Assembly: GCA_009783695.1 (NCBI GenBank)
Contig: WRCY01000004.1
Coordinates: forward strand, 8-64,007
Direction of reading: 5' to 3'
Length of the DNA stretch: 64,000 nucleotides
DNA from: Oscillospiraceae bacterium
GTDB taxonomy: Bacteria > Bacillota > Clostridia > Oscillospirales > Ruminococcaceae
In this document: one piece after another, positions 1 through 64,000 of the stretch
Layout of the letters: the number at the start of each line of letters is the position of its first letter
Numbering within the stretch: position 1 is the stretch's first letter
Notes under the pieces: model-generated
What the model saw: the letters and a program-made list of their open reading frames with translations, nothing else
What the model was told of the DNA's origin: nothing
Databases searched by the model: none
Program-made: the position numbers and the translations under genes

Positions 1-1
1 C

Positions 2-631
2 GTCATAAAAGTCGAGCCCGCCTCCGGCAACGCCACGCTTGAAATAAACGGCTCGGAAGTCATGCTTTTCAAGGGCGACCAAATCCCCGACGAAGAAATA
101 AATCAGGGCGATATCATAAAGGTCTATGTTTCGGGCGTATCCGCAAACGACCGCCGCCCCACGCTCAAGATTTCCCGCACGCACAAGGAGCTTGTCAAGC
201 GGCTGTTCGAGCTTGAGGTTCCCGAGATTTACGACGGCGTGGTGGAAGTGCGCGCTGTTTCCCGCGAGCCCGGGCAACGCAGCAAGATGGCGGTAATCAG
301 CAACGACCCGAACGTCGACGCCGTGGGCTCCTGCATCGGCCCGTCGAGAAGCCGCGTGTCCCGTATTTGCAACGAGCTCTGCGGCGAAAAAATAGACATC
401 ATCACCTGGTCGGAAGACCCGAAAGAATTTATAAAACAAGCACTCCGCCCCGCCGAAGTCGTCGACGTTGACATTCCCGACGAGGAAATCCGCGCCTGCG
501 CCGTCACCGTGCCCGACAATCAACTCTCGCTCGCAATCGGCAACAAGGGGCAGAACGCAAAGCTTGCCGCAAGGTTAACGGGCTTTAAAATCGACATTAA
601 GCCCGAAAGCGGCTTCTTTGAACAGGAATAA
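2..631 (+). CDS. nusA: Transcription termination/antitermination factor NusA, C-terminal part (5' end lies outside the window)
   Basis: Frame is open from the window edge. S1/KH-type motifs are present (LFELEVPEI, DAVGSCIGPSRSRV, LSLAIGNKGQNAKLAARLTG). Followed by the ylxR-ylxQ-infB synteny. Confidence 0.93.
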   Translation, partial: VIKVEPASGNATLEINGSEVMLFKGDQIPDEEINQGDIIKVYVSGVSANDRRPTLKISRTHKELVKRLFELEVPEIYDGVVEVRAVSREPGQRSKMAVISNDPNVDAVGSCIGPSRSRVSRICNELCGEKIDIITWSEDPKEFIKQALRPAEVVDVDIPDEEIRACAVTVPDNQLSLAIGNKGQNAKLAARLTGFKIDIKPESGFFEQE

Positions 632-633
632 GC

Positions 634-702
634 TTGAAAATAAACACAATTGAATCGGGGAAAACATTGTTTTCATTATTCGTTTGTTAAAGAAAGGACT
701 TA
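634..702 (+). repeat. Leader/intercistronic cassette copy LC1 (precedes ylxR)
   Basis: TTGAAAATAAA...GAATCGGGGAAAACattGTTTTCATTATTC...AAGAAAGGACTTA; starts 3 nt after the nusA stop codon. Confidence 0.8.
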
Positions 703-972
703 ATGGAAATAATCATGGAACGTAAAATCCCAATCCGCAAATGCGTGGGCTGTGCGGAACACTCGGGCAAAAGGGAGCTTATCCGCGTTGTGCGCAGCAA
801 GGACGGTGAGGTTTCTCTCGACTTCACGGGCAAGAAATCCGGGCGCGGGGCTTATATCTGCAAAGACGCGCAGTGCCTCATAAAAGCCCATAAAAAGAAA
901 AGCCTCGAGCGCGGCTTAAAATGCGAAATCCCCGCCGAGGTTTATAAAAAACTTGAGGAAGAATTAAAGTGA
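703..972 (+). CDS. ylxR: YlxR/RnpM family (DUF448) RNA-binding protein
   Basis: IPIRKCVGC...RELIRVV...GRGAYIC motif; located between nusA and infB. By analogy with other cassette copies the start may be the ATG at 715. Confidence 0.85.
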   Translation: MEIIMERKIPIRKCVGCAEHSGKRELIRVVRSKDGEVSLDFTGKKSGRGAYICKDAQCLIKAHKKKSLERGLKCEIPAEVYKKLEEELK

Positions 973-1253
973 AAAACTTTGCGCAAAACCTCGGCTTATG
1001 CCGAAAAGCAGGAGCGCTTGAAATAGGCTTTGACGCTGCTGTCACGGCTATGAAATTCGGCAAAGTCAAAGGTCTTCTCATAAGCTCGGACATATCCGTT
1101 AAAACTTTGAAAGAAATTAAGTTTCACGCAGAAAAATATAAAACTGACGTAGTTTATCTGCCGGGCGATAAAACGGAAGTCGGCAATATAATCGGTATAA
1201 GTGCAGGAGTTATCGCCGTAACAAACGAGGGGCTCTTCTCGCTGTTTAAATAA
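969..1253 (+). CDS. ylxQ: L7Ae-family ribosomal-protein-like YlxQ
   Basis: About 94 aa with a GTG start overlapping the ylxR stop; canonical position between ylxR and infB. Confidence 0.78.
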   Translation: MKNFAQNLGLCRKAGALEIGFDAAVTAMKFGKVKGLLISSDISVKTLKEIKFHAEKYKTDVVYLPGDKTEVGNIIGISAGVIAVTNEGLFSLFK

Positions 1254-1254
1254 A

Positions 1255-1300
1255 TAAAAATCCGCGTAAGCGGCACAACAATTATTAATTGTTAATTATC
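1255..1300. repeat. GC hairpin plus AT-rich ATTATT-type tail (repeat family 3)
   Basis: ccgcgtaagcgg hairpin followed by cacaacaattattaattgttaattatc. Related tails occur at 3834-3918, 29155-29271 and 40609-40662. Confidence 0.55.
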
Positions 1301-1328
1301 AACACATACTTATCTTGGGGGAAAATGA

Positions 1329-3833
1329 ATGGAAGCAACAAAATATAAACTTAAGGACGCGGCAAAGCACCTCGGAATTACACCGCAGGAGATTACCGCC
1401 CTGCTCAAGGACCACCTTGACGCTCCGAAAAAACCGGCGACCGTTCCTCTTACTGTGGAGGAGTTCGACGTTATTTTGGAAATCGTCACGCGTAAGAACG
1501 AGGTGGCGAATTTCGATGCGTTCTTCGCTATGCGCAAGAAAGCGGAGCCGAAGCCCGAGCCTAAGAAACCGGCGGCGAAAAAGCCGGCAGTTAAAACTGC
1601 CGCTGATAAAACCGCTCCGGCGAAGCCCGGCGAAAAGATAAAACCCGTGCGCCCGAAGCCGGCAGCGAAACCCGCTGTCCAGCAGCAGCCGCCCGCCCCC
1701 AAGAAACCCAAATCCACACTCACCCCGAGGCCGATTAAAGCCGCGGTTGATATTAACACCGTCAAAGTCAACGACCCGCCCAGAGTGCGCCAGAAGGGCG
1801 AAGCCGTTCAGCGCGGCGAGCAGGTCACCAAGCGTGTCGACACCCGCGGAAGCTATGTCGAGCTCGACAAGTACAACGAGCGTTACGACAAGATGGGACA
1901 GAGCAGCAGCTTTACGGGAGGCGGATTCGGTGGCAAGGGCGGCGACTTCCGAAACAAGCAGAAGATTAACCAGAAGTCGCAGCAGCATAAGAAGCAGCAG
2001 TTCGGCAAGCGCGAAACAGAAGCGCAGAAGCTCGAAAGGCTCAAGCTTGAAAAAGCCCGCAAGCAGCAGCTTCGCGTGCTTATTCCCGATGAGATTAACG
2101 TAGGCGAACTCGCAACAAGACTGAAAGCCACGGCGTCCGCCGTCATCAAGAAGCTGATGGGGCTCGGCATAATGGCGACAATCAGCCAGACTATAGACTA
2201 CGACACCGCCGCGCTCGTAGCGGAGGAAATGGGCGCAAAGGTCGAGCGCGAAATTATCGTAACTATTGAAGAACGCCTGTTCGAGGAAATCGAGGACACC
2301 GACGAGAACCTGCAGCCCCGCTCGCCCGTGGTGGTCGTCATGGGGCACGTTGACCACGGTAAAACGTCGCTGCTTGACCGCATCCGCAACGCGAACGTTG
2401 TTTCCGGCGAGGCGGGAGGCATCACCCAGCACATCGGTGCTTACCGCGTAAAAGCGGGCGGCGTTAACGGAAAAGGCGGAAAAGACATCACATTCCTCGA
2501 CACCCCCGGGCACGAAGCGTTCACCGCCATGCGCAAAAGAGGCGCTGGCGTTACGGATATAGCGATTTTAGTTGTCGCCGCCGACGACGGCATAATGCCG
2601 CAGACGGTCGAGGCGATTTCCCATGCGAAAGCCGCGGGAGTGACTATTATTGTCGCGATTAACAAAATCGACAAGGAAGCCGCGAACCCTGAGCGCATCA
2701 AGCAGGAGCTCACCGAACACGGGCTGGTAATCGAGGACTGGGGCGGCGATATAATCTGCGTGCCTGTTTCGGCGAAGCAAGGTACGAACATCGACCAGCT
2801 TCTCGAGATGATTAACCTCACTGCCGACGTCATGGAGCTCCGCGCAAATCCCGACAGGCAGGCAGTCGGCACTGTTATAGAGGCGTTCCTCGACAAGGGA
2901 CGCGGCCCCATCGCAACGATGTTAGTGCAAAAAGGTACGCTTAATACGGGCGATGTGTTAATCGCAGGAACTTCAATCGGGCGCGTGCGCGTAATGCGCG
3001 ACGACAAGGGCAAGGTTATAAAATCAGCCGGCCCCAGCGTTCCTGTTGAAATCATGGGGCTTGCGGAAGTGCCTAACGCAGGCGATAACTTCGCGGTTGT
3101 AGCCGACGAAAAGCTTGCACGCGAGCTTGTCGACAAGCGCAAGCACGAAGCTAAGGAAGAAAAGTTTAATCTTTATCAAAAGGTCACACTCGACAATCTG
3201 TTCAGCCAAATCGAAGAGGGCACGGTGAAAGAGCTTCCGCTTATTGTCAAAGCCGACGTTCACGGCTCGGTCGAAGCAGTCAAGCAATCGCTTGAAAAGC
3301 TGTCAACCAAGGAAGTGCGCGTGCGCGTGATTCACGGCGCGGTCGGCGCGGTGAACGAGAGCGACGTCATGCTCGCCTCCGCGAGCGGCGCGATAATCAT
3401 AGGCTTCAACGTCCGCCCGCACCCTGCCGCCTCTGAGAGCGCGGAACGCGACGACGTTGAAATCCGCACCTACAGAATTATCTATGACGCAATCGAAGAA
3501 GTTGAAACGGCAATGAAAGGCATGCTCGCGCCCAAGTACCGCGAAATCGAGCAGGCGAGAATCGAAGTCCGCAACGTCTTCAAAATTACAGGCTCCGGCA
3601 TTATCGCCGGCTGCTACGTGCAGGACGGCAAGGTTCTGCGCAGCAACGAAATCCGCGTAGTTCGCGACGGCATAGTCGTAAACGTCGATAAAATCAGCAG
3701 CCTGCGCCGCTTCAAGGACGACGTGAAGGAAGTCGCGTCCGGCTACGAATGTGGAATCAGCCTGCAGCACTTCAGCGATATAAAAGAGGGCGACATTTTT
3801 GAAGCATTCATGATAGAGGAATATCGCGATTAA
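1329..3833 (+). CDS. infB: Translation initiation factor IF-2
   Basis: 834 aa. Lys/Pro-rich N-terminus, then GTPase motifs [13 protein letters not shown] and NKID. SD sequence tggggga lies upstream. Confidence 0.97.
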
Positions 3834-3918
3834 TGAATAATTAACAATTAATAATGAAAATCGTCACAAAGCGGCACAATAAATATTCACTATTATTTAT
3901 TCATTATTAATTATTAAA
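3834..3918. repeat. Repeat family 3 (AT-rich ATTATT tail)
   Basis: aattaacaattaataatg...aagcggcacaataaatattcactattatttattcattattaattattaa. Confidence 0.5.
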
Positions 3919-3930
3919 CCGGAGGTTTAA

Positions 3931-4344
3931 ATGCCACACAACACACAACGCATATCCGAAGATATAAAACGTGAAATCTCAGCAAGTATCCGCGAGCTCG
4001 GCGACGAGCGCCTTGACGGCGCGTTTGCGGCTGTTTCGCGCTGCGAGGTAAGCAACGAGCTTTCGCACTGCAAGATTTATATTTCCGCGCATGGCGGCGA
4101 AGAGAAAACGCAGGAAATAGTCGCCGTTCTGCAAGGCGCGGCGGGCTTTTTCAAAAAGCGTATCAACGGCAGAATCAAGATGCGGAAAATACCCGAGCTT
4201 AAATTTATTCCCGACAACACACTGGATTATTACGATAAAATAAGCGGTATTATTGAAAGCTCCAAGAGGGCTCAAGATATTGCCGCCGGCGGCCCGCCGG
4301 CAGACAGCACTAAAAGAGGGACTGATAATGTCACAAGCGATTAG
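3931..4344 (+). CDS. rbfA: Ribosome-binding factor A
   Basis: Follows infB. Shows the RbfA-like pattern (RISEDIKREIS...VSRCEVSNELSHCKIYIS...PELKF). The C-terminal tail overlaps the nrnA start. Confidence 0.88.
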   Translation: MPHNTQRISEDIKREISASIRELGDERLDGAFAAVSRCEVSNELSHCKIYISAHGGEEKTQEIVAVLQGAAGFFKKRINGRIKMRKIPELKFIPDNTLDYYDKISGIIESSKRAQDIAAGGPPADSTKRGTDNVTSD

Positions 4345-5272
4345 CTTAAAGGAGACGGCGGAGTTGCTTCTCGCAAGTGACAACTTCGTCATAATCTGCC
4401 ACGCCTCGCCTGACGGCGACACGCTCGGCGGTGCGTTTGCTTTGTGCGGAGCGCTGCAAAAACTGCAGAAGCGCGCAAAGGTACGAGTCCCGGAAGAAGT
4501 TTCCGAACGCTTTAATTATCTTAAAAGCGGCATTGAGGAGCAGGAGTTCAGCGAGGAATTCATCATCACTGTAGACGTTGCGGACGCGGCTCTGCTCGGC
4601 AGCTTGCAGGACAAGTATCCGGTGCCTGACCTGTGTATCGACCACCATGTTTCAAACACCGGCTATACAAAGAATCTGCTTCTCGACAGTGAGGCGGCGG
4701 CGGCGTGCGAGATTGTTTTCGAGCTTATAAAGCTGCTCGGCAGCGGTATTATAAGCAGTGAGATAGCCTCATGCCTGTACACCGGCATCTCCACGGACAC
4801 CGGCTGCTTCCGCTTCTCAAACACCACGGCCGCTTCGCACAGAATCACCGCAGAGCTCATGGAGTACGGATTTGACTGCGCGGGGCTCAACTATCTGCTT
4901 TTTGAAATGCGCACGAAACAGCGCATAGAGCTTGAAAAAAAAGCGCTCGAAAGCGCCGAGTTTTATTTCAGCGGGCGTTGCGCGATGATTACCCTGACCG
5001 GGGAAATGCTGAAAGCCGCGGACGACGAGGATATAAATGCCATCAGCTCGATGCCCAGGCAGATTGACGGCGTCGAGGTGGGCGTGACATTCAAGCAGAA
5101 AGAAGAGGGCGTCTGGAAAGTTTCAATCCGTACCAAAAACTATATGAATGCACAGGTAATCTGCGCAAAATTCGGCGGCGGCGGACACCAGCGTGCCGCA
5201 GGCTGCAGGATTACCGGCGATATGCAGGACTGTAAAACAAAAATACTTACAGAAATAGAGCGACATATATAA
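4328..5272 (+). CDS. nrnA: DHH/DHHA1 phosphoesterase (NrnA-type oligoribonuclease/pAp phosphatase)
   Basis: DGDTLGG, DHH and GGGH motifs. Start moved to the ATG at 4328 (MSQAISLKE), in frame with ORF 4253. Confidence 0.85.
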   Translation: MSQAISLKETAELLLASDNFVIICHASPDGDTLGGAFALCGALQKLQKRAKVRVPEEVSERFNYLKSGIEEQEFSEEFIITVDVADAALLGSLQDKYPVPDLCIDHHVSNTGYTKNLLLDSEAAAACEIVFELIKLLGSGIISSEIASCLYTGISTDTGCFRFSNTTAASHRITAELMEYGFDCAGLNYLLFEMRTKQRIELEKKALESAEFYFSGRCAMITLTGEMLKAADDEDINAISSMPRQIDGVEVGVTFKQKEEGVWKVSIRTKNYMNAQVICAKFGGGGHQRAAGCRITGDMQDCKTKILTEIERHI

Positions 5273-5275
5273 GAA

Positions 5276-5429
5276 CCTGTTTAGTATCTCCGAACGAGTG
5301 GGTTTGAGAGCGAAATTTTCGTCAGACAAGGCGAATTTTCGCAGCAAGGATTTGTTCCTTGCAAGAGAATTTAACGCAGTATGGCGGAAATTTAGCCGAG
5401 AACCCGCCGTGAGCGAGATACTAAACAGG
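5276..5429. repeat. Palindromic MITE-like element PE-A (154 bp)
   Basis: Perfect 15-bp terminal inverted repeats: cctgtttagtatctc at 5276-5290 and gagatactaaacagg at 5415-5429. The arms pair internally. Starts 4 nt after the nrnA stop. Confidence 0.8.
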
Positions 5430-5452
5430 CTATAAACAATAAGGAAAAATAG

Positions 5453-5529
5453 TTTGAAACAAAATCCTCGTGAATCGGGGAAAACGATGTTTCAAAGCAC
5501 TTTTGTGCAGAAAGGACATGGTAATAATT
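5453..5529 (+). repeat. Leader cassette copy LC2 (precedes lipoprotein gene)
   Basis: TTTGAAACAAAATCC..GAATCGGGGAAAACGATGTTTC...GTGCAGAAAGGACATGG..ATG. Confidence 0.8.
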
Positions 5530-6255
5530 ATGAAAAAACTTATTTGCATTTTAACACTTATCGCTATGCTGGCAGGGCTTGCAGCCTGCAAAAAGGACGA
5601 GCCCGTGCCTATTGAGCCCGAACCGGACGTCTTCGACTGGGATACTTTTGAGCTTTATACGATTTTTACCGACGTATATCAGAACAATAACATCACAATC
5701 CCGTATCCGCAAATCGATGAACTTCTCGACGTGAACCTGCAGGCAAACATTAACCTTTTGATTCAAGCATGGGCGCTTGAAATACTCGAGAATTACGAGG
5801 ATGATTATTACAATTATTTAACGCTCGAAATGGACTATGAGGTTACGCGGACAAGCGACAATTTAATGAGCGCTGTATTCCGCGGGACAGCCTTTGCTGA
5901 GGGCGACGCTCACCCGAGCCATATACTCTACACAGTTAATGTAGATACCGTGGTCGGTGTGGAGGTTGCGTTAGTCGATGTGGTTACACTGAATGACGAG
6001 TTCGTTGAAATATTCAAAGCGCACGCAGTAACGGCAACTCCCGACGCCGATAGTTATATCAAGGAAAACGACAACGAATTCTTGCTCGGCAAATTCAGAA
6101 GCGCTGATATGTTCGGCGGCTCCGACACTTTCTCATATTACACGGACGACAGCATTGTAATCTGCATGGCTGTTCCGCACGCAATCGGCGGCTATGCGGA
6201 ATTCGAGCTTCGCTATGACGACCTGGGAGAGCTTCTTCACGAAATGCGGATATAA
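5530..6255 (+). CDS. Putative lipoprotein (possibly DUF3298/DUF4163-like; tentative)
   Basis: Signal peptide with lipobox (LAGLAAC). The start at 5530 follows the cassette; the upstream part of ORF 5470 is cassette read-through. Confidence 0.75.
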   Translation: MKKLICILTLIAMLAGLAACKKDEPVPIEPEPDVFDWDTFELYTIFTDVYQNNNITIPYPQIDELLDVNLQANINLLIQAWALEILENYEDDYYNYLTLEMDYEVTRTSDNLMSAVFRGTAFAEGDAHPSHILYTVNVDTVVGVEVALVDVVTLNDEFVEIFKAHAVTATPDADSYIKENDNEFLLGKFRSADMFGGSDTFSYYTDDSIVICMAVPHAIGGYAEFELRYDDLGELLHEMRI

Positions 6256-6261
6256 TCAGTT

Positions 6262-6345
6262 GACTTGATTGTATGGTTGATAGCACGCCGGCAGCGTAAA
6301 AGCGAGCTTACCGCCGTGAGCGAGATATTAAGCAGGCTCTTAAAG
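6262..6345. repeat. Composite fragment of palindromic repeat families
   Basis: ttgattgtatggttgata (compare 27590 and 31060) plus ccgccgtgagcgagatattaagcaggct, which matches the right end of PE-A. Confidence 0.6.
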
Positions 6346-6358
6346 GAACATTAAAAAT

Positions 6359-7279
6359 ATGGACGGCATAATTTGCATTTATAAACCTCAGAACTTTACG
6401 TCGTTCGACGTTGTTGCAATAGTACGCAAGCTTTTTAAAACCCGCAAGGTAGGGCACGGCGGAACGCTTGACCCTATGGCTGAGGGCGTGCTTCCGGTCT
6501 TTTTAGGCAGCGCCACCCGCGTTGTGGACTTTCAAATCGACAACGACAAGGAATACGTCGCGGGTTTCCGCTTCGGCGTCACCACAAATACGCAGGATAT
6601 AACCGGTGAAATTGTTTCTGTCAGTGACCGGTATATCTCCCGTAACAAGATGATTTTCATCGAGCGGAAAACAGGCGAAATCGAGCAGATTCCGCCTATG
6701 TTTTCGGCAGTGCAGGTAGACGGGAAGCGGCTTTATGAGCTTGCACGCAAAGGCGAGGAAGTCGAGCGCAAGCCCCGCAAAGCGATTATCCACAGCATAA
6801 AAGTTGAGCACTACGCCGATAATGAGGGCATTATGCGCGTAAATTGCTCGAAGGGCACATATATAAGGACGCTGATTCACGACATCGGGCAGGAGTTCGG
6901 CGCGGGCGCGGTTATGACCTCGCTCGTGCGGACGAAGTCCGGCGTGTTCACGACTGATGACTGCCATAAAATCGACGACCTGCGCGAGCTCGTGAAGCGC
7001 GAGGGAGCCGAGGCTCTGCGCGGGCTGCTGATGCCGCCGGACAAGCTGTTTGAGGCTTATCCGAAAGCGCAGCTTGACGCGGTACAGACGGATTTCTTCA
7101 AGAACGGGGTTCGCCTCGCCGCCGACAGAATCCGCTTTGAGCGGATATATAACGGCACCTACAGACTTTACGGAAGTGACAGAACAATGGTTGCGCTCGC
7201 GCAAATCGCAGAGGACCACTCGCTAAAAATAATCCAGCGGCTGGGCGCACCCGAGGTAGTGATTGAAAATGAAGAATAA
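6359..7279 (+). CDS. truB: tRNA pseudouridine(55) synthase TruB
   Basis: GHGGTLDPMAEGVLPV catalytic motif; 306 aa; canonical neighbourhood with ribF. Confidence 0.95.
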   Translation: MDGIICIYKPQNFTSFDVVAIVRKLFKTRKVGHGGTLDPMAEGVLPVFLGSATRVVDFQIDNDKEYVAGFRFGVTTNTQDITGEIVSVSDRYISRNKMIFIERKTGEIEQIPPMFSAVQVDGKRLYELARKGEEVERKPRKAIIHSIKVEHYADNEGIMRVNCSKGTYIRTLIHDIGQEFGAGAVMTSLVRTKSGVFTTDDCHKIDDLRELVKREGAEALRGLLMPPDKLFEAYPKAQLDAVQTDFFKNGVRLAADRIRFERIYNGTYRLYGSDRTMVALAQIAEDHSLKIIQRLGAPEVVIENEE

Positions 7280-8129
7280 TCAAACTTGCGCAGCGACGTG
7301 CATTGCGCTCGGCTGCTTTGACGGCGTGCATTTAGGGCATAAGGAAGTAATAAATACCGCGCTTTCCCTAAATCAATATGAGCCGGCGGTGTTTACTTTT
7401 AAAAGTCGTATGACCGATAATATCACAACCGACCGTACAAAGCACAGATTGCTGACCAATCTCGGCGTCCGGCACATTTTTTCCTATGACTTTCAAAAAA
7501 TCAGGGACTTATCACCCGGGCAGTTCGTTTCGGAAATACTGCTCAAAAATCATAACGCAGAAGCCGTCTGCTGCGGTTGGGATTTCCGGTTCGGCAGGGG
7601 GGCGCAGGGGGGCGCAGACGACCTTGCAAAAATCTGCAAAAAGCACGGCGTTATGACTATTATAATCCCGCCGCTTGAAATCGACGGCATACCCGTAAGC
7701 TCGACGCTGATACGCAGGCTTATCGCGGAGGGCGGCGTAGAGCAGGTGAATTCTCTGCTCGGTCACAAGTTTTCCTATGAGCTTCGGGTCGTCGGCGGAA
7801 ACATGCTCGGCCGTACCATCGGCTTCCCCACCATCAATCAGAATATGCCGAAAAACTGCGTTGTTCCCCGCTTTGGCGTTTATAAGAGCAGGGTCATTAT
7901 CAAAAACGAAATATACGACGGCATAACCAACATAGGCGTAAAACCCACAGCCGGAGAGAACGGGAACATAATGATTGAAACGCATATTATCGGCTACGAC
8001 GGCGACTTGTACGGCAGGATAATCAGAGTATGCCTGATGAAATTTATCCGCCCTGAAAAGAAGTTTAATGATTTCACAGAGCTCGCCGCACAAATAGAGA
8101 AAGACATCGAGGTATCATTAAATGGTTAG
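7263..8129 (+). CDS. ribF: Bifunctional riboflavin kinase / FAD synthetase
   Basis: GCFDGVHLGH N-terminal motif and the riboflavin-kinase C-terminal half (GFPTIN...HI). Start is either TTG at 7263 or ATG at 7269. Confidence 0.92.
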   Translation: MKMKNNQTCAATCIALGCFDGVHLGHKEVINTALSLNQYEPAVFTFKSRMTDNITTDRTKHRLLTNLGVRHIFSYDFQKIRDLSPGQFVSEILLKNHNAEAVCCGWDFRFGRGAQGGADDLAKICKKHGVMTIIIPPLEIDGIPVSSTLIRRLIAEGGVEQVNSLLGHKFSYELRVVGGNMLGRTIGFPTINQNMPKNCVVPRFGVYKSRVIIKNEIYDGITNIGVKPTAGENGNIMIETHIIGYDGDLYGRIIRVCLMKFIRPEKKFNDFTELAAQIEKDIEVSLNG

Positions 8130-9474
8130 AACACGCTTCGCTCCAAGCCCCACAGGCTTCATGCACCTCGGCGTGCTGCGTACCGCGCTGTACGCGTGGC
8201 TTTACGCGAGAAAGAATAAAGGTACGTTCATACTGCGAATCGAGGACACTGACCGGGCGCGCTACGTTGAGGGCGCGGTCGATGTGATTTACAGCACGCT
8301 TAAAACCTGCGGGCTTCACTGGGACGAGGGCCCGGAACGGGGAACGCCCTGCGGCGAGTATTCCGAAACCGGTAATTACGGTCCGTACTTTCAAAGTGAG
8401 CGCAAGGACTCATACATGAAATACTCAGAGCTGCTCATCGAAAAAGGCGCGGCATACCGCAAGGACGGCGCGGTCTGGCAGAAGATACCCACTGCGGGAA
8501 GCACAAGCTTCCGCGACGAGGTTTACGGCGAAATAACAGTCGAAAACAGCGAAATAGAAGACCAGGTACTGATTAAGTCCGACGGCATGCCCACTTATAA
8601 TTTCGCAAACGTCATCGACGACCATCTGATGGAAATCACGCATATAATCCGCGGCAGCGAGTTTTTGTCGTCCACACCTAAGTATATTCTTCTCTACGAG
8701 GCGCTCGGCTGGAAGCCGCCCGTTTTTATTCACGTCGCGCCAATTATGCGGGACGCGGGCAATAAGCTCTCCAAGCGCGACGGCGACGCCTACTTCAGCG
8801 ATTTTATCGACAAAGGTTACTTAGTCGAAGCCGTGATTAACTACATCGCGCTGCTCGGCTGGTCGCCGGGCGGAGAGAACGAGTTTTTCACGCTCAGCGA
8901 GCTTGTCGGGGCGTTTGATTTGAGCGGCGTTTCAAAGTCGCCGGCGATTTTCGACGAAGTGAAAATGCGTGCAATAAATGCGCATTATATCCGCAGCCTC
9001 ACGCCCGAGAAGTTCAAGGAAACCGCGAAGCCGTATGTAAAACCTTATATCTGTAAGGACGGGCAGTGTGCAGTTGCAAACTGCGACGCTCTTTTTGCCG
9101 CACTACAGCCGCGAACAGAAGTGCTGACCGACATAACGCCTCAGATTGACTTTATCTCCGCAGCCTGCGACCATGAAATTGAATTATATAACAACAAGAA
9201 AATGAAAACCACGCTCGAAACCGCGCTCGTTGCGCTCGGCGAGGCGCTCCGTGCTCTTGAGGAGCATGAGCTTGACCGTGACGAAATCTTCACCGCTTTC
9301 AAGGCGCTCGCAGACGACGCCGGGGTCAAGGTCGGATACTTCCTGTATCCGCTGCAAATCGCGCTGACCGGCAAGCAGTCGGCGCCGGGCGGCGGGCTCG
9401 ATATATGCATTATGCTCGGCAAGGACGAATCAATAAAGAGAATTAAAACAGCCATAGAAAGGCTTAAAACTTAA
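8122..9474 (+). CDS. gltX: Glutamate--tRNA ligase
   Basis: RFAPSPTGFMHLG (HIGH region) and KLSKRDG (KMSKS region). The start overlaps the ribF stop. Confidence 0.94.
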   Translation: MVRTRFAPSPTGFMHLGVLRTALYAWLYARKNKGTFILRIEDTDRARYVEGAVDVIYSTLKTCGLHWDEGPERGTPCGEYSETGNYGPYFQSERKDSYMKYSELLIEKGAAYRKDGAVWQKIPTAGSTSFRDEVYGEITVENSEIEDQVLIKSDGMPTYNFANVIDDHLMEITHIIRGSEFLSSTPKYILLYEALGWKPPVFIHVAPIMRDAGNKLSKRDGDAYFSDFIDKGYLVEAVINYIALLGWSPGGENEFFTLSELVGAFDLSGVSKSPAIFDEVKMRAINAHYIRSLTPEKFKETAKPYVKPYICKDGQCAVANCDALFAALQPRTEVLTDITPQIDFISAACDHEIELYNNKKMKTTLETALVALGEALRALEEHELDRDEIFTAFKALADDAGVKVGYFLYPLQIALTGKQSAPGGGLDICIMLGKDESIKRIKTAIERLKT

Positions 9475-9545
9475 AATAAAACCCTCGTGAAGCGGGGAAA
9501 ATGTTGTTTTTTAAAACCTCTTGTTCAGAAAGGACATAAGGAAAA
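9472..9545 (+). repeat. Leader cassette copy LC3 (orphan upstream copy, in tandem with LC4)
   Basis: TTAAAATAAAACCC..GAAGCGGGGAAAATGTTGTTTTTT...GTTCAGAAAGGACATAAGG. The gltX stop codon TAA lies inside its 5' box. Confidence 0.7.
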
Positions 9546-9549
9546 CAAG

Positions 9550-9628
9550 TTTGAAAATAAATATAATTAAATCGGGGAAAACGAAACTTTTCATTTCCCG
9601 CCCGTGAGGAAAGGACTTGAGTGAAAAT
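9550..9628 (+). repeat. Leader cassette copy LC4 (precedes ABC ATPase)
   Basis: TTTGAAAATAAAT..AAATCGGGGAAAACGAAACTTTTCATTTCCC..GTGAGGAAAGGACTTGAGTGAAAATATG. Confidence 0.85.
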
Positions 9629-10597
9629 ATGATAGAAGTACAAAATCTTTCGAAGAATTACGGCGGCAACAAAGCGGTCGACAACATCTCTTTCCGTGCG
9701 GAGGAGGGTGAAATCCTCGGCTTCCTCGGGCCCAACGGCGCGGGCAAAAGCACGACGATGAACATTCTGACCGGTTATATCTCGTCAACCTCAGGGAGCG
9801 CAAAAATCGACGGCATCGACATTCTTGACGACCCCATCGCCGCAAAGCGCAGAATCGGTTACCTGCCCGAATACCCGCCGCTCTACACCGACATGACCGT
9901 GAACAGCTATCTGAAGTTCGTCTACGAGCTTAAAAAGTGCAGACTGCCGCGCAATTCTCATCTTAATGAAATATGCGAGCTCGTGAAAATATCGGACGTC
10001 GGCAGACGCCTTGTCCGTAACCTCTCCAAAGGCTACCGCCAGCGCGTGGGACTTGCGCAGGCTCTCGTCGGCAATCCGGGGACATTAATTTTAGACGAGC
10101 CGACAGTCGGGCTTGACCCGAAGCAAATCATAGAAATCCGCTCGCTGATAAAAAAGCTCGGCAAGAACCATACGGTTATCCTGTCGTCGCACATATTACC
10201 CGAGATTCAAGCCGTCTGCGACCGCATCGTCGTCATAAACAAAGGCAGAATCGTCGCCAATGAAAAAGCCGGCGTGCTCGCGGCGGGGCTTTCAGAAAAC
10301 CTCTCGCTTAAAATCCGCGTTGAGGGCAGTGAATCCGAAGTTAAAAAACTGCTCGTCGGTATTCATCAAATCAAAAGAGTCGTCGCCCTGCGCGAGGCGG
10401 AAGCAGGCGTATTCGAGTATGAAATAGAACCCAAGAAAGACGAGGACGTCCGGCGCGAAATATTTAAGAAGCTCAGCTCCCGGAACTATCCGCTGCTGAT
10501 GATGAAATCGAACGAGCTTACGCTTGAAGAGGTGTTCTTAAAGCTGATTACAGGCGATATATACGGAAACGTTAAAGATGAAGAGGAGGGGAAATAA
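9629..10597 (+). CDS. ABC transporter ATP-binding protein (GldA/ABC-2 type)
   Basis: Walker A GPNGAGKST, signature LSKGYRQR, Walker B LILDEP. The ATG at 9629 is placed by the cassette; the ORF track starts at a TTG at 9617. Confidence 0.92.
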   Translation: MIEVQNLSKNYGGNKAVDNISFRAEEGEILGFLGPNGAGKSTTMNILTGYISSTSGSAKIDGIDILDDPIAAKRRIGYLPEYPPLYTDMTVNSYLKFVYELKKCRLPRNSHLNEICELVKISDVGRRLVRNLSKGYRQRVGLAQALVGNPGTLILDEPTVGLDPKQIIEIRSLIKKLGKNHTVILSSHILPEIQAVCDRIVVINKGRIVANEKAGVLAAGLSENLSLKIRVEGSESEVKKLLVGIHQIKRVVALREAEAGVFEYEIEPKKDEDVRREIFKKLSSRNYPLLMMKSNELTLEEVFLKLITGDIYGNVKDEEEGK

Positions 10598-11302
10598 ATG
10601 CTCGCTATATTTAAACGCGAACTGACAGCGTACTTTACCTCGCCCATAGGCTACGTCTTTGTCGCCGCCTGCATACTGACGTCGGGGATTGTTTTTTATT
10701 TATTCTCGCTCGGTCAGGGCAGCACAGACCTCACGGCTGTCTTCCAGTTTATGTATTTTGTGCTGATGATTTTTGTGCCGGTGCTGACAATGCGGCTCAT
10801 GTCCGAAGAAAAGCGGCAGAAAGCCGACCAGCTTTTGCTCACCGCGCCCGTCAGCCTCATCGGGCTCGTAACGGGGAAATTCCTGTCCGCTTATGCGGTT
10901 TTTCTGCTCGGAGTTATCATACTTCCGATTTATGGAATTGTGCTTTCGTTTTTTGTCAGTATCTCATGGATGACGCTCTGGGGCAACTTTGCGGGACTTC
11001 TGCTGCTCGGCGGCGTTTATGCCGCGCTCGGGCTGTTCGTGTCGTCGCTGACGGAAAACCAGATGATAGCCGCGGTCGGGAGCATGTTTTTGAACCTTGT
11101 TATATTTTTGATGAACGCCCTCGCGTCAGTGATTCCCGTGCAAATCGTTTCAAATACACTCAGAAGCATTTCGATTTTCGACCGCTATATCGACTTCACT
11201 CTCGGTATGTTTATAGTGGCAAATATCCTGTTCTTCATTACGGTTATGGCAATTTTCCTGTTTTTGACCGTGCGGGTTCTTGAAAGGAGGCGCTGGGCGT
11301 GA
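10598..11302 (+). CDS. ABC-2 family permease (GldF-like)
   Basis: Six predicted hydrophobic segments; the ATG immediately follows the ATPase stop codon. Confidence 0.85.
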   Translation: MLAIFKRELTAYFTSPIGYVFVAACILTSGIVFYLFSLGQGSTDLTAVFQFMYFVLMIFVPVLTMRLMSEEKRQKADQLLLTAPVSLIGLVTGKFLSAYAVFLLGVIILPIYGIVLSFFVSISWMTLWGNFAGLLLLGGVYAALGLFVSSLTENQMIAAVGSMFLNLVIFLMNALASVIPVQIVSNTLRSISIFDRYIDFTLGMFIVANILFFITVMAIFLFLTVRVLERRRWA

Positions 11303-12882
11303 CGAACAATGAACAACTTACAATGGACAATGAACAATCAGTTGAAAATAAAAAGCAGGTAAACAGCTTTAAAAGAAAGCTGAAGCACGGGAGCTACTCG
11401 GTAGTAATAACCGTTGTTTTTATAGCCGCCGCGGTTTTGCTCAACGTTATCTTCGGCATGCTTTTCGGCAACTTAAACCTGCGTTTCGACCTTACCGAGC
11501 GCGGGCTTTACAGTATCGAAGCCGGCACCGCCGAGTATCTTTCCTCTCTTGACGACGTAATTAACATTTATTTTTGCAGCACCGAAGAAAATTTTACGGG
11601 GCGCGGTATAGAATTTATGCAGGCTTATGAAATAGCGCAGCGGTTCGCCGAGGCGAACAAAAACTTCACTATCTCATTCGTGGACAGGCTTACGAACCCC
11701 GCTTTCTCGGCGCAGTTCGGCGGAAACCTCACAGACACCTGCGTGGTAATCGAGTCAGAGAAGACAGAACGCTTCAGAGTGGTGAGGGAGCCCGAATACA
11801 GGGTTTTCGAGTTTTTCATAGACGGTCATCAGCTAACCGAAATGCAGGCCTATGAGTATTATATGTTCGGCTACGGCGATTTTATCGAAACCAGCGTCAG
11901 CGCGGGAACAGAGCAGGCGTTTTTGTCGGCTGTTATGTCCGTGTCCGACCTTACGCCCATCCGCGTAGCTTTCACGCACGGCTTCGGTGAAACGGGCTAT
12001 TCGGCGATGTGGTCTGTTTTGCAGGCCAACGGATACCTGGTGGAGGAGCTCGATATGTTCGGCAATGCCGAAATCGACCCTGAAACAGACTTTGTCGTGA
12101 TTTTCTCGCCCGCTTATGATTATTCGCCTGACGCGCTGAAAGCCATCAGCGACTGGCTTGACAACGGGCAGATGTACGGCAGAAACCTGCTCTTCTTCCC
12201 CTCGCCGCAGATGCCCGAAACGCCGAACCTTGACGACTTCATGGCTGACGAATGGGGGCTGCGCGCCGAATACGGGTTCGCCGCGCAAACGAACAGTTCT
12301 TTCGCACTTTCGCCTGACGGCTGGGAGCAGCTTGTGAGAGCCGCCGGCGAATACTTTGCTGAAGACGTCCCCGAGAGGACGCTCGTCGCAACGGCAATCC
12401 GCCCCGTAACGCGGCTTTTTGACAGCCGCCAGTCCATGGACACCACGGTTCTAATCGAAACCTACGCCGCCCCGAATACGGGCACGATTTATGTGCCGCT
12501 GTTAGAGTTGGACGAGCTTGACGAAGACTGGGACCCTGTATATGAAGTGCTGAATGTCGCCGTTATGAGCCGCAAGACCCGCTTTGAGGGCTTTGAAACT
12601 CTTACAAGCCGCGTGATTATGTTCGGCTCGCCCTCTGTTTTCGTGGGTGAAACGCTTATGACGCCGCAGCTGTCAAACGCGCAGCTTCTGCTCAACATTT
12701 TCGGCGATATAAGCGGCAGAAGCGAAATAGCCGCACGCGTCACGCCTAAATCGTTCGGTTCAACGGTGTTCGATATAACCGTGGGTCAGGCGAATATGAT
12801 TGCGGTGGTTTTCGTAATTATTATACCTGTGCTAATCATTACGGCAGGGCTTGTTGTATTCTTTAGGAGGCGTTACAGATAA
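11299..12882 (+). CDS. GldG-like ABC-transport auxiliary protein
   Basis: N- and C-terminal TM anchors with a large extracytoplasmic domain. GTGA start/stop overlap with the permease. Typical gldA-F-G gene order. Confidence 0.75.
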   Translation: MTNNEQLTMDNEQSVENKKQVNSFKRKLKHGSYSVVITVVFIAAAVLLNVIFGMLFGNLNLRFDLTERGLYSIEAGTAEYLSSLDDVINIYFCSTEENFTGRGIEFMQAYEIAQRFAEANKNFTISFVDRLTNPAFSAQFGGNLTDTCVVIESEKTERFRVVREPEYRVFEFFIDGHQLTEMQAYEYYMFGYGDFIETSVSAGTEQAFLSAVMSVSDLTPIRVAFTHGFGETGYSAMWSVLQANGYLVEELDMFGNAEIDPETDFVVIFSPAYDYSPDALKAISDWLDNGQMYGRNLLFFPSPQMPETPNLDDFMADEWGLRAEYGFAAQTNSSFALSPDGWEQLVRAAGEYFAEDVPERTLVATAIRPVTRLFDSRQSMDTTVLIETYAAPNTGTIYVPLLELDELDEDWDPVYEVLNVAVMSRKTRFEGFETLTSRVIMFGSPSVFVGETLMTPQLSNAQLLLNIFGDISGRSEIAARVTPKSFGSTVFDITVGQANMIAVVFVIIIPVLIITAGLVVFFRRRYR

Positions 12883-14358
12883 TTGAGTAAAAAAGTTAAG
12901 ACCTTAATATTTTCATCAACGGGACTGGCGCTGCTTGCCGCACTTGCTGTGATTCTCATGCTTACTCAGCGCGGTGATGATAAAAACGGCGGTGAAATCC
13001 CGCCCGAGTCCGAACCCGAAAGAATCTACTTCACGCAGCTCATGCCGGAAGACCTCGTCAGCATCAGCGTAAAAAATGAACACGGCGAATATACTATAGA
13101 GCGCAGCCCGGACGGCGTCTATAACGTGCCTGTGCTGCTCGGCGCACTGCTTAATCACTCAAAACTGCACACTTGCGCACGTTACATGTCGGAGTTCTGG
13201 GCACGCGAGCCGATCGAAGAAAATGCAGAAAACCTCGAACAGTACGGGCTTCTTGAGAACACGGCGGCGCGCGGACTCGCGGCTTTCACCGGCGGCGAGG
13301 TGCTTGAAATATATGTCGGCGACAAGACCCCGACGCCCGAAGATATGACATATGTGCGCGTTATCAGAGCAGGCAGTAAAGACACTGTTTACGCGGTCTG
13401 GTCGTACCTCGTGGACTGGCTTAAGGAGAGCCCGCTCCAATATGTTTCTCTCGATGTTACGATGAGCTACACGGATGCCGGCTGGCCCCGAATCGAGCGG
13501 TTCACGGTTGACAGAGCAGGACGCGAGCAGTATATAATTGAGCTTATTCCGCGGCTTGACGAAGAGGAGATAGTAATCAACTCGCACAGGCTTCTCGCGC
13601 CGGTTGCGGTGGAAGTAGACCACCATAAAGGCAACCGCGTTACGCAGGGCTTGTTCGGGCTGACGGCGCAGGAGGTCGCTTTCGTCGGAACGGAGCTGCC
13701 CGAAGAATTTGCGCACGTTTTCGACGAGCCGGAAGCTGCCGCCGTAATGACGCTTAACGGACGGGATTCTGCGCTTATAATCGGCAGCCGTTACTTTACG
13801 CAAAACGAAGACGGTGAAAATGTTTTCGCCGGGTATTACGGCATGCACAGCGACCATCCCGACGTGCTCTTCATTTTTTCGCCCGATATGCTTAACTGGC
13901 TGCTTACGTTCGATGTCGAGAGCATTATGGCGTCGATGTTCCAGCGCCCGCTTATTTACACGGTTTCCGAGCTTATAATCGAAACGCCTGCACACACGCT
14001 GAGCTTCACGTTCACAGGCGAAAGCCGCAGCGACGAAAAGTATTTCCTGGACGGCGCGCAGATTGACACAAACAGGCTCAAAGACCTTTACATCTTCGCG
14101 ATTTCCGCAAGCGCGGAGGCGTTGTTCAAAGGCGAGCCCGGGGAAGCGGAAAATATGCCGCTGCTGGCGCGTTACACCTACAGATACCGCGACGGTTCAC
14201 CTGAAACTGTCATAGAGTTCCTTGACGCCGGCTCTCTGAGAAGTGTGATTGCCGTAGACGGCGAGCTGCGTTTCACCACGCGCATAGGTTATCTTACACG
14301 GCTTGAACAGAACCTGGATGCTTTTTTAAACAACGGAACTATTATAAACTCTTGGTGA
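12883..14358 (+). CDS. DUF4340-like membrane-anchored protein
   Basis: N-terminal TM segment; the usual fourth gene of GldA/F/G-type operons in Firmicutes. TTG start directly follows the gldG-like stop. Confidence 0.7.
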   Translation: MSKKVKTLIFSSTGLALLAALAVILMLTQRGDDKNGGEIPPESEPERIYFTQLMPEDLVSISVKNEHGEYTIERSPDGVYNVPVLLGALLNHSKLHTCARYMSEFWAREPIEENAENLEQYGLLENTAARGLAAFTGGEVLEIYVGDKTPTPEDMTYVRVIRAGSKDTVYAVWSYLVDWLKESPLQYVSLDVTMSYTDAGWPRIERFTVDRAGREQYIIELIPRLDEEEIVINSHRLLAPVAVEVDHHKGNRVTQGLFGLTAQEVAFVGTELPEEFAHVFDEPEAAAVMTLNGRDSALIIGSRYFTQNEDGENVFAGYYGMHSDHPDVLFIFSPDMLNWLLTFDVESIMASMFQRPLIYTVSELIIETPAHTLSFTFTGESRSDEKYFLDGAQIDTNRLKDLYIFAISASAEALFKGEPGEAENMPLLARYTYRYRDGSPETVIEFLDAGSLRSVIAVDGELRFTTRIGYLTRLEQNLDAFLNNGTIINSW

Positions 14359-14408
14359 CCACCCCGCTCGCTTTGCGGCGGTTCATCAAAATTGAAAGGG
14401 AGCATAAA

Positions 14409-14681
14409 ATGGAAAACTTCTACACCTACAAAGGCTATCCTCTCGTCAGGAACGGCAAGCAGATTTATTACGGCAATATGTCGGACGACTATGTCTGCAT
14501 GATTACCATTATGCACACGCGCAAAGTAAAAGACCTTGACGTCGCGGATAAGGTCAAGGTTATGCTTATGCAGACCGCCGCAGACATAGACCCGAGCCGA
14601 ATGATTGTCAAAAACAGCGACAGGGGCAGTCTTTACGAGGCGCTCGAAATGGCGCACACGTGGCTGGATAAGACGAAGTAA
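14409..14681 (+). CDS. Hypothetical small protein (90 aa)
   Basis: The ATG at 14409 is preceded by gaaaggga. I recognise no family. Confidence 0.55.
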   Translation: MENFYTYKGYPLVRNGKQIYYGNMSDDYVCMITIMHTRKVKDLDVADKVKVMLMQTAADIDPSRMIVKNSDRGSLYEALEMAHTWLDKTK

Positions 14682-14687
14682 GAATAA

Positions 14688-15242
14688 ATGAAAAGATTAC
14701 TTGTACCTCCTTTAATTATAACGTTAATTTTAACCGCTTGCTCACAAACCGATAACGCTGATGATTATGAATTATTGGTACTGACATTCGGAAAGTCAAG
14801 TATCGATATGCATGAAAACTTTGGCACAGAGCCATTAGAGGGTGCACAGTGGATAGCGCCGAGTTCGTCCAATAACCCCGCAACCCGCGAGGAAGCGGAG
14901 CTATTAGTTTTAGGAACACCCGAAAACCCCGAATACTCCGCGATTAACAATTTTGAATTCATTGGTGAAAACGATTCTTTTTATATTTTCAACCTTGACG
15001 CGATGTACCGTTACACGCCCGGCGCGCGTTTGGTAGCACGGGTAATGGTTTATAAGGACTGGAGCGCGCCTTTAAACGAACCGGCGAGTTTCCGCACAAG
15101 AGAATCAGCGATAGAGCGATTAAAAGAAGTGGTCAGTGAAAACGTTGAAGAACAATTCAGGCAAGCGGTTTTAGAACGATTAACCGCAAAAGCCGATGAA
15201 ATGAACTCTAATTGGGGCCTTTGGGGAGGCTGGGTCGGTTAA
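14688..15242 (+). CDS. Putative lipoprotein
   Basis: Signal peptide with lipobox LILTAC. No recognised domain. Confidence 0.65.
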   Translation: MKRLLVPPLIITLILTACSQTDNADDYELLVLTFGKSSIDMHENFGTEPLEGAQWIAPSSSNNPATREEAELLVLGTPENPEYSAINNFEFIGENDSFYIFNLDAMYRYTPGARLVARVMVYKDWSAPLNEPASFRTRESAIERLKEVVSENVEEQFRQAVLERLTAKADEMNSNWGLWGGWVG

Positions 15243-15258
15243 ATATTTAAAAGCACAT

Positions 15259-15295
15259 GAACCCCCGCCTTATAAGGCGAGGGTTTCTGTTATTT
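15259..15295. terminator. Bidirectional intrinsic terminator between convergent genes
   Basis: gaacccccgcc-ttataa-ggcgagggtttc hairpin with T-rich flanks. Confidence 0.75.
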
Positions 15296-15304
15296 ATTAA
15301 GGTT

Positions 15305-16456
15305 TTAAAGCGCCCCCGCCAGAATCGAATGTTCATCGTCCTTATCAAACAGATGAATGTGGCTCGGGTCAATCGCCAGCTTCACAACGTCCTGCGGACG
15401 CGCCTGCGAGCGGTTGGAAACGCGCACTGTCAGCGGAATCTCCTCACAGGTGAGGTAAAGATATGTTTCCGCGCCCATCATTTCCGCAACGTCGATTGTC
15501 GCTTCGATGATGCCTGTTTTTGCGTTAGACAGGAATATTTCTTCGTCATGAATGTTTTCGGGACGGACACCGAGGATTAATGCCTTGTCAACGTAATTCT
15601 CAAGCGAGGCGTTGTCAGCCTTCGATGCCGGAATTTCAACGTAGAACTTGCGTCCTCTTGCGGTTTTGGTGTCCTCGGAGCCGAATTCAACTACGTACTT
15701 GCCGTCCTGCTTGAGCAGCTTTGCTTCTATAAAGTTCATCTGCGGCGAGCCGATAAAGCCTGCCACGAACTTGTTCACAGGGTTTGCATAAAGGTTAATC
15801 GGGCTATCAATCTGTTGAATGTATCCGTCTTTCATAACGACGATTCTGTCGCCCATAGTCATAGCTTCGATTTGGTCGTGCGTAACGTAGATGAACGTGG
15901 TTCCGAGTTTTTTATGCAGCTTCGCAAGCTCGGTTCTCATCTGTGCCCTCAGCTTCGCGTCAAGGTTTGACAGCGGCTCGTCAAGCAGGAAGACCTGCGG
16001 GTCGCGGACGATTGCACGCCCGAGCGCTACACGCTGTCTTTGACCTCCCGAAAGAGCCTTCGGCTTACGGTCGAGCAGGTGGGTAATATCAAGAATCTTT
16101 GCAGCTTCGTCAACGAGCTTGCGTATTTCATCCTTGGGAACCTTACGGAGCTTGAGCCCGAACGCCATGTTCTCAAACACGGACATATGCGGATAAAGCG
16201 CGTAGTTCTGGAAAACCATCGCAATATCCCTGTCTTTGGGCGCGACGTCGTTAACCAGACGCTCGCCTATGAACAGTTCGCCCTCGGTTATTTCCTCAAG
16301 ACCTGCAATCATACGCAGCGTAGTAGATTTTCCGCAGCCCGACGGCCCTACGAGAATTATAAACTCTTTGTCCTTAATGTTCATCGTGAAGTCCGAAACT
16401 GCGATAACGCCGCCGGGATAACGCTTATAAATGCCTTTCAGTGCTAAACTTGCCAT
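15305..16456 (-). CDS. Sugar ABC transporter ATP-binding protein (MsmK/MalK/UgpC type)
   Basis: [18 protein letters not shown] and FLLDEP motifs, plus a MalK-type C-terminal regulatory domain. No cognate permease gene is adjacent. Confidence 0.93.
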
Positions 16457-16520
16457 TTAAACAAACCTCCTGTTTTTAAATATAATTATAACCGAATCAA
16501 TTACCTTAAAGCAATTATTC

Positions 16521-16606
16521 GGGGATTGCGCCGTCTGTGAACAGCGCCTGCCGTGCACACACGGCAGAATCCCGTTCAAACTAAAACTTTATGTTTTAGT
16601 TTGAAC
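16521..16606. other. Structured intergenic segment (nested helices)
   Basis: GGGGATT (16521) pairs with AATCCC (16568), enclosing the 8-bp hairpin CTGCCGTG/CACGGCAG. A 14-bp perfect hairpin gttcaaactaaaac/gttttagtttgaac follows at 16574-16606. No U-tract is present. Confidence 0.5.
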
Positions 16607-16895
16607 GATACATCCGCTTTCTCTATAATACAGTTCTGCGGGGAAAAAGTAAAGAGCCTAATTAACTAAATTTTTTTAAAATGCTTTATGTATATTGCAT
16701 AGGTGTGACAAAACCGTAATTAAACTTTCATGTTTTTGTTGTTACTTTTTTACAAAAAAACAAGAAAAACCGCTTGCTGTAAGCAACAGTGCTCGAAATT
16801 TCAGCAAATTTAACAATAGAAGCGTATGAATTTTGTTTAAACTTGTGCCATATAAATTGAAAGTATACAATATCTATAAAAAGGCTGGTACTTAT

Positions 16896-17351
16896 ATGTA
16901 TAAATCTACCCGTATGAACAAGGCGAAAGCCGTTTTTCTTGCTGTTATTGTCCTGTTTGCCGCGGCTCTTTCGGTACGGCTTATCAGCGTCAATGCGGGT
17001 GCGCGCGCTGTAAAGGTACAGGGCGCCGCCGACATTGTTGCTTACCTGAATACCTTTGGCTGGGCGGTGGAACCGGAGCCCGTAACGGTCAAGAATGTAC
17101 AGATTCCCGCAAAATTCACCGAAACTTATCAGCGGTACAACGATTTACAGAAGCAGCAGGGCTTCGACCTTTCGCGGTATCGCGCCGATATAGTCGAAAG
17201 CTATACCTTCCGCGTGCTCAACCACCCGGCGGCAGGCGACGTCTTCGCGAATGTTTTGGTTTACAAAGGGCGAATCATCGGCGGGGACATCTGCTCGTTC
17301 TCCATAAACGGCTTCATGACGAGCTTCGACGGAAAGTCAATGAACAGTTGA
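16896..17351 (+). CDS. DUF4830-like protein
   Basis: N-terminal TM segment, then ...FGWAVEPEPV...IPAKF...YNDLQKQQGFDLSRY..., typical of DUF4830 (from memory). Start is 16896 or 16914. Confidence 0.7.
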   Translation: MYKSTRMNKAKAVFLAVIVLFAAALSVRLISVNAGARAVKVQGAADIVAYLNTFGWAVEPEPVTVKNVQIPAKFTETYQRYNDLQKQQGFDLSRYRADIVESYTFRVLNHPAAGDVFANVLVYKGRIIGGDICSFSINGFMTSFDGKSMNS

Positions 17352-17386
17352 TTGACAAATTACGCAAAATAATGTATAATTAAATC

Positions 17387-18577
17387 ATGAAGAAGAAATT
17401 TATCGCTTTTATTATTCTTACAGCCTTATTTATAAATGTATCATATGCTTATCAGGAAACGCCGGAGCGCGTTTTTACGCTCATAACCTCGCATGACCCC
17501 GACCGCTGCGCAGTCCTTACTGCAGAGGGCAATACAATTCATGCTGAGGGTTTCTTTAAAGATTACATCGTTGAGGATTTTTTTATCAATGTGCCTCTGC
17601 GCGAAATGGAGAGCCGCTTCACACGTGACGCTGACGGTTCGTTTTCTGCCGCTTACAGCGGAATTCCGTCCGTCTCGAACGCTCTCGCCGTCATAAAGCT
17701 TGATAACGGCACTACGCTTAACTACCGCGTTGAGTACAGCGACGGCATAGGCTGGTTTTTCGGCGATAACGGGCTTGCCGAAAAAACTGCTGCCACGCTT
17801 GAGGACTACCGCGTCATTTCGCCCGGAGTCAGCGAGAATTACATAAGCGCAGGCGGCGACCCTCGCGAGATTGCGGAAACACGCGAAATCCTGCTGCAAA
17901 TCGTAGAGGAAATCACAGTCGGGCTTGACTGCGATTATCAAAAAGCAAAGGCGCTTAATCAATGGGTCGCCGATAACATCGTCTATGACCGCGACGCCAG
18001 GGACAGCGATGTCACCGAGTATACTGTTTCGGTTGCGACCACGCTCCGTCTGCGGCGCAGCGTCTGTATCGGCATCGCCAATACCTACGGCGCGCTGCTT
18101 GAGGCAGCGGGCTTGAAAGTCCTGAACATAAAGGGCGGGATTGCAAATGCCCTTGAGGGCGTCCCCTATGAGCTGCTGCCCACGCAGACTATTGCGCATG
18201 AATGGGTTGCGTTTTGGTTTGAAGCCGAGAACCGCTGGGTCTACGCCGACCCCACCTGGGACAGGCAGGGTTATTTCGAGAATAACAGCTACCATTACAG
18301 AACCGCCGTAATCAAGCACTTTGACATATCGGGGCTCGCGCTGTCTTTCGACCACCGCGGCGACCGCGCCGAACTACGGCAGTTCTTCGCACAAACTAAT
18401 GACGAAGCTGAAGAACTTGAGCTTGATACGCCGCCGGAAACACCGCCCCCGGACATTCTCACAAGCGATACACCGGAGCCGCCCGGGGAAAATAACAACT
18501 TCCTCTACATGGCAATCGGCGCGCTGCTCCTCGCGGCAGTAATTATGGTTATAATAATTTTAAAATATAGAAAGTAA
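17387..18577 (+). CDS. Transglutaminase-like cysteine protease domain protein, C-terminally membrane anchored
   Basis: Signal peptide, then a Cys-His-Asp core (RRSVCIGIANTYG ... HEWVAFWF ... YADPTWD), a Pro-rich linker and a C-terminal TM segment ending KYRK. Confidence 0.8.
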   Translation: MKKKFIAFIILTALFINVSYAYQETPERVFTLITSHDPDRCAVLTAEGNTIHAEGFFKDYIVEDFFINVPLREMESRFTRDADGSFSAAYSGIPSVSNALAVIKLDNGTTLNYRVEYSDGIGWFFGDNGLAEKTAATLEDYRVISPGVSENYISAGGDPREIAETREILLQIVEEITVGLDCDYQKAKALNQWVADNIVYDRDARDSDVTEYTVSVATTLRLRRSVCIGIANTYGALLEAAGLKVLNIKGGIANALEGVPYELLPTQTIAHEWVAFWFEAENRWVYADPTWDRQGYFENNSYHYRTAVIKHFDISGLALSFDHRGDRAELRQFFAQTNDEAEELELDTPPETPPPDILTSDTPEPPGENNNFLYMAIGALLLAAVIMVIIILKYRK

Positions 18578-18582
18578 GATAA

Positions 18583-18648
18583 TAAACAAAACTAAATCGG
18601 AGAAACAGGACTTCTCATTCTTCTCCGGTGAGGAAAGGACTTATTAAT
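18583..18648 (+). repeat. Leader cassette copy LC5 (precedes CofE-like gene)
   Basis: AAATCGGAGAAACAGGACTTCTCATTCTTCTCCGGTGAGGAAAGGACTTATTAATATG. The arms carry compensatory changes relative to the consensus. Confidence 0.75.
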
Positions 18649-19842
18649 ATGTCAAAAACACTCGGCACTATCTCGAGGGGAGTAAAGGCACCGATTATCA
18701 AAGAGGGCGACAACCTGGCTGAAATAGTCGTAAGCAGCGTGCTCGGGGCGGCACACGAGAACAATTTCACGCTCCTTGACCGCGATGTCGTCGCCGTCAA
18801 GGAATCAATTGTAGCCCGCGCACAAGGCAACTACGCCACCGTGCAGGATATAGCCGGCGACATTAAACAAAAATTCGGCGCAGACGCCGAAATAGGCGTT
18901 GTTTTCCCGATTCTCTCCCGCAACAGGTTCGCAATCGCCCTGCGCGGGATTGCGCTCGGAGCAAAAAAAATATATCTCATGCTCAGCTACCCATCCGACG
19001 AAGTCGGAAACGCGCTGATAACGACAGAGCAGTTAGTCGAAAGCGGCGTGAACCCGTATGCGGACGTGCTTAACGAGGCGAGGTTCAGGGAGCTTTTCGG
19101 CTATGAAAAGCATATGTTCACGGGCGTCGACTACATCGAGTACTACAAGGAGCTGATTACCGAAGCGGGCGCGGAGGCGGAGGTTATCTTCGCCAACAAC
19201 CCGACAGCGATTCTGACCTACACCAAGGACGTCATCTGCGCGGATATCCACACCCGCAAGCAGACTAAAGAAAAGCTCATAAACGCAGGAGCGAACAGGG
19301 TTTACGGGCTGGATAATATTTTAAGCAGCCCGGTGAACAACTCCGGCTTTAACCCCGAATACGGCGTGCTCGGCTTCAACAAGGCGACCGAGGATAAAAT
19401 CAAGCTGTTCCCGCGTGACTGCAACCGGTTTGTCAGCGATACTGCCGAGCTGTTCTACGCAAAAACAGGCAAAAGAATCGAGGTCATGATTTACGGCGAC
19501 GGCGCGTTTAAAGACCCTGTGGGCTTCATCTGGGAGCTCGCCGACCCTGTTGTCTGCCCCGCCTACACCGGCGGGCTCGCGGGCAAGACAAACGAAATTA
19601 AGCTCAAATACTTCGCAGACAACGAGTTCTCAGAGCTTTCGGGCGATGAGCTTGAAAGCGCGATTTCCGAGCGGATTAAAAACAAGAAAGATGACTTAAA
19701 AGGCGACATGGCGGCTGAGGGCACGACCCCGCGCTACCTCACAGACCTGCTCGGCTCGCTTGCAGACCTGACGTCCGGCAGCGGCGACAAGGGAACGCCG
19801 ATTGTGCTGGTGCAGGGGTATTTTGATAACTTTTCAAATTAA
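18649..19842 (+). CDS. F420-0:gamma-glutamyl ligase (CofE)-like family protein
   Basis: The N-terminus GVKAPIIKEGDNLAEIV...LLDRDVVAVKESIVARAQG resembles CofE-type ligases. The 397 aa length is longer than canonical CofE. Confidence 0.6.
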   Translation: MSKTLGTISRGVKAPIIKEGDNLAEIVVSSVLGAAHENNFTLLDRDVVAVKESIVARAQGNYATVQDIAGDIKQKFGADAEIGVVFPILSRNRFAIALRGIALGAKKIYLMLSYPSDEVGNALITTEQLVESGVNPYADVLNEARFRELFGYEKHMFTGVDYIEYYKELITEAGAEAEVIFANNPTAILTYTKDVICADIHTRKQTKEKLINAGANRVYGLDNILSSPVNNSGFNPEYGVLGFNKATEDKIKLFPRDCNRFVSDTAELFYAKTGKRIEVMIYGDGAFKDPVGFIWELADPVVCPAYTGGLAGKTNEIKLKYFADNEFSELSGDELESAISERIKNKKDDLKGDMAAEGTTPRYLTDLLGSLADLTSGSGDKGTPIVLVQGYFDNFSN

Positions 19843-19857
19843 GCGGATTGAATACGC

Positions 19858-19888
19858 AGGGGCGGCTATTATGCCGCCCTTTTCTTTT
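19858..19888 (+). terminator. Intrinsic terminator
   Basis: aggggcggc-tattat-gccgccct followed by tttcttttat. Confidence 0.85.
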
Positions 19889-19904
19889 ATAGGAAACAAC
19901 CGCC

Positions 19905-20072
19905 CTATAGCTTATCATCTTTATGAAATTCTCTTAAAATCCTAATGATTATCATTTTTGCGGCACTTGAAATCCTGCAGTTTTCGCTTATGGCAAAGTA
20001 AGCTAATGCCTTGTATTGCCTGGGCTCCAATGTAATTGAGATTTTCTTTTTGGGTTCATTTGATTTTAACAT
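19905..20072 (-). CDS. Ribbon-helix-helix (CopG/Arc-like) small protein (55 aa)
   Basis: The ATG at 20072 is preceded by a strong SD (ttaaggaggaactcaaaATG). KKISITLEPRQYKAL is a typical RHH beta-strand plus helix. AT-rich. Confidence 0.65.
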   Translation of the reverse strand: MLKSNEPKKKISITLEPRQYKALAYFAISENCRISSAAKMIIIRILREFHKDDKL

Positions 20073-20103
20073 TTTGAGTTCCTCCTTAAATAATATATTA
20101 ATT

Positions 20104-20172
20104 ATATCTGATTTCAAGATAATTGTCAATATCTTAATTTAAGATATATATTAATATCTTAATATGAGATAT
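20104..20172. promoter_or_regulatory. Three operator-like 19-bp palindromes spaced 25 bp apart
   Basis: A perfect ATATCTTAA-T-TTAAGATAT palindrome at 20129-20147 is flanked by imperfect copies at 20104-20122 and 20154-20172. Confidence 0.65.
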
Positions 20173-20199
20173 ACTATTTTATTTATGAGGTGATTAAAA

Positions 20200-20445
20200 A
20201 TGCGTTATGAAATACTAAAATATGAAAGAATAAGAAATTTTCGTGTGGATAAGGATTTATCCCAAATAACTGTAGCAAATGAATTAAACATAGCACAAAA
20301 TACACTTTCTCAATATGAATTAGGAATAAATAATATTCCAAATGAGATTTTAATTAAGCTTGCTCTATTCTATGAAACAAGCACGGATTATCTTTTAAAT
20401 CTCACCGATAACCCAAAACCGTACAAACGCAAAAGCGGGGCTTAA
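20200..20445 (+). CDS. XRE-family helix-turn-helix protein (81 aa)
   Basis: LSQITVANELNIAQNTLSQYELG is a classic HTH_3 motif. SD sequence gaggtga. Divergent from the RHH gene. Confidence 0.85.
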   Translation: MRYEILKYERIRNFRVDKDLSQITVANELNIAQNTLSQYELGINNIPNEILIKLALFYETSTDYLLNLTDNPKPYKRKSGA

Positions 20446-20615
20446 GCCCCGCTCTTTCTGCGCTTTTTCACGCACTCGTTCAGTAAATATTCAATCTGCC
20501 CGTTCAGCGAACGGAAGTCGTCCTCCGCCCACGCCGACAGCTCTCGCCAGAGCGAAGCCGATAAACGCAGCGGAATCTGCTTTTTTTCAAGACTTTTATC
20601 ATTAAAAGCCGCCAT
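20442..20615 (-). CDS. Arc/RHH-family small DNA-binding protein (57 aa; not in the ORF track)
   Basis: Hand translation: MAAFNDKSLEKKQIPLRLSASLWRELSAWAEDDFRSLNGQIEYLLNECVKKRRKSGA. Starts 14 nt after the SPFH stop codon. Its 3' end overlaps the XRE gene 3' end by 4 nt. Confidence 0.7.
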   Translation of the reverse strand: MAAFNDKSLEKKQIPLRLSASLWRELSAWAEDDFRSLNGQIEYLLNECVKKRRKSGA

Positions 20616-20628
20616 TAAATCAACCCCT

Positions 20629-21621
20629 TTAATACAGCGACCCGCTGTTTACAACCGGCTGGGCGTCCCTGTTGCCGCAGAGCACCACCAAAAGATTGCT
20701 TACCATCGCCGCCTTGCGCTCCTCGTCAAGGTTTACGATTTGCTTCTCGTTCAGCTTACCCAGCGCCATCTCCACCATGCCGACCGCGCCGTCCACTATC
20801 ATCTTGCGCGCGTCCACAATCGCGGACGCCTGCTGCCTTTGCAGCATGATTGCGGCGATTTCCTGCGCATAGGAGAGATGCGTGATTCTCGCCTCGATAA
20901 TTTCGAGCCCCGCGATGTCCACCTTTGCCTGGATTTCATCTTTAAGCTTATCCGCTATTTCCTGGCTGCTTCCGCGCAGGGACTTCTCGTTGTCGCCGTC
21001 CGAAACGTCATAGGGATAAAGCCTTATAATATTGCGCAGCGCGCTGTCGCACTGTATGGACAGGTACTCCTTGTAGTTATCGACGCAGAAGACCGCCTTT
21101 GCGGTGTTCGTCACGCGCCAAATCACGTTTATGCCGATGATTACGGGATTGCCGAGCAGGTCGTTGATTTTCTGCTGCTCGTTTGAAAGCGTCATGCTTT
21201 TGAGCGAGATTTTTTTATTGTTAAGGCCCGCCGCGCTTGCTCCCGGAGCCGCGACTTTTTCAGTGACCGTCGCCGTCGTCGTGTTAAACGCAGGGTTCAC
21301 CGCGCTCACAAACGGATTCACCCAAAAGAAGCCGTCGCCCTTGAGCGTTCCGTAGTATTTGCCGAAAAGCGTGAGCACGAGCGCCTCGTTGGGTTTTAAA
21401 ACCCGCAGCCCCGCGAATAAGAACCAGCAAATTAACGCTAAGTAAATCATACCCGAAACCAAAAACACAGTGCCGGAGCTGTCGCCCTTTTCAAGCCTTG
21501 TTATACCGATGATAACCCCGACGACGGACGTAATCATCAGCAGCAGGTTTATAATCAGCACAGTCATGCCGCTTGCTGCTTTTGCGGGGATTTCCACGCT
21601 TACAGCTTTCTTGTTTTTCAT
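20629..21621 (-). CDS. SPFH/band-7 (stomatin/prohibitin-like) membrane protein
   Basis: Two N-terminal TM segments, then an SPFH-like core (LVLTLFGKYYGT...FWVNPF...) and a coiled-coil C-terminal region. Confidence 0.8.
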   Translation of the reverse strand: MKNKKAVSVEIPAKAASGMTVLIINLLLMITSVVGVIIGITRLEKGDSSGTVFLVSGMIYLALICWFLFAGLRVLKPNEALVLTLFGKYYGTLKGDGFFWVNPFVSAVNPAFNTTTATVTEKVAAPGASAAGLNNKKISLKSMTLSNEQQKINDLLGNPVIIGINVIWRVTNTAKAVFCVDNYKEYLSIQCDSALRNIIRLYPYDVSDGDNEKSLRGSSQEIADKLKDEIQAKVDIAGLEIIEARITHLSYAQEIAAIMLQRQQASAIVDARKMIVDGAVGMVEMALGKLNEKQIVNLDEERKAAMVSNLLVVLCGNRDAQPVVNSGSLY

Positions 21622-21714
21622 TATGATTTCCTCCTTGTATATGATTATGATATAATTATCATATCACATTCATTTCACATTGTCAATACCTCGCGGTAAA
21701 TTTTTTCATTTTTA

Positions 21715-21794
21715 TTACAGAGCGGTTTCAAAATATTACAGTCCGATTACAAAAACCGGACTGTTGATTACAGTTTGGTTACAGAGCCGTTACA
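21715..21794 (+). promoter_or_regulatory. Array of six TTACA(G/A) direct repeats in helical phase
   Basis: TTACA occurs at 21715, 21736, 21747, 21768, 21779 and 21790 (spacings 21, 11, 21, 11, 11), directly upstream of a consensus promoter. Confidence 0.6.
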
Positions 21795-21808
21795 ATTCGG
21801 ATATTCGC

Positions 21809-21837
21809 TTGACATGCGGATATTTCACGATTATAAT
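21809..21837 (+). promoter_or_regulatory. Consensus sigma-A-type promoter
   Basis: TTGACA (21809-21814), 17-nt spacer, TATAAT (21832-21837). Confidence 0.75.
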
Positions 21838-21903
21838 ATAAACATGGAAGGCAAAAATGCCTCTCACAAAAAAGAAAACAAAAACAAACGGAGGTAAACT
21901 ATT

Positions 21904-22212
21904 ATGAAAAAAGCACTTTTACTTATCACAATTTTGGCACTTTCCCTTTCGGTACTTTTTGTCGGCTGTAACGACGAAAAAGATGAACCCGAGGTGATAA
22001 ATCCTGTGAACGATGTTAATGACATTGACGATGCAGATGATGTTGACGACGCAGACGATGTTGATGACGCTGATGATGTTGACGACGCTGATGACGCGGA
22101 CGACGCTGATGATGTTGACGACGCTGATGACGCTGATGATGTTGACGACGCAGACGACGCTGACGACGCGGACGACGCTGATGATGTGGAAGAAGAAACC
22201 GACGAAGAATAA
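21904..22212 (+). CDS. Small lipoprotein with an extreme Asp-rich (DADDV/DADDA)n repeat
   Basis: Signal peptide with lipobox LFVGC, then about 60 residues that are almost only D, A and V, encoded by a degenerate DNA tandem repeat at 22020-22190. Confidence 0.7.
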   Translation: MKKALLLITILALSLSVLFVGCNDEKDEPEVINPVNDVNDIDDADDVDDADDVDDADDVDDADDADDADDVDDADDADDVDDADDADDADDADDVEEETDEE

Positions 22213-22231
22213 TAAGTTAGTTGTGCAAAGG

Positions 22232-22262
22232 AAACGCGGAGCCTATAAGCTCCGCGTTTTCT
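22232..22262. terminator. Bidirectional intrinsic terminator
   Basis: aaacgcggagc-ctataa-gctccgcgtttt. Confidence 0.8.
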
Positions 22263-23607
22263 ATACTTTTGTTTTCTCTTTCAGCCGTTTCATAATCACA
22301 AAATACGCCGGAATAAGCACCATGTCCGCGAGCAGCCACGACAGCGGCCCTGCAAAAACTGCACCCCGAAACCCGAATCTTTCCACTAAGAAAAACGCAA
22401 CGAAAATCCGCGCCGCCAGCTCGCAAACTCCGGCAGACATCGCCATGAAGCTGTAACCCAGACCCTGCACAGAATTGCGGAAGACAAACAAAGTCCCGAT
22501 TGTGAAGAAAGACAGCGCCATTATACGCAGCTGAAACCCTACATTCTCTATTATTTCCGTTTCCGCCGCGCCCACAAAAAGCGTGGCGAGCCCGCGCCCG
22601 AAAAACCACGCAATCAATCCCGCGACAAAGAAGCTGTAAATGAGCTGAATAAGCATTGAAATGCGTATTCCCTGCCGTATGCGCGCGAGTTTTCCCGCGC
22701 CCAGATTCTGCCCGCAGAACGTCGCCATCGTAATTCCCAGGGTTTCCAGCGGCATGAATAAAAACAGCGAAATCCTGTTGCCTGTCGTGAGCGAGGCGAT
22801 TGCAACCGTTCCCAGCCCGTTGACAGCCTTCTGCAGAATCAACGAACCGAGTGCGGTAATCGAGAACTGCAGCCCCATAGGCAGGCCCATCGACAGCAGC
22901 TTCTTCGCATGCCTGCCTGAGAATCTTTTTTCGTCTTTAGTAAAGCGCAGAATCGGGTAGCTGCGCCTGATGAATATAAAACAAAGAATTGCCGAAACGC
23001 TCTGCGCTATTACTGTCCCGAGCCCTATATAACGCACATCATGAAGCCCGAGCACCACCACAAAAAGCAGATTGAGCCCCACGTTTATGAGTGACGAAAG
23101 CGCAAGAAAGTACAGCGGAGTCTTGCTGTCGCCGAGCGCGCGCAGCAGGCATGCCTGGATATTATAGGCAATCGCCACCGGTATCCCGCCGAAGATGAAA
23201 ATTATATACGAGTATGACATGTTTATAATTTCATCGGGCACATCCATGAACTGCAGCAGCTGCCGCGTGAAAAGCATGGTGAGCGTGGTCAGCAGCACCG
23301 CAAAAAAAGCACAAAGATAAACGGCGTTCGCCGCGAAACGCCGCATTTCCGATATGTCGCCCGCCCCGAACCGCTGTGATACCGGTATGCAAAAGCCGCT
23401 GCACAGCCCGATGACGAAGCCGATTACAAGGAAGTTAAGCGCTCCCGTCGTACCTACCGCCGCCAGCGCGTCGGGCCCTATGAACCGCCCTACTATTATG
23501 GTGTCGGCAACGTTGTAAAACTGCTGGAAGATTGTCCCGAGCAGCAGCGGGATTGAAAATCTTATAATAATGGGCAGGAGCCTGCCCTTTGTCATATCTC
23601 GGACCAT
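22261..23607 (-). CDS. MATE-family efflux transporter
   Basis: 448 aa with 12 hydrophobic segments. The N-terminal motif (IIRFSIPLLLGTIFQQFYNVADTIIVGRF) is typical of MATE proteins. Confidence 0.9.
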   Translation of the reverse strand: MVRDMTKGRLLPIIIRFSIPLLLGTIFQQFYNVADTIIVGRFIGPDALAAVGTTGALNFLVIGFVIGLCSGFCIPVSQRFGAGDISEMRRFAANAVYLCAFFAVLLTTLTMLFTRQLLQFMDVPDEIINMSYSYIIFIFGGIPVAIAYNIQACLLRALGDSKTPLYFLALSSLINVGLNLLFVVVLGLHDVRYIGLGTVIAQSVSAILCFIFIRRSYPILRFTKDEKRFSGRHAKKLLSMGLPMGLQFSITALGSLILQKAVNGLGTVAIASLTTGNRISLFLFMPLETLGITMATFCGQNLGAGKLARIRQGIRISMLIQLIYSFFVAGLIAWFFGRGLATLFVGAAETEIIENVGFQLRIMALSFFTIGTLFVFRNSVQGLGYSFMAMSAGVCELAARIFVAFFLVERFGFRGAVFAGPLSWLLADMVLIPAYFVIMKRLKEKTKV

Positions 23608-23627
23608 TTATTATCCTTCGCGCTCTT

Positions 23628-24080
23628 TCACGCAAAAACCTCTTTCAGTTTCTTCTCCAAGTCCGCGCACTCGCTCTCATAAACAAGCAGCGAAATCTCG
23701 TCAAGCCCCGTAGTCACGAGCAGCGGTAGGCAGTCCATCTCGCGCAGCACGTTCATCACGCGTGAAGCGAAGCCCGTATTGTTCACCATCTCGTCTGATT
23801 TTATAGTAACCTTAACGTTGCCGACGTTTATCATCGGCGTGAGGTTTCTTGAAATCTGGTTAATAATTGAGATGAGCTTCGGCATGTCCTCGTCTGAAAA
23901 AGTAAAACCGAAGCTTATTTTTTCCGACGCGGCGGGAGCCTGCGAAATCATGTCTATGTTTATGCCCGCCTCGGCGGACTGCCCGAACACCTCGCAGATA
24001 AACGTGTTCTGGTGCGAAACAGCCACGTTATTGAATGTAACAATAGAAATCCCATACGTCGTTATAATTTGAGTAGACAT
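23628..24080 (-). CDS. ACT-domain protein
   Basis: 150 aa with two ACT-like repeats. Located downstream of dapB, as in other Clostridia. Confidence 0.7.
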   Translation of the reverse strand: MSTQIITTYGISIVTFNNVAVSHQNTFICEVFGQSAEAGINIDMISQAPAASEKISFGFTFSDEDMPKLISIINQISRNLTPMINVGNVKVTIKSDEMVNNTGFASRVMNVLREMDCLPLLVTTGLDEISLLVYESECADLEKKLKEVFA

Positions 24081-24158
24081 AATTTAAAGAGTCCTTTCCT
24101 CACAAAATCGAAATGAAAACAACGCTCTCCCCGATTCAATTTAATTTATTTCAAACCT
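24081..24158 (-). repeat. Leader cassette copy LC6 (fills the dapB-ACT gap)
   Basis: Reverse complement: GGTTTGAAATAAATTAAATTGAATCGGGGAGAGCGTTGTTTTCATTTCG..GTGAGGAAAGGACTCTTTAAATTATG. Confidence 0.85.
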
Positions 24159-24164
24159 GTTCCT

Positions 24165-24935
24165 TTATATTACAGCGTTTAATAAATCCGTCATGCTATA
24201 AAGCCCGTTTTCTTTTCCCGCCATGAACAGCGCTGCGTTTACAGCTCCGTTCGCGAAAACCTCCCGCGACAGCGCGGAATGTGAAAGCGAGATAATCTCA
24301 TCGTGCCCCGCAAAAATAATCTCGTGCTCGCCCACGATTGTCCCGCCGCGGATTGCGTGAATCCCGAGCTCGTTCTTCGTGCGCGGCTGATGCTTCCCGC
24401 TGCGCCCGTAAACGTATTTTAAAGTGTTCCCACGCTCCTCGTTGAGCGCGTCAGCGAGCATGAACGCCGTGCCCGAGGGTGCGTCAACCTTGCGGTTATG
24501 ATGCTTTTCTATCACTTCCATGTCGTACTGCCCGCTCTTTTCAGATAATACCCGTGCCGCGCGCCGCGCCAGGTCGCTTAGCAGATTAATCCCCAGCGAC
24601 ATATTCCCCGTAAAGAACACGGGAATATGCGCCGCCGCAGATTTGATTCCTGCGACTTCCTCCTCCGAGTAACCCGTGGTCGCAATCACAACGGGGACGC
24701 CGCACGTTTTGCAAAACGCAAGTATGTCGCCGAGCGAGGACGGATGTGAAAAATCCAGGACTACGTCCGGCTTTTCCGCAATATCGCCGATTCTGCAGTA
24801 CATCTCAAAGCCGGCGTATTTCTCGCACCGGCAGTCAATTCCCGCGCTTATTTCACAATCGCCGCGCCCCGCGACAAGCCCCGCAATCACGCGTCCCATT
24901 CTCCCGCACGCGCCGGATAATGCAATCTTTGTCAT
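24165..24935 (-). CDS. dapB: 4-hydroxy-tetrahydrodipicolinate reductase
   Basis: GACGRMG NAD-binding motif and EKHHNRKVDAPSGTA. Start moved to MTKIALSG at 24935. Confidence 0.93.
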   Translation of the reverse strand: MTKIALSGACGRMGRVIAGLVAGRGDCEISAGIDCRCEKYAGFEMYCRIGDIAEKPDVVLDFSHPSSLGDILAFCKTCGVPVVIATTGYSEEEVAGIKSAAAHIPVFFTGNMSLGINLLSDLARRAARVLSEKSGQYDMEVIEKHHNRKVDAPSGTAFMLADALNEERGNTLKYVYGRSGKHQPRTKNELGIHAIRGGTIVGEHEIIFAGHDEIISLSHSALSREVFANGAVNAALFMAGKENGLYSMTDLLNAVI

Positions 24936-25025
24936 CTTTCCCCATTCCTTTTGCCGTCGGCAAACGACAATAATCATCTCTCAAATGGTGGATTTAATCA
25001 TTTAAGTATATTTCAATTTAACTGA

Positions 25026-25913
25026 TTATAACAATCCTATTTTAACCATTTCCGCCTTTAGCAGTGCAATTTTCCCCTCGTCCATGTCGCACAGCGGCAG
25101 CCGCGCGCTTCCCGCGTCTATGCCGAGCAGCTTCAGCGCATGCTTTACAGGCACAGGATTCACGTCCATGAACAGCCCCTCGGCATGCATGAAACGCGCA
25201 TATTTCTGCTGAAGCCGCCCCGCCTCGAGCACATTACCGCTAAGGCAGAGCTCGCAGATTTTATGTACAACCTCGGGAACCACGTTGCCCATTACCGAAA
25301 TCACGCCCTTGCCGCCGAGCGCGAGCACGGGCACGTTCATGTAGTCGTCGCCGCTGTAAATATCCAGGCCCGATTCGTTGATTAAAGTCGAGAAATACGC
25401 AACATTCCCGCCCGATTCTTTAACGGCCGTGATGTTCGGATACTCCGCAAGCTCTTTAAAAGTCGCAAGCTCAATATTTATGCCTGTTCTTGAGGGTATG
25501 TTATACAGCATAATCGGAATATTCGTCTTGTCCGCGACCGCGCCGAAGTGCTTTACCAAGCCTTTCTGAGAGGTTTTATTATAATACGGCGAAACAAGCA
25601 GAAGCGCGTCCGCGCCGGCTTTCTCCGCTTCCATAGACAGCTCGGCCATATAGGCGGTATCGTTGCTGCCCGTCCCCGCTACAACTGCCGCTCTTTTCGC
25701 GGTCTTCTCCGCGGCAAAGCGGATACATTCAATGTGCTCCTCGTCGGTCATGGTGCTCGCCTCGCCCGTGGTGCCGCAGATAATCAGCCCCTGTATGCCG
25801 CCTTTAATCTGCCGCTCGATAAGTTCCCCGAACAGGGGATAATTTATACTTCCGTCGGCGTTCATGGGTGTAACGAGCGCCACGCCGGAGCCGGTATAAA
25901 TTGAATTACTCAT
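25026..25913 (-). CDS. dapA: 4-hydroxy-tetrahydrodipicolinate synthase
   Basis: GVALVTPM...GTTGE...YNIPSRTG motifs; 295 aa. Confidence 0.95.
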   Translation of the reverse strand: MSNSIYTGSGVALVTPMNADGSINYPLFGELIERQIKGGIQGLIICGTTGEASTMTDEEHIECIRFAAEKTAKRAAVVAGTGSNDTAYMAELSMEAEKAGADALLLVSPYYNKTSQKGLVKHFGAVADKTNIPIMLYNIPSRTGINIELATFKELAEYPNITAVKESGGNVAYFSTLINESGLDIYSGDDYMNVPVLALGGKGVISVMGNVVPEVVHKICELCLSGNVLEAGRLQQKYARFMHAEGLFMDVNPVPVKHALKLLGIDAGSARLPLCDMDEGKIALLKAEMVKIGLL

Positions 25914-25990
25914 ATTCCATTAAGTCCTTTCTTCAATAATTGCAGTGTAAAAATATTGTCTTCTCCGATTATCAGTGACTATTTTCAAAT
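25914..25990 (-). repeat. Leader cassette copy LC7 (fills the asd-dapA gap; degenerate hairpin)
   Basis: Reverse complement: TTTGAAAATAGTC..ATAATCGGAGAAGAC....GAAGAAAGGACTTAATGGAATATG. Confidence 0.7.
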
Positions 25991-26002
25991 TTTAAATTCT
26001 TT

Positions 26003-27091
26003 TTAATCAAAATACCCTTTACTCATCAGCAGCTCCGCCGTCAGTACCGCGCCGCCCGCTGCGCCGCGCAGCGTATTGTGCGAAAGCCCGATAAACTTAT
26101 AGTCGTACTGGCTGTCCTCGCGCAGCCGCCCGACAGCAACCCCCATGCCGTTATAAAGCCCGCGGTGCAGCTTGGTCTGCGGGTAGCTTTCCTCCTCGAA
26201 ATAAGTGAGGAATTTTTCAGGCGCAGAGGGCAGCGATTCCGATAAGCCGCCGAACCCGTTCCAAATCTTTATTATCTCTTCTTTGCCCGGCTTGTTCTCA
26301 AACCGCACGTAAACCGCCGCCAAATGCCCGTCGGACACGGGAACACGCACGCACTGTGCCGTTATGTTTATGCCCGCCGCATCGCGGATTACGCCGTCCT
26401 CTATCTTACCCCAAATCTTGAGCGGTTCTTTCTCAGATTTTTCCTCCTCGCCACCGCCGATATAGGGAATCACGTTGTCCTGCATTTCCTCCCAGTCGCA
26501 AAGCTTCTTGCCCGCTCCCGAAACCGCCTGATACGTGCAGGCGAGCACGTCCTTTACCCCGAACGGGAGGAGCGGGTGCAGCGCGGGGACATAGCTTTGT
26601 ATCGAGCAGTTGGACTTCACCGCGATGAAGCCGCGCTTTGTACCGAGGCGTTTTCGCTGCGCATGAATAACCTCGGCATGCCCGGGGTTCACCTCGGGTA
26701 TAATCATAGGCACGTCGGGCGTTTTTCTGTGCGCCGAGTTGTTTGAAATAACAGGGCACTCCGCCCTCGCGTACGCTTCCTCAAGCGCTATGATTTCGTC
26801 CTTTTTCATATCCACGGCGCAGAAAACAAAATCGCATTTTGAAGCAACGCTGCTTATGTCAGAAGCGTCAAGAACCGTCATATTTTTCATATTTTCGGGA
26901 ACACGCCCGCCTGAGGCCTCCATCATCCAGCGGTTTTCGTTTTCCATCAGCTCGCCGTAAGCCTTGCCCGCCGAGCGCGGCGAAGCCGCAAGCGCCGTAA
27001 CTTCAAACCAGGGGTGATTCTCGAGCAGCAGCGCAAACCGCTGACCTACCATTCCCGTTGCGCCGATAATGCCGGCATTTAATTTTTTCAT
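26003..27091 (-). CDS. asd: Aspartate-semialdehyde dehydrogenase
   Basis: GATGMVGQRF N-terminus and active-site region SNCSIQ; 362 aa; located upstream of dapA-dapB. Confidence 0.93.
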   Translation of the reverse strand: MKKLNAGIIGATGMVGQRFALLLENHPWFEVTALAASPRSAGKAYGELMENENRWMMEASGGRVPENMKNMTVLDASDISSVASKCDFVFCAVDMKKDEIIALEEAYARAECPVISNNSAHRKTPDVPMIIPEVNPGHAEVIHAQRKRLGTKRGFIAVKSNCSIQSYVPALHPLLPFGVKDVLACTYQAVSGAGKKLCDWEEMQDNVIPYIGGGEEEKSEKEPLKIWGKIEDGVIRDAAGINITAQCVRVPVSDGHLAAVYVRFENKPGKEEIIKIWNGFGGLSESLPSAPEKFLTYFEEESYPQTKLHRGLYNGMGVAVGRLREDSQYDYKFIGLSHNTLRGAAGGAVLTAELLMSKGYFD

Positions 27092-27328
27092 ATTTTTGTC
27101 AAGTCCTTTCTTTGCTAATACTAATATCCGATAAAAACAATGACAAATTTTGCGAATGTTTTTATTGTCAGGCGAGGAAAAAAGCGTAGGAATAATTTGA
27201 TTATTCCGAGCATTTTTGACGAAGCATAGCAGTAAAAAAACCGCAAAGCTGTCAATGTTTTAATTGGATATTAGTATAAAGAGGAAGAAAACAACATTTC
27301 CCCGATTCATGAGGATTTTGTTTCAACC
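27092..27328 (-). repeat. Leader cassette copy LC8, split by a 163-bp palindromic insertion
   Basis: The SD half is at 27092-27115 (GCAAAGAAAGGACTTGACAAAAATATG in sense). The hairpin half is at 27279-27328 (GGTTGAAACAAAATCCTCATGAATCGGGGAAATGTTGTTTTC). Confidence 0.75.
27116..27278. repeat. Palindromic MITE-like element PE-B
   Basis: Terminal inverted repeats taatactaatatccgataaaaacaatgacaa and ttgtcaatgttttaattggatattagtata. Confidence 0.8.
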
Positions 27329-27361
27329 TTTATCTTTCTCCTGCACATTATTATTATAATC

Positions 27362-27687
27362 AATTAACTTGAAAATGCTAACGCATTTTCAAGGTGCAGC
27401 GGTCGCCGCACAGCCGCGCAGCGGCTTAGGAATTGCCGATAAATAAAGTTGTCAGGTTTACCTCCGTGTTTTTGTCGGCAGGCAAGGCAAATTTTCCGCG
27501 AATATCCGTCGATATTTAAGGAAAATTTAACGCAGCATGGTGGCAAAAATACAAGGCAAACGTCAAGTTTATTTGTTGGCGGTTCCTTAATTTGATTGTA
27601 TAGTTGATTACGCGCTTAAAGCGCGCAAGCGATAAGCTTTGCTTGCCGGAAAAACAGCAAAGCGGTTTTTAAAGTTAATCAACTATA
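27362..27687. repeat. Composite palindromic element PE-C1 with a nested element at 27429-27586
   Basis: The outer ends match the 30981-31144 element (aacttgaaaatgctaacgcattttcaaggtgc..., ...aagttaatcaactata). The inner element has TIRs ggaattgccgataaataaagttg and caagtttatttgttggcggttcc. Confidence 0.75.
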
Positions 27688-27718
27688 TTATTCTATTTAA
27701 TAAATGTACCACAAAAAT

Positions 27719-27768
27719 GCAGTTTTGTCAACCTCTCGCTTGACAAAACTGCAGCCGTTATATATAAT
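27719..27768 (+). promoter_or_regulatory. Consensus promoter whose -35 box lies in a 13-bp perfect inverted repeat
   Basis: gcagttttgtcaa (27719-27731) pairs with ttgacaaaactgc (27740-27752). TTGACA is at 27740-27745, spacer is 17 nt, TATAAT is at 27763-27768. The ATG begins 7 nt after the -10 box. Confidence 0.7.
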
Positions 27769-27774
27769 TAATAT

Positions 27775-28581
27775 ATGAAACGTAGATTAATCATGGTATT
27801 CGGGGCAGTGCTGATGATGCTTGCCGTGACGGCTCCCGATTTATACCTTGCGGCAAATGCAGTAAGACCCATAATAACGCCAACGCCGGTCATGACGCAG
27901 CCGGCATTGGTTCAATTAACAATTAACAGTGAGCAATTAATAATTACGGAGCCCGCGGCAAAAACACCGCCGAAAGAAACGGCGCGCGAGCCGGAAAAAT
28001 ACGACAACGCATGGGCTTTCTATCTCGTTGACAAGGATAATCCGCTCCCCGCCGGCTTTGAGGTTATGCTCTTTGCTCTCGGGGAGGAAGACGAATGGTG
28101 GCGGGAGGTCGACCTGCGCATTGCGGGTTACGTCGGGCAAATGCTCGAGGATTCGGCGCGGGACGGCGTACATATCGTCATCATTGAGGGTTACCGTACA
28201 ATCGAAAGGCAGCAGGAAATTTATGACCGCAGAATAAACTATTACCTCGAGCTTGGGCTCACCCCCGCGCAGGCTTTGCTCGTCACCGATACCGAGGTCG
28301 CCCGCCCCGGCGCCAGCGAACACAACGCAGGGCTTGCGCTCGATTTCGCAAGCGGAAACTACGACGTGTACTCCTTTGAGGAAACCGCGGAGTTTGCATG
28401 GCTCGCGGAGAACTCATGGCGGTACGGCTTTATTCTGCGCTACCCCGAGGACGCAATGCACATCACGGGTTTTATCTACGAGCCGTGGCATTACCGCTTC
28501 GTAGGCGTTAAAAGAGCGCGGGAAATCACCGAATCGGGGTTGACACTTGAAGAATTTTTAATGCAACTTTGTGCAGAGTAA
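27775..28581 (+). CDS. VanY/M15B-family D-alanyl-D-alanine carboxypeptidase
   Basis: Signal peptide. Zn-binding and catalytic motifs SEHNAGLALDF and EPWHYRFVG. Confidence 0.88.
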   Translation: MKRRLIMVFGAVLMMLAVTAPDLYLAANAVRPIITPTPVMTQPALVQLTINSEQLIITEPAAKTPPKETAREPEKYDNAWAFYLVDKDNPLPAGFEVMLFALGEEDEWWREVDLRIAGYVGQMLEDSARDGVHIVIIEGYRTIERQQEIYDRRINYYLELGLTPAQALLVTDTEVARPGASEHNAGLALDFASGNYDVYSFEETAEFAWLAENSWRYGFILRYPEDAMHITGFIYEPWHYRFVGVKRAREITESGLTLEEFLMQLCAE

Positions 28582-28608
28582 CTTAGTGTTATGGGCAAGG
28601 TGATAAAG

Positions 28609-28686
28609 GTTGAAAACGAATGATATTGAATCGTGGAAAATGAAACTTTTTATTCTTTGTTGGTGCAGAAAGGATATGGTGAAAAT
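28609..28686 (+). repeat. Leader cassette copy LC9
   Basis: GTTGAAAACGAATG..GAATCGTGGAAAATGAAACTTTTTATTC..GGTGCAGAAAGGATATGGTGAAAATATG. Confidence 0.8.
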
Positions 28687-29157
28687 ATGAAAAAACTATT
28701 ATGCTTGTTTTTGGCTTCAATTACACTGCTTGCGGGCTGCGCGGAAAATGCGGGAAGTGCAGAAAGTGCGAAAAATTCAAGGAGTTCCGACTTTGAAGCA
28801 TTGCTGACCGCAGTTACCGAAAACGGTTTTGAATATGAAATATCGGAAATAACATGGGACGAGGACGTGCTGACGGGAAAAGCAGAAACAATAATAGTGC
28901 GAAGCGGCGAACAGGAAGAACGCTTCACGGTCTATTCTTACAGCAGCAACAACAAAGCACAAACCGACACGAAAATTGTCAATGAAAGCGGTTACGGATT
29001 CAGTTACCGCGACGGCAGAATGGTTCAGACCTCATGGGTGTCATATCCGCACTTCTTCATACAAGGCAGAATTATTGTGTTTTATGTCGGAGATGAAGCA
29101 TGGATACTTGATTTTTTGTATGACACGCTTGGTGAACCGTTCGCAGGCACAAAATAA
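28687..29157 (+). CDS. Putative lipoprotein
   Basis: Signal peptide with lipobox LLAGC. Start placed after the cassette. Confidence 0.7.
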   Translation: MKKLLCLFLASITLLAGCAENAGSAESAKNSRSSDFEALLTAVTENGFEYEISEITWDEDVLTGKAETIIVRSGEQEERFTVYSYSSNNKAQTDTKIVNESGYGFSYRDGRMVQTSWVSYPHFFIQGRIIVFYVGDEAWILDFLYDTLGEPFAGTK

Positions 29158-29271
29158 TTAACAGTTAATAATTTTAATAACGAACAATTGCGGAGTTCGC
29201 TTCGCAGACGATTTTGAAATCGTCGCCGCAGGCGACACAATAATTATTCATTATTCCCTATTCCTTATTTA
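29155..29271. repeat. Repeat family 3 (hairpins plus ATTATT tail)
   Basis: aattaacagttaataatttt...gacgattttgaaatcgtc...gcaggcgacacaataattattcattattccctattcc. Confidence 0.5.
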
Positions 29272-30849
29272 CTATTTATTATACATCTCAAACACATTCG
29301 GCGGGAGTTTCTCGCCGTAAGCCAGCCGCATTGCGAGCCGCGCGAGCCGTTCGCCTATATCGCGCTTATTCTGCGGGTGCAAATCGTTGTATTCACCCAA
29401 ATCATAACCGGCGGCAAGCCCCGTGCAGGGCAACGCAAGGCACATCTTCTGCTGTCCTCGCAGCAAGTCCCAATCCGTGCCGCCTGTAAAGGCATAATGC
29501 ACAAGCTGCGTCTGTATAAACGGCGCGGCTTTTCCGTTTGCCCATGAGCCTCGCCATGAATTAATCAAAGCCGTGAGCTTCTCGGCGTAACGCGTATGAC
29601 TGCCCGCGTCGGACTCGCCCTGATACCAGATTATTCCTTTGATTGCATAATTAAGAAGCGGCGAAATCATGCCGTTATACAGACCCGTCGGTTTTTGCTG
29701 AAAGAAAGTCTGTGCCTTTTGATTTTCAAACACTGTTCCGGGGCGGCGTTTCCATGTGCCGCCTATGTCAATTGTATGGGTTTTTGTCGCGACAAAATAA
29801 TTCTTACCCTCGGTAAACCCGCCGCTTCCGTTAAAGCATAGCAGCCTTACCGCAATCGTGAGCTTGTTTCCCGATTGCGGCAGCGTAAACTTATACTCGC
29901 GCGGCGGATAGCGGTAATAAGTCGCGCCGAGCTTCTCGCCGCTGATAAAAACCTCGTCCATATCAACGGCAAGACCGAGGAAAATCGTCGCTTCCTGTCC
30001 GTAAAGCTCCTCGGGTATATCAATAACTTTTCTGTACCAATACGAGCCCGTGCCCCTGTCGACGTCCTTGCAGAGCGGGATTTCCTCCCAGTCGCTGTCG
30101 TCATAATCCGGGTTCATCCAGGACTGCTGTATACCCTCGTCGGCTTTCCAGAGCCTGCTGTGATAATCCGCCGTGTATTCTTCTTCATCTTTTTGAACCT
30201 GCTCTATGTACTTTTTCTCCTTACACTTTTCAACCTCGGCGAGCTCGTTTGTTAAGCCGAGTTCCTCAAGCTTTTCGCGGCTGAGCCACGCCGTCACCGG
30301 CGTCCCGCCGACGGCAGTATTCAAAAGTCCAATCGGTACGTTATAACGCTCCGTCAGCTTTTTCGCAAAGAAGTAGCCGACAGCCGTGAAGTTTTGTGCG
30401 GTTTCGGGGCAGAAGTTCTCCCAGCCGCAGTTTTCGAGTGCGAATTCATCGGCAGGCGCGTCAAAATTATAAACCTGAGGAGCTTTAAACTGCCTTATAA
30501 GCGGATTCGTAACCGTCAGTTCGTCGGGGTAGTTATGGCAGGTGCGGTTGAGCGCAAGCTCCATATTCGACTGACCCGCGCAAACCCAAATATCGCCGAC
30601 AAGCACATCGCGTATTTCAAGCTCCTCGCCGCCGCAAACAACTTTGATATTCTGCGGCTCACTGCAGACTTCAAACTCACCCAGAGCGGCGCTCCAAAAG
30701 CCGTCTGTGTTTGATTTTACAACTTCTGCTTTGCCGCCGAAACGGACTTCAACCTCGGCAGAAGCGGCGGCAAAACCGCTAATAATTATTTCTGCATTCC
30801 TCTGCAGAACCATGTTGTCGGAAAATAACGGTGATAGCTTCAAACTCAT
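29272..30849 (-). CDS. Sialate O-acetylesterase-like (SGNH/DUF303) carbohydrate esterase
   Basis: LSPLFSDNMVLQRN...GDIWVCAGQSNME (catalytic GQSN) ...IKGIIWYQGESD. Start at 30849 follows the cassette. Confidence 0.85.
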   Translation of the reverse strand: MSLKLSPLFSDNMVLQRNAEIIISGFAAASAEVEVRFGGKAEVVKSNTDGFWSAALGEFEVCSEPQNIKVVCGGEELEIRDVLVGDIWVCAGQSNMELALNRTCHNYPDELTVTNPLIRQFKAPQVYNFDAPADEFALENCGWENFCPETAQNFTAVGYFFAKKLTERYNVPIGLLNTAVGGTPVTAWLSREKLEELGLTNELAEVEKCKEKKYIEQVQKDEEEYTADYHSRLWKADEGIQQSWMNPDYDDSDWEEIPLCKDVDRGTGSYWYRKVIDIPEELYGQEATIFLGLAVDMDEVFISGEKLGATYYRYPPREYKFTLPQSGNKLTIAVRLLCFNGSGGFTEGKNYFVATKTHTIDIGGTWKRRPGTVFENQKAQTFFQQKPTGLYNGMISPLLNYAIKGIIWYQGESDAGSHTRYAEKLTALINSWRGSWANGKAAPFIQTQLVHYAFTGGTDWDLLRGQQKMCLALPCTGLAAGYDLGEYNDLHPQNKRDIGERLARLAMRLAYGEKLPPNVFEMYNK

Positions 30850-30926
30850 ACTTTCAATAAGTCCTTTCTTTACGAGCGGGAAATTAAAACAACGTTTTCC
30901 CTTTAATGTATATTTTAATTTAACCT
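30850..30926 (-). repeat. Leader cassette copy LC10
   Basis: Reverse complement: GGTTAAATTAAAATA..TTAAAGGGAAAACGTTGTTTTAATTTCCC..GTAAAGAAAGGACTTATTGAAAGTATG. Confidence 0.8.
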
Positions 30927-30980
30927 TAATTAGCTCCTCGGCAAATTCAAATTGCATTAAAATGCAAAAAACATTTATAA

Positions 30981-31144
30981 TCAACTAACTTGAAAATGCT
31001 AACGCATTTTCAAGGTGCGGCGGTTGCCGCACAGCCGCGCAGCGGCTTAATTCGATTGCATAGCCGATTAGCGCGCCTGCGGCGCGTCGGCAAACTCGTT
31101 TGCTGTGAAAAAACGCAAAGCGCTTTTCAAGTTAATCGGCTATA
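30981..31144. repeat. Palindromic element PE-C2
   Basis: 11-bp perfect hairpin cttgaaaatgc-taac-gcattttcaag. The ends atagccgatta and taatcggctat are inverted. Paralog of 27362-27687. Confidence 0.75.
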
Positions 31145-31186
31145 CATTTACGCAGATTAATCATATCACAGATGCAGAAAAATGTC

Positions 31187-31213
31187 AAGAACCCCGCTCA
31201 AAGGCGGGGTTCT
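31187..31213. terminator. Intrinsic terminator hairpin
   Basis: aagaaccccgc-tcaaag-gcggggttctt. Confidence 0.75.
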
Positions 31214-31231
31214 TTATAAGAAAGTTACTTT

Positions 31232-32023
31232 TTAATTGTCGTCGTCACCGTCGTCACCGTCGTCAAGGTCGGGAGCGTCCATAACGCCCGCTACTATTCT
31301 GAGAACGATAATCGCGTCTGCCGATGTAATTTCGCCGTCTTTATTGAGGTCGTAAACTTTAAGCATATCTTCGTCAGCTTCCATTAAGCCTGCTGCGATT
31401 CTGAGGATGTTTAAAGCGTCGGAGCTCTTGTATGTGCCGTCGAATTCAACGGGAGCTGCGGGTTCGGGTTTAGGTTCGGGCTTGGGCTCGGGAGCTGCGC
31501 CTCTCGGGATTACATTGCCGCCCTGGTCAAGGTAGTTCCAGTCTTTTACTGCCGCAGAGCCCCAGTCCATGCCTATTACAAATTCGGCATAGGTTTCTGT
31601 CTGGTCTGCTGCAAAATTAGCCTCGGTGATTAACTGGGTTGTGCGGCTCCAGAATCTTACTCTGTAAGTATTTCCCTCAATTTGAACAGCCTTAAGGGGG
31701 TTGTCGCCGGTATCGCTGCTCCATTCTGCAACGTTTCTCCATCTGCCGATGTTGTCATTAACTATCATGCGTCCGCCAAAGCCGACTTCGGGAGCGCTCG
31801 ATACTTCAATGATAAACTCGAAGCCGTAGATTTTCATTGTATCTTCCTTGGAAAGCCCGTCGTTGTTGGAGTTAGCGGAATGGTAAGCTCTAATCATAAA
31901 GTGCTGCCCGTCGCCGCCGTTGTGGTTAGAGTTGGTGAGCCTTGTCGCGCTTGCGGGTATCACCATAAAGCTTACTGCTACCGCGCATACGACTAAAATT
32001 GCTAAAATCTTCTTTAATTTCAT
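31232..32023 (-). CDS. Secreted protein of unknown function with a C-terminal dockerin-like module
   Basis: Signal peptide, a domain of about 160 aa, a PEPKPEPKPEP linker, then ...SDALNILRIAAGL...YDLNKDGEITSADAIIVLRIVAGV. Confidence 0.8.
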   Translation of the reverse strand: MKLKKILAILVVCAVAVSFMVIPASATRLTNSNHNGGDGQHFMIRAYHSANSNNDGLSKEDTMKIYGFEFIIEVSSAPEVGFGGRMIVNDNIGRWRNVAEWSSDTGDNPLKAVQIEGNTYRVRFWSRTTQLITEANFAADQTETYAEFVIGMDWGSAAVKDWNYLDQGGNVIPRGAAPEPKPEPKPEPAAPVEFDGTYKSSDALNILRIAAGLMEADEDMLKVYDLNKDGEITSADAIIVLRIVAGVMDAPDLDDGDDGDDDN

Positions 32024-32156
32024 TTTGAATCCTCCGTTAAGTTTAATTATTCATGGACTTAGCCATTCATAAATATAAGTATACCTTTTTTAAAATCATT
32101 TTTCAATTAGCAGATTGTACAAAATTAGAGCAAAAATTTTGGAGCAGCGGAAAAAT

Positions 32157-32846
32157 TTAGACTCCCGCTACCGCTCTGAGTATAAGTATTGCGTCCGCCG
32201 TGGTGAGCTCGCCGTCGCTGTTGAGGTCATATTTTGCGAGAAGTTCATCGGTCTCCTCCATGAGCCCCGCCGCAACTCTCAGAACGATTAATGCGTCGGC
32301 AGTGCCAAGCTTTCCCTCAACCGGCTCGGGTTCGGGCTTGAGTTCCGGAGCCGCCGCGCCTTTTTTCTGAATCACGTTTCCGGCGCTGTCGAGCCACTCG
32401 TAACGGACTACCTCAAAAGTTCCCCAGTAGCTCCCGAGCACGTACTGCGCGTATTTCTCGCCCTCAAGCAGGCTCGCCTCGAATGTAGGCGACGCTCCTC
32501 TGCTCCAGTGACGGATTCTGTAAACGCCGTCCTCGCCCTCAACCGCCGTCGCCGTTATGGGCTTGCCCGCGCCCGCATCGCCGAACTCGGTATCCAGCCA
32601 GTTGCTGCCCGGAAGAGAGCTGCTGATAACGGTTACGCCGCCGAAAGAAGCGTCCGCAGGCTTGATAAACCAGTTAATCCCTGCAACCCTCAAAAAATCC
32701 TCAGCCGTAAGGTCTTCAATCGCGTACGCTTTGTAGTACCCGTCGTCGTTGGCGTTTGTTATTAGCCTCGCGCCTGCGGGAATCGACATAATGCTCATCG
32801 AGAGTATGCAAATAATTAAAACTGCTAAAAATTTCTTTGACTTCAT
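32157..32846 (-). CDS. Paralogous secreted protein with a dockerin-like module
   Basis: Same architecture as 31232-32023. Shared motifs (YRIRHWSR vs YRVRFWSR; ...W.YLD..GNVI). KPEPEP linker. YDLNSDGELTTADAILILRAVAGV. Confidence 0.8.
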   Translation of the reverse strand: MKSKKFLAVLIICILSMSIMSIPAGARLITNANDDGYYKAYAIEDLTAEDFLRVAGINWFIKPADASFGGVTVISSSLPGSNWLDTEFGDAGAGKPITATAVEGEDGVYRIRHWSRGASPTFEASLLEGEKYAQYVLGSYWGTFEVVRYEWLDSAGNVIQKKGAAAPELKPEPEPVEGKLGTADALIVLRVAAGLMEETDELLAKYDLNSDGELTTADAILILRAVAGV

Positions 32847-32884
32847 TTTAATTCCTCCTAAATTTAATTTTCTTTTTTAATCAT

Positions 32885-33140
32885 ATAACCGATTAACTTG
32901 AAAAATGCTCCGCATTTTTAAAAAGCAAGCTTTACTTGCTTTTGCGCCGGCAGCGCGTTTTGGCATTTTTATTATAACATAATTGCAATCGCTTGCAGCG
33001 ATTGCGGCGGCAAGGCCGCCGGCGGCGCGAACGCGCCGAATTATTGTTGAAATAAAATCACCGTTTCGGCTTTGCCGAAACCATCCGCAAAGCGGATGCC
33101 AAACGCTTTGCGTTTGGATGTGTGATTTTATTATAACACA
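32885..33140. repeat. Cluster of palindromic elements (PE-C3 and others)
   Basis: ccgattaacttgaaaaatgc-tcc-gcattttt; gcaatcgcttgcagcgattgc; gttgaaataaaatcac...gtgattttattataac inverted ends. Confidence 0.65.
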
Positions 33141-33201
33141 TTTTTATAAGAAAAGCAACCTCCCGATTGACAAAATTTATCCGCCTTGTTATACTTATTA
33201 T

Positions 33202-33756
33202 ATGTTTACACAAATCATAGGCGGTATTGAACTCACGTTTGAAACGTCGGACACTTCTTTCTCGCCGCTCGGCGCCGATAAAGGCACGCTCGCCATGCTT
33301 TCCGTGGTAAATTTTACAAGCACGGACAAGCTGCTTGACTTAGGCTGCGGGTACGGCATCGCGGGGATTTACGCCGCAAAAATAATAGGCGCAGAGAACG
33401 TAGTCATGAGCGATGTCTGCGCCGAAGCCGCCGGGTTGGCAAAACAAAACGCAGAGCGCAACGGCGTCGGCAGCATAAAAGTAATCCGCAGCGACGGCTT
33501 CCGTGACATAACCGAAAGCGGCTTCTCGCTTATTCTCTCAAACCCGCCCTACCACGCAGATTTCTCTATTCCCAAGCATTTTATCGAAAAAGGCTTTAAC
33601 AGGCTCAGAGTCGGCGGCAGAATGTTCATGGTAACGAAACGGAAAAACTGGTACAGGAATAAGTTTACAGCCGTCTTCGGCGGCGTGAAGGTTACGGAAA
33701 CCGACGGATATTATGTATTCTGCGCCGAAAAGCGAAGCACACAGTATGCGAAATAA
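33202..33756 (+). CDS. Class I SAM-dependent methyltransferase (RsmC/RlmG small-domain type)
   Basis: LDLGCGYG (motif I) and SNPPYH (motif IV). Start moved to 33202; the upstream part of ORF 32983 reads through repeats. Confidence 0.82.
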   Translation: MFTQIIGGIELTFETSDTSFSPLGADKGTLAMLSVVNFTSTDKLLDLGCGYGIAGIYAAKIIGAENVVMSDVCAEAAGLAKQNAERNGVGSIKVIRSDGFRDITESGFSLILSNPPYHADFSIPKHFIEKGFNRLRVGGRMFMVTKRKNWYRNKFTAVFGGVKVTETDGYYVFCAEKRSTQYAK

Positions 33757-33778
33757 ACAATTTATTAAAGGAGATATT

Positions 33779-35356
33779 ATGAAAAAGCAATTTTTATCCT
33801 TGCTTCTGACGGTTACGCTTATTCTCACGCTCGTTCCGGCTGCGGCGGCAGAAGATTTTACGCCCGTCACTGGAAAGGAAATGTCGGAAAAGCTCGGGCT
33901 CGGCATAAACATAGGCAACACCCTGGAGGCGCGCAGATGGTCGGACGACACGCCGCTCGAGAACCCCATGGACGCGGAAACTATATGGGGCGCGCCGAAA
34001 GTCGAGAGGTGGCACTTCGAGGCGATTGCCATGAAGGGCTTCAGCAACGTGCGTATTCCGGTTACATGGGAGCCGCACATGGACAAAAACGGCAGAATCT
34101 CAGCCGCGTTCATGAACCGCGTCCAGCAGTGCGTTGACTGGGCTTTGGAGGCGGGGCTGATTGTAACGCTCAACACCCATCACGAGTCCGGCTTCTATGA
34201 CCTTATGCTCACCGATTACAGCAAGGCGAAAAGCTGGCTTGAGAACGTCTGGACGCAGGTTGCAGACCGCTTCAAGGACTACCCCGAAACGCTCATCTTT
34301 GAGCCGATGAACGAGCCGCGCCCGGGCGAGCACGGCTGGTATTGGAGCTACTCGCTTTACGAAAAAGAAATCCCGCTCCTCGCGGCGACAGCCAACAAGC
34401 TTAACCGCGACGCGCTCGAGATAATCCGCAAAAGCGGCGGAAATAATGATAAGCGTATCGTTTCGCTCACGATTGTACAGGCAGACCCGAACCTGCTTTA
34501 CCTGTACGAACACCCCGAAAACGACCCCTACACGATGGCAGGAGTTTTCTTTTATCCCGCGACCGCCGAATTGGAGCAGAACGCCTTGACGCAGATAAAA
34601 GCCGCGCTCGATAAAGGGATTCCCGTCGTTATAAAGGAAACCTCGCCGATTGAGCGGCAGGGCAGCACCGCACTCGCCTGGAGCCGCAACGCTTATGCAG
34701 GACTTGCTGCGCTCGGCGTGCCGTCTATGTGGTGGAACTGCACAGGCGAAAATGATGATGAAATTTTTGCCCGCGCAACAGGCAAGTGGAACGACCCGCT
34801 CGTAAATATATTCTTCTCCGCTTACGGCGAAAAGCCCGGCGCAGCGTATACACCTCCCGCGCCGCCGCTGCCTTATGAGCTCCCGGGCCCTTTTATAAAC
34901 AAAGACTTCACGTTTTGGCGCAATGTTAATCCCGGCGTGCTCGGCTTTGCGGAGAAAATGGTCGTCGAGTATACGGGAACTATGCACAACGCCTATGCGT
35001 TCACGCGGTTCACGTCGCAGTGGGTACAGTTCGACAGCGGACACAGCCGCATTACCACAGAGCCCGGGAAAATCATCTTCGATATACGCGGGCTCGAGGG
35101 AATGACATTCGGCTTCGGAACATGGGGAGATGGCGACGCCGCAAAAATCACCCGTGTTTACCTTGACTCATGGGAGGGCGGCGGGAATGCAAGCGGCTCC
35201 GGCTTCACCACGGCAGACGCGATGAACATACTGCGGAGCGTGGCAGGCACAGTTGTTTTAAGCTCGGAACAGATGGATAAATACGACCTGAACGGCGACG
35301 GTATAATTACGTCGGCAGACGCGCTGCTGGTACTAAGGGTAGTGGCGGGGGTATAA
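33779..35356 (+). CDS. Glycoside hydrolase family 5 endoglucanase-like enzyme with a C-terminal dockerin-like module
   Basis: Signal peptide. GINIGNTLEA, RIPVTW, NTHHE and FEPMNEP (catalytic acid/base NEP) motifs. C-terminus YDLNGDGIITSADALLVLRVVAGV. Confidence 0.9.
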   Translation: MKKQFLSLLLTVTLILTLVPAAAAEDFTPVTGKEMSEKLGLGINIGNTLEARRWSDDTPLENPMDAETIWGAPKVERWHFEAIAMKGFSNVRIPVTWEPHMDKNGRISAAFMNRVQQCVDWALEAGLIVTLNTHHESGFYDLMLTDYSKAKSWLENVWTQVADRFKDYPETLIFEPMNEPRPGEHGWYWSYSLYEKEIPLLAATANKLNRDALEIIRKSGGNNDKRIVSLTIVQADPNLLYLYEHPENDPYTMAGVFFYPATAELEQNALTQIKAALDKGIPVVIKETSPIERQGSTALAWSRNAYAGLAALGVPSMWWNCTGENDDEIFARATGKWNDPLVNIFFSAYGEKPGAAYTPPAPPLPYELPGPFINKDFTFWRNVNPGVLGFAEKMVVEYTGTMHNAYAFTRFTSQWVQFDSGHSRITTEPGKIIFDIRGLEGMTFGFGTWGDGDAAKITRVYLDSWEGGGNASGSGFTTADAMNILRSVAGTVVLSSEQMDKYDLNGDGIITSADALLVLRVVAGV

Positions 35357-35361
35357 AAATC

Positions 35362-35392
35362 AGAGCGGGATTAAAAACCCCGCTCTTTACTT
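35362..35392. terminator. Intrinsic terminator
   Basis: agagcggg-attaaaaa-ccccgctct followed by a T-rich stretch. Confidence 0.75.
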
Positions 35393-35428
35393 AATATAGC
35401 CAATGCTGAAACATTTTAAAGTTAATGA

Positions 35429-36040
35429 TTACAACACCCGTACCCCCGTGAAAAAGCTGTCCAAATAATACTTCACGGTAATATCAATTTCCTTTACGAC
35501 CTCGCCCGGCATGCGGCAGCTAATCATAATGCCGCCGCCAATATAAATCCCGCCGAATGTCGCTTTGTAGCCGCTGTCGGAGAAAAATACCAAATCGCCC
35601 GATATAAGCTCCGGAATCGAGCCGATTTTATTGCCCATGCCCGCCTGCTCCTGTATGCCGCGCGGGCAGTTAACGTAGCCGTTGTGCCGCAGGACGTAGT
35701 GAATAAACCCCGAATTGTCGAAGCCCTCGCCCGGAGTGCTCCCGCCGTCCGCGAAAGAAATTCCGAGCAGCGACTGCGCCGTTAGCACAATCTGATTTTC
35801 CTCGATAGGTGCGACCGATATTTCGCCGCTCGTTTCGGTTATAAGCGCAGCGTTCGCGCCGTTTTGCCGCTCCGCCCGTTCGGAGGGTTTGGACAGGTTG
35901 TCGGTGTTGCCGCTGTTATCGCCGCCCGGCGCGGGATACTCGTAGTCGCCGCTCTCGCCGCTTATGCCGCAGCCGCTTGTTATAATCATCAGCATAGCGA
36001 AAACAAGCAGCAATGTCCGAGCTTTCAGTGCTTTTTTCAT
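35429..36040 (-). CDS. NlpC/P60-fold lipoprotein, predicted catalytically inactive
   Basis: Lipobox ITSGC. NlpC/P60 scaffold (GDLVFF, GGIYIGGG), but DCSG is replaced by DNSG and the HVGIY histidine by FGGIY. Confidence 0.75.
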   Translation of the reverse strand: MKKALKARTLLLVFAMLMIITSGCGISGESGDYEYPAPGGDNSGNTDNLSKPSERAERQNGANAALITETSGEISVAPIEENQIVLTAQSLLGISFADGGSTPGEGFDNSGFIHYVLRHNGYVNCPRGIQEQAGMGNKIGSIPELISGDLVFFSDSGYKATFGGIYIGGGIMISCRMPGEVVKEIDITVKYYLDSFFTGVRVL

Positions 36041-36125
36041 ATTATTCTTACCGCTTTCTCCATGCGCGTGTACTTGTCTTTTTTTATTCTACCACATATT
36101 GTATTATATTTCAAGCATTATTTTA

Positions 36126-37136
36126 TTACAAATTTATTACAATATCCGACAAATTTAATAAAATCTGTTCCTCCCTGCCGGTGTTTGCGTTTATATAAAC
36201 GAAAACCTGCCGTCCGTCCTCGGAGAAACACCTGAATTCATAACAAAAAACATCGCCGGCGGTTATGCACAGCTTTGCGCTCTCAACTGTAAGCAGCGGC
36301 GAAATCAATGCCCGCGCCTCTTCAATGCTTAAAGCCGGCTCGCCGACGTCGCGCCCCGTGGGGTGATGATTCGCGAGCCAGTCGCGCTTGTCAACGCTCA
36401 GAACCTCGCCCGTGTCCATAGCGACGGCGACCCTGATAAAATCGGGATAAAGTGTGATGCCTGCCTGCGCTCCCGCAAAGTAAACTATACACACATCATC
36501 ATGAATTTCGTGGAAAATCTCGACGACTCTTATTATCCCGAGCCTTTCAAGATATATTTCAGCCGCTCTCACCGCCTGTGTGGCGGTGATTCGCCGGACT
36601 TCGACCTCGCGGTAGCCGAGCATGTAGCTTAAGTGCCCGCCCGCTTTTGTAACCGCAATCGTCGTGCTTGAGTTCGCGAAAACATAAGACGGCATGCCGC
36701 CGGCTTCCTCGCTTATCAGCGCGAGGTTCGGCGCGCCGGATATGCCCGTTGCTATTTCAAGCGCCTCCGCTTCGCTTATAATCTGCCCGCCGCTCAGCAT
36801 CAAAGGCTCTTTCTGCGTTATGATTTTAATTTCATCGCAGCTCGTTTCACCGTTTTGCATTTTGTCGGAAGTGCTCGCCGCGTAGTTATAAAGCTCTGCG
36901 AGAAGCTCACCTTTCATCTGCGAACAGTTGCTGTACCGGACTTTGAGCAGCGTTTCCTCTATGCTTTCAAGGCAGTGCGAAAACTCGGCGGCAGCGCGCA
37001 TTTGGCTGCCGTGAAGCTCGATTCTTACGCATTTTACTTCAGCGCTCTCCGTTATAACAGTAACCGCAAGAGCGGCGATAATCGCTGCCGGAAACGCAAT
37101 AATACGCACCAGCACCCGTTTTGATATGTTAAACAT
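36126..37136 (-). CDS. ypeB: YpeB-like germination protein (PepSY domains)
   Basis: N-terminal TM segment. The C-terminus ...CYEFRCFSEDGRQVFVYINANTGREEQIL resembles the YpeB signature. Start at 37136 follows the cassette. Confidence 0.7.
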   Translation of the reverse strand: MFNISKRVLVRIIAFPAAIIAALAVTVITESAEVKCVRIELHGSQMRAAAEFSHCLESIEETLLKVRYSNCSQMKGELLAELYNYAASTSDKMQNGETSCDEIKIITQKEPLMLSGGQIISEAEALEIATGISGAPNLALISEEAGGMPSYVFANSSTTIAVTKAGGHLSYMLGYREVEVRRITATQAVRAAEIYLERLGIIRVVEIFHEIHDDVCIVYFAGAQAGITLYPDFIRVAVAMDTGEVLSVDKRDWLANHHPTGRDVGEPALSIEEARALISPLLTVESAKLCITAGDVFCYEFRCFSEDGRQVFVYINANTGREEQILLNLSDIVINL

Positions 37137-37214
37137 ATTTTCAATAAGTCCTTTCTTCACCGGCGAAAAATGAAAACAGCGTTTTCCCCGGCTCAGTATC
37201 ATTTATTTTCAACC
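37137..37214 (-). repeat. Leader cassette copy LC11 (near-consensus)
   Basis: Reverse complement: GGTTGAAAATAAATGATACTGAGCCGGGGAAAACGCTGTTTTCATTTTTCGCCGGTGAAGAAAGGACTTATTGAAAATATG. Confidence 0.88.
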
Positions 37215-37266
37215 TTAAAATCCTTCCGTTTTTCCTATTTTTTCACAAAACTTTTTAAATATACTA

Positions 37267-37544
37267 TTTGAAATTAACACGAGTTGTGGTATAATGGTTT
37301 TATAATTGAAGTAAATTCTGCATTAACGGGGAAAACGATGTTTTCATTTTTCGTTTGAAATTAACAAGAGCTATAGTATAATGGGTTTATGATTAAACCC
37401 TGCATTAACGGGCAAAATGTTGTTTTCATTTTTCTTTTGAAATTAACACGAGCTATAATGTAATGGGTTTATGATTAAATCCTGCATTAAGGGGGAAAAC
37501 GTTATTTTCATTTTTCACCCATGAACAAAGGACTTATTGAAAAT
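37267..37544 (+). repeat. Three tandem promoter-plus-leader units (periods 87 and 82 bp), LC12
   Basis: Each unit reads TTGAAA-16 nt-TATAAT (37268/37290 and 37355/37377; third unit TTGAAA at 37437 with TGTAAT at 37459), followed by CATTAACGGGGAAAACGATGTTTTCATTTTTC. Only the last unit continues into AAAGGACTTATTGAAAATATG. Confidence 0.85.
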
Positions 37545-38660
37545 ATGATTTATTTTGATAACGCCGCTTCAACCAAGCCGTGCAGGGAGGCGACTGAAGC
37601 TTTTGCCCGTGCCGCAGCCCATAATTATGCCAATCCGTCCTCGCTGCACAAGGGCGGGATTGAAGCCGAAAAAATCATCAGTGCGGCAAGGAAAGCGATT
37701 CTCCGGGAGCTGCCGGGCGGCGGCAGTCTCGTCTTTACGTCCGGCGGGACTGAAAGCAATAACCTCGCGCTGCTGGGCATAAAAGCCCCGAAAGGTGAAA
37801 AACAACGCAAAATTATAACCACCGCGATCGAGCACCCGTCGGTTGCCAATCCGCTTGATAAAATTGAGCAGGACGGCTTTTCAGGCTTGTATTCAGCGAC
37901 TGTTCTGCGGCTTTCGCCGGCTGCGGGACAAAGCTTCGAGGACAGGATTATCGCCGCCGTTGACCAGGACGTGCACATGATTAGCGTGATGGCGGTCAAC
38001 AGCGAAACCGGCTTTATCATCGACACGGTTAAAATATACGAGGCGGTGAAGAGCCGCTTCCCGAAATGTATCGTGCATACCGACGCCGTGCAGGGCTTCA
38101 TGAAAATCCCCGTAAACGGAGATTTAATCAGCATCAGCGCGCATAAAATCCACGGCATTAAAGGCGTGGGCGGGCTGTTTGTGCGGGATAATATAAGGCT
38201 CAGCCCGCTTTATTACGGCGGCGGGCAGCAGGGCGGACTGCGCCCGGGCACCGAGCCTGCCGAGCTGATTGCTGCTTTCGGCGCGGCGGTGGAAAATTAT
38301 AACTATAATCACACGCATTTCACGCAGCTTTCAAAGCATTTATCGAAACTTTTGGAGGATTTCGACGGTGTTAATTATAAGCGCAACAGCCGCGATAATC
38401 TGCCACACATCGTAAATTTCTCGGTAAACGGCGTGAAAAGCGAGATTCTACTGCACTGCTTAGCTGAAAGCGATATATTTGTGTCGAGCGGCTCGGCATG
38501 CGCGAGAGGCAAAAAAAGCCCGTCCCTGCTTGCGTTCGGCGTAAAGGAAAAGGACGCGGACAGCGCGCTGCGCCTCAGCTTCTCGCATGAGAACAACACA
38601 GATGAAATTGAGAAGTTTGTTGAAGTGTTAAAAGCGGGAATTAAAAGATTTAAAAGATAG
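37545..38660 (+). CDS. Cysteine desulfurase (NifS/IscS/NifZ family, class V aminotransferase)
   Basis: FTSGGTESNN, the PLP lysine in SAHKIHG and the active-site SSGSAC. Paired with thiI, as NifZ-ThiI are in Bacillus. Confidence 0.92.
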   Translation: MIYFDNAASTKPCREATEAFARAAAHNYANPSSLHKGGIEAEKIISAARKAILRELPGGGSLVFTSGGTESNNLALLGIKAPKGEKQRKIITTAIEHPSVANPLDKIEQDGFSGLYSATVLRLSPAAGQSFEDRIIAAVDQDVHMISVMAVNSETGFIIDTVKIYEAVKSRFPKCIVHTDAVQGFMKIPVNGDLISISAHKIHGIKGVGGLFVRDNIRLSPLYYGGGQQGGLRPGTEPAELIAAFGAAVENYNYNHTHFTQLSKHLSKLLEDFDGVNYKRNSRDNLPHIVNFSVNGVKSEILLHCLAESDIFVSSGSACARGKKSPSLLAFGVKEKDADSALRLSFSHENNTDEIEKFVEVLKAGIKRFKR

Positions 38661-38908
38661 TATTTATAAACTCATGGTTATCCACCGTTATTAGTCGGGG
38701 AGAACGATACTTTAAAAGTATTATTCTTTAGGGAAGATAATATTTATAAACTCATGGCTATCCACCGTTGTTAGTCGGGGAGAACGATACTTTAAAAGTA
38801 TTATTCTTTAGGGAAGATAATATTTATAAACTCATTGTTATCCACCGTTGTTAGTCGGGGAGAACGGTACTTTAAAATACTCTTTCACTTAGGAAGGACT
38901 TATTAAAA
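38661..38908 (+). repeat. Three exact-period 80-bp tandem repeats (divergent leader-cassette subfamily, LC13)
   Basis: Units start at 38661, 38741 and 38821 (tatttataaactcatggttatccaccgtt.ttagtcggggagaacgatactttaaaagtattattctttagggaagataa). The third unit ends in AGGAAGGACTTATTAAAAATG. Confidence 0.9.
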
Positions 38909-40102
38909 ATGGAAGTTTTTATGGCAAAATACGGCGAAATCGCCCTCAAAGGTAATAATAAGCGGTTCTTTGAGGAACGTATGGTTAAAAATATAAAACG
39001 CCGGCTGGCAGCACCGCTTTCAAACGGCGCAATATTAGGCGAGTTTACTTATGAACGCGCACAGTCCACACTCTACATCACTCCAAGGTCGGCTGACACT
39101 GACTTTAACGAAATCGAGCGCCGTCTGCTCACGGTCTTCGGAATAGGCGCGGTGCAGCGCTCGCTCGCGCTACCCAAGGACTACGCAGAAATAGTCCGGC
39201 TCGGCGTGCCATACTTAGAAAAAGCGCTCAGGGGCGCGAAGACGTTTAAAGTCGAAGCCAAGCGCGCCGACAAGACTTTCCCGATGAACTCGATGGAGCT
39301 CATGCGGGAATTCGGCGGCGAAATCTGGGAAGCATATCAGAATAGGGACAGACCCCCGGAGGTTGACCTGCATAACCCCGACGTTACCGTCTACCTCGAA
39401 ATCCGCGACACGCACGCGTATCTGTGCCCGAACAGGCTGCAGGGCGCAGGCGGGATTCCGGTCGGCATGTCGGGTAAGGCGCTTGTACTGCTGTCGGGCG
39501 GCATCGACAGCCCTGTCGCCGCGTACATGATGGCAAAACGCGGCATGAGCCTGGATATGCTGCACTTTCAAAGCCCGCCGTATACCTCAGAGCGCGCCCT
39601 GATGAAAGTCGAAAGCCTTTGCGAAAAGCTCGCGGAATATTGCGGTGAAATCAATCTTTTCTGCGTAAATCTGACCGAGGCTCAGGAAGACATCCGCGAC
39701 AATGCGCCGGAAGAATACATGACGGTTTTGCTGCGGCGCGCGATGTTCAAGGCTGCTGCAAGCCTGTGCGGGCACAGGCACTACTGCGCAATCATCACAG
39801 GCGAGAGCGTCGGGCAGGTAGCGAGCCAGACGCCCGCCGCAATAATATGTACCGACGACGCTTCTCCTCTACCCGTTTACCGTCCGGTCATCGGCATGGA
39901 TAAAATCGAAATCACTGCAACGGCGCGCAAAATCGGCACCTTTGACATTTCGACTCTGCCTTATGAAGACTGCTGCACGGTGTTCACGCCGCGCCGCCCG
40001 AAGCTGAAGCCGTTCCTCAGTGACGTCCTCAAGCTGGAAACCCGCTTAAACAGCAGTTTAATTCAAAAAGCTGTAGAAAACATAACTGTAAAAACTTTCT
40101 AA
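38909..40102 (+). CDS. thiI: tRNA 4-thiouridine(8) synthase ThiI
   Basis: YGEIALKGNN (THUMP N-terminus) and the PP-loop LLSGGIDSPVA. Confidence 0.93.
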   Translation: MEVFMAKYGEIALKGNNKRFFEERMVKNIKRRLAAPLSNGAILGEFTYERAQSTLYITPRSADTDFNEIERRLLTVFGIGAVQRSLALPKDYAEIVRLGVPYLEKALRGAKTFKVEAKRADKTFPMNSMELMREFGGEIWEAYQNRDRPPEVDLHNPDVTVYLEIRDTHAYLCPNRLQGAGGIPVGMSGKALVLLSGGIDSPVAAYMMAKRGMSLDMLHFQSPPYTSERALMKVESLCEKLAEYCGEINLFCVNLTEAQEDIRDNAPEEYMTVLLRRAMFKAAASLCGHRHYCAIITGESVGQVASQTPAAIICTDDASPLPVYRPVIGMDKIEITATARKIGTFDISTLPYEDCCTVFTPRRPKLKPFLSDVLKLETRLNSSLIQKAVENITVKTF

Positions 40103-40122
40103 GAATCGGAATATTTGACAAT

Positions 40123-40608
40123 ATGCATTATAATCTTGACAAATCGGCACAAAATGTAGTACAATTATTATGTGCGCGCGGACTTACGCTGACCACAGCC
40201 GAAAGCTGCACGGGCGGCTTGCTGTCGGGCGCTGTTACCGCCATTCCCGGCAGCTCCGGGGTTTTCGGATGCGGTATCATCGCTTACGCCAACGAGGTTA
40301 AGGAACAGCTGCTCGGCGTAAAGCCGGAAACTCTGGCGGAATTCGGCGCGGTCAGCGCGGAGTGCGCGGCAGAAATGGCGCGGGGCGCGCAGAAAACCGC
40401 GAATACAGAAGTAGCGATTTCAATCACCGGTATCGCCGGCCCCGGCGGGGGAACGCCGGAAAAACCCGTAGGAACAGTATTTCTCGCATGTATTAATAAA
40501 AACAAAATCAACATATTACATTTACAAATAAACAGTACTGACAGACATTATATAAGATTAGAATCAGTCAGGCAAGCTTTGATTCTGATGCTTAATACGT
40601 TAAATTAA
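40123..40608 (+). CDS. pncC: CinA C-terminal domain / nicotinamide-nucleotide amidohydrolase PncC-like
   Basis: TTAESCTGGLL...SGVF..G...Y.NE.K...LGV motif; 161 aa. Confidence 0.88.
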   Translation: MHYNLDKSAQNVVQLLCARGLTLTTAESCTGGLLSGAVTAIPGSSGVFGCGIIAYANEVKEQLLGVKPETLAEFGAVSAECAAEMARGAQKTANTEVAISITGIAGPGGGTPEKPVGTVFLACINKNKINILHLQINSTDRHYIRLESVRQALILMLNTLN

Positions 40609-40662
40609 AACAATTCGCAAAGCGAACACGACAATTGTTCATTATTCATTATTAATTATTAA
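40609..40662. repeat. Repeat family 3 (hairpin plus ATTATT tail)
   Basis: ttcgcaaagcgaa hairpin, then cacgacaattgttcattattcattattaattattaac. Confidence 0.5.
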
Positions 40663-40673
40663 CTGGAGTTATT

Positions 40674-41777
40674 ATGGCGACAATAGCTTACAACACAAGA
40701 CCGCGCCCCGCCGGAATCTACATCAACGGCAAAAAGCGCAGCGGCTTCACGCGCTTTATTATGCGCCTTTTCCCGTGGAAAGGCGACAGCGTGTTTGAAA
40801 TAGTGCGCAAGACCATCTTTCTCATTGCGCTCATCGCGCTGATTTACTTCGGAGGCGGAGAACTCTTCATTTTCGGGAACGACCTTTATCAACAGTACAA
40901 AATCGACCAGAAGCTGTCCGGCTTCTGGAATCCCAATATTTCCGAAGAAATGCGCGAGCAGGCCAACCAGGGCAGGCAGCTTCCGATGCTCGACGAGTAT
41001 ATCGAGCACTGGAGCTTTAACAATGACCTTATAGGGCATATATTAATTCCCGATATGACCTCCACCCTGCCTTACACCGACCACAACCGCCATATAATGA
41101 ATTACCTTGTGTACCAGACCACCGACAATGAATATTACCTCAATCATAATTTTGACGGCTCAAGAAGCGCGGGCGGCTCTATTTTCGCAGACCGCCGCCA
41201 TAACTTCGCAGACGACGGTATTCTCCCGGGAAACACCGTGCTTTACGGGCATAATATCTACACGGGAAATATGTTCGCCAAAGTCGCGGATTATTATAAA
41301 GCCTACTACTACGGAAACGGCACATCTTATTATCAAAGGCATCCGATTGTGCATTTTAATACGCTTTATGAGAGGCACGACTGGAAAATTTTCGCCGTTG
41401 TTTTATTTAATACTGATGAAAGATACGGCGAAGTATATAACTATCATACAGTTCATGAATTTAGGGATGCAGACCATTTTCACACTTATATTTTAGACAT
41501 CATGGACAGGAGCGTGCTTTTCACTGATGTTAACTTACAGTACGGCGACCATATCCTGACGCTTTCCACCTGCTTCTGGCCTCAGACCGAGGCGGAACGC
41601 GCGGTTGTTTTCGCCCGCAGGGTACGCGACGGGGAAAGTTTATTCGTTGATGTTGAAAAAGCGGAAATAAACAAAAAGTTCCTGCCTTATGAATTGCAGG
41701 CAAGAGCCTACGGAAGCAACTGGACCGGAAGGGTCTGGGATTATGAAACGTATCTTTTAAGTTACGAAGAAGAGTAG
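40674..41777 (+). CDS. srtB: Class B sortase-like transpeptidase, paralog 1 (long N-terminal extension)
   Basis: N-terminal FPWKGD motif plus a TM segment. Catalytic motifs VLYGHNI, LTLSTC and VVFARRVR. Confidence 0.82.
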   Translation: MATIAYNTRPRPAGIYINGKKRSGFTRFIMRLFPWKGDSVFEIVRKTIFLIALIALIYFGGGELFIFGNDLYQQYKIDQKLSGFWNPNISEEMREQANQGRQLPMLDEYIEHWSFNNDLIGHILIPDMTSTLPYTDHNRHIMNYLVYQTTDNEYYLNHNFDGSRSAGGSIFADRRHNFADDGILPGNTVLYGHNIYTGNMFAKVADYYKAYYYGNGTSYYQRHPIVHFNTLYERHDWKIFAVVLFNTDERYGEVYNYHTVHEFRDADHFHTYILDIMDRSVLFTDVNLQYGDHILTLSTCFWPQTEAERAVVFARRVRDGESLFVDVEKAEINKKFLPYELQARAYGSNWTGRVWDYETYLLSYEEE

Positions 41778-41823
41778 TTGCTTATATTAGTATTATGAAG
41801 TAAAAATGAAAGGATAAGTTCTT

Positions 41824-43137
41824 ATGGCTGATATACTTCAAGAGATATTAGACGAAGTAGAAAGCAGAAAAGCAGGAACAGATAAACCTAAACCTAAGGT
41901 GGAGCCTTATTTAGTGGAGGTATTGCCTGTCTTCCCCGACGACTCGGACGATGTAATTCCGCACGGCGGCATAAGGAAGTTCTTAAAATCACTCCTGCCC
42001 GGCAAAGCAGACCCCCCGCTCGAAATCATGCGGAAAGTCATCTTCGCGGTTTCTCTTGCAGTGGCGGCAATCTGCCTTGTGCTGATTCTCGGCAATAGCC
42101 TTGAGGGGCGAAAACACAGCGCTACATATGATGAGCTAAGGAATGGGATGGAGCAGTCCGCCATGCTGTTCGAGCTGTCGGGAAGCGTCTATCTGCCTGC
42201 CGAAGCCGTCGCGGTCATGCTCACCCGCGACCCCGAGGCGCTGCGCGCATACGCGCATGAGCTCGCCGAAATCATCGAGCTCTCCCCTGAACGGATTCTT
42301 GAAATACTTATCGAAAAGCCCGGAATCCTCCCGCAGTTCATCACTACATACGACAGGAATCCCGACCTCATCGGCTGGGTGAAAATCGACGGGACAAAAA
42401 TCGACTACCCCGTGTTGCAAAACCTTGAGGACAACCATTATTATCTTGATTATTCAATCGACCACGTGCGGACGATGCACGGCTCCGTTTATGCAGACTG
42501 GCGCAATGCTTTTACCCCCGTTTCGCGCCCCGACAACACCATACTGTACGCGCACAACATGAACGACGGCTCGATGTTCCATCCCGTAGTGCGCTATTAC
42601 TCCTATTATTACGCCAACCCCGGGCACCTGCGGCACTATCACGCCCACCCTTTCATCGAATTCAGCACACTTTACGAGCACAATACCTACAAGGTTTTCG
42701 CCGCAATTTTCGTACATACCGAGGAAAATAAATACGACGATGTCTACGACTATTTCAGGAAGCGTGAGTTCGCCAGCCGCGCAGAGTTCTACGACTTCAT
42801 GCAGAACGTTATGGACAGAAGTTCGTTTTTCACCGACGTGGACGTTATGTACGGCGATGAAATACTGACGCTCTCCACCTGTCACTATCCGCTCGGCGAA
42901 AACATAGACGCGCGCGTCGCGGTGTTTGCGCGGCGGCTGCGCGAGGGAGAAAGCCCCGATGACTTTGATACCCTCGCCGCATGGGTTAACCCGAGCCCGC
43001 TTTATTTCAAGCTGTGGTATCAAAGGTTCGGCGGCTCGTGGGGCGGCAGGAACTGGGATACGGGCAAGGTTGCCGGCTTGGACGAGTATTTGCTTGAGTT
43101 TCCCGACGCGGACACGAGATTGCACTATCTGCATTAA
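41824..43137 (+). CDS. srtB: Class B sortase-like transpeptidase, paralog 2
   Basis: LLPGKAD motif plus a TM segment. ILYAHNM, LTLSTC, VAVFARRLR. Confidence 0.82.
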   Translation: MADILQEILDEVESRKAGTDKPKPKVEPYLVEVLPVFPDDSDDVIPHGGIRKFLKSLLPGKADPPLEIMRKVIFAVSLAVAAICLVLILGNSLEGRKHSATYDELRNGMEQSAMLFELSGSVYLPAEAVAVMLTRDPEALRAYAHELAEIIELSPERILEILIEKPGILPQFITTYDRNPDLIGWVKIDGTKIDYPVLQNLEDNHYYLDYSIDHVRTMHGSVYADWRNAFTPVSRPDNTILYAHNMNDGSMFHPVVRYYSYYYANPGHLRHYHAHPFIEFSTLYEHNTYKVFAAIFVHTEENKYDDVYDYFRKREFASRAEFYDFMQNVMDRSSFFTDVDVMYGDEILTLSTCHYPLGENIDARVAVFARRLREGESPDDFDTLAAWVNPSPLYFKLWYQRFGGSWGGRNWDTGKVAGLDEYLLEFPDADTRLHYLH

Positions 43138-43227
43138 ATTTCCTGTACCAATGTTTACTTAATTAATCAGCGCTACTGTAAAACGTAGATAAAATATTTA
43201 AAATTACTAAACGAGGTTGTACTTAAA

Positions 43228-44388
43228 ATGCCGGAGTTTGACAGAAGACCGAGAAGAAATTCCCGCAACAGAAAATTTCAAAGCGGCGGACAGCGGGTTG
43301 CAGTAAAACGCAAGGAAAACTTTGCCGTTTCTATTCTCAGCGGGCTCTTCCCGTGGAAAGGTGACAAAGTCGGCGATGTCGTAAGGAAAATAATCCTGCT
43401 CGCATCACTGGTTCTGCTCATCTGGGCAGGCATGCAAATCGTGGATTTCTATATCCTGCGCGACCTGCGCACGGACCGGGAACGGCAGGGGCTCGTCGAT
43501 ATCCGCAACAGCTATGCGGGCGAGGAGTTCTTTGAGATGAACATCTCGCAGCTGGGCGCCGCCTCCGACCTCACCACCGACGCAATTCGCGTAATAGGCG
43601 AATACTGGGAGTTCTACGAGATGAACAACGACTTCGTGGGCTGGCTCGAAATTTACCCGATTGTGCAGTATCCCGTCTATCAGGCGGACGATAACGAGTT
43701 TTATCTCAACCACAATCACGAAAAGTGGCCCACTACCAACGGTACTATTTTTGCCGACTGGGAGGGGCGGTTCACACCTTACGGGCGCCCGCACAACACG
43801 ATTATCTACGGGCACAACCTGCAGACCAAGAACCTCTTTCAACCGCTGCTCAACTACCGCCCGAACAACACGTCAAGCATGGACTCGTTCGAGTTTTTGA
43901 AGCTGAACCCGACGATTGTTTTCGACACGCTCTATGAGCGCGGAAACTATAAAATCTTCGGTGTTATTCAGACCAACGTAAGGCGGACGCAGGGCGATGT
44001 CTTCGATTACTGGAACTACGTATACTTCCGGAACAAGGCACACTTTGACAGCTTCGCGGCAGGTGTTCTCGACCGCAGCATGTATTATACAAACGTCGAC
44101 CTTGAATACGGCGATGAAATACTTATGCTCTCCACCTGCGACTTCTCGATGTTCGCCAACGGCGCGGACTCAAGCATCCGCCTTGTGGTGGTGGCACGGC
44201 GCGTCCGCGACAACGAGTTCGCCGGCTTTACGCCGGAGGAAATCGACGCCTTTATCGACAACCGCGGCGTCAACGAGCACGGGCAGCTCAACCGCAAGAT
44301 GTTCGAGTCGTATTACGATTTGCGGCACCCTGCCGGCTGGGCGGGGCGCAACTGGGATTTAAATTATATAAAAGATTTTGAGGGATAG
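43228..44388 (+). CDS. srtB: Class B sortase-like transpeptidase, paralog 3
   Basis: FPWKGD motif plus a TM segment. IIYGHNL, LMLSTC, LVVVARRVR. Confidence 0.82.
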   Translation: MPEFDRRPRRNSRNRKFQSGGQRVAVKRKENFAVSILSGLFPWKGDKVGDVVRKIILLASLVLLIWAGMQIVDFYILRDLRTDRERQGLVDIRNSYAGEEFFEMNISQLGAASDLTTDAIRVIGEYWEFYEMNNDFVGWLEIYPIVQYPVYQADDNEFYLNHNHEKWPTTNGTIFADWEGRFTPYGRPHNTIIYGHNLQTKNLFQPLLNYRPNNTSSMDSFEFLKLNPTIVFDTLYERGNYKIFGVIQTNVRRTQGDVFDYWNYVYFRNKAHFDSFAAGVLDRSMYYTNVDLEYGDEILMLSTCDFSMFANGADSSIRLVVVARRVRDNEFAGFTPEEIDAFIDNRGVNEHGQLNRKMFESYYDLRHPAGWAGRNWDLNYIKDFEG

Positions 44389-44392
44389 TATT

Positions 44393-44465
44393 ATTTGAAT
44401 AAAACCCTGTTCACGGGAAAATGTTATTTTCAAGAAATATTATGAGAAAAGGATTTACGGAAAAC
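44393..44465 (+). repeat. Leader cassette copy LC14
   Basis: TATTTGAATAAAACCC..TTCACGGGAAAATGTTATTTTCAAG...GAGAAAAGGATTTACGGAAAACATG. Confidence 0.75.
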
Positions 44466-45797
44466 ATGACCAATTCATCACTGCTGCGCTGTGCGGCGGC
44501 ATTTCTTGTGCTGTCGGCTTATATATGGCTTTTCGGCATCACCGGCGTGATTGAGGGTGACGCTCCGGTAGCTTATGCCGATGAGGGTCTGGAAACCCCG
44601 CGCTCCGAGCCGGAGGATTCTGATGAGGACGAGGGGTTTCTCTCGGGCACAAACCTTAATATTAACCCCGTCAACGACCCGAAGCCGACCTTCGCTGACC
44701 TGCCGGGCAATGACTCGCCCGCGCTTCAGGAGGATTACACTGCTTACGCAGATACAATACCGTTTGTTCCCGACAGCGCAGAAGCCGAACCCGCACCAAT
44801 TCCCGTTACTACGACTACAATACCGCCGCCCGCAGCAACAACTCCCGAGCCTTCTCCGCCCGCAGGCGATACTGACAGCGGCGTCACACCGCCCGAGGTT
44901 ATTTCCGCGCCCGAAGTCACCGCAGCCCTGCCGCCCGAAGGCGGAATTGACATCGGCGTTACACCGGCAGAAACCGTTGTGAACCCCGCTCTTGCGGGGC
45001 GGCTCACGGTTCAAACTTCAAACGGGCAGGTAACGGATACGGCGCTTAATATAGTTTCGAGAATAGTGCAGCATGAAATCGGCAGTTCCTTTCATGATGA
45101 GGCAATAAAGGCACAGGCCGTTGCCGCCTACACCTATATAATGCATTATCAGAGCCAGGGCGGCGTAGCGAACGCGGAGCTCGCCTCTGCAGCCTCCGAC
45201 AAAATTACCGGGATTGTCAGAGAGGTTTTGGGGCAGGCTATTTATCATGAGGGCAGCTACATTGCGTCCGTTTATTACGCATCAAGCGCGGGATACACGT
45301 CGAGCTCCGCGAACGTATGGGGCGGGGACATACCGTATCTCAGAAGCGTGCAGACTGCCTTTGACAAAGAGCACGACCCGAATTACGGGCTTGTTGCAGC
45401 TTTCACTCCGACCGACATAAGAGTCGCTGTGCTTGAACGCACAGGCATCAATCTCACCGGCGACCCCGCCGCATGGCTGCGGATTATAAATCACGTCGAT
45501 ACCGTGTATGTCGGCGACATGACTGTCGGTGGGCACACGTCTTTCACAAGGCCGGACGGACGGGAAATCCCGTTCACAGGCAGGCATTTCCGTGATGTAA
45601 TGGGCACGCAGAAGCTGCGCTCCGCCGCCTTTGAGTTTACATACGATTCGGATACCGACAGATTCACGTTCACGACCTACGGCTACGGACACGGCGTGGG
45701 GCTCAGCCAGAACGGCGCGAATATTTTAGCGCGGCATTACGGGTATGATTATAAGCAAATCCTGGCGTTTTATTACCCCGGAACGACCATACAATGA
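44466..45797 (+). CDS. SpoIID/LytB-domain protein
   Basis: Signal anchor, a Pro/Thr-rich linker, then AQAVAAYTY..., YYASSAGYTSS..., GHGVGLSQNGAN. Confidence 0.88.
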   Translation: MTNSSLLRCAAAFLVLSAYIWLFGITGVIEGDAPVAYADEGLETPRSEPEDSDEDEGFLSGTNLNINPVNDPKPTFADLPGNDSPALQEDYTAYADTIPFVPDSAEAEPAPIPVTTTTIPPPAATTPEPSPPAGDTDSGVTPPEVISAPEVTAALPPEGGIDIGVTPAETVVNPALAGRLTVQTSNGQVTDTALNIVSRIVQHEIGSSFHDEAIKAQAVAAYTYIMHYQSQGGVANAELASAASDKITGIVREVLGQAIYHEGSYIASVYYASSAGYTSSSANVWGGDIPYLRSVQTAFDKEHDPNYGLVAAFTPTDIRVAVLERTGINLTGDPAAWLRIINHVDTVYVGDMTVGGHTSFTRPDGREIPFTGRHFRDVMGTQKLRSAAFEFTYDSDTDRFTFTTYGYGHGVGLSQNGANILARHYGYDYKQILAFYYPGTTIQ

Positions 45798-45837
45798 GCA
45801 ATTTCGTAATGTTAATAAAATCAAACGAAATTAGCAG

Positions 45838-45866
45838 TTGACAATTAGCTTTTAATATGTTATAAT
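45838..45866 (+). promoter_or_regulatory. Consensus sigma-A-type promoter
   Basis: TTGACA (45838-45843), 17-nt spacer, TATAAT (45861-45866). Confidence 0.75.
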
Positions 45867-45880
45867 TTTGGAGTTATGCG

Positions 45881-46285
45881 ATGTATTGTTATAAATGCGG
45901 TTTGAAAATTAACGAGCAGGCTTTAGAATGTGAGCACTGCGGCGCAAACGTTGCGCACGTGATGATTCCGCGGTTTTATAAGGCGGCAGTCTTCTTCGGA
46001 ATATGCATGCTCATGCCGGCACTTGCGTCTGTCGCGGTGTTTTTCGCAGGGCTCGTCGGTATGCTGGATTCGTATGTTTTGTATATCTTCATAATTTTCG
46101 GCGCGGTCGGCTTGCCGCTTGCGCTTAAGAGCAGGCGCAGGTTCGCGGTTATTCTCAACATCGCAGGCATAGTTTTTTGGCTTCTGCTTGTTTTAACGCC
46201 TCATTTCGCAGTTGACAGCGTTCATAACGACAGGTATCAGGACAGAGCCGCCGTGTCTGAGGCTTTGGAAAGTTTCATTAAATAA
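45881..46285 (+). CDS. Zinc-ribbon membrane protein
   Basis: N-terminal CxxC-N11-CxxC (YCYKCG...CEHCG), then three or four TM segments. Confidence 0.75.
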   Translation: MYCYKCGLKINEQALECEHCGANVAHVMIPRFYKAAVFFGICMLMPALASVAVFFAGLVGMLDSYVLYIFIIFGAVGLPLALKSRRRFAVILNIAGIVFWLLLVLTPHFAVDSVHNDRYQDRAAVSEALESFIK

Positions 46286-46289
46286 ATAT

Positions 46290-46372
46290 GCGGATATGGC
46301 GGAATGGCAGACGCGCATGGTTCAGGTCCATGTCTAAGCAATTAGGTGGAGGTTCAAGTCCTCTTATCCGCA
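46290..46372 (+). tRNA. tRNA-Leu (anticodon CAG)
   Basis: Hand-folded cloverleaf: acceptor GCGGATA/TATCCGC, anticodon stem CATGG/CCATG with loop TTCAGGT, a long variable arm, and T-arm GGAGG-TTCAAGT-CCTCT. No CCA is encoded. Confidence 0.9.
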
Positions 46373-46409
46373 GGAATGAGAATCAAAGACATAAACACAT
46401 ATGAAATTT

Positions 46410-46440
46410 GGAGTCCGAAATTCGGACTCCTTTTGATTTT
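46410..46440 (+). terminator. Intrinsic terminator after tRNA-Leu
   Basis: ggagtccgaaattcggactcc followed by ttttgatttt. Confidence 0.88.
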
Positions 46441-46581
46441 ATCTGCATTTGTCAAAATTAACGCGAGAATCGAAAATACTAAATTTGGAAGCGTAAAACG
46501 CTCGTAATAAATACGACTAAAGTGCCTTACTTAAACCTTTAGCTAATTTATATATATTTTAATAAATTATTAATTCCCCTC

Positions 46582-46610
46582 TTGACATTATAACGCAAAT
46601 CCGTTATAAT
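46582..46610 (+). promoter_or_regulatory. Consensus sigma-A-type promoter
   Basis: TTGACA (46582-46587), 17-nt spacer, TATAAT (46605-46610). Confidence 0.75.
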
Positions 46611-46629
46611 TAATATAGAGGTGATTACG

Positions 46630-47198
46630 ATGGATTTAAACTTAGTTTTAAAAGAAAAAAATATTTCAAAATATAAACTCTCAAAAATAAGCGGTATACC
46701 TTTTACCACTGTCAGCGAAATTACAACGGGCAAGTCAAAAATTAAAAATTGCACAGGTGAAACGCTTTATAAATTAGCGAAAGCGTTAAATGTGACGATG
46801 GAAGATTTACTTTCGGAATGCATGGAGAACCGTCCGGAATTTGAGTGGTTTAAAAGCGAAGCATGCCATAGGGTCAAGCGCGAGGGTGATTTAGATTTTA
46901 TTATTAATGTATTAGAATCATGCGAAATTCGGAAATTGTATGAAAAAAATGGTATCCCGAAAGCCTTTATCTGCTTGCAATGGTGGATTATCTAAGCAGA
47001 GAGAACGATTTACTAATTTGTTCGGATTATGCAGACATTCGCAGATTGCGTATGAAAAACATCATTTACCCTGCTGGAATATTAATATTATGTAGTGTAC
47101 ATGGGGATGAAAGTTATAAAGAAAGAAGCCTAAAAAAAGCCATTCCTGAATTTCTGCGCCATAATATCGTAGAAGCGGAGATAAGAAATGTTTGCTAA
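46630..47198 (+). pseudogene. XRE-HTH protein with a C-terminal domain, split by a -1 frameshift at an A7 tract (46943-46949)
   Basis: ORFs 46621-46995 and 46980-47198 join smoothly if one A is added (...LYEKKWYPESLYLLAMVDYLSREN...). HTH motif KYKLSKISGIPFTTVSEI. Confidence 0.7.
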
Positions 47199-47897
47199 TT
47201 TTGAATTTACGAAGGAAACGCTTGATATTTGCTTAAAAGAACTCGATAAAGAGTTCCGCAGGCGCAACGGCATAAAAACACACGCTGACATTATACTGAT
47301 TGGCGGTGCTTCTGTTCTTATAAATTATGGTTTTCGGGATAAAACTACCGATGCTGACGCAATAATCAGAGCTTCATCTGTGATGAAAGAGGCGATTTTC
47401 TGCGTCGCCGATAATTTTAACCTACCGAACGATTGGTTTAATCAAGATTTTAAAAAGACAGATTCTTACTCCGAAAAACTATTCAAGATTGCTTCCCGCT
47501 ACAGAACATTCTCAAATGTTTTACATGTATGGACTGTCGCCGCCGAATATTTAATTGCTATGAAGTTATTAAGCGGCAAGCTATATAAATATGATTTGTC
47601 TGATATTATCGGGATTTTGTGGGAACATGAAAAAAAGACGCGTCGATAAGCAGAGATATGATTATGAAAGCCGTTAAAATGCTTTATAATCAACCCCTTT
47701 CTAAAGAATCTGCAACATTTATTGACAAGGTTTTAAATTCGGAAGATTATGAAAAGTTTTATTTTGATTCACGGGAGAGTGAGCGCGAGGGTAAAGAAAT
47801 TTTAGATTCCTTTAGAGAGAACAATCCCGACTCAAAAGGAGTTAAAGCTAACGAGATTATAGAGCGGGCAAGACGAAAAAAGGATTCCGATGGATAA
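47188..47897 (+). pseudogene. Nucleotidyltransferase-fold protein (DUF6036/AbiEii-like; tentative), split by a -1 frameshift at an A7 tract (47630-47636)
   Basis: LIGGASVLINYGF-x6-DADAI resembles the G[GS]-x(9-13)-DxD minimal NTase motif. ORFs 47188-47649 and 47658-47897 join as ...WEHEKKDASISRDMIMKAV... The start overlaps the upstream stop codon (ATGTTTGCTAA). Confidence 0.6.
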
Positions 47898-47967
47898 TAG
47901 TCTATAAATTTCTGTAATTTAGAGATTGTTTTTTGATAGTATTTATGATGTAATGGTGAAAATTGAG

Positions 47968-49410
47968 TTATGTCATTTCAACATATGTTGCGGTTGGAAT
48001 CACAATATATCTGCTGTTAGCTGGGAAATCATTGAGGCGGTATGTTTCAATGATGTATTGATTCTTGCCGTCAAAGCGAATCGTAACCGACTTCGAGTAA
48101 TCCACATCGCTCTGCTCTTGCTCGTTAATAATTAGACTTGCTCTCGTTTCTTGCATAATCGCAAACGTAGTTTCAAAGCCAATTCCACCGCCACCCGACT
48201 TAGCGTGAGTGGTCACTCGCTCCGCTCCGAGTCGTACCAACGTATCAACCTCAAACGGAATACCGCTATCCAATACGGTGAACTCGTAATGTTCCCCCGA
48301 CACACCGATAACAACCGTAATACTGCGGAAAGTGTTATCACTGACATTAACCGCCTTTTTCGCGTCATTGAGGTGATTCACAATCAGAGTTTCTAACGCT
48401 CCCTGCTTAATAATATTATCGACCATATACTTGATACTGCCGCTCGTCATGACGTTAAACGCAATCTTCTCAGCGGCGAACTGCCGTGCATAATACTCAA
48501 ACAAATTGTCGATTGCTACTATGTTTGTGGACGGCAGAGTGGCTTTCCCCTTGATTTTATCTAACTCCCCCTCCCAATCAGATTGCAATTCTTGAAGAGC
48601 CTCTGCCAATGGAGTCCCCACAACTACACCTTCCATAACTTTCAATCTGTCAGTGATATTATGGATTGCAGACGACTTTTCACGGTAAAGCCTGTTTAAC
48701 TCCTCATTCCTCGCCCTTTCCTCAAGATACAGCTTTTCATAATGATTTGTCGTATTTTGTCGAACTTTCTTTACTTGGAACATTGTAATCAATCTCCTTA
48801 TAAGTATATAAATACCGACTCCAGCAATAAGAACACCTGAGATATATAAGAGCCCGTCGAAATACTTTTCAGATTGAACACTTATATTAACCCACGTGAC
48901 AAGAATTAAGATAACACCTGTGAAAAATAAAGCTGCAACAATTGTGAATTTATTAAATATAAATGAAAACCCTTTCTTAAAACGTCTGATACGGAATAAA
49001 AGGAAAGACAAAACAAACTGCATTATAGTTACAAATATATATAATAAAAAGTAGATGTGTTGGTTAACATTGAGGGCGGCATCTGTAATGTTCTCGCTAC
49101 TGAATAAAAACACAGATACTAAACTAATAAAAGTAATTGCTATGTAATGTAAAACATAACTGATACTAAATGATAACAGATATGCAGAAACTACTACTTC
49201 AAGTTTTTGTTTTGTTAAGAAAAAAACGAAGATAGTGGTCGTTATACATAAAAGTGCTCTATATAGTGAAAGCGGCATTAAAAAAGGTTTAATAAATAAT
49301 ACTGTCCATAACAAACACCATACTGCGATTAAGACTTTATGGCTTATGGCTGCATTATATTGAATAGACTTTGTAAAAATATAAAAAGAAGAAATTGTTA
49401 TGCTCATCAT
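47968..49410 (-). CDS. Membrane sensor histidine kinase, AgrC/HPK10-like GHKL type
   Basis: About six or seven N-terminal TM segments. H-box SSAIHNITD, N-box LIVNHLNDAKKA, G-box SGGGGIGF. A strong SD (AAGGGGGAG) sits about 33 nt upstream of the ATG, so an in-frame ATT start at 49440 is possible. Confidence 0.85.
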   Translation of the reverse strand: MMSITISSFYIFTKSIQYNAAISHKVLIAVWCLLWTVLFIKPFLMPLSLYRALLCITTTIFVFFLTKQKLEVVVSAYLLSFSISYVLHYIAITFISLVSVFLFSSENITDAALNVNQHIYFLLYIFVTIMQFVLSFLLFRIRRFKKGFSFIFNKFTIVAALFFTGVILILVTWVNISVQSEKYFDGLLYISGVLIAGVGIYILIRRLITMFQVKKVRQNTTNHYEKLYLEERARNEELNRLYREKSSAIHNITDRLKVMEGVVVGTPLAEALQELQSDWEGELDKIKGKATLPSTNIVAIDNLFEYYARQFAAEKIAFNVMTSGSIKYMVDNIIKQGALETLIVNHLNDAKKAVNVSDNTFRSITVVIGVSGEHYEFTVLDSGIPFEVDTLVRLGAERVTTHAKSGGGGIGFETTFAIMQETRASLIINEQEQSDVDYSKSVTIRFDGKNQYIIETYRLNDFPANSRYIVIPTATYVEMT

Positions 49411-49517
49411 AACGATGGCATTAATCCATAACGAATAAATGAGAGCTCCCCCTTTTTCTTAGTAATGATTTATTAACATTCGAATAAATCATATATATTT
49501 GAATTTTAGAATATAAC

Positions 49518-50324
49518 TTAAAACATATCACGACGGATTTTATCAGTGTAATAATGGATAAACTCGGTGGGAGTCGGTGTGCCTTTATCCTTTCTGACGG
49601 GAGCGGTATAGCGTTTCAGCAGTTCGTCTATGTCGTTTGCGTTCTTCCATGCATCATTAATCGCCGTCTGTATGGCGCGGATTACATTGTCATAGTTGTT
49701 TTTCTGGGATTTGGAAACGTCTTGTAAAACCGTTTCGGAATCCTTATCTCCCTTGCTTATAAGCAGATATATTGATTCCTCTATGTATTTCCGTCCTTTC
49801 AACCTTATGGAAATGCCGAACGCATCTAATTCGGCTTTGATTCTGCTTATAATGCGGGTTTTGAGTTCTTCGGGTGTTTCAATTGTTGTGATTGCAGCGT
49901 TTCTACTACCTTGCAGATGATAGAATTCACGGAATCTGAGCAAGTGTCTAATCACCATTTCGGGGCAGTAACTCTGTTGTAACTTGTAAAAAATCCAGTT
50001 GAGGTCATACTTTGCGTGAAGGTGGGTGTGCACGGTGTCGTTGCGGTTGCGGGTGGTTATGACGACAATAGGGCGAATACTGAACTCGGTTTTATAGAAA
50101 TCCTCTAAGAAATCGTAACCCGAACCTGCACCTGTGTTCAACTCCAAGTCTAAAATGACCGCCTCCGGCAGTTTGTTCCTGACAAGTTCAAGCCCCTTGT
50201 CGCTCTTATTTGTCATTCCGACGAAGACAATGTCAGTTCTCGTGCTTGCGTAATCGGCGAAATCCCTGCAAGCCGCAACATCGTCCTCAATCAGAACTAT
50301 TTTCATTGGTTTTTGCTTATCCAT
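49518..50324 (-). CDS. Response regulator with a Spo0A C-terminal-type DNA-binding domain
   Basis: Receiver domain (LIEDD, ILDLEL acceptor Asp, VVITT). The C-terminus IRLKGRKYIEESIYLL...NVIRAIQTAINDAWKN...TPTPTEFIHYYTDKI parallels Spo0A (...RVERAIRHAIEVAWSRG...KPTNSEFIAMVADKL). Start at 50324 is preceded by the SD gaaaagga. Confidence 0.85.
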   Translation of the reverse strand: MDKQKPMKIVLIEDDVAACRDFADYASTRTDIVFVGMTNKSDKGLELVRNKLPEAVILDLELNTGAGSGYDFLEDFYKTEFSIRPIVVITTRNRNDTVHTHLHAKYDLNWIFYKLQQSYCPEMVIRHLLRFREFYHLQGSRNAAITTIETPEELKTRIISRIKAELDAFGISIRLKGRKYIEESIYLLISKGDKDSETVLQDVSKSQKNNYDNVIRAIQTAINDAWKNANDIDELLKRYTAPVRKDKGTPTPTEFIHYYTDKIRRDMF

Positions 50325-50538
50325 TGTTAAAATCCTTTTCAACTTCATTGAACTTCATCGCGGAACGTATGTAAATACAATGCTTATTGTGGTATCATGC
50401 TTAATAGATAGGGTATTTCATTACGTTAGTTGATAAAAAAATGTAATGAAAAATAAATAATTAAGATTAAGATGTTTAAGGCATTGCTGAATTCATTGAT
50501 TTGCCCGTCAATGAAAACAATTGTTCCCTTTGCTTGGT

Positions 50539-50637
50539 TCAGTTATTTTTGTCGTTATGGTTGAGTAAGTAATCAATCAGTTTCATTAATAGCATAGCAA
50601 AAGCTATACTTAGCATTATAGCTTCATAAAATGACAT
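50539..50637 (-). CDS. 32-aa hydrophobic peptide (Hol-Tox-like small membrane peptide; not in the ORF track)
   Basis: Hand translation: MSFYEAIMLSIAFAMLLMKLIDYLLNHNDKNN. Strong SD aagggggacggcaaaATG. First gene of the peptide-RR-HK transcription unit. Confidence 0.6.
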   Translation of the reverse strand: MSFYEAIMLSIAFAMLLMKLIDYLLNHNDKNN

Positions 50638-50717
50638 TTTGCCGTCCCCCTTTCTTTAGAGATGTGTGGGGGAGGTCAATTGTTTTTATTCAGCAATGCC
50701 GTAAACACCTTGCTATA

Positions 50718-50746
50718 ATTATCGCATAAAAAATATTTTTTGTCAA
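50718..50746 (-). promoter_or_regulatory. Near-consensus extended -10 promoter for the peptide-RR-HK unit
   Basis: Minus strand: TTGACA (50746-50741), 17-nt spacer, TGcGATAAT (-10 hexamer at 50723-50718). The -35 box sits in the palindrome gtcaatactttttt/aaaaaagtattgac. Confidence 0.6.
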
Positions 50747-50775
50747 TACTTTTTCCAAAAAAGTATTGACTTTTT

Positions 50776-50962
50776 AATTAATAATCTGTGTATCCCATAA
50801 TAACAATCAATTTGCTTTTAAAATGCAGTATTTATGGGCTTTAAAGAATTTCACGGTGTCATTTATGTAATATATGATTTAAATTCACGTATTTATAACC
50901 TAATAAACCTTGATATAATCAATGTTTGATTGTAATGTTGTTATGGGATACGCAGAATTAAT
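50776..50962. repeat. TIR-bounded 187-bp element (MITE or inverton-like)
   Basis: Left arm ATTAATAATCTGTGTATCCCATAATAACAATCAA (50776-50810). Right arm at 50926-50962, reverse complement ATTAATTCTGCGTATCCCATAACAACATTACAATCAA. The shared core is TCTGYGTATCCCATAAYAACA. Confidence 0.65.
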
Positions 50963-51049
50963 AAAATTAAAACGAGTTAAATTCATCATTATACCTTATT
51001 TTTGGTATAACGCTTCTACAGAGAAGGATTATTTTTACGTTAATTCGTT

Positions 51050-51202
51050 TTATTTTATCAAGACTTTTCTTACCGTAGTATAATAGCAACCATATACTCT
51101 GGCAATCGCCGCCATACTCATACCGCTCTGATACTTTTTCACAACATGATCTTTCTCGGCATCAGTAAAATATCTCTGCTTCTGGGTAATTTTACGAACC
51201 AT
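51050..51202 (-). CDS. Small HTH protein (50 aa)
   Basis: MVRKITQKQRYFTDAEKDHVVKKYQSGMSMAAIARVYGCYYTTVRKVLIK. SD ggagagga lies 8 nt upstream. The longer ORF to 51454 runs through a plus-strand promoter and is doubtful. Confidence 0.55.
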   Translation of the reverse strand: MVRKITQKQRYFTDAEKDHVVKKYQSGMSMAAIARVYGCYYTTVRKVLIK

Positions 51203-51440
51203 TTTAGTATCCTCTCCATAAGGACTCTCTTCTTTTTCCTTGACAAATTCCCCTTTTCCACTTATACTATCATTAAGAATAGCATTGCGGTAAGTTAAAG
51301 CGGTCTTGATTGAATTGTTTAAGTACGGTGCTGATATCCGCAGGCGGCATACCGCCGCACCAATCCCGTCATCCCAAGGGCTGACGGGACTTTTATATTG
51401 CCCGTCTGACACGTTTCTAAGCCACAAGATTAATTTTTTC

Positions 51441-51469
51441 TTGACAAACGGCACATAAACGAATATAAT
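51441..51469 (+). promoter_or_regulatory. Consensus sigma-A-type promoter
   Basis: TTGACA (51441-51446), 17-nt spacer, TATAAT (51464-51469). The leader contains a 13-bp perfect hairpin aattgaaaactat-aaa-atagttttcaatt (51502-51530). Confidence 0.75.
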
Positions 51470-51558
51470 TATATACAGCAGTATATTTTACAGCCCCTTA
51501 AAATTGAAAACTATAAAATAGTTTTCAATTTAAACGATTTTATCATGAGGAGAGTTAG

Positions 51559-64000: not shown

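Follow-up and report, generated by a model that had tools for sequence, protein, structure and literature searches.

Two adjacent genes in the analysed window (64,000 nucleotides of contig WRCY01000004.1 from an Oscillospiraceae bacterium), an XRE-HTH gene (46630-47198; gene 1) and a DUF6036 nucleotidyltransferase gene (47188-47897; gene 2), were both found to switch to the -1 frame at a run of seven adenines (A7). The most probable explanation is that two fragile tracts of eight adenines (A8) each underwent a genuine, recent loss of a single base, and that a horizontally acquired, toxin-antitoxin-like cassette is thereby starting to decay.

Structure, surroundings and relatives of the split gene pair

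The features of the cassette and of the region directly upstream are as follows (window coordinates):

46289..46373, plus strand: tRNA-Leu(CAG), directly 5' of the cassette (ARAGORN; Rfam tRNA 53.4 bits)
46410..46430, plus strand: terminator-like hairpin between tRNA and cassette, with a 9-pair stem, six pairs of which are GC, and then a T tract
46582..46610, plus strand: promoter TTGACA-17-TATAAT, 12/12 consensus matches
46630..46995, plus strand: gene 1, 0-frame piece, with the XRE-type HTH at residues 1-66 and the first part of the C-terminal domain
46943..46949, plus strand: A7 run 1, frameshift point of gene 1, with a 1-nt gap relative to L001 exactly there
46944..47198, plus strand: gene 1, -1-frame piece, remaining C-terminal domain, 83 residues and stop
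47188..47649, plus strand: gene 2, 0-frame piece, DUF6036 nucleotidyltransferase core with GG and DxD motifs
47630..47636, plus strand: A7 run 2, frameshift point of gene 2, 0-frame heptamer A AAA AAG, with a 1-nt gap relative to L001
47631..47897, plus strand: gene 2, -1-frame piece, C-terminal helical domain, 88 residues and stop

From its ATG at 46630, gene 1 is read in the 0 frame to ...LYEK (native to residue 106); 15 residues out of frame come next, and translation stops at 46993-46995. Its -1 frame is closed by the TGA at 46941-46943, opens at 46944 (KKWYPESLYLLAMVDYLSREN...) and ends with the TAA at 47196-47198; this second piece contains the most conserved block (WYPESLYLLAMVDYLSREN) and is 71% identical to residues 106-188 of P0123. 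Gene 2 is read from the ATG at 47188 to ...WEHEKK (native to residue 150), then TRR and a stop at 47647-47649, its -1 frame being closed by the TGA at 47628-47630, opening at 47631 (KKDASISRDMIMKAV...) and ending with the TAA at 47895-47897. The two genes share an 11-nt overlap (ATGTTTGCTAA, 47188-47198), and all four pieces were colinear with unbroken single-gene homologues (alignments and tblastn). The 0-frame heptamers are A AAA AAT at the first site (46943-46950) and A AAA AAG at the second (47630-47637). The string ATGAAAAAAA, present 53 times in the whole genome, is common to both sites because of the codons [T/C]AT GAA AAA AA_ (Tyr/His-Glu-Lys-Lys); the TGA closing each -1 frame sits within this string and is therefore no independent coincidence. 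The re-read sequence confirms the first-pass annotation, which had described both genes of the overlapping pair as split into the -1 frame, the -1 frames as shut by a TGA directly before the runs, the two heptamers as lying in the 0 frame and the joined proteins as reading through.

The palindrome TATAACG-N6-CGTTATA (46589-46608) lies within the promoter, where it probably serves the XRE protein as operator. L001, the nearest relative, shares this promoter/palindrome layout, and among 78 upstream regions the palindrome was found in 43 (at most one mismatch per arm, window included) and a promoter-like site in 67. An Rfam search of the region matched no family except tRNA. This copy of the cassette lies beside the tRNA-Leu in a low-GC stretch that is missing from close relatives, synteny with the two closest same-genus genomes stopping after a SpoIID-like gene. 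A DNA search of 24 same-genus genomes returned tRNA-like stretches only, plus one 61-nt match to the conserved block (G010); a protein search found the transferase in none of the 26 same-family genomes of an even sample; and a scan of JGI metagenomes returned no near-identical copy, the best of its nine loci (80% identity) coinciding with the contig of L001. No repeat of the tRNA end resembled an att site convincingly (best 14/17, at 51328), and the tRNA-flank loci L082-L088 had no neighbouring genes in common with the window.

In relatives the cassette consists of two unbroken genes (~189 and ~235 aa); among the matches listed, the transferase measured 218-268 aa in 117 of 119 relatives and the XRE protein 178-208 aa in 114 of 119. 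The XRE and DUF6036 combination is abundant in gut Clostridia, with 529 loci in species-representative genomes and 3766 protein hits. In the best 80 of the 529 loci both genes were single unbroken matches without exception (80/80), the split form occurring only in the window, and 400 genomes sampled evenly across the order held 13 full-length copies, none of them split. The homologues are accordingly two genes, not the four separate ones that would have contradicted the first-pass annotation. The genes were adjacent in 80/80 loci, the XRE stop and transferase start overlapped in 79/79 relatives, and the flanks were unrelated among loci (138 ORFs in 127 clusters). A relative from another sample, the 621-nt contig P0124, is shifted at the identical position and continues with the same tail, which could represent either recurrence of a useful state or a mutational hot spot. 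In a further genome, G025, the XRE gene is unbroken and the transferase is cut after residue 100, an observation in keeping with a toxin-antitoxin-like pair.

Pairwise DNA alignment of the window with L001 placed exactly two gaps within the genes, each of 1 nt and one per A run. A8 was found at site 1 in 1 of 78 relatives (L065, in frame, TATGAAAAAAAATGG) and at site 2 in 1 of 80 (L004, in frame, CATCAAAAAAAAGAC), never at both in one relative, while a homopolymer of eight anywhere in the cassette occurred in 3/80 relatives and a longer one in 0/80. Judged by these alignments, the A8 tracts of the cassette are shown to be unusual and fragile, and both frameshifts to be derived single-base deletions; the ancestral run 1 would have been A8 (GAA AAA AAA TGG) and the ancestral run 2 one base longer than at present.

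Beyond the A7 runs, neither gene contained a lesion, both -1 frames being open to their normal stops, and the promoter (12/12) and palindrome were intact despite the frameshifts. The post-shift parts of genes 1 and 2 gave pN values of 0.185 and 0.272 against pS values of 0.749 and 0.706 relative to L001, a comparison in which dN/dS is without calibration because the synonymous sites are saturated. The post-shift transferase was 55.2% identical to P0003, compared with 40.7-47.1% for the same part of unbroken relatives of equal N-terminal identity; aligned with residues 149-232 of P0003, the -1-frame piece of gene 2 gave 57% identity. The undecayed state of the cassette fits lesions that are very recent, and continued use via slippage fits it equally well.

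Authenticity of the A7 runs

It is very unlikely that the true genome carries A8 at both sites and that the consensus dropped one base in each homopolymer. Such an artefact would be in keeping with the low depth (mean word depth 7.12), with the origin of the genome as a metagenome bin of 97 contigs, with the steep drop in run counts from A7 (433) to A8 (51), and with the nature of both lesions, which are of the kind made by homopolymer errors. However, a 4208-nt Logan contig of the probable source run (X1; depth 7.12), produced by a second assembler, was identical to window positions 46343-48200 (0 differences, 0 gaps), and thus reads A7 where the first-pass annotation would have taken A8 in the reads as a sign of assembly error. 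No contig with an indel or an A8 variant was listed by Logan, for one run at ~7x depth and with contigs that drop rare variants; contigs of two other runs (X2 and X3) contained only conserved parts of relatives. The Logan contig and the original assembly derive from the same reads, so that a systematic read error could still underlie both. The assembly keeps 99 A8/T8 runs, and A8 is therefore not systematically collapsed; moreover, chance would very seldom place two random errors among the 801 A7/T7 runs of the genome within the same two-gene cassette of 1.3 kb. At first pass a blanket homopolymer error had been considered less likely because other A7-A8 runs of the window are in frame. These control runs are real and in frame, their positions having been slightly off; corrected, these are A8 at 4935-4942, A8 at 18963-18970 and A7 at 38511-38517, in open frames of 342, 418 and 389 codons, respectively.

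In a crude ORF test, 27 (3.4%) of the 801 A7/T7 runs resembled frame switches, compared with 2.0% of random sites. Genome-wide follow-up of 26 candidates (25 A7/T7 runs outside the cassette and one A8 run) revealed no split family, and in no further case was a gene shown to be divided by an A7/T7 run. By start-codon and RBS context, 14 of the 26 were called by eye as ordinary gene junctions, five involved two different genes, four lay inside a longer unbroken gene on the opposite strand, and the remaining three (C27:24610, C31:7510 and C48:10394) were short ORFs without an informative Pfam hit. At the candidate in the C7 kinase gene a stop, an RBS and an ATG were read in the sequence, and a genus search with the ORF downstream of this gene returned no match.

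Alternative readings of the two frameshifts

Programmed -1 frameshifting was among the explanations put forward at first pass. In an evolved ribosomal form of the dnaX/IS3 type, each gene would yield two products, one short and one long, at a fixed ratio. The heptamers are indeed in register (A AAA AAT at site 1, A AAA AAG at site 2), the 0-frame stops follow soon after the sites (15 and 3 codons on), and the -1 frames are open from the A run onward. The proposal is nevertheless very unlikely, since the split form was absent from the best 80 of the 529 loci and from the 13 full-length copies of the 400-genome sample, the slippery sequences were without conservation among relatives, and the 40-nt and 80-nt windows downstream of the sites gave fold z values of 0.08, -1.64, 0.12 and 0.62 (200 shuffles each), pointing to no stimulatory structure. 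Reading of the sequence revealed no SD-like GGAGG just 5' of either site, the Rfam search described above matched only tRNA, and the genome carries a tRNA-Lys(CUU). In bacteria, slipping on A AAA AAT is poor; A_AAA_AAC, the closest analogue that has been tested, is weak in E. coli. In E. coli dnaX, according to passages of PMC5009743, the -1 shift takes place at A AAA AAG, assisted by an upstream SD and a downstream hairpin. The gene 2 heptamer is identical to that of dnaX and in the same register, but its site lacks both a stimulator and conservation, and the genome has a second tRNA-Lys; furthermore, the shifted frame of dnaX ends at once in the same passages, whereas that of gene 2 would carry 85 more residues.

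A cassette that is leaky or reversible, either because A7 permits very low expression by unprogrammed transcriptional or ribosomal slippage or because an A7/A8 toggle, arising by replication slippage, serves as an on/off switch for an Abi-like module, is unlikely, although several observations are compatible with it. A +1-base correction would restore the frame at either tract, the downstream frames are fully open, promoter and operator are perfect, the post-shift parts are without extra decay, P0124 is shifted at the same site, and gene 2 carries A AAA AAG, which passages of PMC5009743 rank as the most shift-prone heptamer in E. coli. For 1-bp deletions in E. coli test genes, passages of PMC10861913 give an aggregate -1 suppression of 1-10%. 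Against this, the tracts are not conserved (A8 in 1/78 and 1/80 relatives, a run of eight in 3/80 cassettes), and both runs, at seven, are below the ~9-nt criterion for a transcriptional-slippage site, the length at which selection against slippage-prone A/T runs is evident in many genomes according to passages of PMC1088944. A tRNA-Lys(CUU) beside tRNA-Lys(UUU) should lessen slipping on AAG, following an argument in passages of PMC5009743. If rescue were by ribosomal slipping, the presumed antitoxin, with A AAA AAT at site 1, would be rescued less well than the presumed toxin. No A8 variant contig was listed. There is a slim chance that the A7 pair forms a double switch, in which an Abi-like defence or addiction module would be held near-off with a trickle of slippage product and A8 reversion would re-arm a subpopulation; P0124 would then add another instance of a state that recurs under selection. 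Slipped-strand contingency (phase-variable) loci are known from Haemophilus, Neisseria and Campylobacter, and there too the length of a homopolymer within the coding region sets the reading frame. Unlike these loci, the tracts of the cassette are short (7/8), not conserved and showed no length polymorphism in contigs, and two separate tracts must both revert.

Poly-A frameshift pseudogenes with partial rescue by polymerase slippage have been described from Buchnera and Blochmannia, and further examples are the genes that Baranov et al. 2005 list as 'authentic frameshift' (passages of PMC1088944 and PMC5009743). As in those cases, a one-base change in an A run breaks an otherwise whole gene and slippage would restore the frame; however, the runs are seven here versus ~9 or more for rescue as described in these passages, the host is no reduced endosymbiont, in contrast to Buchnera and Blochmannia, and no other gene was found broken in this way. 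Of the three readings offered without preference in the first-pass annotation, parallel pseudogenisation is best supported, with the best 80 loci all unbroken and one-base gaps at the A runs as the only indels relative to L001; programmed frameshifting lacks support, and for phase variation the contigs speak neither for nor against.

The encoded proteins, decay of the cassette and comparison with known systems

The N-terminal piece of gene 2 matched Pfam PF19502 (DUF6036) with 38.3 bits (gathering cut-off 23.6; E 1.5e-9), and the unbroken relative P0003 matched the same family with 34.9 bits, which assigns the nucleotidyltransferase domain to one of the candidate families named at first pass. 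At E values up to 1, Pfam returned only DUF6036 and one weak unrelated family, with no match to DUF1814/AbiEii, and searches with PADLOC, NCBIfam and PDB sequences and profiles gave no transferase class beyond DUF6036; a full-text literature search found no paper mentioning DUF6036. The transferase contains the motifs LIGGASVL (GG/GS loop) and TTDADAI (DxD), in which G39, G40 and D55 are invariant and D57 nearly invariant among 25 transferase relatives; by analogy with the fold class, these four are the predicted catalytic residues. The best match of the transferase model in VIA-align was MenT1 (Z 8.1, rmsd 4.8, 155 aligned; the tool itself rates a Z of ~8 as middling), the other top matches, in the same middling range (Z 8.1 to 7.0), being the AbiEi C-terminal domain, MenT3 (7.3) and MenT4 (7.0); the best Foldseek E-value was 1.8e-2. 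The gene 1 piece matched HTH_26 (PF13443; 46.7 bits, cut-off 22, E 3.8e-12) and HTH_3 (PF01381; 35.3 bits, cut-off 23, E 1.2e-8), and residues 1-66 of the XRE model matched SinR, C.AhdI, P22 c2 and HigA with Z scores of 7.4-10.3. Searched within the whole protein, the XRE C-terminal domain matched no named family and no solved fold.

A complex model of the unbroken relatives obtained a score of 0.61, as a modelled and not a measured value, versus 0.00 for the best of three controls; among solved complexes 116 of 157 attain this mark, and among mismatched pairs 2 of 215 do. Contacts agreed by at least 79% between runs, and the partner pLDDT was at least 78. The modelled interface comprises residues 68-189 of the XRE protein, tightest at 149-158, and residues 131-141 and 177-232 of the transferase, plus 50-55 beside the DxD motif. 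The model supports binding between the XRE protein and the transferase of the intact relatives, with a predicted interface that lies almost entirely within the parts lost to the two frameshifts.

The cassette can thus be pictured as one small unit with its own promoter and operator, an XRE gene and an overlapping DUF6036 transferase gene. In the unbroken form, the XRE protein would repress the cassette promoter and use its C-terminal domain to bind the transferase, the presumed growth-inhibiting partner. With recent single-base deletion as the preferred reading, A-rich codon choice in this copy may have created the two A8 tracts (Glu-Lys-Lys). Replication slippage is the likeliest way in which each tract would then have been shortened by one A:T pair, leaving products truncated to 106+15 and 150+3 residues that lack the modelled mutual interface. 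The conserved stop-start coupling would also be lost, because the stop of gene 1 now lies ~190 nt upstream of the gene 2 start. Given the truncations, the lost interface and the lost coupling, the cassette would therefore be inactivated or strongly attenuated, and the lesions recent; full-length protein, if any, would arise only via low-level unprogrammed slippage. If the cassette is a toxin-antitoxin or defence module, the window captures the onset of module death, with the interface removed and translation uncoupled. A textbook slippery heptamer with an open -1 frame, even twice in succession, can be plain mutational decay, and such cases are cheaply settled by comparison with relatives. The uncharacterised XRE and DUF6036 cassette family is a more interesting by-product than the frameshifts themselves.

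AbiE (AbiEi/AbiEii, Streptococcus agalactiae) and MenAT (MenA/MenT1-4, Mycobacterium tuberculosis) are nucleotidyltransferase toxin-antitoxin pairs, as described in passages of PMC7450476, PMC10435456 and PMC11375011. By analogy, the unbroken cassette probably works like a pair of this type. It resembles them in having two genes, the first for a DNA-binding partner and the second for a protein with the nucleotidyltransferase fold, in the overlap of its genes, its own promoter and palindrome, and in the preservation of the adjacent genes as a unit in 80/80 loci with unrelated flanks. The best folds for the transferase model (MenT1, the AbiEi C-terminal domain, MenT3 and MenT4) would point to the same systems, though with middling Z scores, and binding of partner and transferase, as predicted by the complex model, would be a further likeness. 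The cassette differs from both systems in its transferase, which belongs by sequence to PF19502 (DUF6036) and not to DUF1814/AbiEii, and from AbiE in its DNA-binding partner, which has an XRE-type HTH, whereas AbiEi has a winged HTH.

Reading frames of the two interrupted genes

Gene 1 of the cassette (46630-47198) starts at ATG 46630, behind the ribosome-binding site AGAGGTGA, and its 0-frame encodes an XRE-type helix-turn-helix (HTH; HTH_26 and HTH_3 in Pfam) up to ...LYEK, where an A7 run (46943-46949) is followed by 15 out-of-frame residues and a stop. The -1 frame, shut by TGA 46941-46943, is open from 46944 as KKWYPESLYLLAMVDYLSREN... and ends with TAA 47196-47198, in an 11-nt overlap with gene 2 (ATG 47188). 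The 0-frame of gene 2 (47188-47897) encodes a DUF6036 nucleotidyltransferase (PF19502, 38.3 bits; cut-off 23.6) up to ...WEHEKK, where a second A7 run (47630-47636) leads to TRR and a stop; its -1 frame, shut by TGA 47628-47630, then reads KKDASISRDMIMKAV... up to TAA 47895-47897. The frames and coordinates agreed with the first-pass annotation, in which both genes were split at an A7 run with the -1 frame open beyond; the in-frame control runs it listed do exist in frame, but at positions differing by 1-7 nt. The string common to both sites, ATGAAAAAAA, occurs 53 times in the genome and is present with its internal TGA at both sites because the codons encode Tyr/His-Glu-Lys-Lys. The cassette is AT-rich (35.9% GC) and holds four A7 runs, two native and in frame and two broken.

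Positions 46943-47011 (70 nt, encoding WYPESLYLLAMVDYLSREN) were strongly conserved at the DNA level, being covered by many contigs of other organisms in all three termite-gut runs (summed depth up to 276, against approximately 7 in the flanks).

Intact relatives and genomic setting

Protein searches with the transferase and XRE pieces returned 3766 and 138 proteins; 117 of the 119 transferase relatives listed were 218-268 aa long and 114 of the 119 XRE relatives listed 178-208 aa (mostly exactly 189), and all four pieces of the window aligned colinearly with intact relative proteins. Species-representative genomes contained 529 loci encoding a relative. In all of the best 80 of these the XRE gene lay directly upstream of the transferase gene and each gene was one unbroken match (the XRE gene clipped by the locus edge in three); only the window gave, for each gene, a pair of matches in differing frames. 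Homologues are thus two single genes, and not the four separate genes that had also been considered. As choice by score favours intact copies, an even sample of 400 same-order genomes was also searched: 17 other genomes had a match, 13 matches were full-length without stops, and five were distant paralogues. One locus in this sample (L082, G025:C1, approximately 1554-2412) is another decaying copy, with a whole XRE gene (residues 1-188, 66% identity to the relative P0123) and a transferase match ending after residue 100. Two metagenomic XRE relatives, P0124 (on a 621-nt contig) and P0205, likewise carry a frameshift within the ten-codon region where gene 1 is shifted, P0124 with the same shifted tail as the window and P0205 diverging just past WYPES.

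The stop of the XRE gene overlapped the transferase start in 79 of 79 relatives, by the same 11 nt in 66. Upstream regions, window included, carried a promoter-like site in 67 of 78 cases (a perfect TTGACA-17-TATAAT in the window), which encloses a palindrome, TATAACG-N6-CGTTATA, found in 43 of 78. Neighbours across the family were unrelated (138 flanking ORFs in 127 clusters). This two-gene cassette is widespread in gut Clostridia and uncharacterised, and a full-text literature search found no paper mentioning DUF6036; the cassette family merits separate treatment, the frameshift phenomenon itself being of a known kind.

Features flanking the window's copy:
46289-46373: tRNA-Leu(CAG), just upstream of the cassette
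47968-51454, reverse strand: rest of the low-GC stretch, with genes for a 480-aa protein that matches HATPase_c weakly, a response regulator of 276 aa bearing a Spo0A C-terminal domain, and an HTH protein of 134 aa

A terminator-like hairpin separates the tRNA from the cassette. Horizontal acquisition is indicated by sequence context, namely the low GC content beside tRNA-Leu(CAG) (28-45% at 46.5-51.5 kb, against 47% for the genome), the single copy in the genome, the absence of the cassette from the same-genus and same-family genomes searched, and the end of synteny with the two closest genomes just upstream. The genes at 47968-51454 resemble an accessory signalling unit that may have arrived with the cassette.

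Origin of the frameshifts

When the window's DNA was aligned with that of L001, its nearest relative (protein identity 77-80%, column identity 84%), exactly two 1-nt gaps fell within the genes, one per A run. L001 reads GAG AAA AAG TGG and GAA AAG AAA AGT at the two sites, while in-frame A8 runs occur in the relatives L065 (site 1, TAT GAA AAA AAA TGG) and L004 (site 2, CAT CAA AAA AAA GAC). From these gaps and in-frame A8 runs, the most likely ancestral state of the window is A8 at each site, followed by deletion of a single A from either run; in gene 2, loss of G from ...AAG GAC would yield the identical sequence. Homologues thus do carry A8, a point raised in the first-pass annotation, but rarely: it was the longest A run in 1 of 78 (site 1) and 1 of 80 (site 2) relatives, and a homopolymer of 8 anywhere in the cassette was found in 3 of 80, longer ones in none.

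A sequencing or assembly error at both runs is very improbable. The genome is a 97-contig bin (2.23 Mb, 47% GC), and one termite-gut metagenome run, possibly its source, contained all sampled words of the stretch. A Logan contig of that run (4208 nt, mean word depth 7.12) spans 46343-48200 and reads A7/A7 with 0 differences and 0 gaps; no indel variants were listed among the run's contigs, a level at which a minority allele is invisible. The assembly also retained 99 A8/T8 runs, so that a blanket homopolymer error, already doubted on first pass, became harder to sustain. In a crude frame-switch test 27 of 801 A7/T7 runs passed (3.4%, against 2.0% of random sites), two of them the cassette's own; the other 25 and one A8 candidate were followed up.

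Assignment of the 26 followed-up runs:
Ordinary gene junctions (start-codon and ribosome-binding-site context, judged by eye): 14
Two different complete genes: 5
Within a longer intact ORF on the opposite strand: 4
No informative match (C27:24610, C31:7510 and C48:10394 of the window's genome): 3

At the last three an A7/T7 run lies where two short open frames meet, and Pfam was uninformative for both frames (at C27 there was one weak match below threshold). No family split in two was found among the 26 runs genome-wide. The clustering is explained by linked biology, not random error, because the only demonstrable homopolymer frameshifts of the genome, 690 nt apart, share one cassette.

A-run counts in this genome were 4580 (A5), 1375 (A6), 433 (A7), 51 (A8) and 3 (A9), an approximately 8-fold drop from 7 to 8 compared with approximately 3-fold per earlier step, which suggests selection against runs of at least 8.

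Programmed -1 ribosomal frameshifting, one of the first-pass suggestions, has the heptamers in register at both sites, yet can be regarded as extremely improbable: the split form is not conserved in relatives, nor are the slippery sequences, the 40-nt and 80-nt downstream windows folded like shuffles (z 0.08, -1.64, 0.12 and 0.62), no Shine-Dalgarno-like element was found ahead of either A7 site, and Rfam matched only the tRNA in the cassette region. The genome also encodes both tRNA-Lys(UUU) and tRNA-Lys(CUU), whereas PMC5009743 explains why A_AAA_AAG is so shift-prone in E. coli by the presence of a single tRNA-Lys there, and has an organism with two lysine tRNAs take another route; the A AAA AAT of gene 1 is a poor slip site, its nearest tested analogue, A_AAA_AAC, being weak in E. 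coli. Transcriptional slippage is disfavoured by run length, 7 being below the approximately 9 from which selection against A/T runs is evident in many genomes (PMC1088944). Leaky or reversible use of the cassette is unlikely, if less remote: E. coli test genes with 1-bp deletions showed unprogrammed suppression as high as 1-10% (PMC10861913), and some full-length product from the split genes is therefore possible.

No further lesions were found in either gene beyond the A runs. Relative to L001, synonymous sites were saturated (pS 0.71-0.92) and pN was low across all four segments (0.185 and 0.272 post-shift), and the post-shift transferase was 55.2% identical to the intact relative P0003, against 40.7-47.1% for intact relatives of equal N-terminal identity. 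By these three observations, the lesions are recent or the post-shift parts are still in use, the data fitting both alike. Taken together, the frameshifts probably reflect genuine and recent loss of one base from each of two A tracts of unusual length, and the toxin-antitoxin-like cassette that carries them, itself acquired, would be in early pseudogenisation or strong attenuation; with relatives intact and only 1-nt gaps at both A runs, parallel pseudogenisation was the best supported of the earlier suggestions.

Predicted consequences and likeness to AbiE/MenAT

In a modelled complex of intact relatives (score 0.61, best control 0.00; a mark attained by 116 of 157 solved complexes and by 2 of 215 mismatched pairs), runs agreed in at least 79% of contacts with partner pLDDT of at least 78, which supports predicted binding between the two proteins. 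The modelled interface comprises XRE residues 68-189 (tightest 149-158) and transferase residues 131-141 and 177-232, plus 50-55 beside the DxD motif. The frameshifts fall at residue 106 of the XRE protein and residue 150 of the transferase, and each would take away most of this interface. The truncated XRE protein retains its HTH and may still repress the promoter, while gene 1 ribosomes would now terminate approximately 190 nt ahead of the transferase start, so that the conserved stop-start coupling would be lost. Should the transferase be the toxic member of the pair, its loss must have preceded or accompanied that of the XRE gene; the copy in G025, another genome of the same order (XRE intact, transferase truncated), is consistent with such a sequence of events.

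The transferase model (pLDDT 87.5) shows a nucleotidyltransferase core followed by a helical C-terminal domain, with MenT1 as top fold match (Z 8.1, rmsd 4.8, 155 aligned), followed by the AbiEi C-terminal domain (Z 7.6), MenT3 (Z 7.3) and MenT4 (Z 7.0); Foldseek matches were weak (best E-value 1.8e-2). In the XRE model (pLDDT 89.3) matches to known structures were confined to the HTH (residues 1-66), the C-terminal domain being without a named family. No sequence-based DUF1814 assignment of the transferase was found, and PADLOC gave no match. The cassette thus resembles the AbiE/MenAT toxin-antitoxin pairs in presumed mode of action, as a putative pair of that kind, but unlike them XRE-DUF6036 is not a member of that family by sequence.

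Follow-up and report, generated by a model that had tools for sequence, protein, structure and literature searches.

The window, the whole stretch of 64,000 nucleotides that was analyzed, contains a low-GC segment (~25-45% in the GC profile, against ~50%) that starts directly after a tRNA-Leu(CAG) gene. A 10-nt exact direct repeat, TATCCGCAGG, provides candidate limits, with one copy at the 3′ end of the tRNA and the other at the GC transition. The borders of the ~5-kb islet so delimited are provisional, as they rest on this one short repeat pair, and no integrase was found inside it. The islet looks like horizontally acquired DNA inserted at tRNA-Leu, in line with the origin put forward in the original prediction, and the three minus-strand open reading frames named there (32-aa peptide, response regulator, and histidine kinase) are all present.

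46289..46373, plus strand: tRNA-Leu(CAG) (ARAGORN; Rfam tRNA, 53.4 bits)
46365..46374: left copy of TATCCGCAGG, candidate att core
46621..47897, plus strand: islet cargo convergent with the kinase gene, encoding an HTH_26/XRE protein, a DUF6036 nucleotidyltransferase, and a 79-aa open reading frame (Pfam)
47968-50357: Module B, a two-component cassette of a seven-helix kinase and a receiver-Spo0A_C regulator
47968..49440, minus strand: histidine kinase, ~7 membrane helices plus DHp-CA, phospho-acceptor His250; first ATG at 49410
49411..49517, minus strand: regulator-kinase spacer of 107 nt, compared with loci L003, L004, L087, L088, L089, and L093
49518..50324, minus strand: response regulator of 268 aa, receiver plus Spo0A_C; start in agreement with NCBI gene call P0001 and the ribosome-binding site position
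50338..50357, minus strand: two tandem 10-bp boxes, TGAAGTTCAA TGAAGTTGAA, just upstream of the regulator ribosome-binding site
50460-50746: Module A, the toxin-type unit
50469..50492, minus strand: 3′ arm of a 24-nt long-range helix, downstream of the peptide stop codon
50539..50637, minus strand: 32-aa hydrophobic peptide, assigned to the rli28/BsrH-type type I toxin family (Rfam rli28)
50688..50711, minus strand: 5′ arm of that helix (92% complementary), beginning at the predicted transcription start
50718..50746, minus strand: extended -10 sigma-70-type promoter of the toxin-like unit, TTGACA-17-GATAAT with TG extension
50742..50770, plus strand: 13-bp hairpin with T-run, on the opposite strand and overlapping the -35 box
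51050..51202, minus strand: small helix-turn-helix protein, CENP-B_N/transposase-HTH-like, at the right islet edge
51335..51344: right copy of TATCCGCAGG, candidate right border

The cargo at 46621..47897 is toxin-antitoxin-like. Its XRE protein has no BLAST relation to the XRE cluster that accompanies the cassette elsewhere and was rejected as a member of that family. At the other edge, the CENP-B_N/transposase-HTH match is limited to residues 93-132 (Pfam), the C-terminal part of a mechanical 134-aa open reading frame whose N-terminal part contains the right copy of TATCCGCAGG. The same gene arrangement was recovered in a second, independent assembly (L002).

The toxin-type unit

Homology places the 32-aa peptide in the rli28/BsrH family of small, presumably toxic proteins. 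The rli28 model is matched over its full length with 41.3 bits (E = 7.8e-4; Rfam), just below the gathering score of 45, and the alignment runs from the -10 box through the ribosome-binding site into the beginning of the reading frame, with the -10 region of the promoter falling on positions 1-20 of the model, its conserved -10 box. A Pfam Hol_Tox match is sub-threshold (13.7 bits versus a cut-off of 23.3). Homologues of the peptide, MSVFQAISLMIAFAMLVLKLNDKNKK (L092) and one beginning MSIFEAIQLMIAFATLVLLIID (L091), were found in plasmid loci where rli28 scores 72 bits and convergent RatA scores 53.6 and 60.7 bits, all above the gathering score. These rli28/RatA type I toxin loci lie on Lactococcus and Enterococcus plasmids and include no such two-component system. 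In Listeria plasmids a BsrH-like toxin open reading frame lies beside RatA and is overlapped by rli28 (PMC9484302). As in rli28/BsrH-RatA loci (RF01492, RF01776), the window peptide consists of a hydrophobic helix and a polar, charged tail. The window copy differs in a long 5′-3′ clamp peculiar to it, and no RatA-like antitoxin or antisense gene for the peptide was detected there.

The promoter has 11 of 12 consensus matches and is the near-consensus extended -10 element that had been predicted, although the region has no excess of such promoter-like sites as a class (21 found versus 21.3 expected). It would drive an mRNA of ~250 nt across Module A. The predicted fold of this RNA is unusually stable (-76.5 kcal/mol, z = -6.98), and its ribosome-binding site is paired to CCUCCCCC. 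Pairing of the 5′ end with the 3′ end, with the ribosome-binding site hidden, would normally block translation of the membrane peptide. The hairpin at 50742..50770 is a possible terminator of an antisense RNA.

The regulator and its kinase

The output domain of the regulator had been aligned by eye with the Spo0A DNA-binding domain, and this alignment was reproduced against PDB 1LQ1 and 1FC3 (E = 3e-14). Pfam Spo0A_C scores 53.7 bits (cut-off 25) over profile positions 2-104 of 104. The receiver domain, at 28.1 bits, falls slightly below the Pfam cut-off of 30.2, and its acidic pocket, phospho-acceptor Asp59, and Lys114 are invariant among 32 homologues. Judged by sequence, the regulator is a member of a paralogue family and not the orthologous Spo0A, as had been suspected: it reaches 74 bits on the TIGR02875 equivalog model, whose cut-off is 200, and shares 21-24% identity with canonical Spo0A. 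Two positions of the recognition helix depart from Spo0A throughout the family: where SRVERAIRH has Glu, the family has Ile/Val, and in place of the second Arg it has an almost invariant Gln. All members of the regulator clusters (n = 110) are ~267 aa long and combine a receiver with Spo0A_C.

The likeness to Spo0A thus extends to the domain order, the full-length helix-turn-helix alignment, the conserved phospho-acceptor pocket, and 0A-like boxes in the cassette promoters of relatives. Apart from its recognition helix and its low equivalog score, the regulator differs in that its gene adjoins that of a dedicated membrane kinase, while Spo0A receives its phosphate through a phosphorelay or from orphan kinases (PMC6136694). 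The regulator gene can also be present as a tandem pair or array (L004). Spo0A_C is also found outside canonical spo0A on other accessory DNA, as phages carry truncated Spo0A_C genes (PMC10294663); those homologues lack a receiver and a kinase, whereas in the window regulator the receiver is intact and a cognate kinase goes with it. PHROG 37855, of unknown function, matches the regulator over its full length (E = 1e-14).

The tandem boxes at 50338..50357 are a candidate operator, to which a protein may bind. They are unique within the window and kept in 2-5 copies in an alignment of the upstream regions of close relatives, and their other strand reads TTCAACT/TTGAACT, which is 0A-box-like. By eye, the regulator -10 box looks weakened, with CACAAT in the window versus TACAAT in relatives.

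The kinase had been called AgrC/HPK10-like, which holds for its architecture but not for its sequence family. An AF2 model (pLDDT 80.7) shows ~7 membrane helices and then DHp-CA, and the protein is polytopic as predicted. There is no match to Pfam HATPase_c_5, the H-box is A-x-H-x4-R-L, and Foldseek retrieves generic DHp-CA kinases, with AgrC only at rank 36. By sequence the kinase is not a member of the AgrC family. His250, DxG 381-383, and GxGxG 407-411 are invariant. The kinase family is large (758 cluster representatives at E <= 1e-30). Translation probably begins at an ATT at 49440, which follows the ribosome-binding site GGGGGAG by 5 nt; the in-frame residues upstream of the first ATG, IYSLWINAIV, match the N-termini of homologues. 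At the canonical start position the window has CTC versus TTG/GTG in relatives.

A family with a hypervariable mini-peptide

The kinase gene lies directly downstream of the regulator gene on the same strand at 66 of 81 loci, which bears out the expectation of an own adjacent membrane kinase. By this sequence survey the pair is strongly co-conserved, and its family, which is large and without annotation, occurs in Clostridia of gut, rumen, and termites. In ~30 loci an XRE gene lies divergently upstream of the regulator, and the remaining neighbours vary. The complete module reads XRE< RR> mini-peptide> HK>, and in several lineages it belongs stably to the chromosome, surrounded by housekeeping genes. 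Its mini-peptide has no leader, is Trp/aromatic-rich, and is encoded by an open reading frame of 11-20 aa with a strong ribosome-binding site; at least 46 loci have mini-ORFs with such a site, and these can lie on either strand of the gap between regulator and kinase. A mini-peptide HMM gave 25 matches at E <= 0.05, each a short way downstream of the regulator gene, and the remainder of ~1 Mb of six-frame translation gave no match at that threshold. Among relatives on full-length contigs, the one whose regulator is most similar (L093, 84% identity) carries the module complete. Next to the cassette, no gene for export or processing is conserved.

Upstream of the peptide open reading frames, TTCGACA occurs 9 times against 0.86 expected, always in one orientation and at -104 to -130, an enrichment that represents ~3 independent clades; other clades show different upstream words. 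TGTCGAA boxes are present in the kinase promoters of L003, L087, L088, and L093.

Within one syntenic group of eight related loci, on which the co-variation mainly rests, identities are 85% for the regulator, 84% for XRE, and 79% for the C-terminal half of the kinase, versus 45% for its N-terminal half and 49% for the peptide. In a Mantel test, peptide divergence correlates with that of the N-terminal half (rho = 0.80, p = 0.0003) and not with that of the C-terminal half, the regulator, or XRE. Across all 36 loci the peptide/sensor co-variation is weak (rho ~0.19), as expected at saturation. At the DNA level, L058 and L074 are 90-99% identical in the flanks, and identity falls to 53-69% precisely over the peptide gene together with the 5′ half of the kinase gene. 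In L046/L047 the regulators are 97% identical versus 31% for the peptides. The agr hypervariable region is likewise a block flanked by conserved DNA, with a pherotype pattern (PMC3673130). Since peptide divergence tracks the sensor half only, the family looks like a peptide-signalling system, so far undescribed; no published description of a Spo0A_C regulator and kinase family was found in the literature, and the original prediction, too, was aware of no described system with its architecture.

The resemblance to agr, ComCDE, and ComQXPA lies in a small peptide gene adjoining that of a polytopic kinase without a large extracellular domain and in a plausible autoregulatory layout, and that to agr also in a hypervariable block that spans the peptide gene together with the sensor-encoding 5′ half of the kinase gene (PMC3673130). 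The family differs in having no AgrB-, ComQ-, or ABC-type gene for maturation or export, in a peptide that is leaderless, short, Trp-rich, and without a conserved Cys, in a peptide gene that is its own transcription unit on either strand, in a kinase that lacks the HATPase_c_5 signature and has a different H-box, and in a Spo0A_C output rather than LytTR or NarL. The window copy differs further in having no peptide gene at all. Its spacer keeps a kinase-promoter remnant (ATTCGAA box, TGtTAATAAAT) and lacks the hairpin, Trp-rich mini-ORF, and terminator present there in relatives, and neither the conserved mini-ORF leader nor the mini-peptide HMM finds a match anywhere in the window. The predicted peptide-sensing system with a Spo0A-type output fits well with what is seen in relatives.

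Two modules and the competing readings

The islet is best explained, with reasonable though not high confidence, by two independent modules: a toxin-type gene and a peptide-less regulator-kinase cassette of a probable peptide-signalling family. In the complete module, the mini-peptide would be the ligand of the kinase membrane domain, and the kinase would phosphorylate Asp59 of the regulator. The regulator would then close an autoinduction loop of the agr/com type by binding 0A-like boxes (TTCGACA/TGTCGAA and variants) ahead of the peptide gene, within the kinase promoter, and upstream of the regulator gene itself. The mini-peptide is a candidate, putatively secreted signal.

That the three genes instead form one operon, with the 32-aa peptide as a pheromone or precursor sensed by the kinase, was the original prediction and is now very unlikely. 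The genes are adjacent on one strand behind a strong promoter, no canonical terminator separates the toxin open reading frame from the regulator gene, the regulator -10 box is the weaker-looking one, and the peptide N-terminus, MSFYEAIM, resembles the MSFWEWIM-type mini-peptides of relatives. The cross-scores are weak, however (mini-peptides <=7.5 bits on the toxin HMM, toxin-type peptides ~1 bit on the mini-peptide HMM), and the real peptide gene of the family sits between the regulator and kinase genes. Moreover, peptide and leader belong with the rli28/RatA plasmid loci, the mRNA appears built to block its own translation, and the toxin HMM matched none of the other ~88 regulator loci. The 32-aa gene is a self-contained unit of another family, and co-conservation extends to the regulator-kinase pair and not to this peptide.

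That the regulator is a mobile Spo0A mimic, binding host 0A boxes and hijacking or rewiring the decisions on sporulation and stationary phase, is quite improbable. The end-to-end alignment of the Spo0A_C fold with the DNA-complex domain of 1LQ1, the 0A-type boxes enriched in the cassette promoters of relatives, nearby sporulation-type genes of the host (SpoIID-like), and the truncated phage genes (PMC10294663) would suit such a mimic. It is countered by the family-wide changes in the recognition helix, by the stable chromosomal setting of the module in several lineages, and by the cassette promoters of the window itself, which have no TGNCGAA box. No relatives of the regulator were found in IMG/VR viral contigs; in phage and plasmid collections the matches were limited to a weak one on a phage contig (23% identity) and to two very large replicons that carry canonical spo0A. 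The missing boxes, together with the degenerate kinase-promoter box, the loss of XRE and peptide genes, the CTC at the kinase start, and the absence of an integrase, could also describe a decaying remnant without current function. This is improbable given that both reading frames are full length with every catalytic residue intact, that dN/dS is ~0.1, and that the arrangement is identical in independent assemblies; the kinase gene of L003, a complete-module copy, likewise has no canonical start codon, and beginning at ATT may therefore be normal. Rather unlikely, too, is a cis-acting mini-peptide, a small membrane protein that modulates the kinase of its own cell from inside the membrane, in the manner of MgrB-PhoQ feedback, with no diffusible signal. 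The lack of a leader, processing enzyme, or dedicated exporter and the short, aromatic, amphipathic peptides fit this proposal, and co-variation with the kinase membrane half is also expected of an intramembrane partner. On the other hand, peptides of 11-17 aa are too short for spanning the membrane, and a private intracellular pair has little reason to show the mosaic hypervariability and deep allelic divergence, confined to peptide gene and sensor half (L046/L047), that mark socially selected pherotypes as in agr (PMC3673130). Were the mini-peptide cis-acting, the window copy would simply be deregulated.

Under the favoured two-module reading, the window copy would have lost its XRE gene and peptide segment and kept an intact regulator and kinase under purifying selection, with the toxin module in the place that XRE occupies in relatives. 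As dS to the nearest relatives is ~1, this loss need not be recent, and decay of the copy could be under way. Regulator and kinase genes are probably transcribed together, possibly by read-through from the toxin promoter, a functional coupling made possible by the missing terminator and the weakened regulator -10 box. Most likely the window holds a receiver-only cassette, which would respond to peptide from another genomic locus or from neighbouring cells.

The locus and its low-GC islet

The original prediction described a small peptide gene, a Spo0A-type response regulator gene and an AgrC-like kinase gene as one island-borne operon. As an account of what lies in the window this is largely correct, as evidenced by the open reading frames at their predicted coordinates, the promoter and the Spo0A_C domain, but the three genes do not form a co-conserved operon: the peptide is absent at about 88 other regulator loci.

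Features of the locus and the surrounding islet (window coordinates)
46289-46373: tRNA-Leu(CAG); the low-GC stretch begins directly 3' of it
46365-46374 and 51335-51344: 10-nt exact direct repeat TATCCGCAGG, at the tRNA-Leu(CAG) 3' end and at the opposite GC transition
46621-47897, plus: HTH_26/XRE gene, DUF6036 nucleotidyltransferase gene and 79-aa ORF, convergent with the kinase gene
49410-47968, minus: membrane protein (kinase) gene, 480 aa
50324-49518, minus: regulator gene, 268 aa
50338-50357: tandem TGAAGTTSAA repeats (other strand TTSAACTTCA), directly 5' of the regulator's ribosome-binding site
50637-50539, minus: 32-aa peptide gene
50746-50718, minus: promoter TTGACA-17-GATAAT with an upstream TG

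The three genes, among them the regulator-kinase pair (the cassette), lie in a region of about 25-45% GC that spans roughly 46400-51600; GC on either side of it is about 50%. Judging from the repeat copies, TATCCGCAGG provisionally brackets an islet of about 5 kb, inside which there is no integrase gene. The trio at 46621-47897 resembles islet cargo of the toxin-antitoxin type. The regulator is protein P0001 of an Oscillospiraceae MAG, and the window's regulator-kinase arrangement is also present in an independent assembly (L002).

Upstream of the tRNA (40674-45797, plus strand) lie three sortase-like genes and the gene of a SpoIID-domain protein (Pfam, source contig gene table); the host therefore has at least some sporulation-type genes. 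Just beyond the islet, a stand-alone receiver-domain protein (Response_reg, 79 bits; 51559-51936, plus strand) adjoins an FtsX/ABC transporter pair, and no link between it and the cassette was found. A 21-nt inverted repeat (50785-50805 / 50936-50956, 90% complementary, arms 130 nt apart), between the promoter of the peptide gene and a small HTH gene, is possibly the remnant of a small mobile element.

A family of Spo0A_C regulators with their own kinases

A word-index search yields 110 regulator clusters, all of about 267 aa with a receiver and a Spo0A_C domain, and a scan of one genome per species gives 80 loci. Their hosts are Oscillospiraceae, Lachnospiraceae, Christensenellales, Defluviitaleaceae and other Clostridia of gut, rumen and termite origin. 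A kinase homologue lies directly 3' of the regulator gene, on the same strand, in 66/81 loci including the window's; the original prediction was right about the regulator-kinase pair. Canonical Spo0A shares the receiver plus Spo0A_C architecture but is fed by a phosphorelay or orphan kinases and has no adjoining cognate kinase. A divergent XRE-type HTH gene is found 5' of the regulator gene in about 30/81 loci and is thus a frequent, not universal, part of the module. The remaining neighbors vary. At one end of the range a syntenic lineage has housekeeping genes; at the other, the termite-gut clade has genes for toxin-antitoxin systems, transposases and replication. To this clade the window's regulator and kinase are 63-84% and 51-69% identical, respectively. 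No second Spo0A_C copy was found within the 64-kb window. One relative (L004, 6936-12541) carries two tandem cassettes with regulators only 33% identical to each other, and in the cultured Oscillospiraceae isolate WX1 (L015, 6001-12776) a single regulator gene precedes three or four paralogous kinase genes.

The regulator matches Spo0A_C over the entire Pfam profile (53.7 bits, cut-off 25), and the family profile aligns end to end with the Spo0A DNA-binding structures (1LQ1, E = 3e-14; 1FC3, E = 1e-13). The sequence match to 1LQ1 is the preferred evidence, because the receiver domain dominates the results when the model of the whole regulator is used for a fold search, and these contain nothing specific to Spo0A_C. 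The receiver scores below the Pfam Response_reg cut-off (28.1 bits vs. 30.2). An alignment of 32 homologues nevertheless displays an invariant acidic pair, Asp59 and Lys114 and a nearly invariant Thr91, a pocket that makes the receiver look competent for phosphorylation.

By sequence the regulator is not the orthologous Spo0A, in line with the paralogue status originally proposed: it scores 74 bits against the NCBIfam equivalog TIGR02875 (cut-off 200) and is only 21-24% identical to the products of annotated spo0A genes. The recognition helix of the family (sNVIRAIQTAINDAW) retains the central Arg of its B. subtilis counterpart SRVERAIRHAIEVAW, but has Ile or Val in place of Glu and a nearly invariant Gln in place of the second Arg; residues among these reportedly contact bases in 1LQ1. 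The DNA-contacting residues of canonical Spo0A proteins are kept from Bacillus to C. difficile and read G2, C4 and G5 of TGTCGAA (PMC3485338).

The kinase family is larger still, with 758 relatives at E <= 1e-30, nearly all of 470-510 aa, in a profile search of 1.84 billion cluster representatives. Across 37 aligned homologues His250 (context A-x-H-x4-R-L), the DxG motif at 381-383 and the GxGxG motif at 407-411 are invariant, and the Asn position of the N-box is mostly Asp. An AF2 model (pLDDT 80.7) places about seven membrane helices ahead of a long DHp helix and a CA domain (helices 2-15, 22-40, 47-66, 70-103, 118-138, 154-179 and 183-263). In the model, the kinase thus shares with AgrC/HPK10 proteins a polytopic 6-7-helix sensor fused directly to DHp-CA. 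However, Foldseek ranks ordinary DHp-CA kinases first (ZraS, WalK, HK853, CpxA) and AgrC 36th, Pfam gives only a sub-threshold HATPase_c match (E = 5e-4) with no HATPase_c_5 match at E <= 1, and NCBIfam gives no match. The kinase is therefore AgrC-like by architecture, as originally proposed, but not an HPK10 member by sequence. It lacks counterparts of the HATPase_c_5 (GHKL) profile and the HPK10 H-box, and its partner is a Spo0A_C regulator, whereas AgrC/HPK10 kinases partner LytTR-type regulators. Genes for AgrB/AgrD-type or double-glycine/ABC maturation are absent from the window, and no exporter or maturation gene of any kind is conserved near the cassette in relatives.

Translation of the kinase probably begins at a non-canonical start, ATT 49440. 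The reading frame is conserved for 10 codons 5' of the first ATG, where IYSLWINAIV matches homologue N-termini, and a strong ribosome-binding site lies 5 nt before this ATT codon. At the corresponding position one relative (L003, about 11164) has ATT right after an in-frame TAG, and other relatives have GTG or TTG. Low kinase translation from such a start is possible.

Two kinds of small peptide

The predicted association of the two-component system with a peptide stands for the family, but the 32-aa peptide is the wrong one. The strong promoter at 50746-50718 belongs to a separate toxin-type unit. Its RNA, taken from the predicted start at about 50711 as far as about 50460, has a folding energy of -76.5 kcal/mol (z = -6.98), and in the predicted fold a 24-nt helix joins the 5' and 3' ends while the ribosome-binding site pairs with CCUCCCCC. 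Rfam rli28 matches over its full model length, somewhat below the gathering score (41.3 bits vs. 45; E = 7.8e-4), in an alignment that covers the -10 box, the ribosome-binding site and the first 24 codons of the ORF. Full-length peptide homologues with 47-55% identity (L092, L091) lie in unannotated spacers of two plasmids, from Lactococcus piscium (MSVFQAISLMIAFAMLVLKLNDKNKK) and Enterococcus faecium. Above-threshold matches at these plasmid loci are rli28, at 72.1 bits, and RatA, an antitoxin RNA encoded convergently, at 53.6 and 60.7 bits. On plasmids of Listeria, RatA adjoins a BsrH-like toxin ORF with which rli28 overlaps (PMC9484302). Unlike these loci with their convergent RatA-type antisense antitoxin, the window's unit has no detectable RatA (no Rfam match at E <= 10 within 50350-50850). 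Speculatively, an antisense RNA of about 370 nt might span the whole toxin mRNA, from a plus-strand extended -10-like TGgTATCAT (50391-50399, where the XRE-regulator intergenic region used to be) to a 13-bp hairpin and T-run (50742-50770, same strand) overlapping the toxin's -35 box.

An HMM of the three toxin-type peptides finds no copy at the other ~88 regulator loci; conservation of the two-component system thus does not extend to the 32-aa peptide. Its gene is best annotated as a type I toxin-type small ORF outside the signaling system, with toxicity as a prediction. Between this unit and the regulator gene there is no canonical terminator, so read-through into the latter is possible.

The peptide of the family lies instead between the regulator and kinase genes, in a gap of typically 200-300 nt. 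Within it, a strong ribosome-binding site precedes an ORF only 11-20 codons long. The predicted Trp-rich products include MSFWEWIRYWLG, MDWWDELMDWIGKWWR and MLDWFDAFWKWVSYWV and, in the window's own clade, MWNWFFNLFGAF, MWGWFFRMFGI, MWDWIRRILGMG and MWSWFIRMFGLN. In all, 46 such mini-ORFs were collected; in about 10 loci they occupy the same gap on the opposite strand. An HMM of these mini-peptides places 25/25 matches at E <= 0.05 just 3' of the regulator gene, with no match at this threshold elsewhere in about 1 Mb of six-frame translation.

Two other accounts of these short ORFs were considered. The mini-ORF might serve the kinase gene as a leader peptide or attenuator. This role is excluded: in the window's clade a hairpin with a U-run lies ahead of the mini-ORF (similar hairpins recur in other clades), a terminator closes it off and the kinase gene has a promoter apart from it, and in about 10 loci the mini-ORF is on the opposite strand. 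The 32-aa peptide might likewise be a diverged member of the Trp-rich family, as its start (MSFYEAIML...) shares MSF[YW]E.I with the mini-peptides of one subgroup (MSFWEWIMY..., MSFWEIIRY...; L012, L020, L023 and L075). Nothing beyond this start is common to the two, and HMM cross-scores are weak. A common origin of the Trp-rich mini-peptide and the 32-aa toxin-type peptide is possible.

The hairpin before the mini-ORF ribosome-binding site ends in a conserved GGTA(T/A)TTTTTT (L003, L007, L012, L045 and others). A 9-nt complementary pair, AACATCATT ... AATGATGTT, surrounds this hairpin in the termite clade, and there AATGATGTT abuts the ribosome-binding site. The hairpin could be an attenuator or riboregulator in the leader of the peptide; no Rfam family matches the gap hairpins of 11 loci at the gathering threshold. 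The spacer between regulator and mini-peptide also draws insertions, including a PDDEXK_2 (Rpn-type) transposase gene in L045-L047 (about 6800-8300) and a MazE/PIN toxin-antitoxin pair in L088 (6869-7532).

Candidate DNA targets lie in the same region. Within 160 nt 5' of the mini-ORFs there are 9 copies of TTCGACA (the 0A box TGTCGAA read on the other strand) against 0.86 expected; all share one orientation and fall at -104 to -130, and about three independent clades contribute them. The termite clade has two or three TTCRACA boxes 5' of the peptide gene, at a spacing of about 10-11 bp, and one or two TGTCGAA-type boxes within and just 3' of the kinase promoter. In the window, perfect 0A boxes are no more frequent than expected (5 observed vs. 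8.4) and none lies in the cassette promoters; the tandem TGAAGTTSAA repeats at 50338-50357 are unique within the 64 kb. These box and repeat patterns would fit autoregulation by the Spo0A-like domain.

A putative sensor-ligand pair and the window's incomplete copy

Evidence that the mini-peptide may act on the kinase comes from closely related loci. Among eight loci with the same chromosomal neighbors, mean pairwise identity is 85% for the regulator, 84% for XRE and 79% for the C-terminal half of the kinase, but only 45% for the kinase membrane half and 49% for the mini-peptide. In a Mantel test, mini-peptide divergence correlates with that of the membrane half (rho = 0.80, p = 0.0003) but not with that of the kinase core (-0.25), the regulator (-0.25) or XRE (-0.18). 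A close look at one pair (L058 and L074) locates the change: DNA identity is 79-95% across the XRE and regulator genes and 95-99% in the 3' half of the kinase gene, with a drop to 53-69% in between that coincides exactly with the peptide gene plus the kinase gene's 5' half. The termite clade and other recent pairs follow the same trend, and in L044/L081 the regulators are 85% identical vs. 28% for the sensors. Co-variation over all 36 loci is weak (rho about 0.19); only recent pairs are informative. From this pattern we infer that the mini-peptide is a ligand of the kinase membrane domain, acting either from outside or inside the membrane, and that its alleles are specificity groups.

The window itself holds an incomplete copy. 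A relative with a regulator 84% identical to the window's (L093) carries the complete set, a divergent XRE gene followed in one direction by the regulator, MWSWFIRMFGLN and kinase genes. In the window the gap is 107 nt, without hairpin, mini-ORF or terminator, and retains only a degenerate kinase promoter (ATTCGAA for TGTCGAA). Neither the mini-peptide HMM (E <= 5) nor the mini-ORF leader finds a match anywhere in the window. The divergent XRE gene is also absent, its position 5' of the regulator occupied by the toxin-type unit, and the HTH_26 protein of the islet shows no relationship to the XRE cluster of the cassettes. The regulator and kinase genes are nevertheless intact, with dN/dS about 0.1 against four relatives; as dS is about 1, the losses of XRE and peptide are not necessarily recent. 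The most economical reading is a receiver-only cassette, which would be transcribed as regulator and kinase, perhaps with read-through from the toxin promoter, and would respond, if at all, to a peptide made elsewhere. If so, this peptide-less copy on a mobile-looking islet would be a naturally occurring receiver that is blind to the signal or eavesdrops on it. Only 2 more loci with close relatives were found in a metagenome collection.

Carriage of the cassette by phages or plasmids was considered and rejected, there being no relatives in IMG/VR contigs. Phage and plasmid collections gave a weak match, at 23% identity, in one phage contig, plus canonical spo0A carried by two very large replicons. 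The regulator also has a full-length match to one PHROG of unknown function, and a PADLOC defense search found nothing beyond a weak receiver-domain match.

The literature yielded no published description of Spo0A_C regulators accompanied by a cognate kinase and peptide gene; the conceptual neighbors are canonical Spo0A and the agr, com and ComQXPA systems. C. thermocellum has a close second Spo0A, 49% identical to that of B. subtilis (PMC4890492), and gut phages carry Spo0A_C genes without a receiver (PMC10294663). The domain has been treated as unique to Spo0A and used to mark the master regulator of sporulation (PMC6136694). "spo0A" gene-content surveys in gut Clostridia are therefore open to confounding by a large family of paralogues that have kinases of their own (110 regulator clusters and 758 kinase cluster representatives).

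The interest lies less in the window's stripped copy than in the family it reveals. Tentatively, and a little short of probable, this family may be a widespread, undescribed system by which Clostridia of gut, rumen and termites carry out quorum sensing with a peptide. A seven-helix kinase, its alleles diverse in the manner of pherotypes, would sense a leaderless Trp-rich peptide of 11-20 aa, and a Spo0A-type output on 0A-like boxes would answer it; the window's islet would carry a receiver-only copy able to eavesdrop on the peptides of its neighbors. A Spo0A-type output domain might let such systems touch the sporulation regulon, and in the boldest version the output of the window's copy would overlap the host Spo0A regulon. 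The originally proposed hijacking of sporulation is neither backed nor contradicted by these results. If the mini-peptide is the kinase ligand, the family would represent a new class of peptide signaling in dominant spore-forming gut anaerobes, with agr-like pherotypes that operate without any known maturation machinery.
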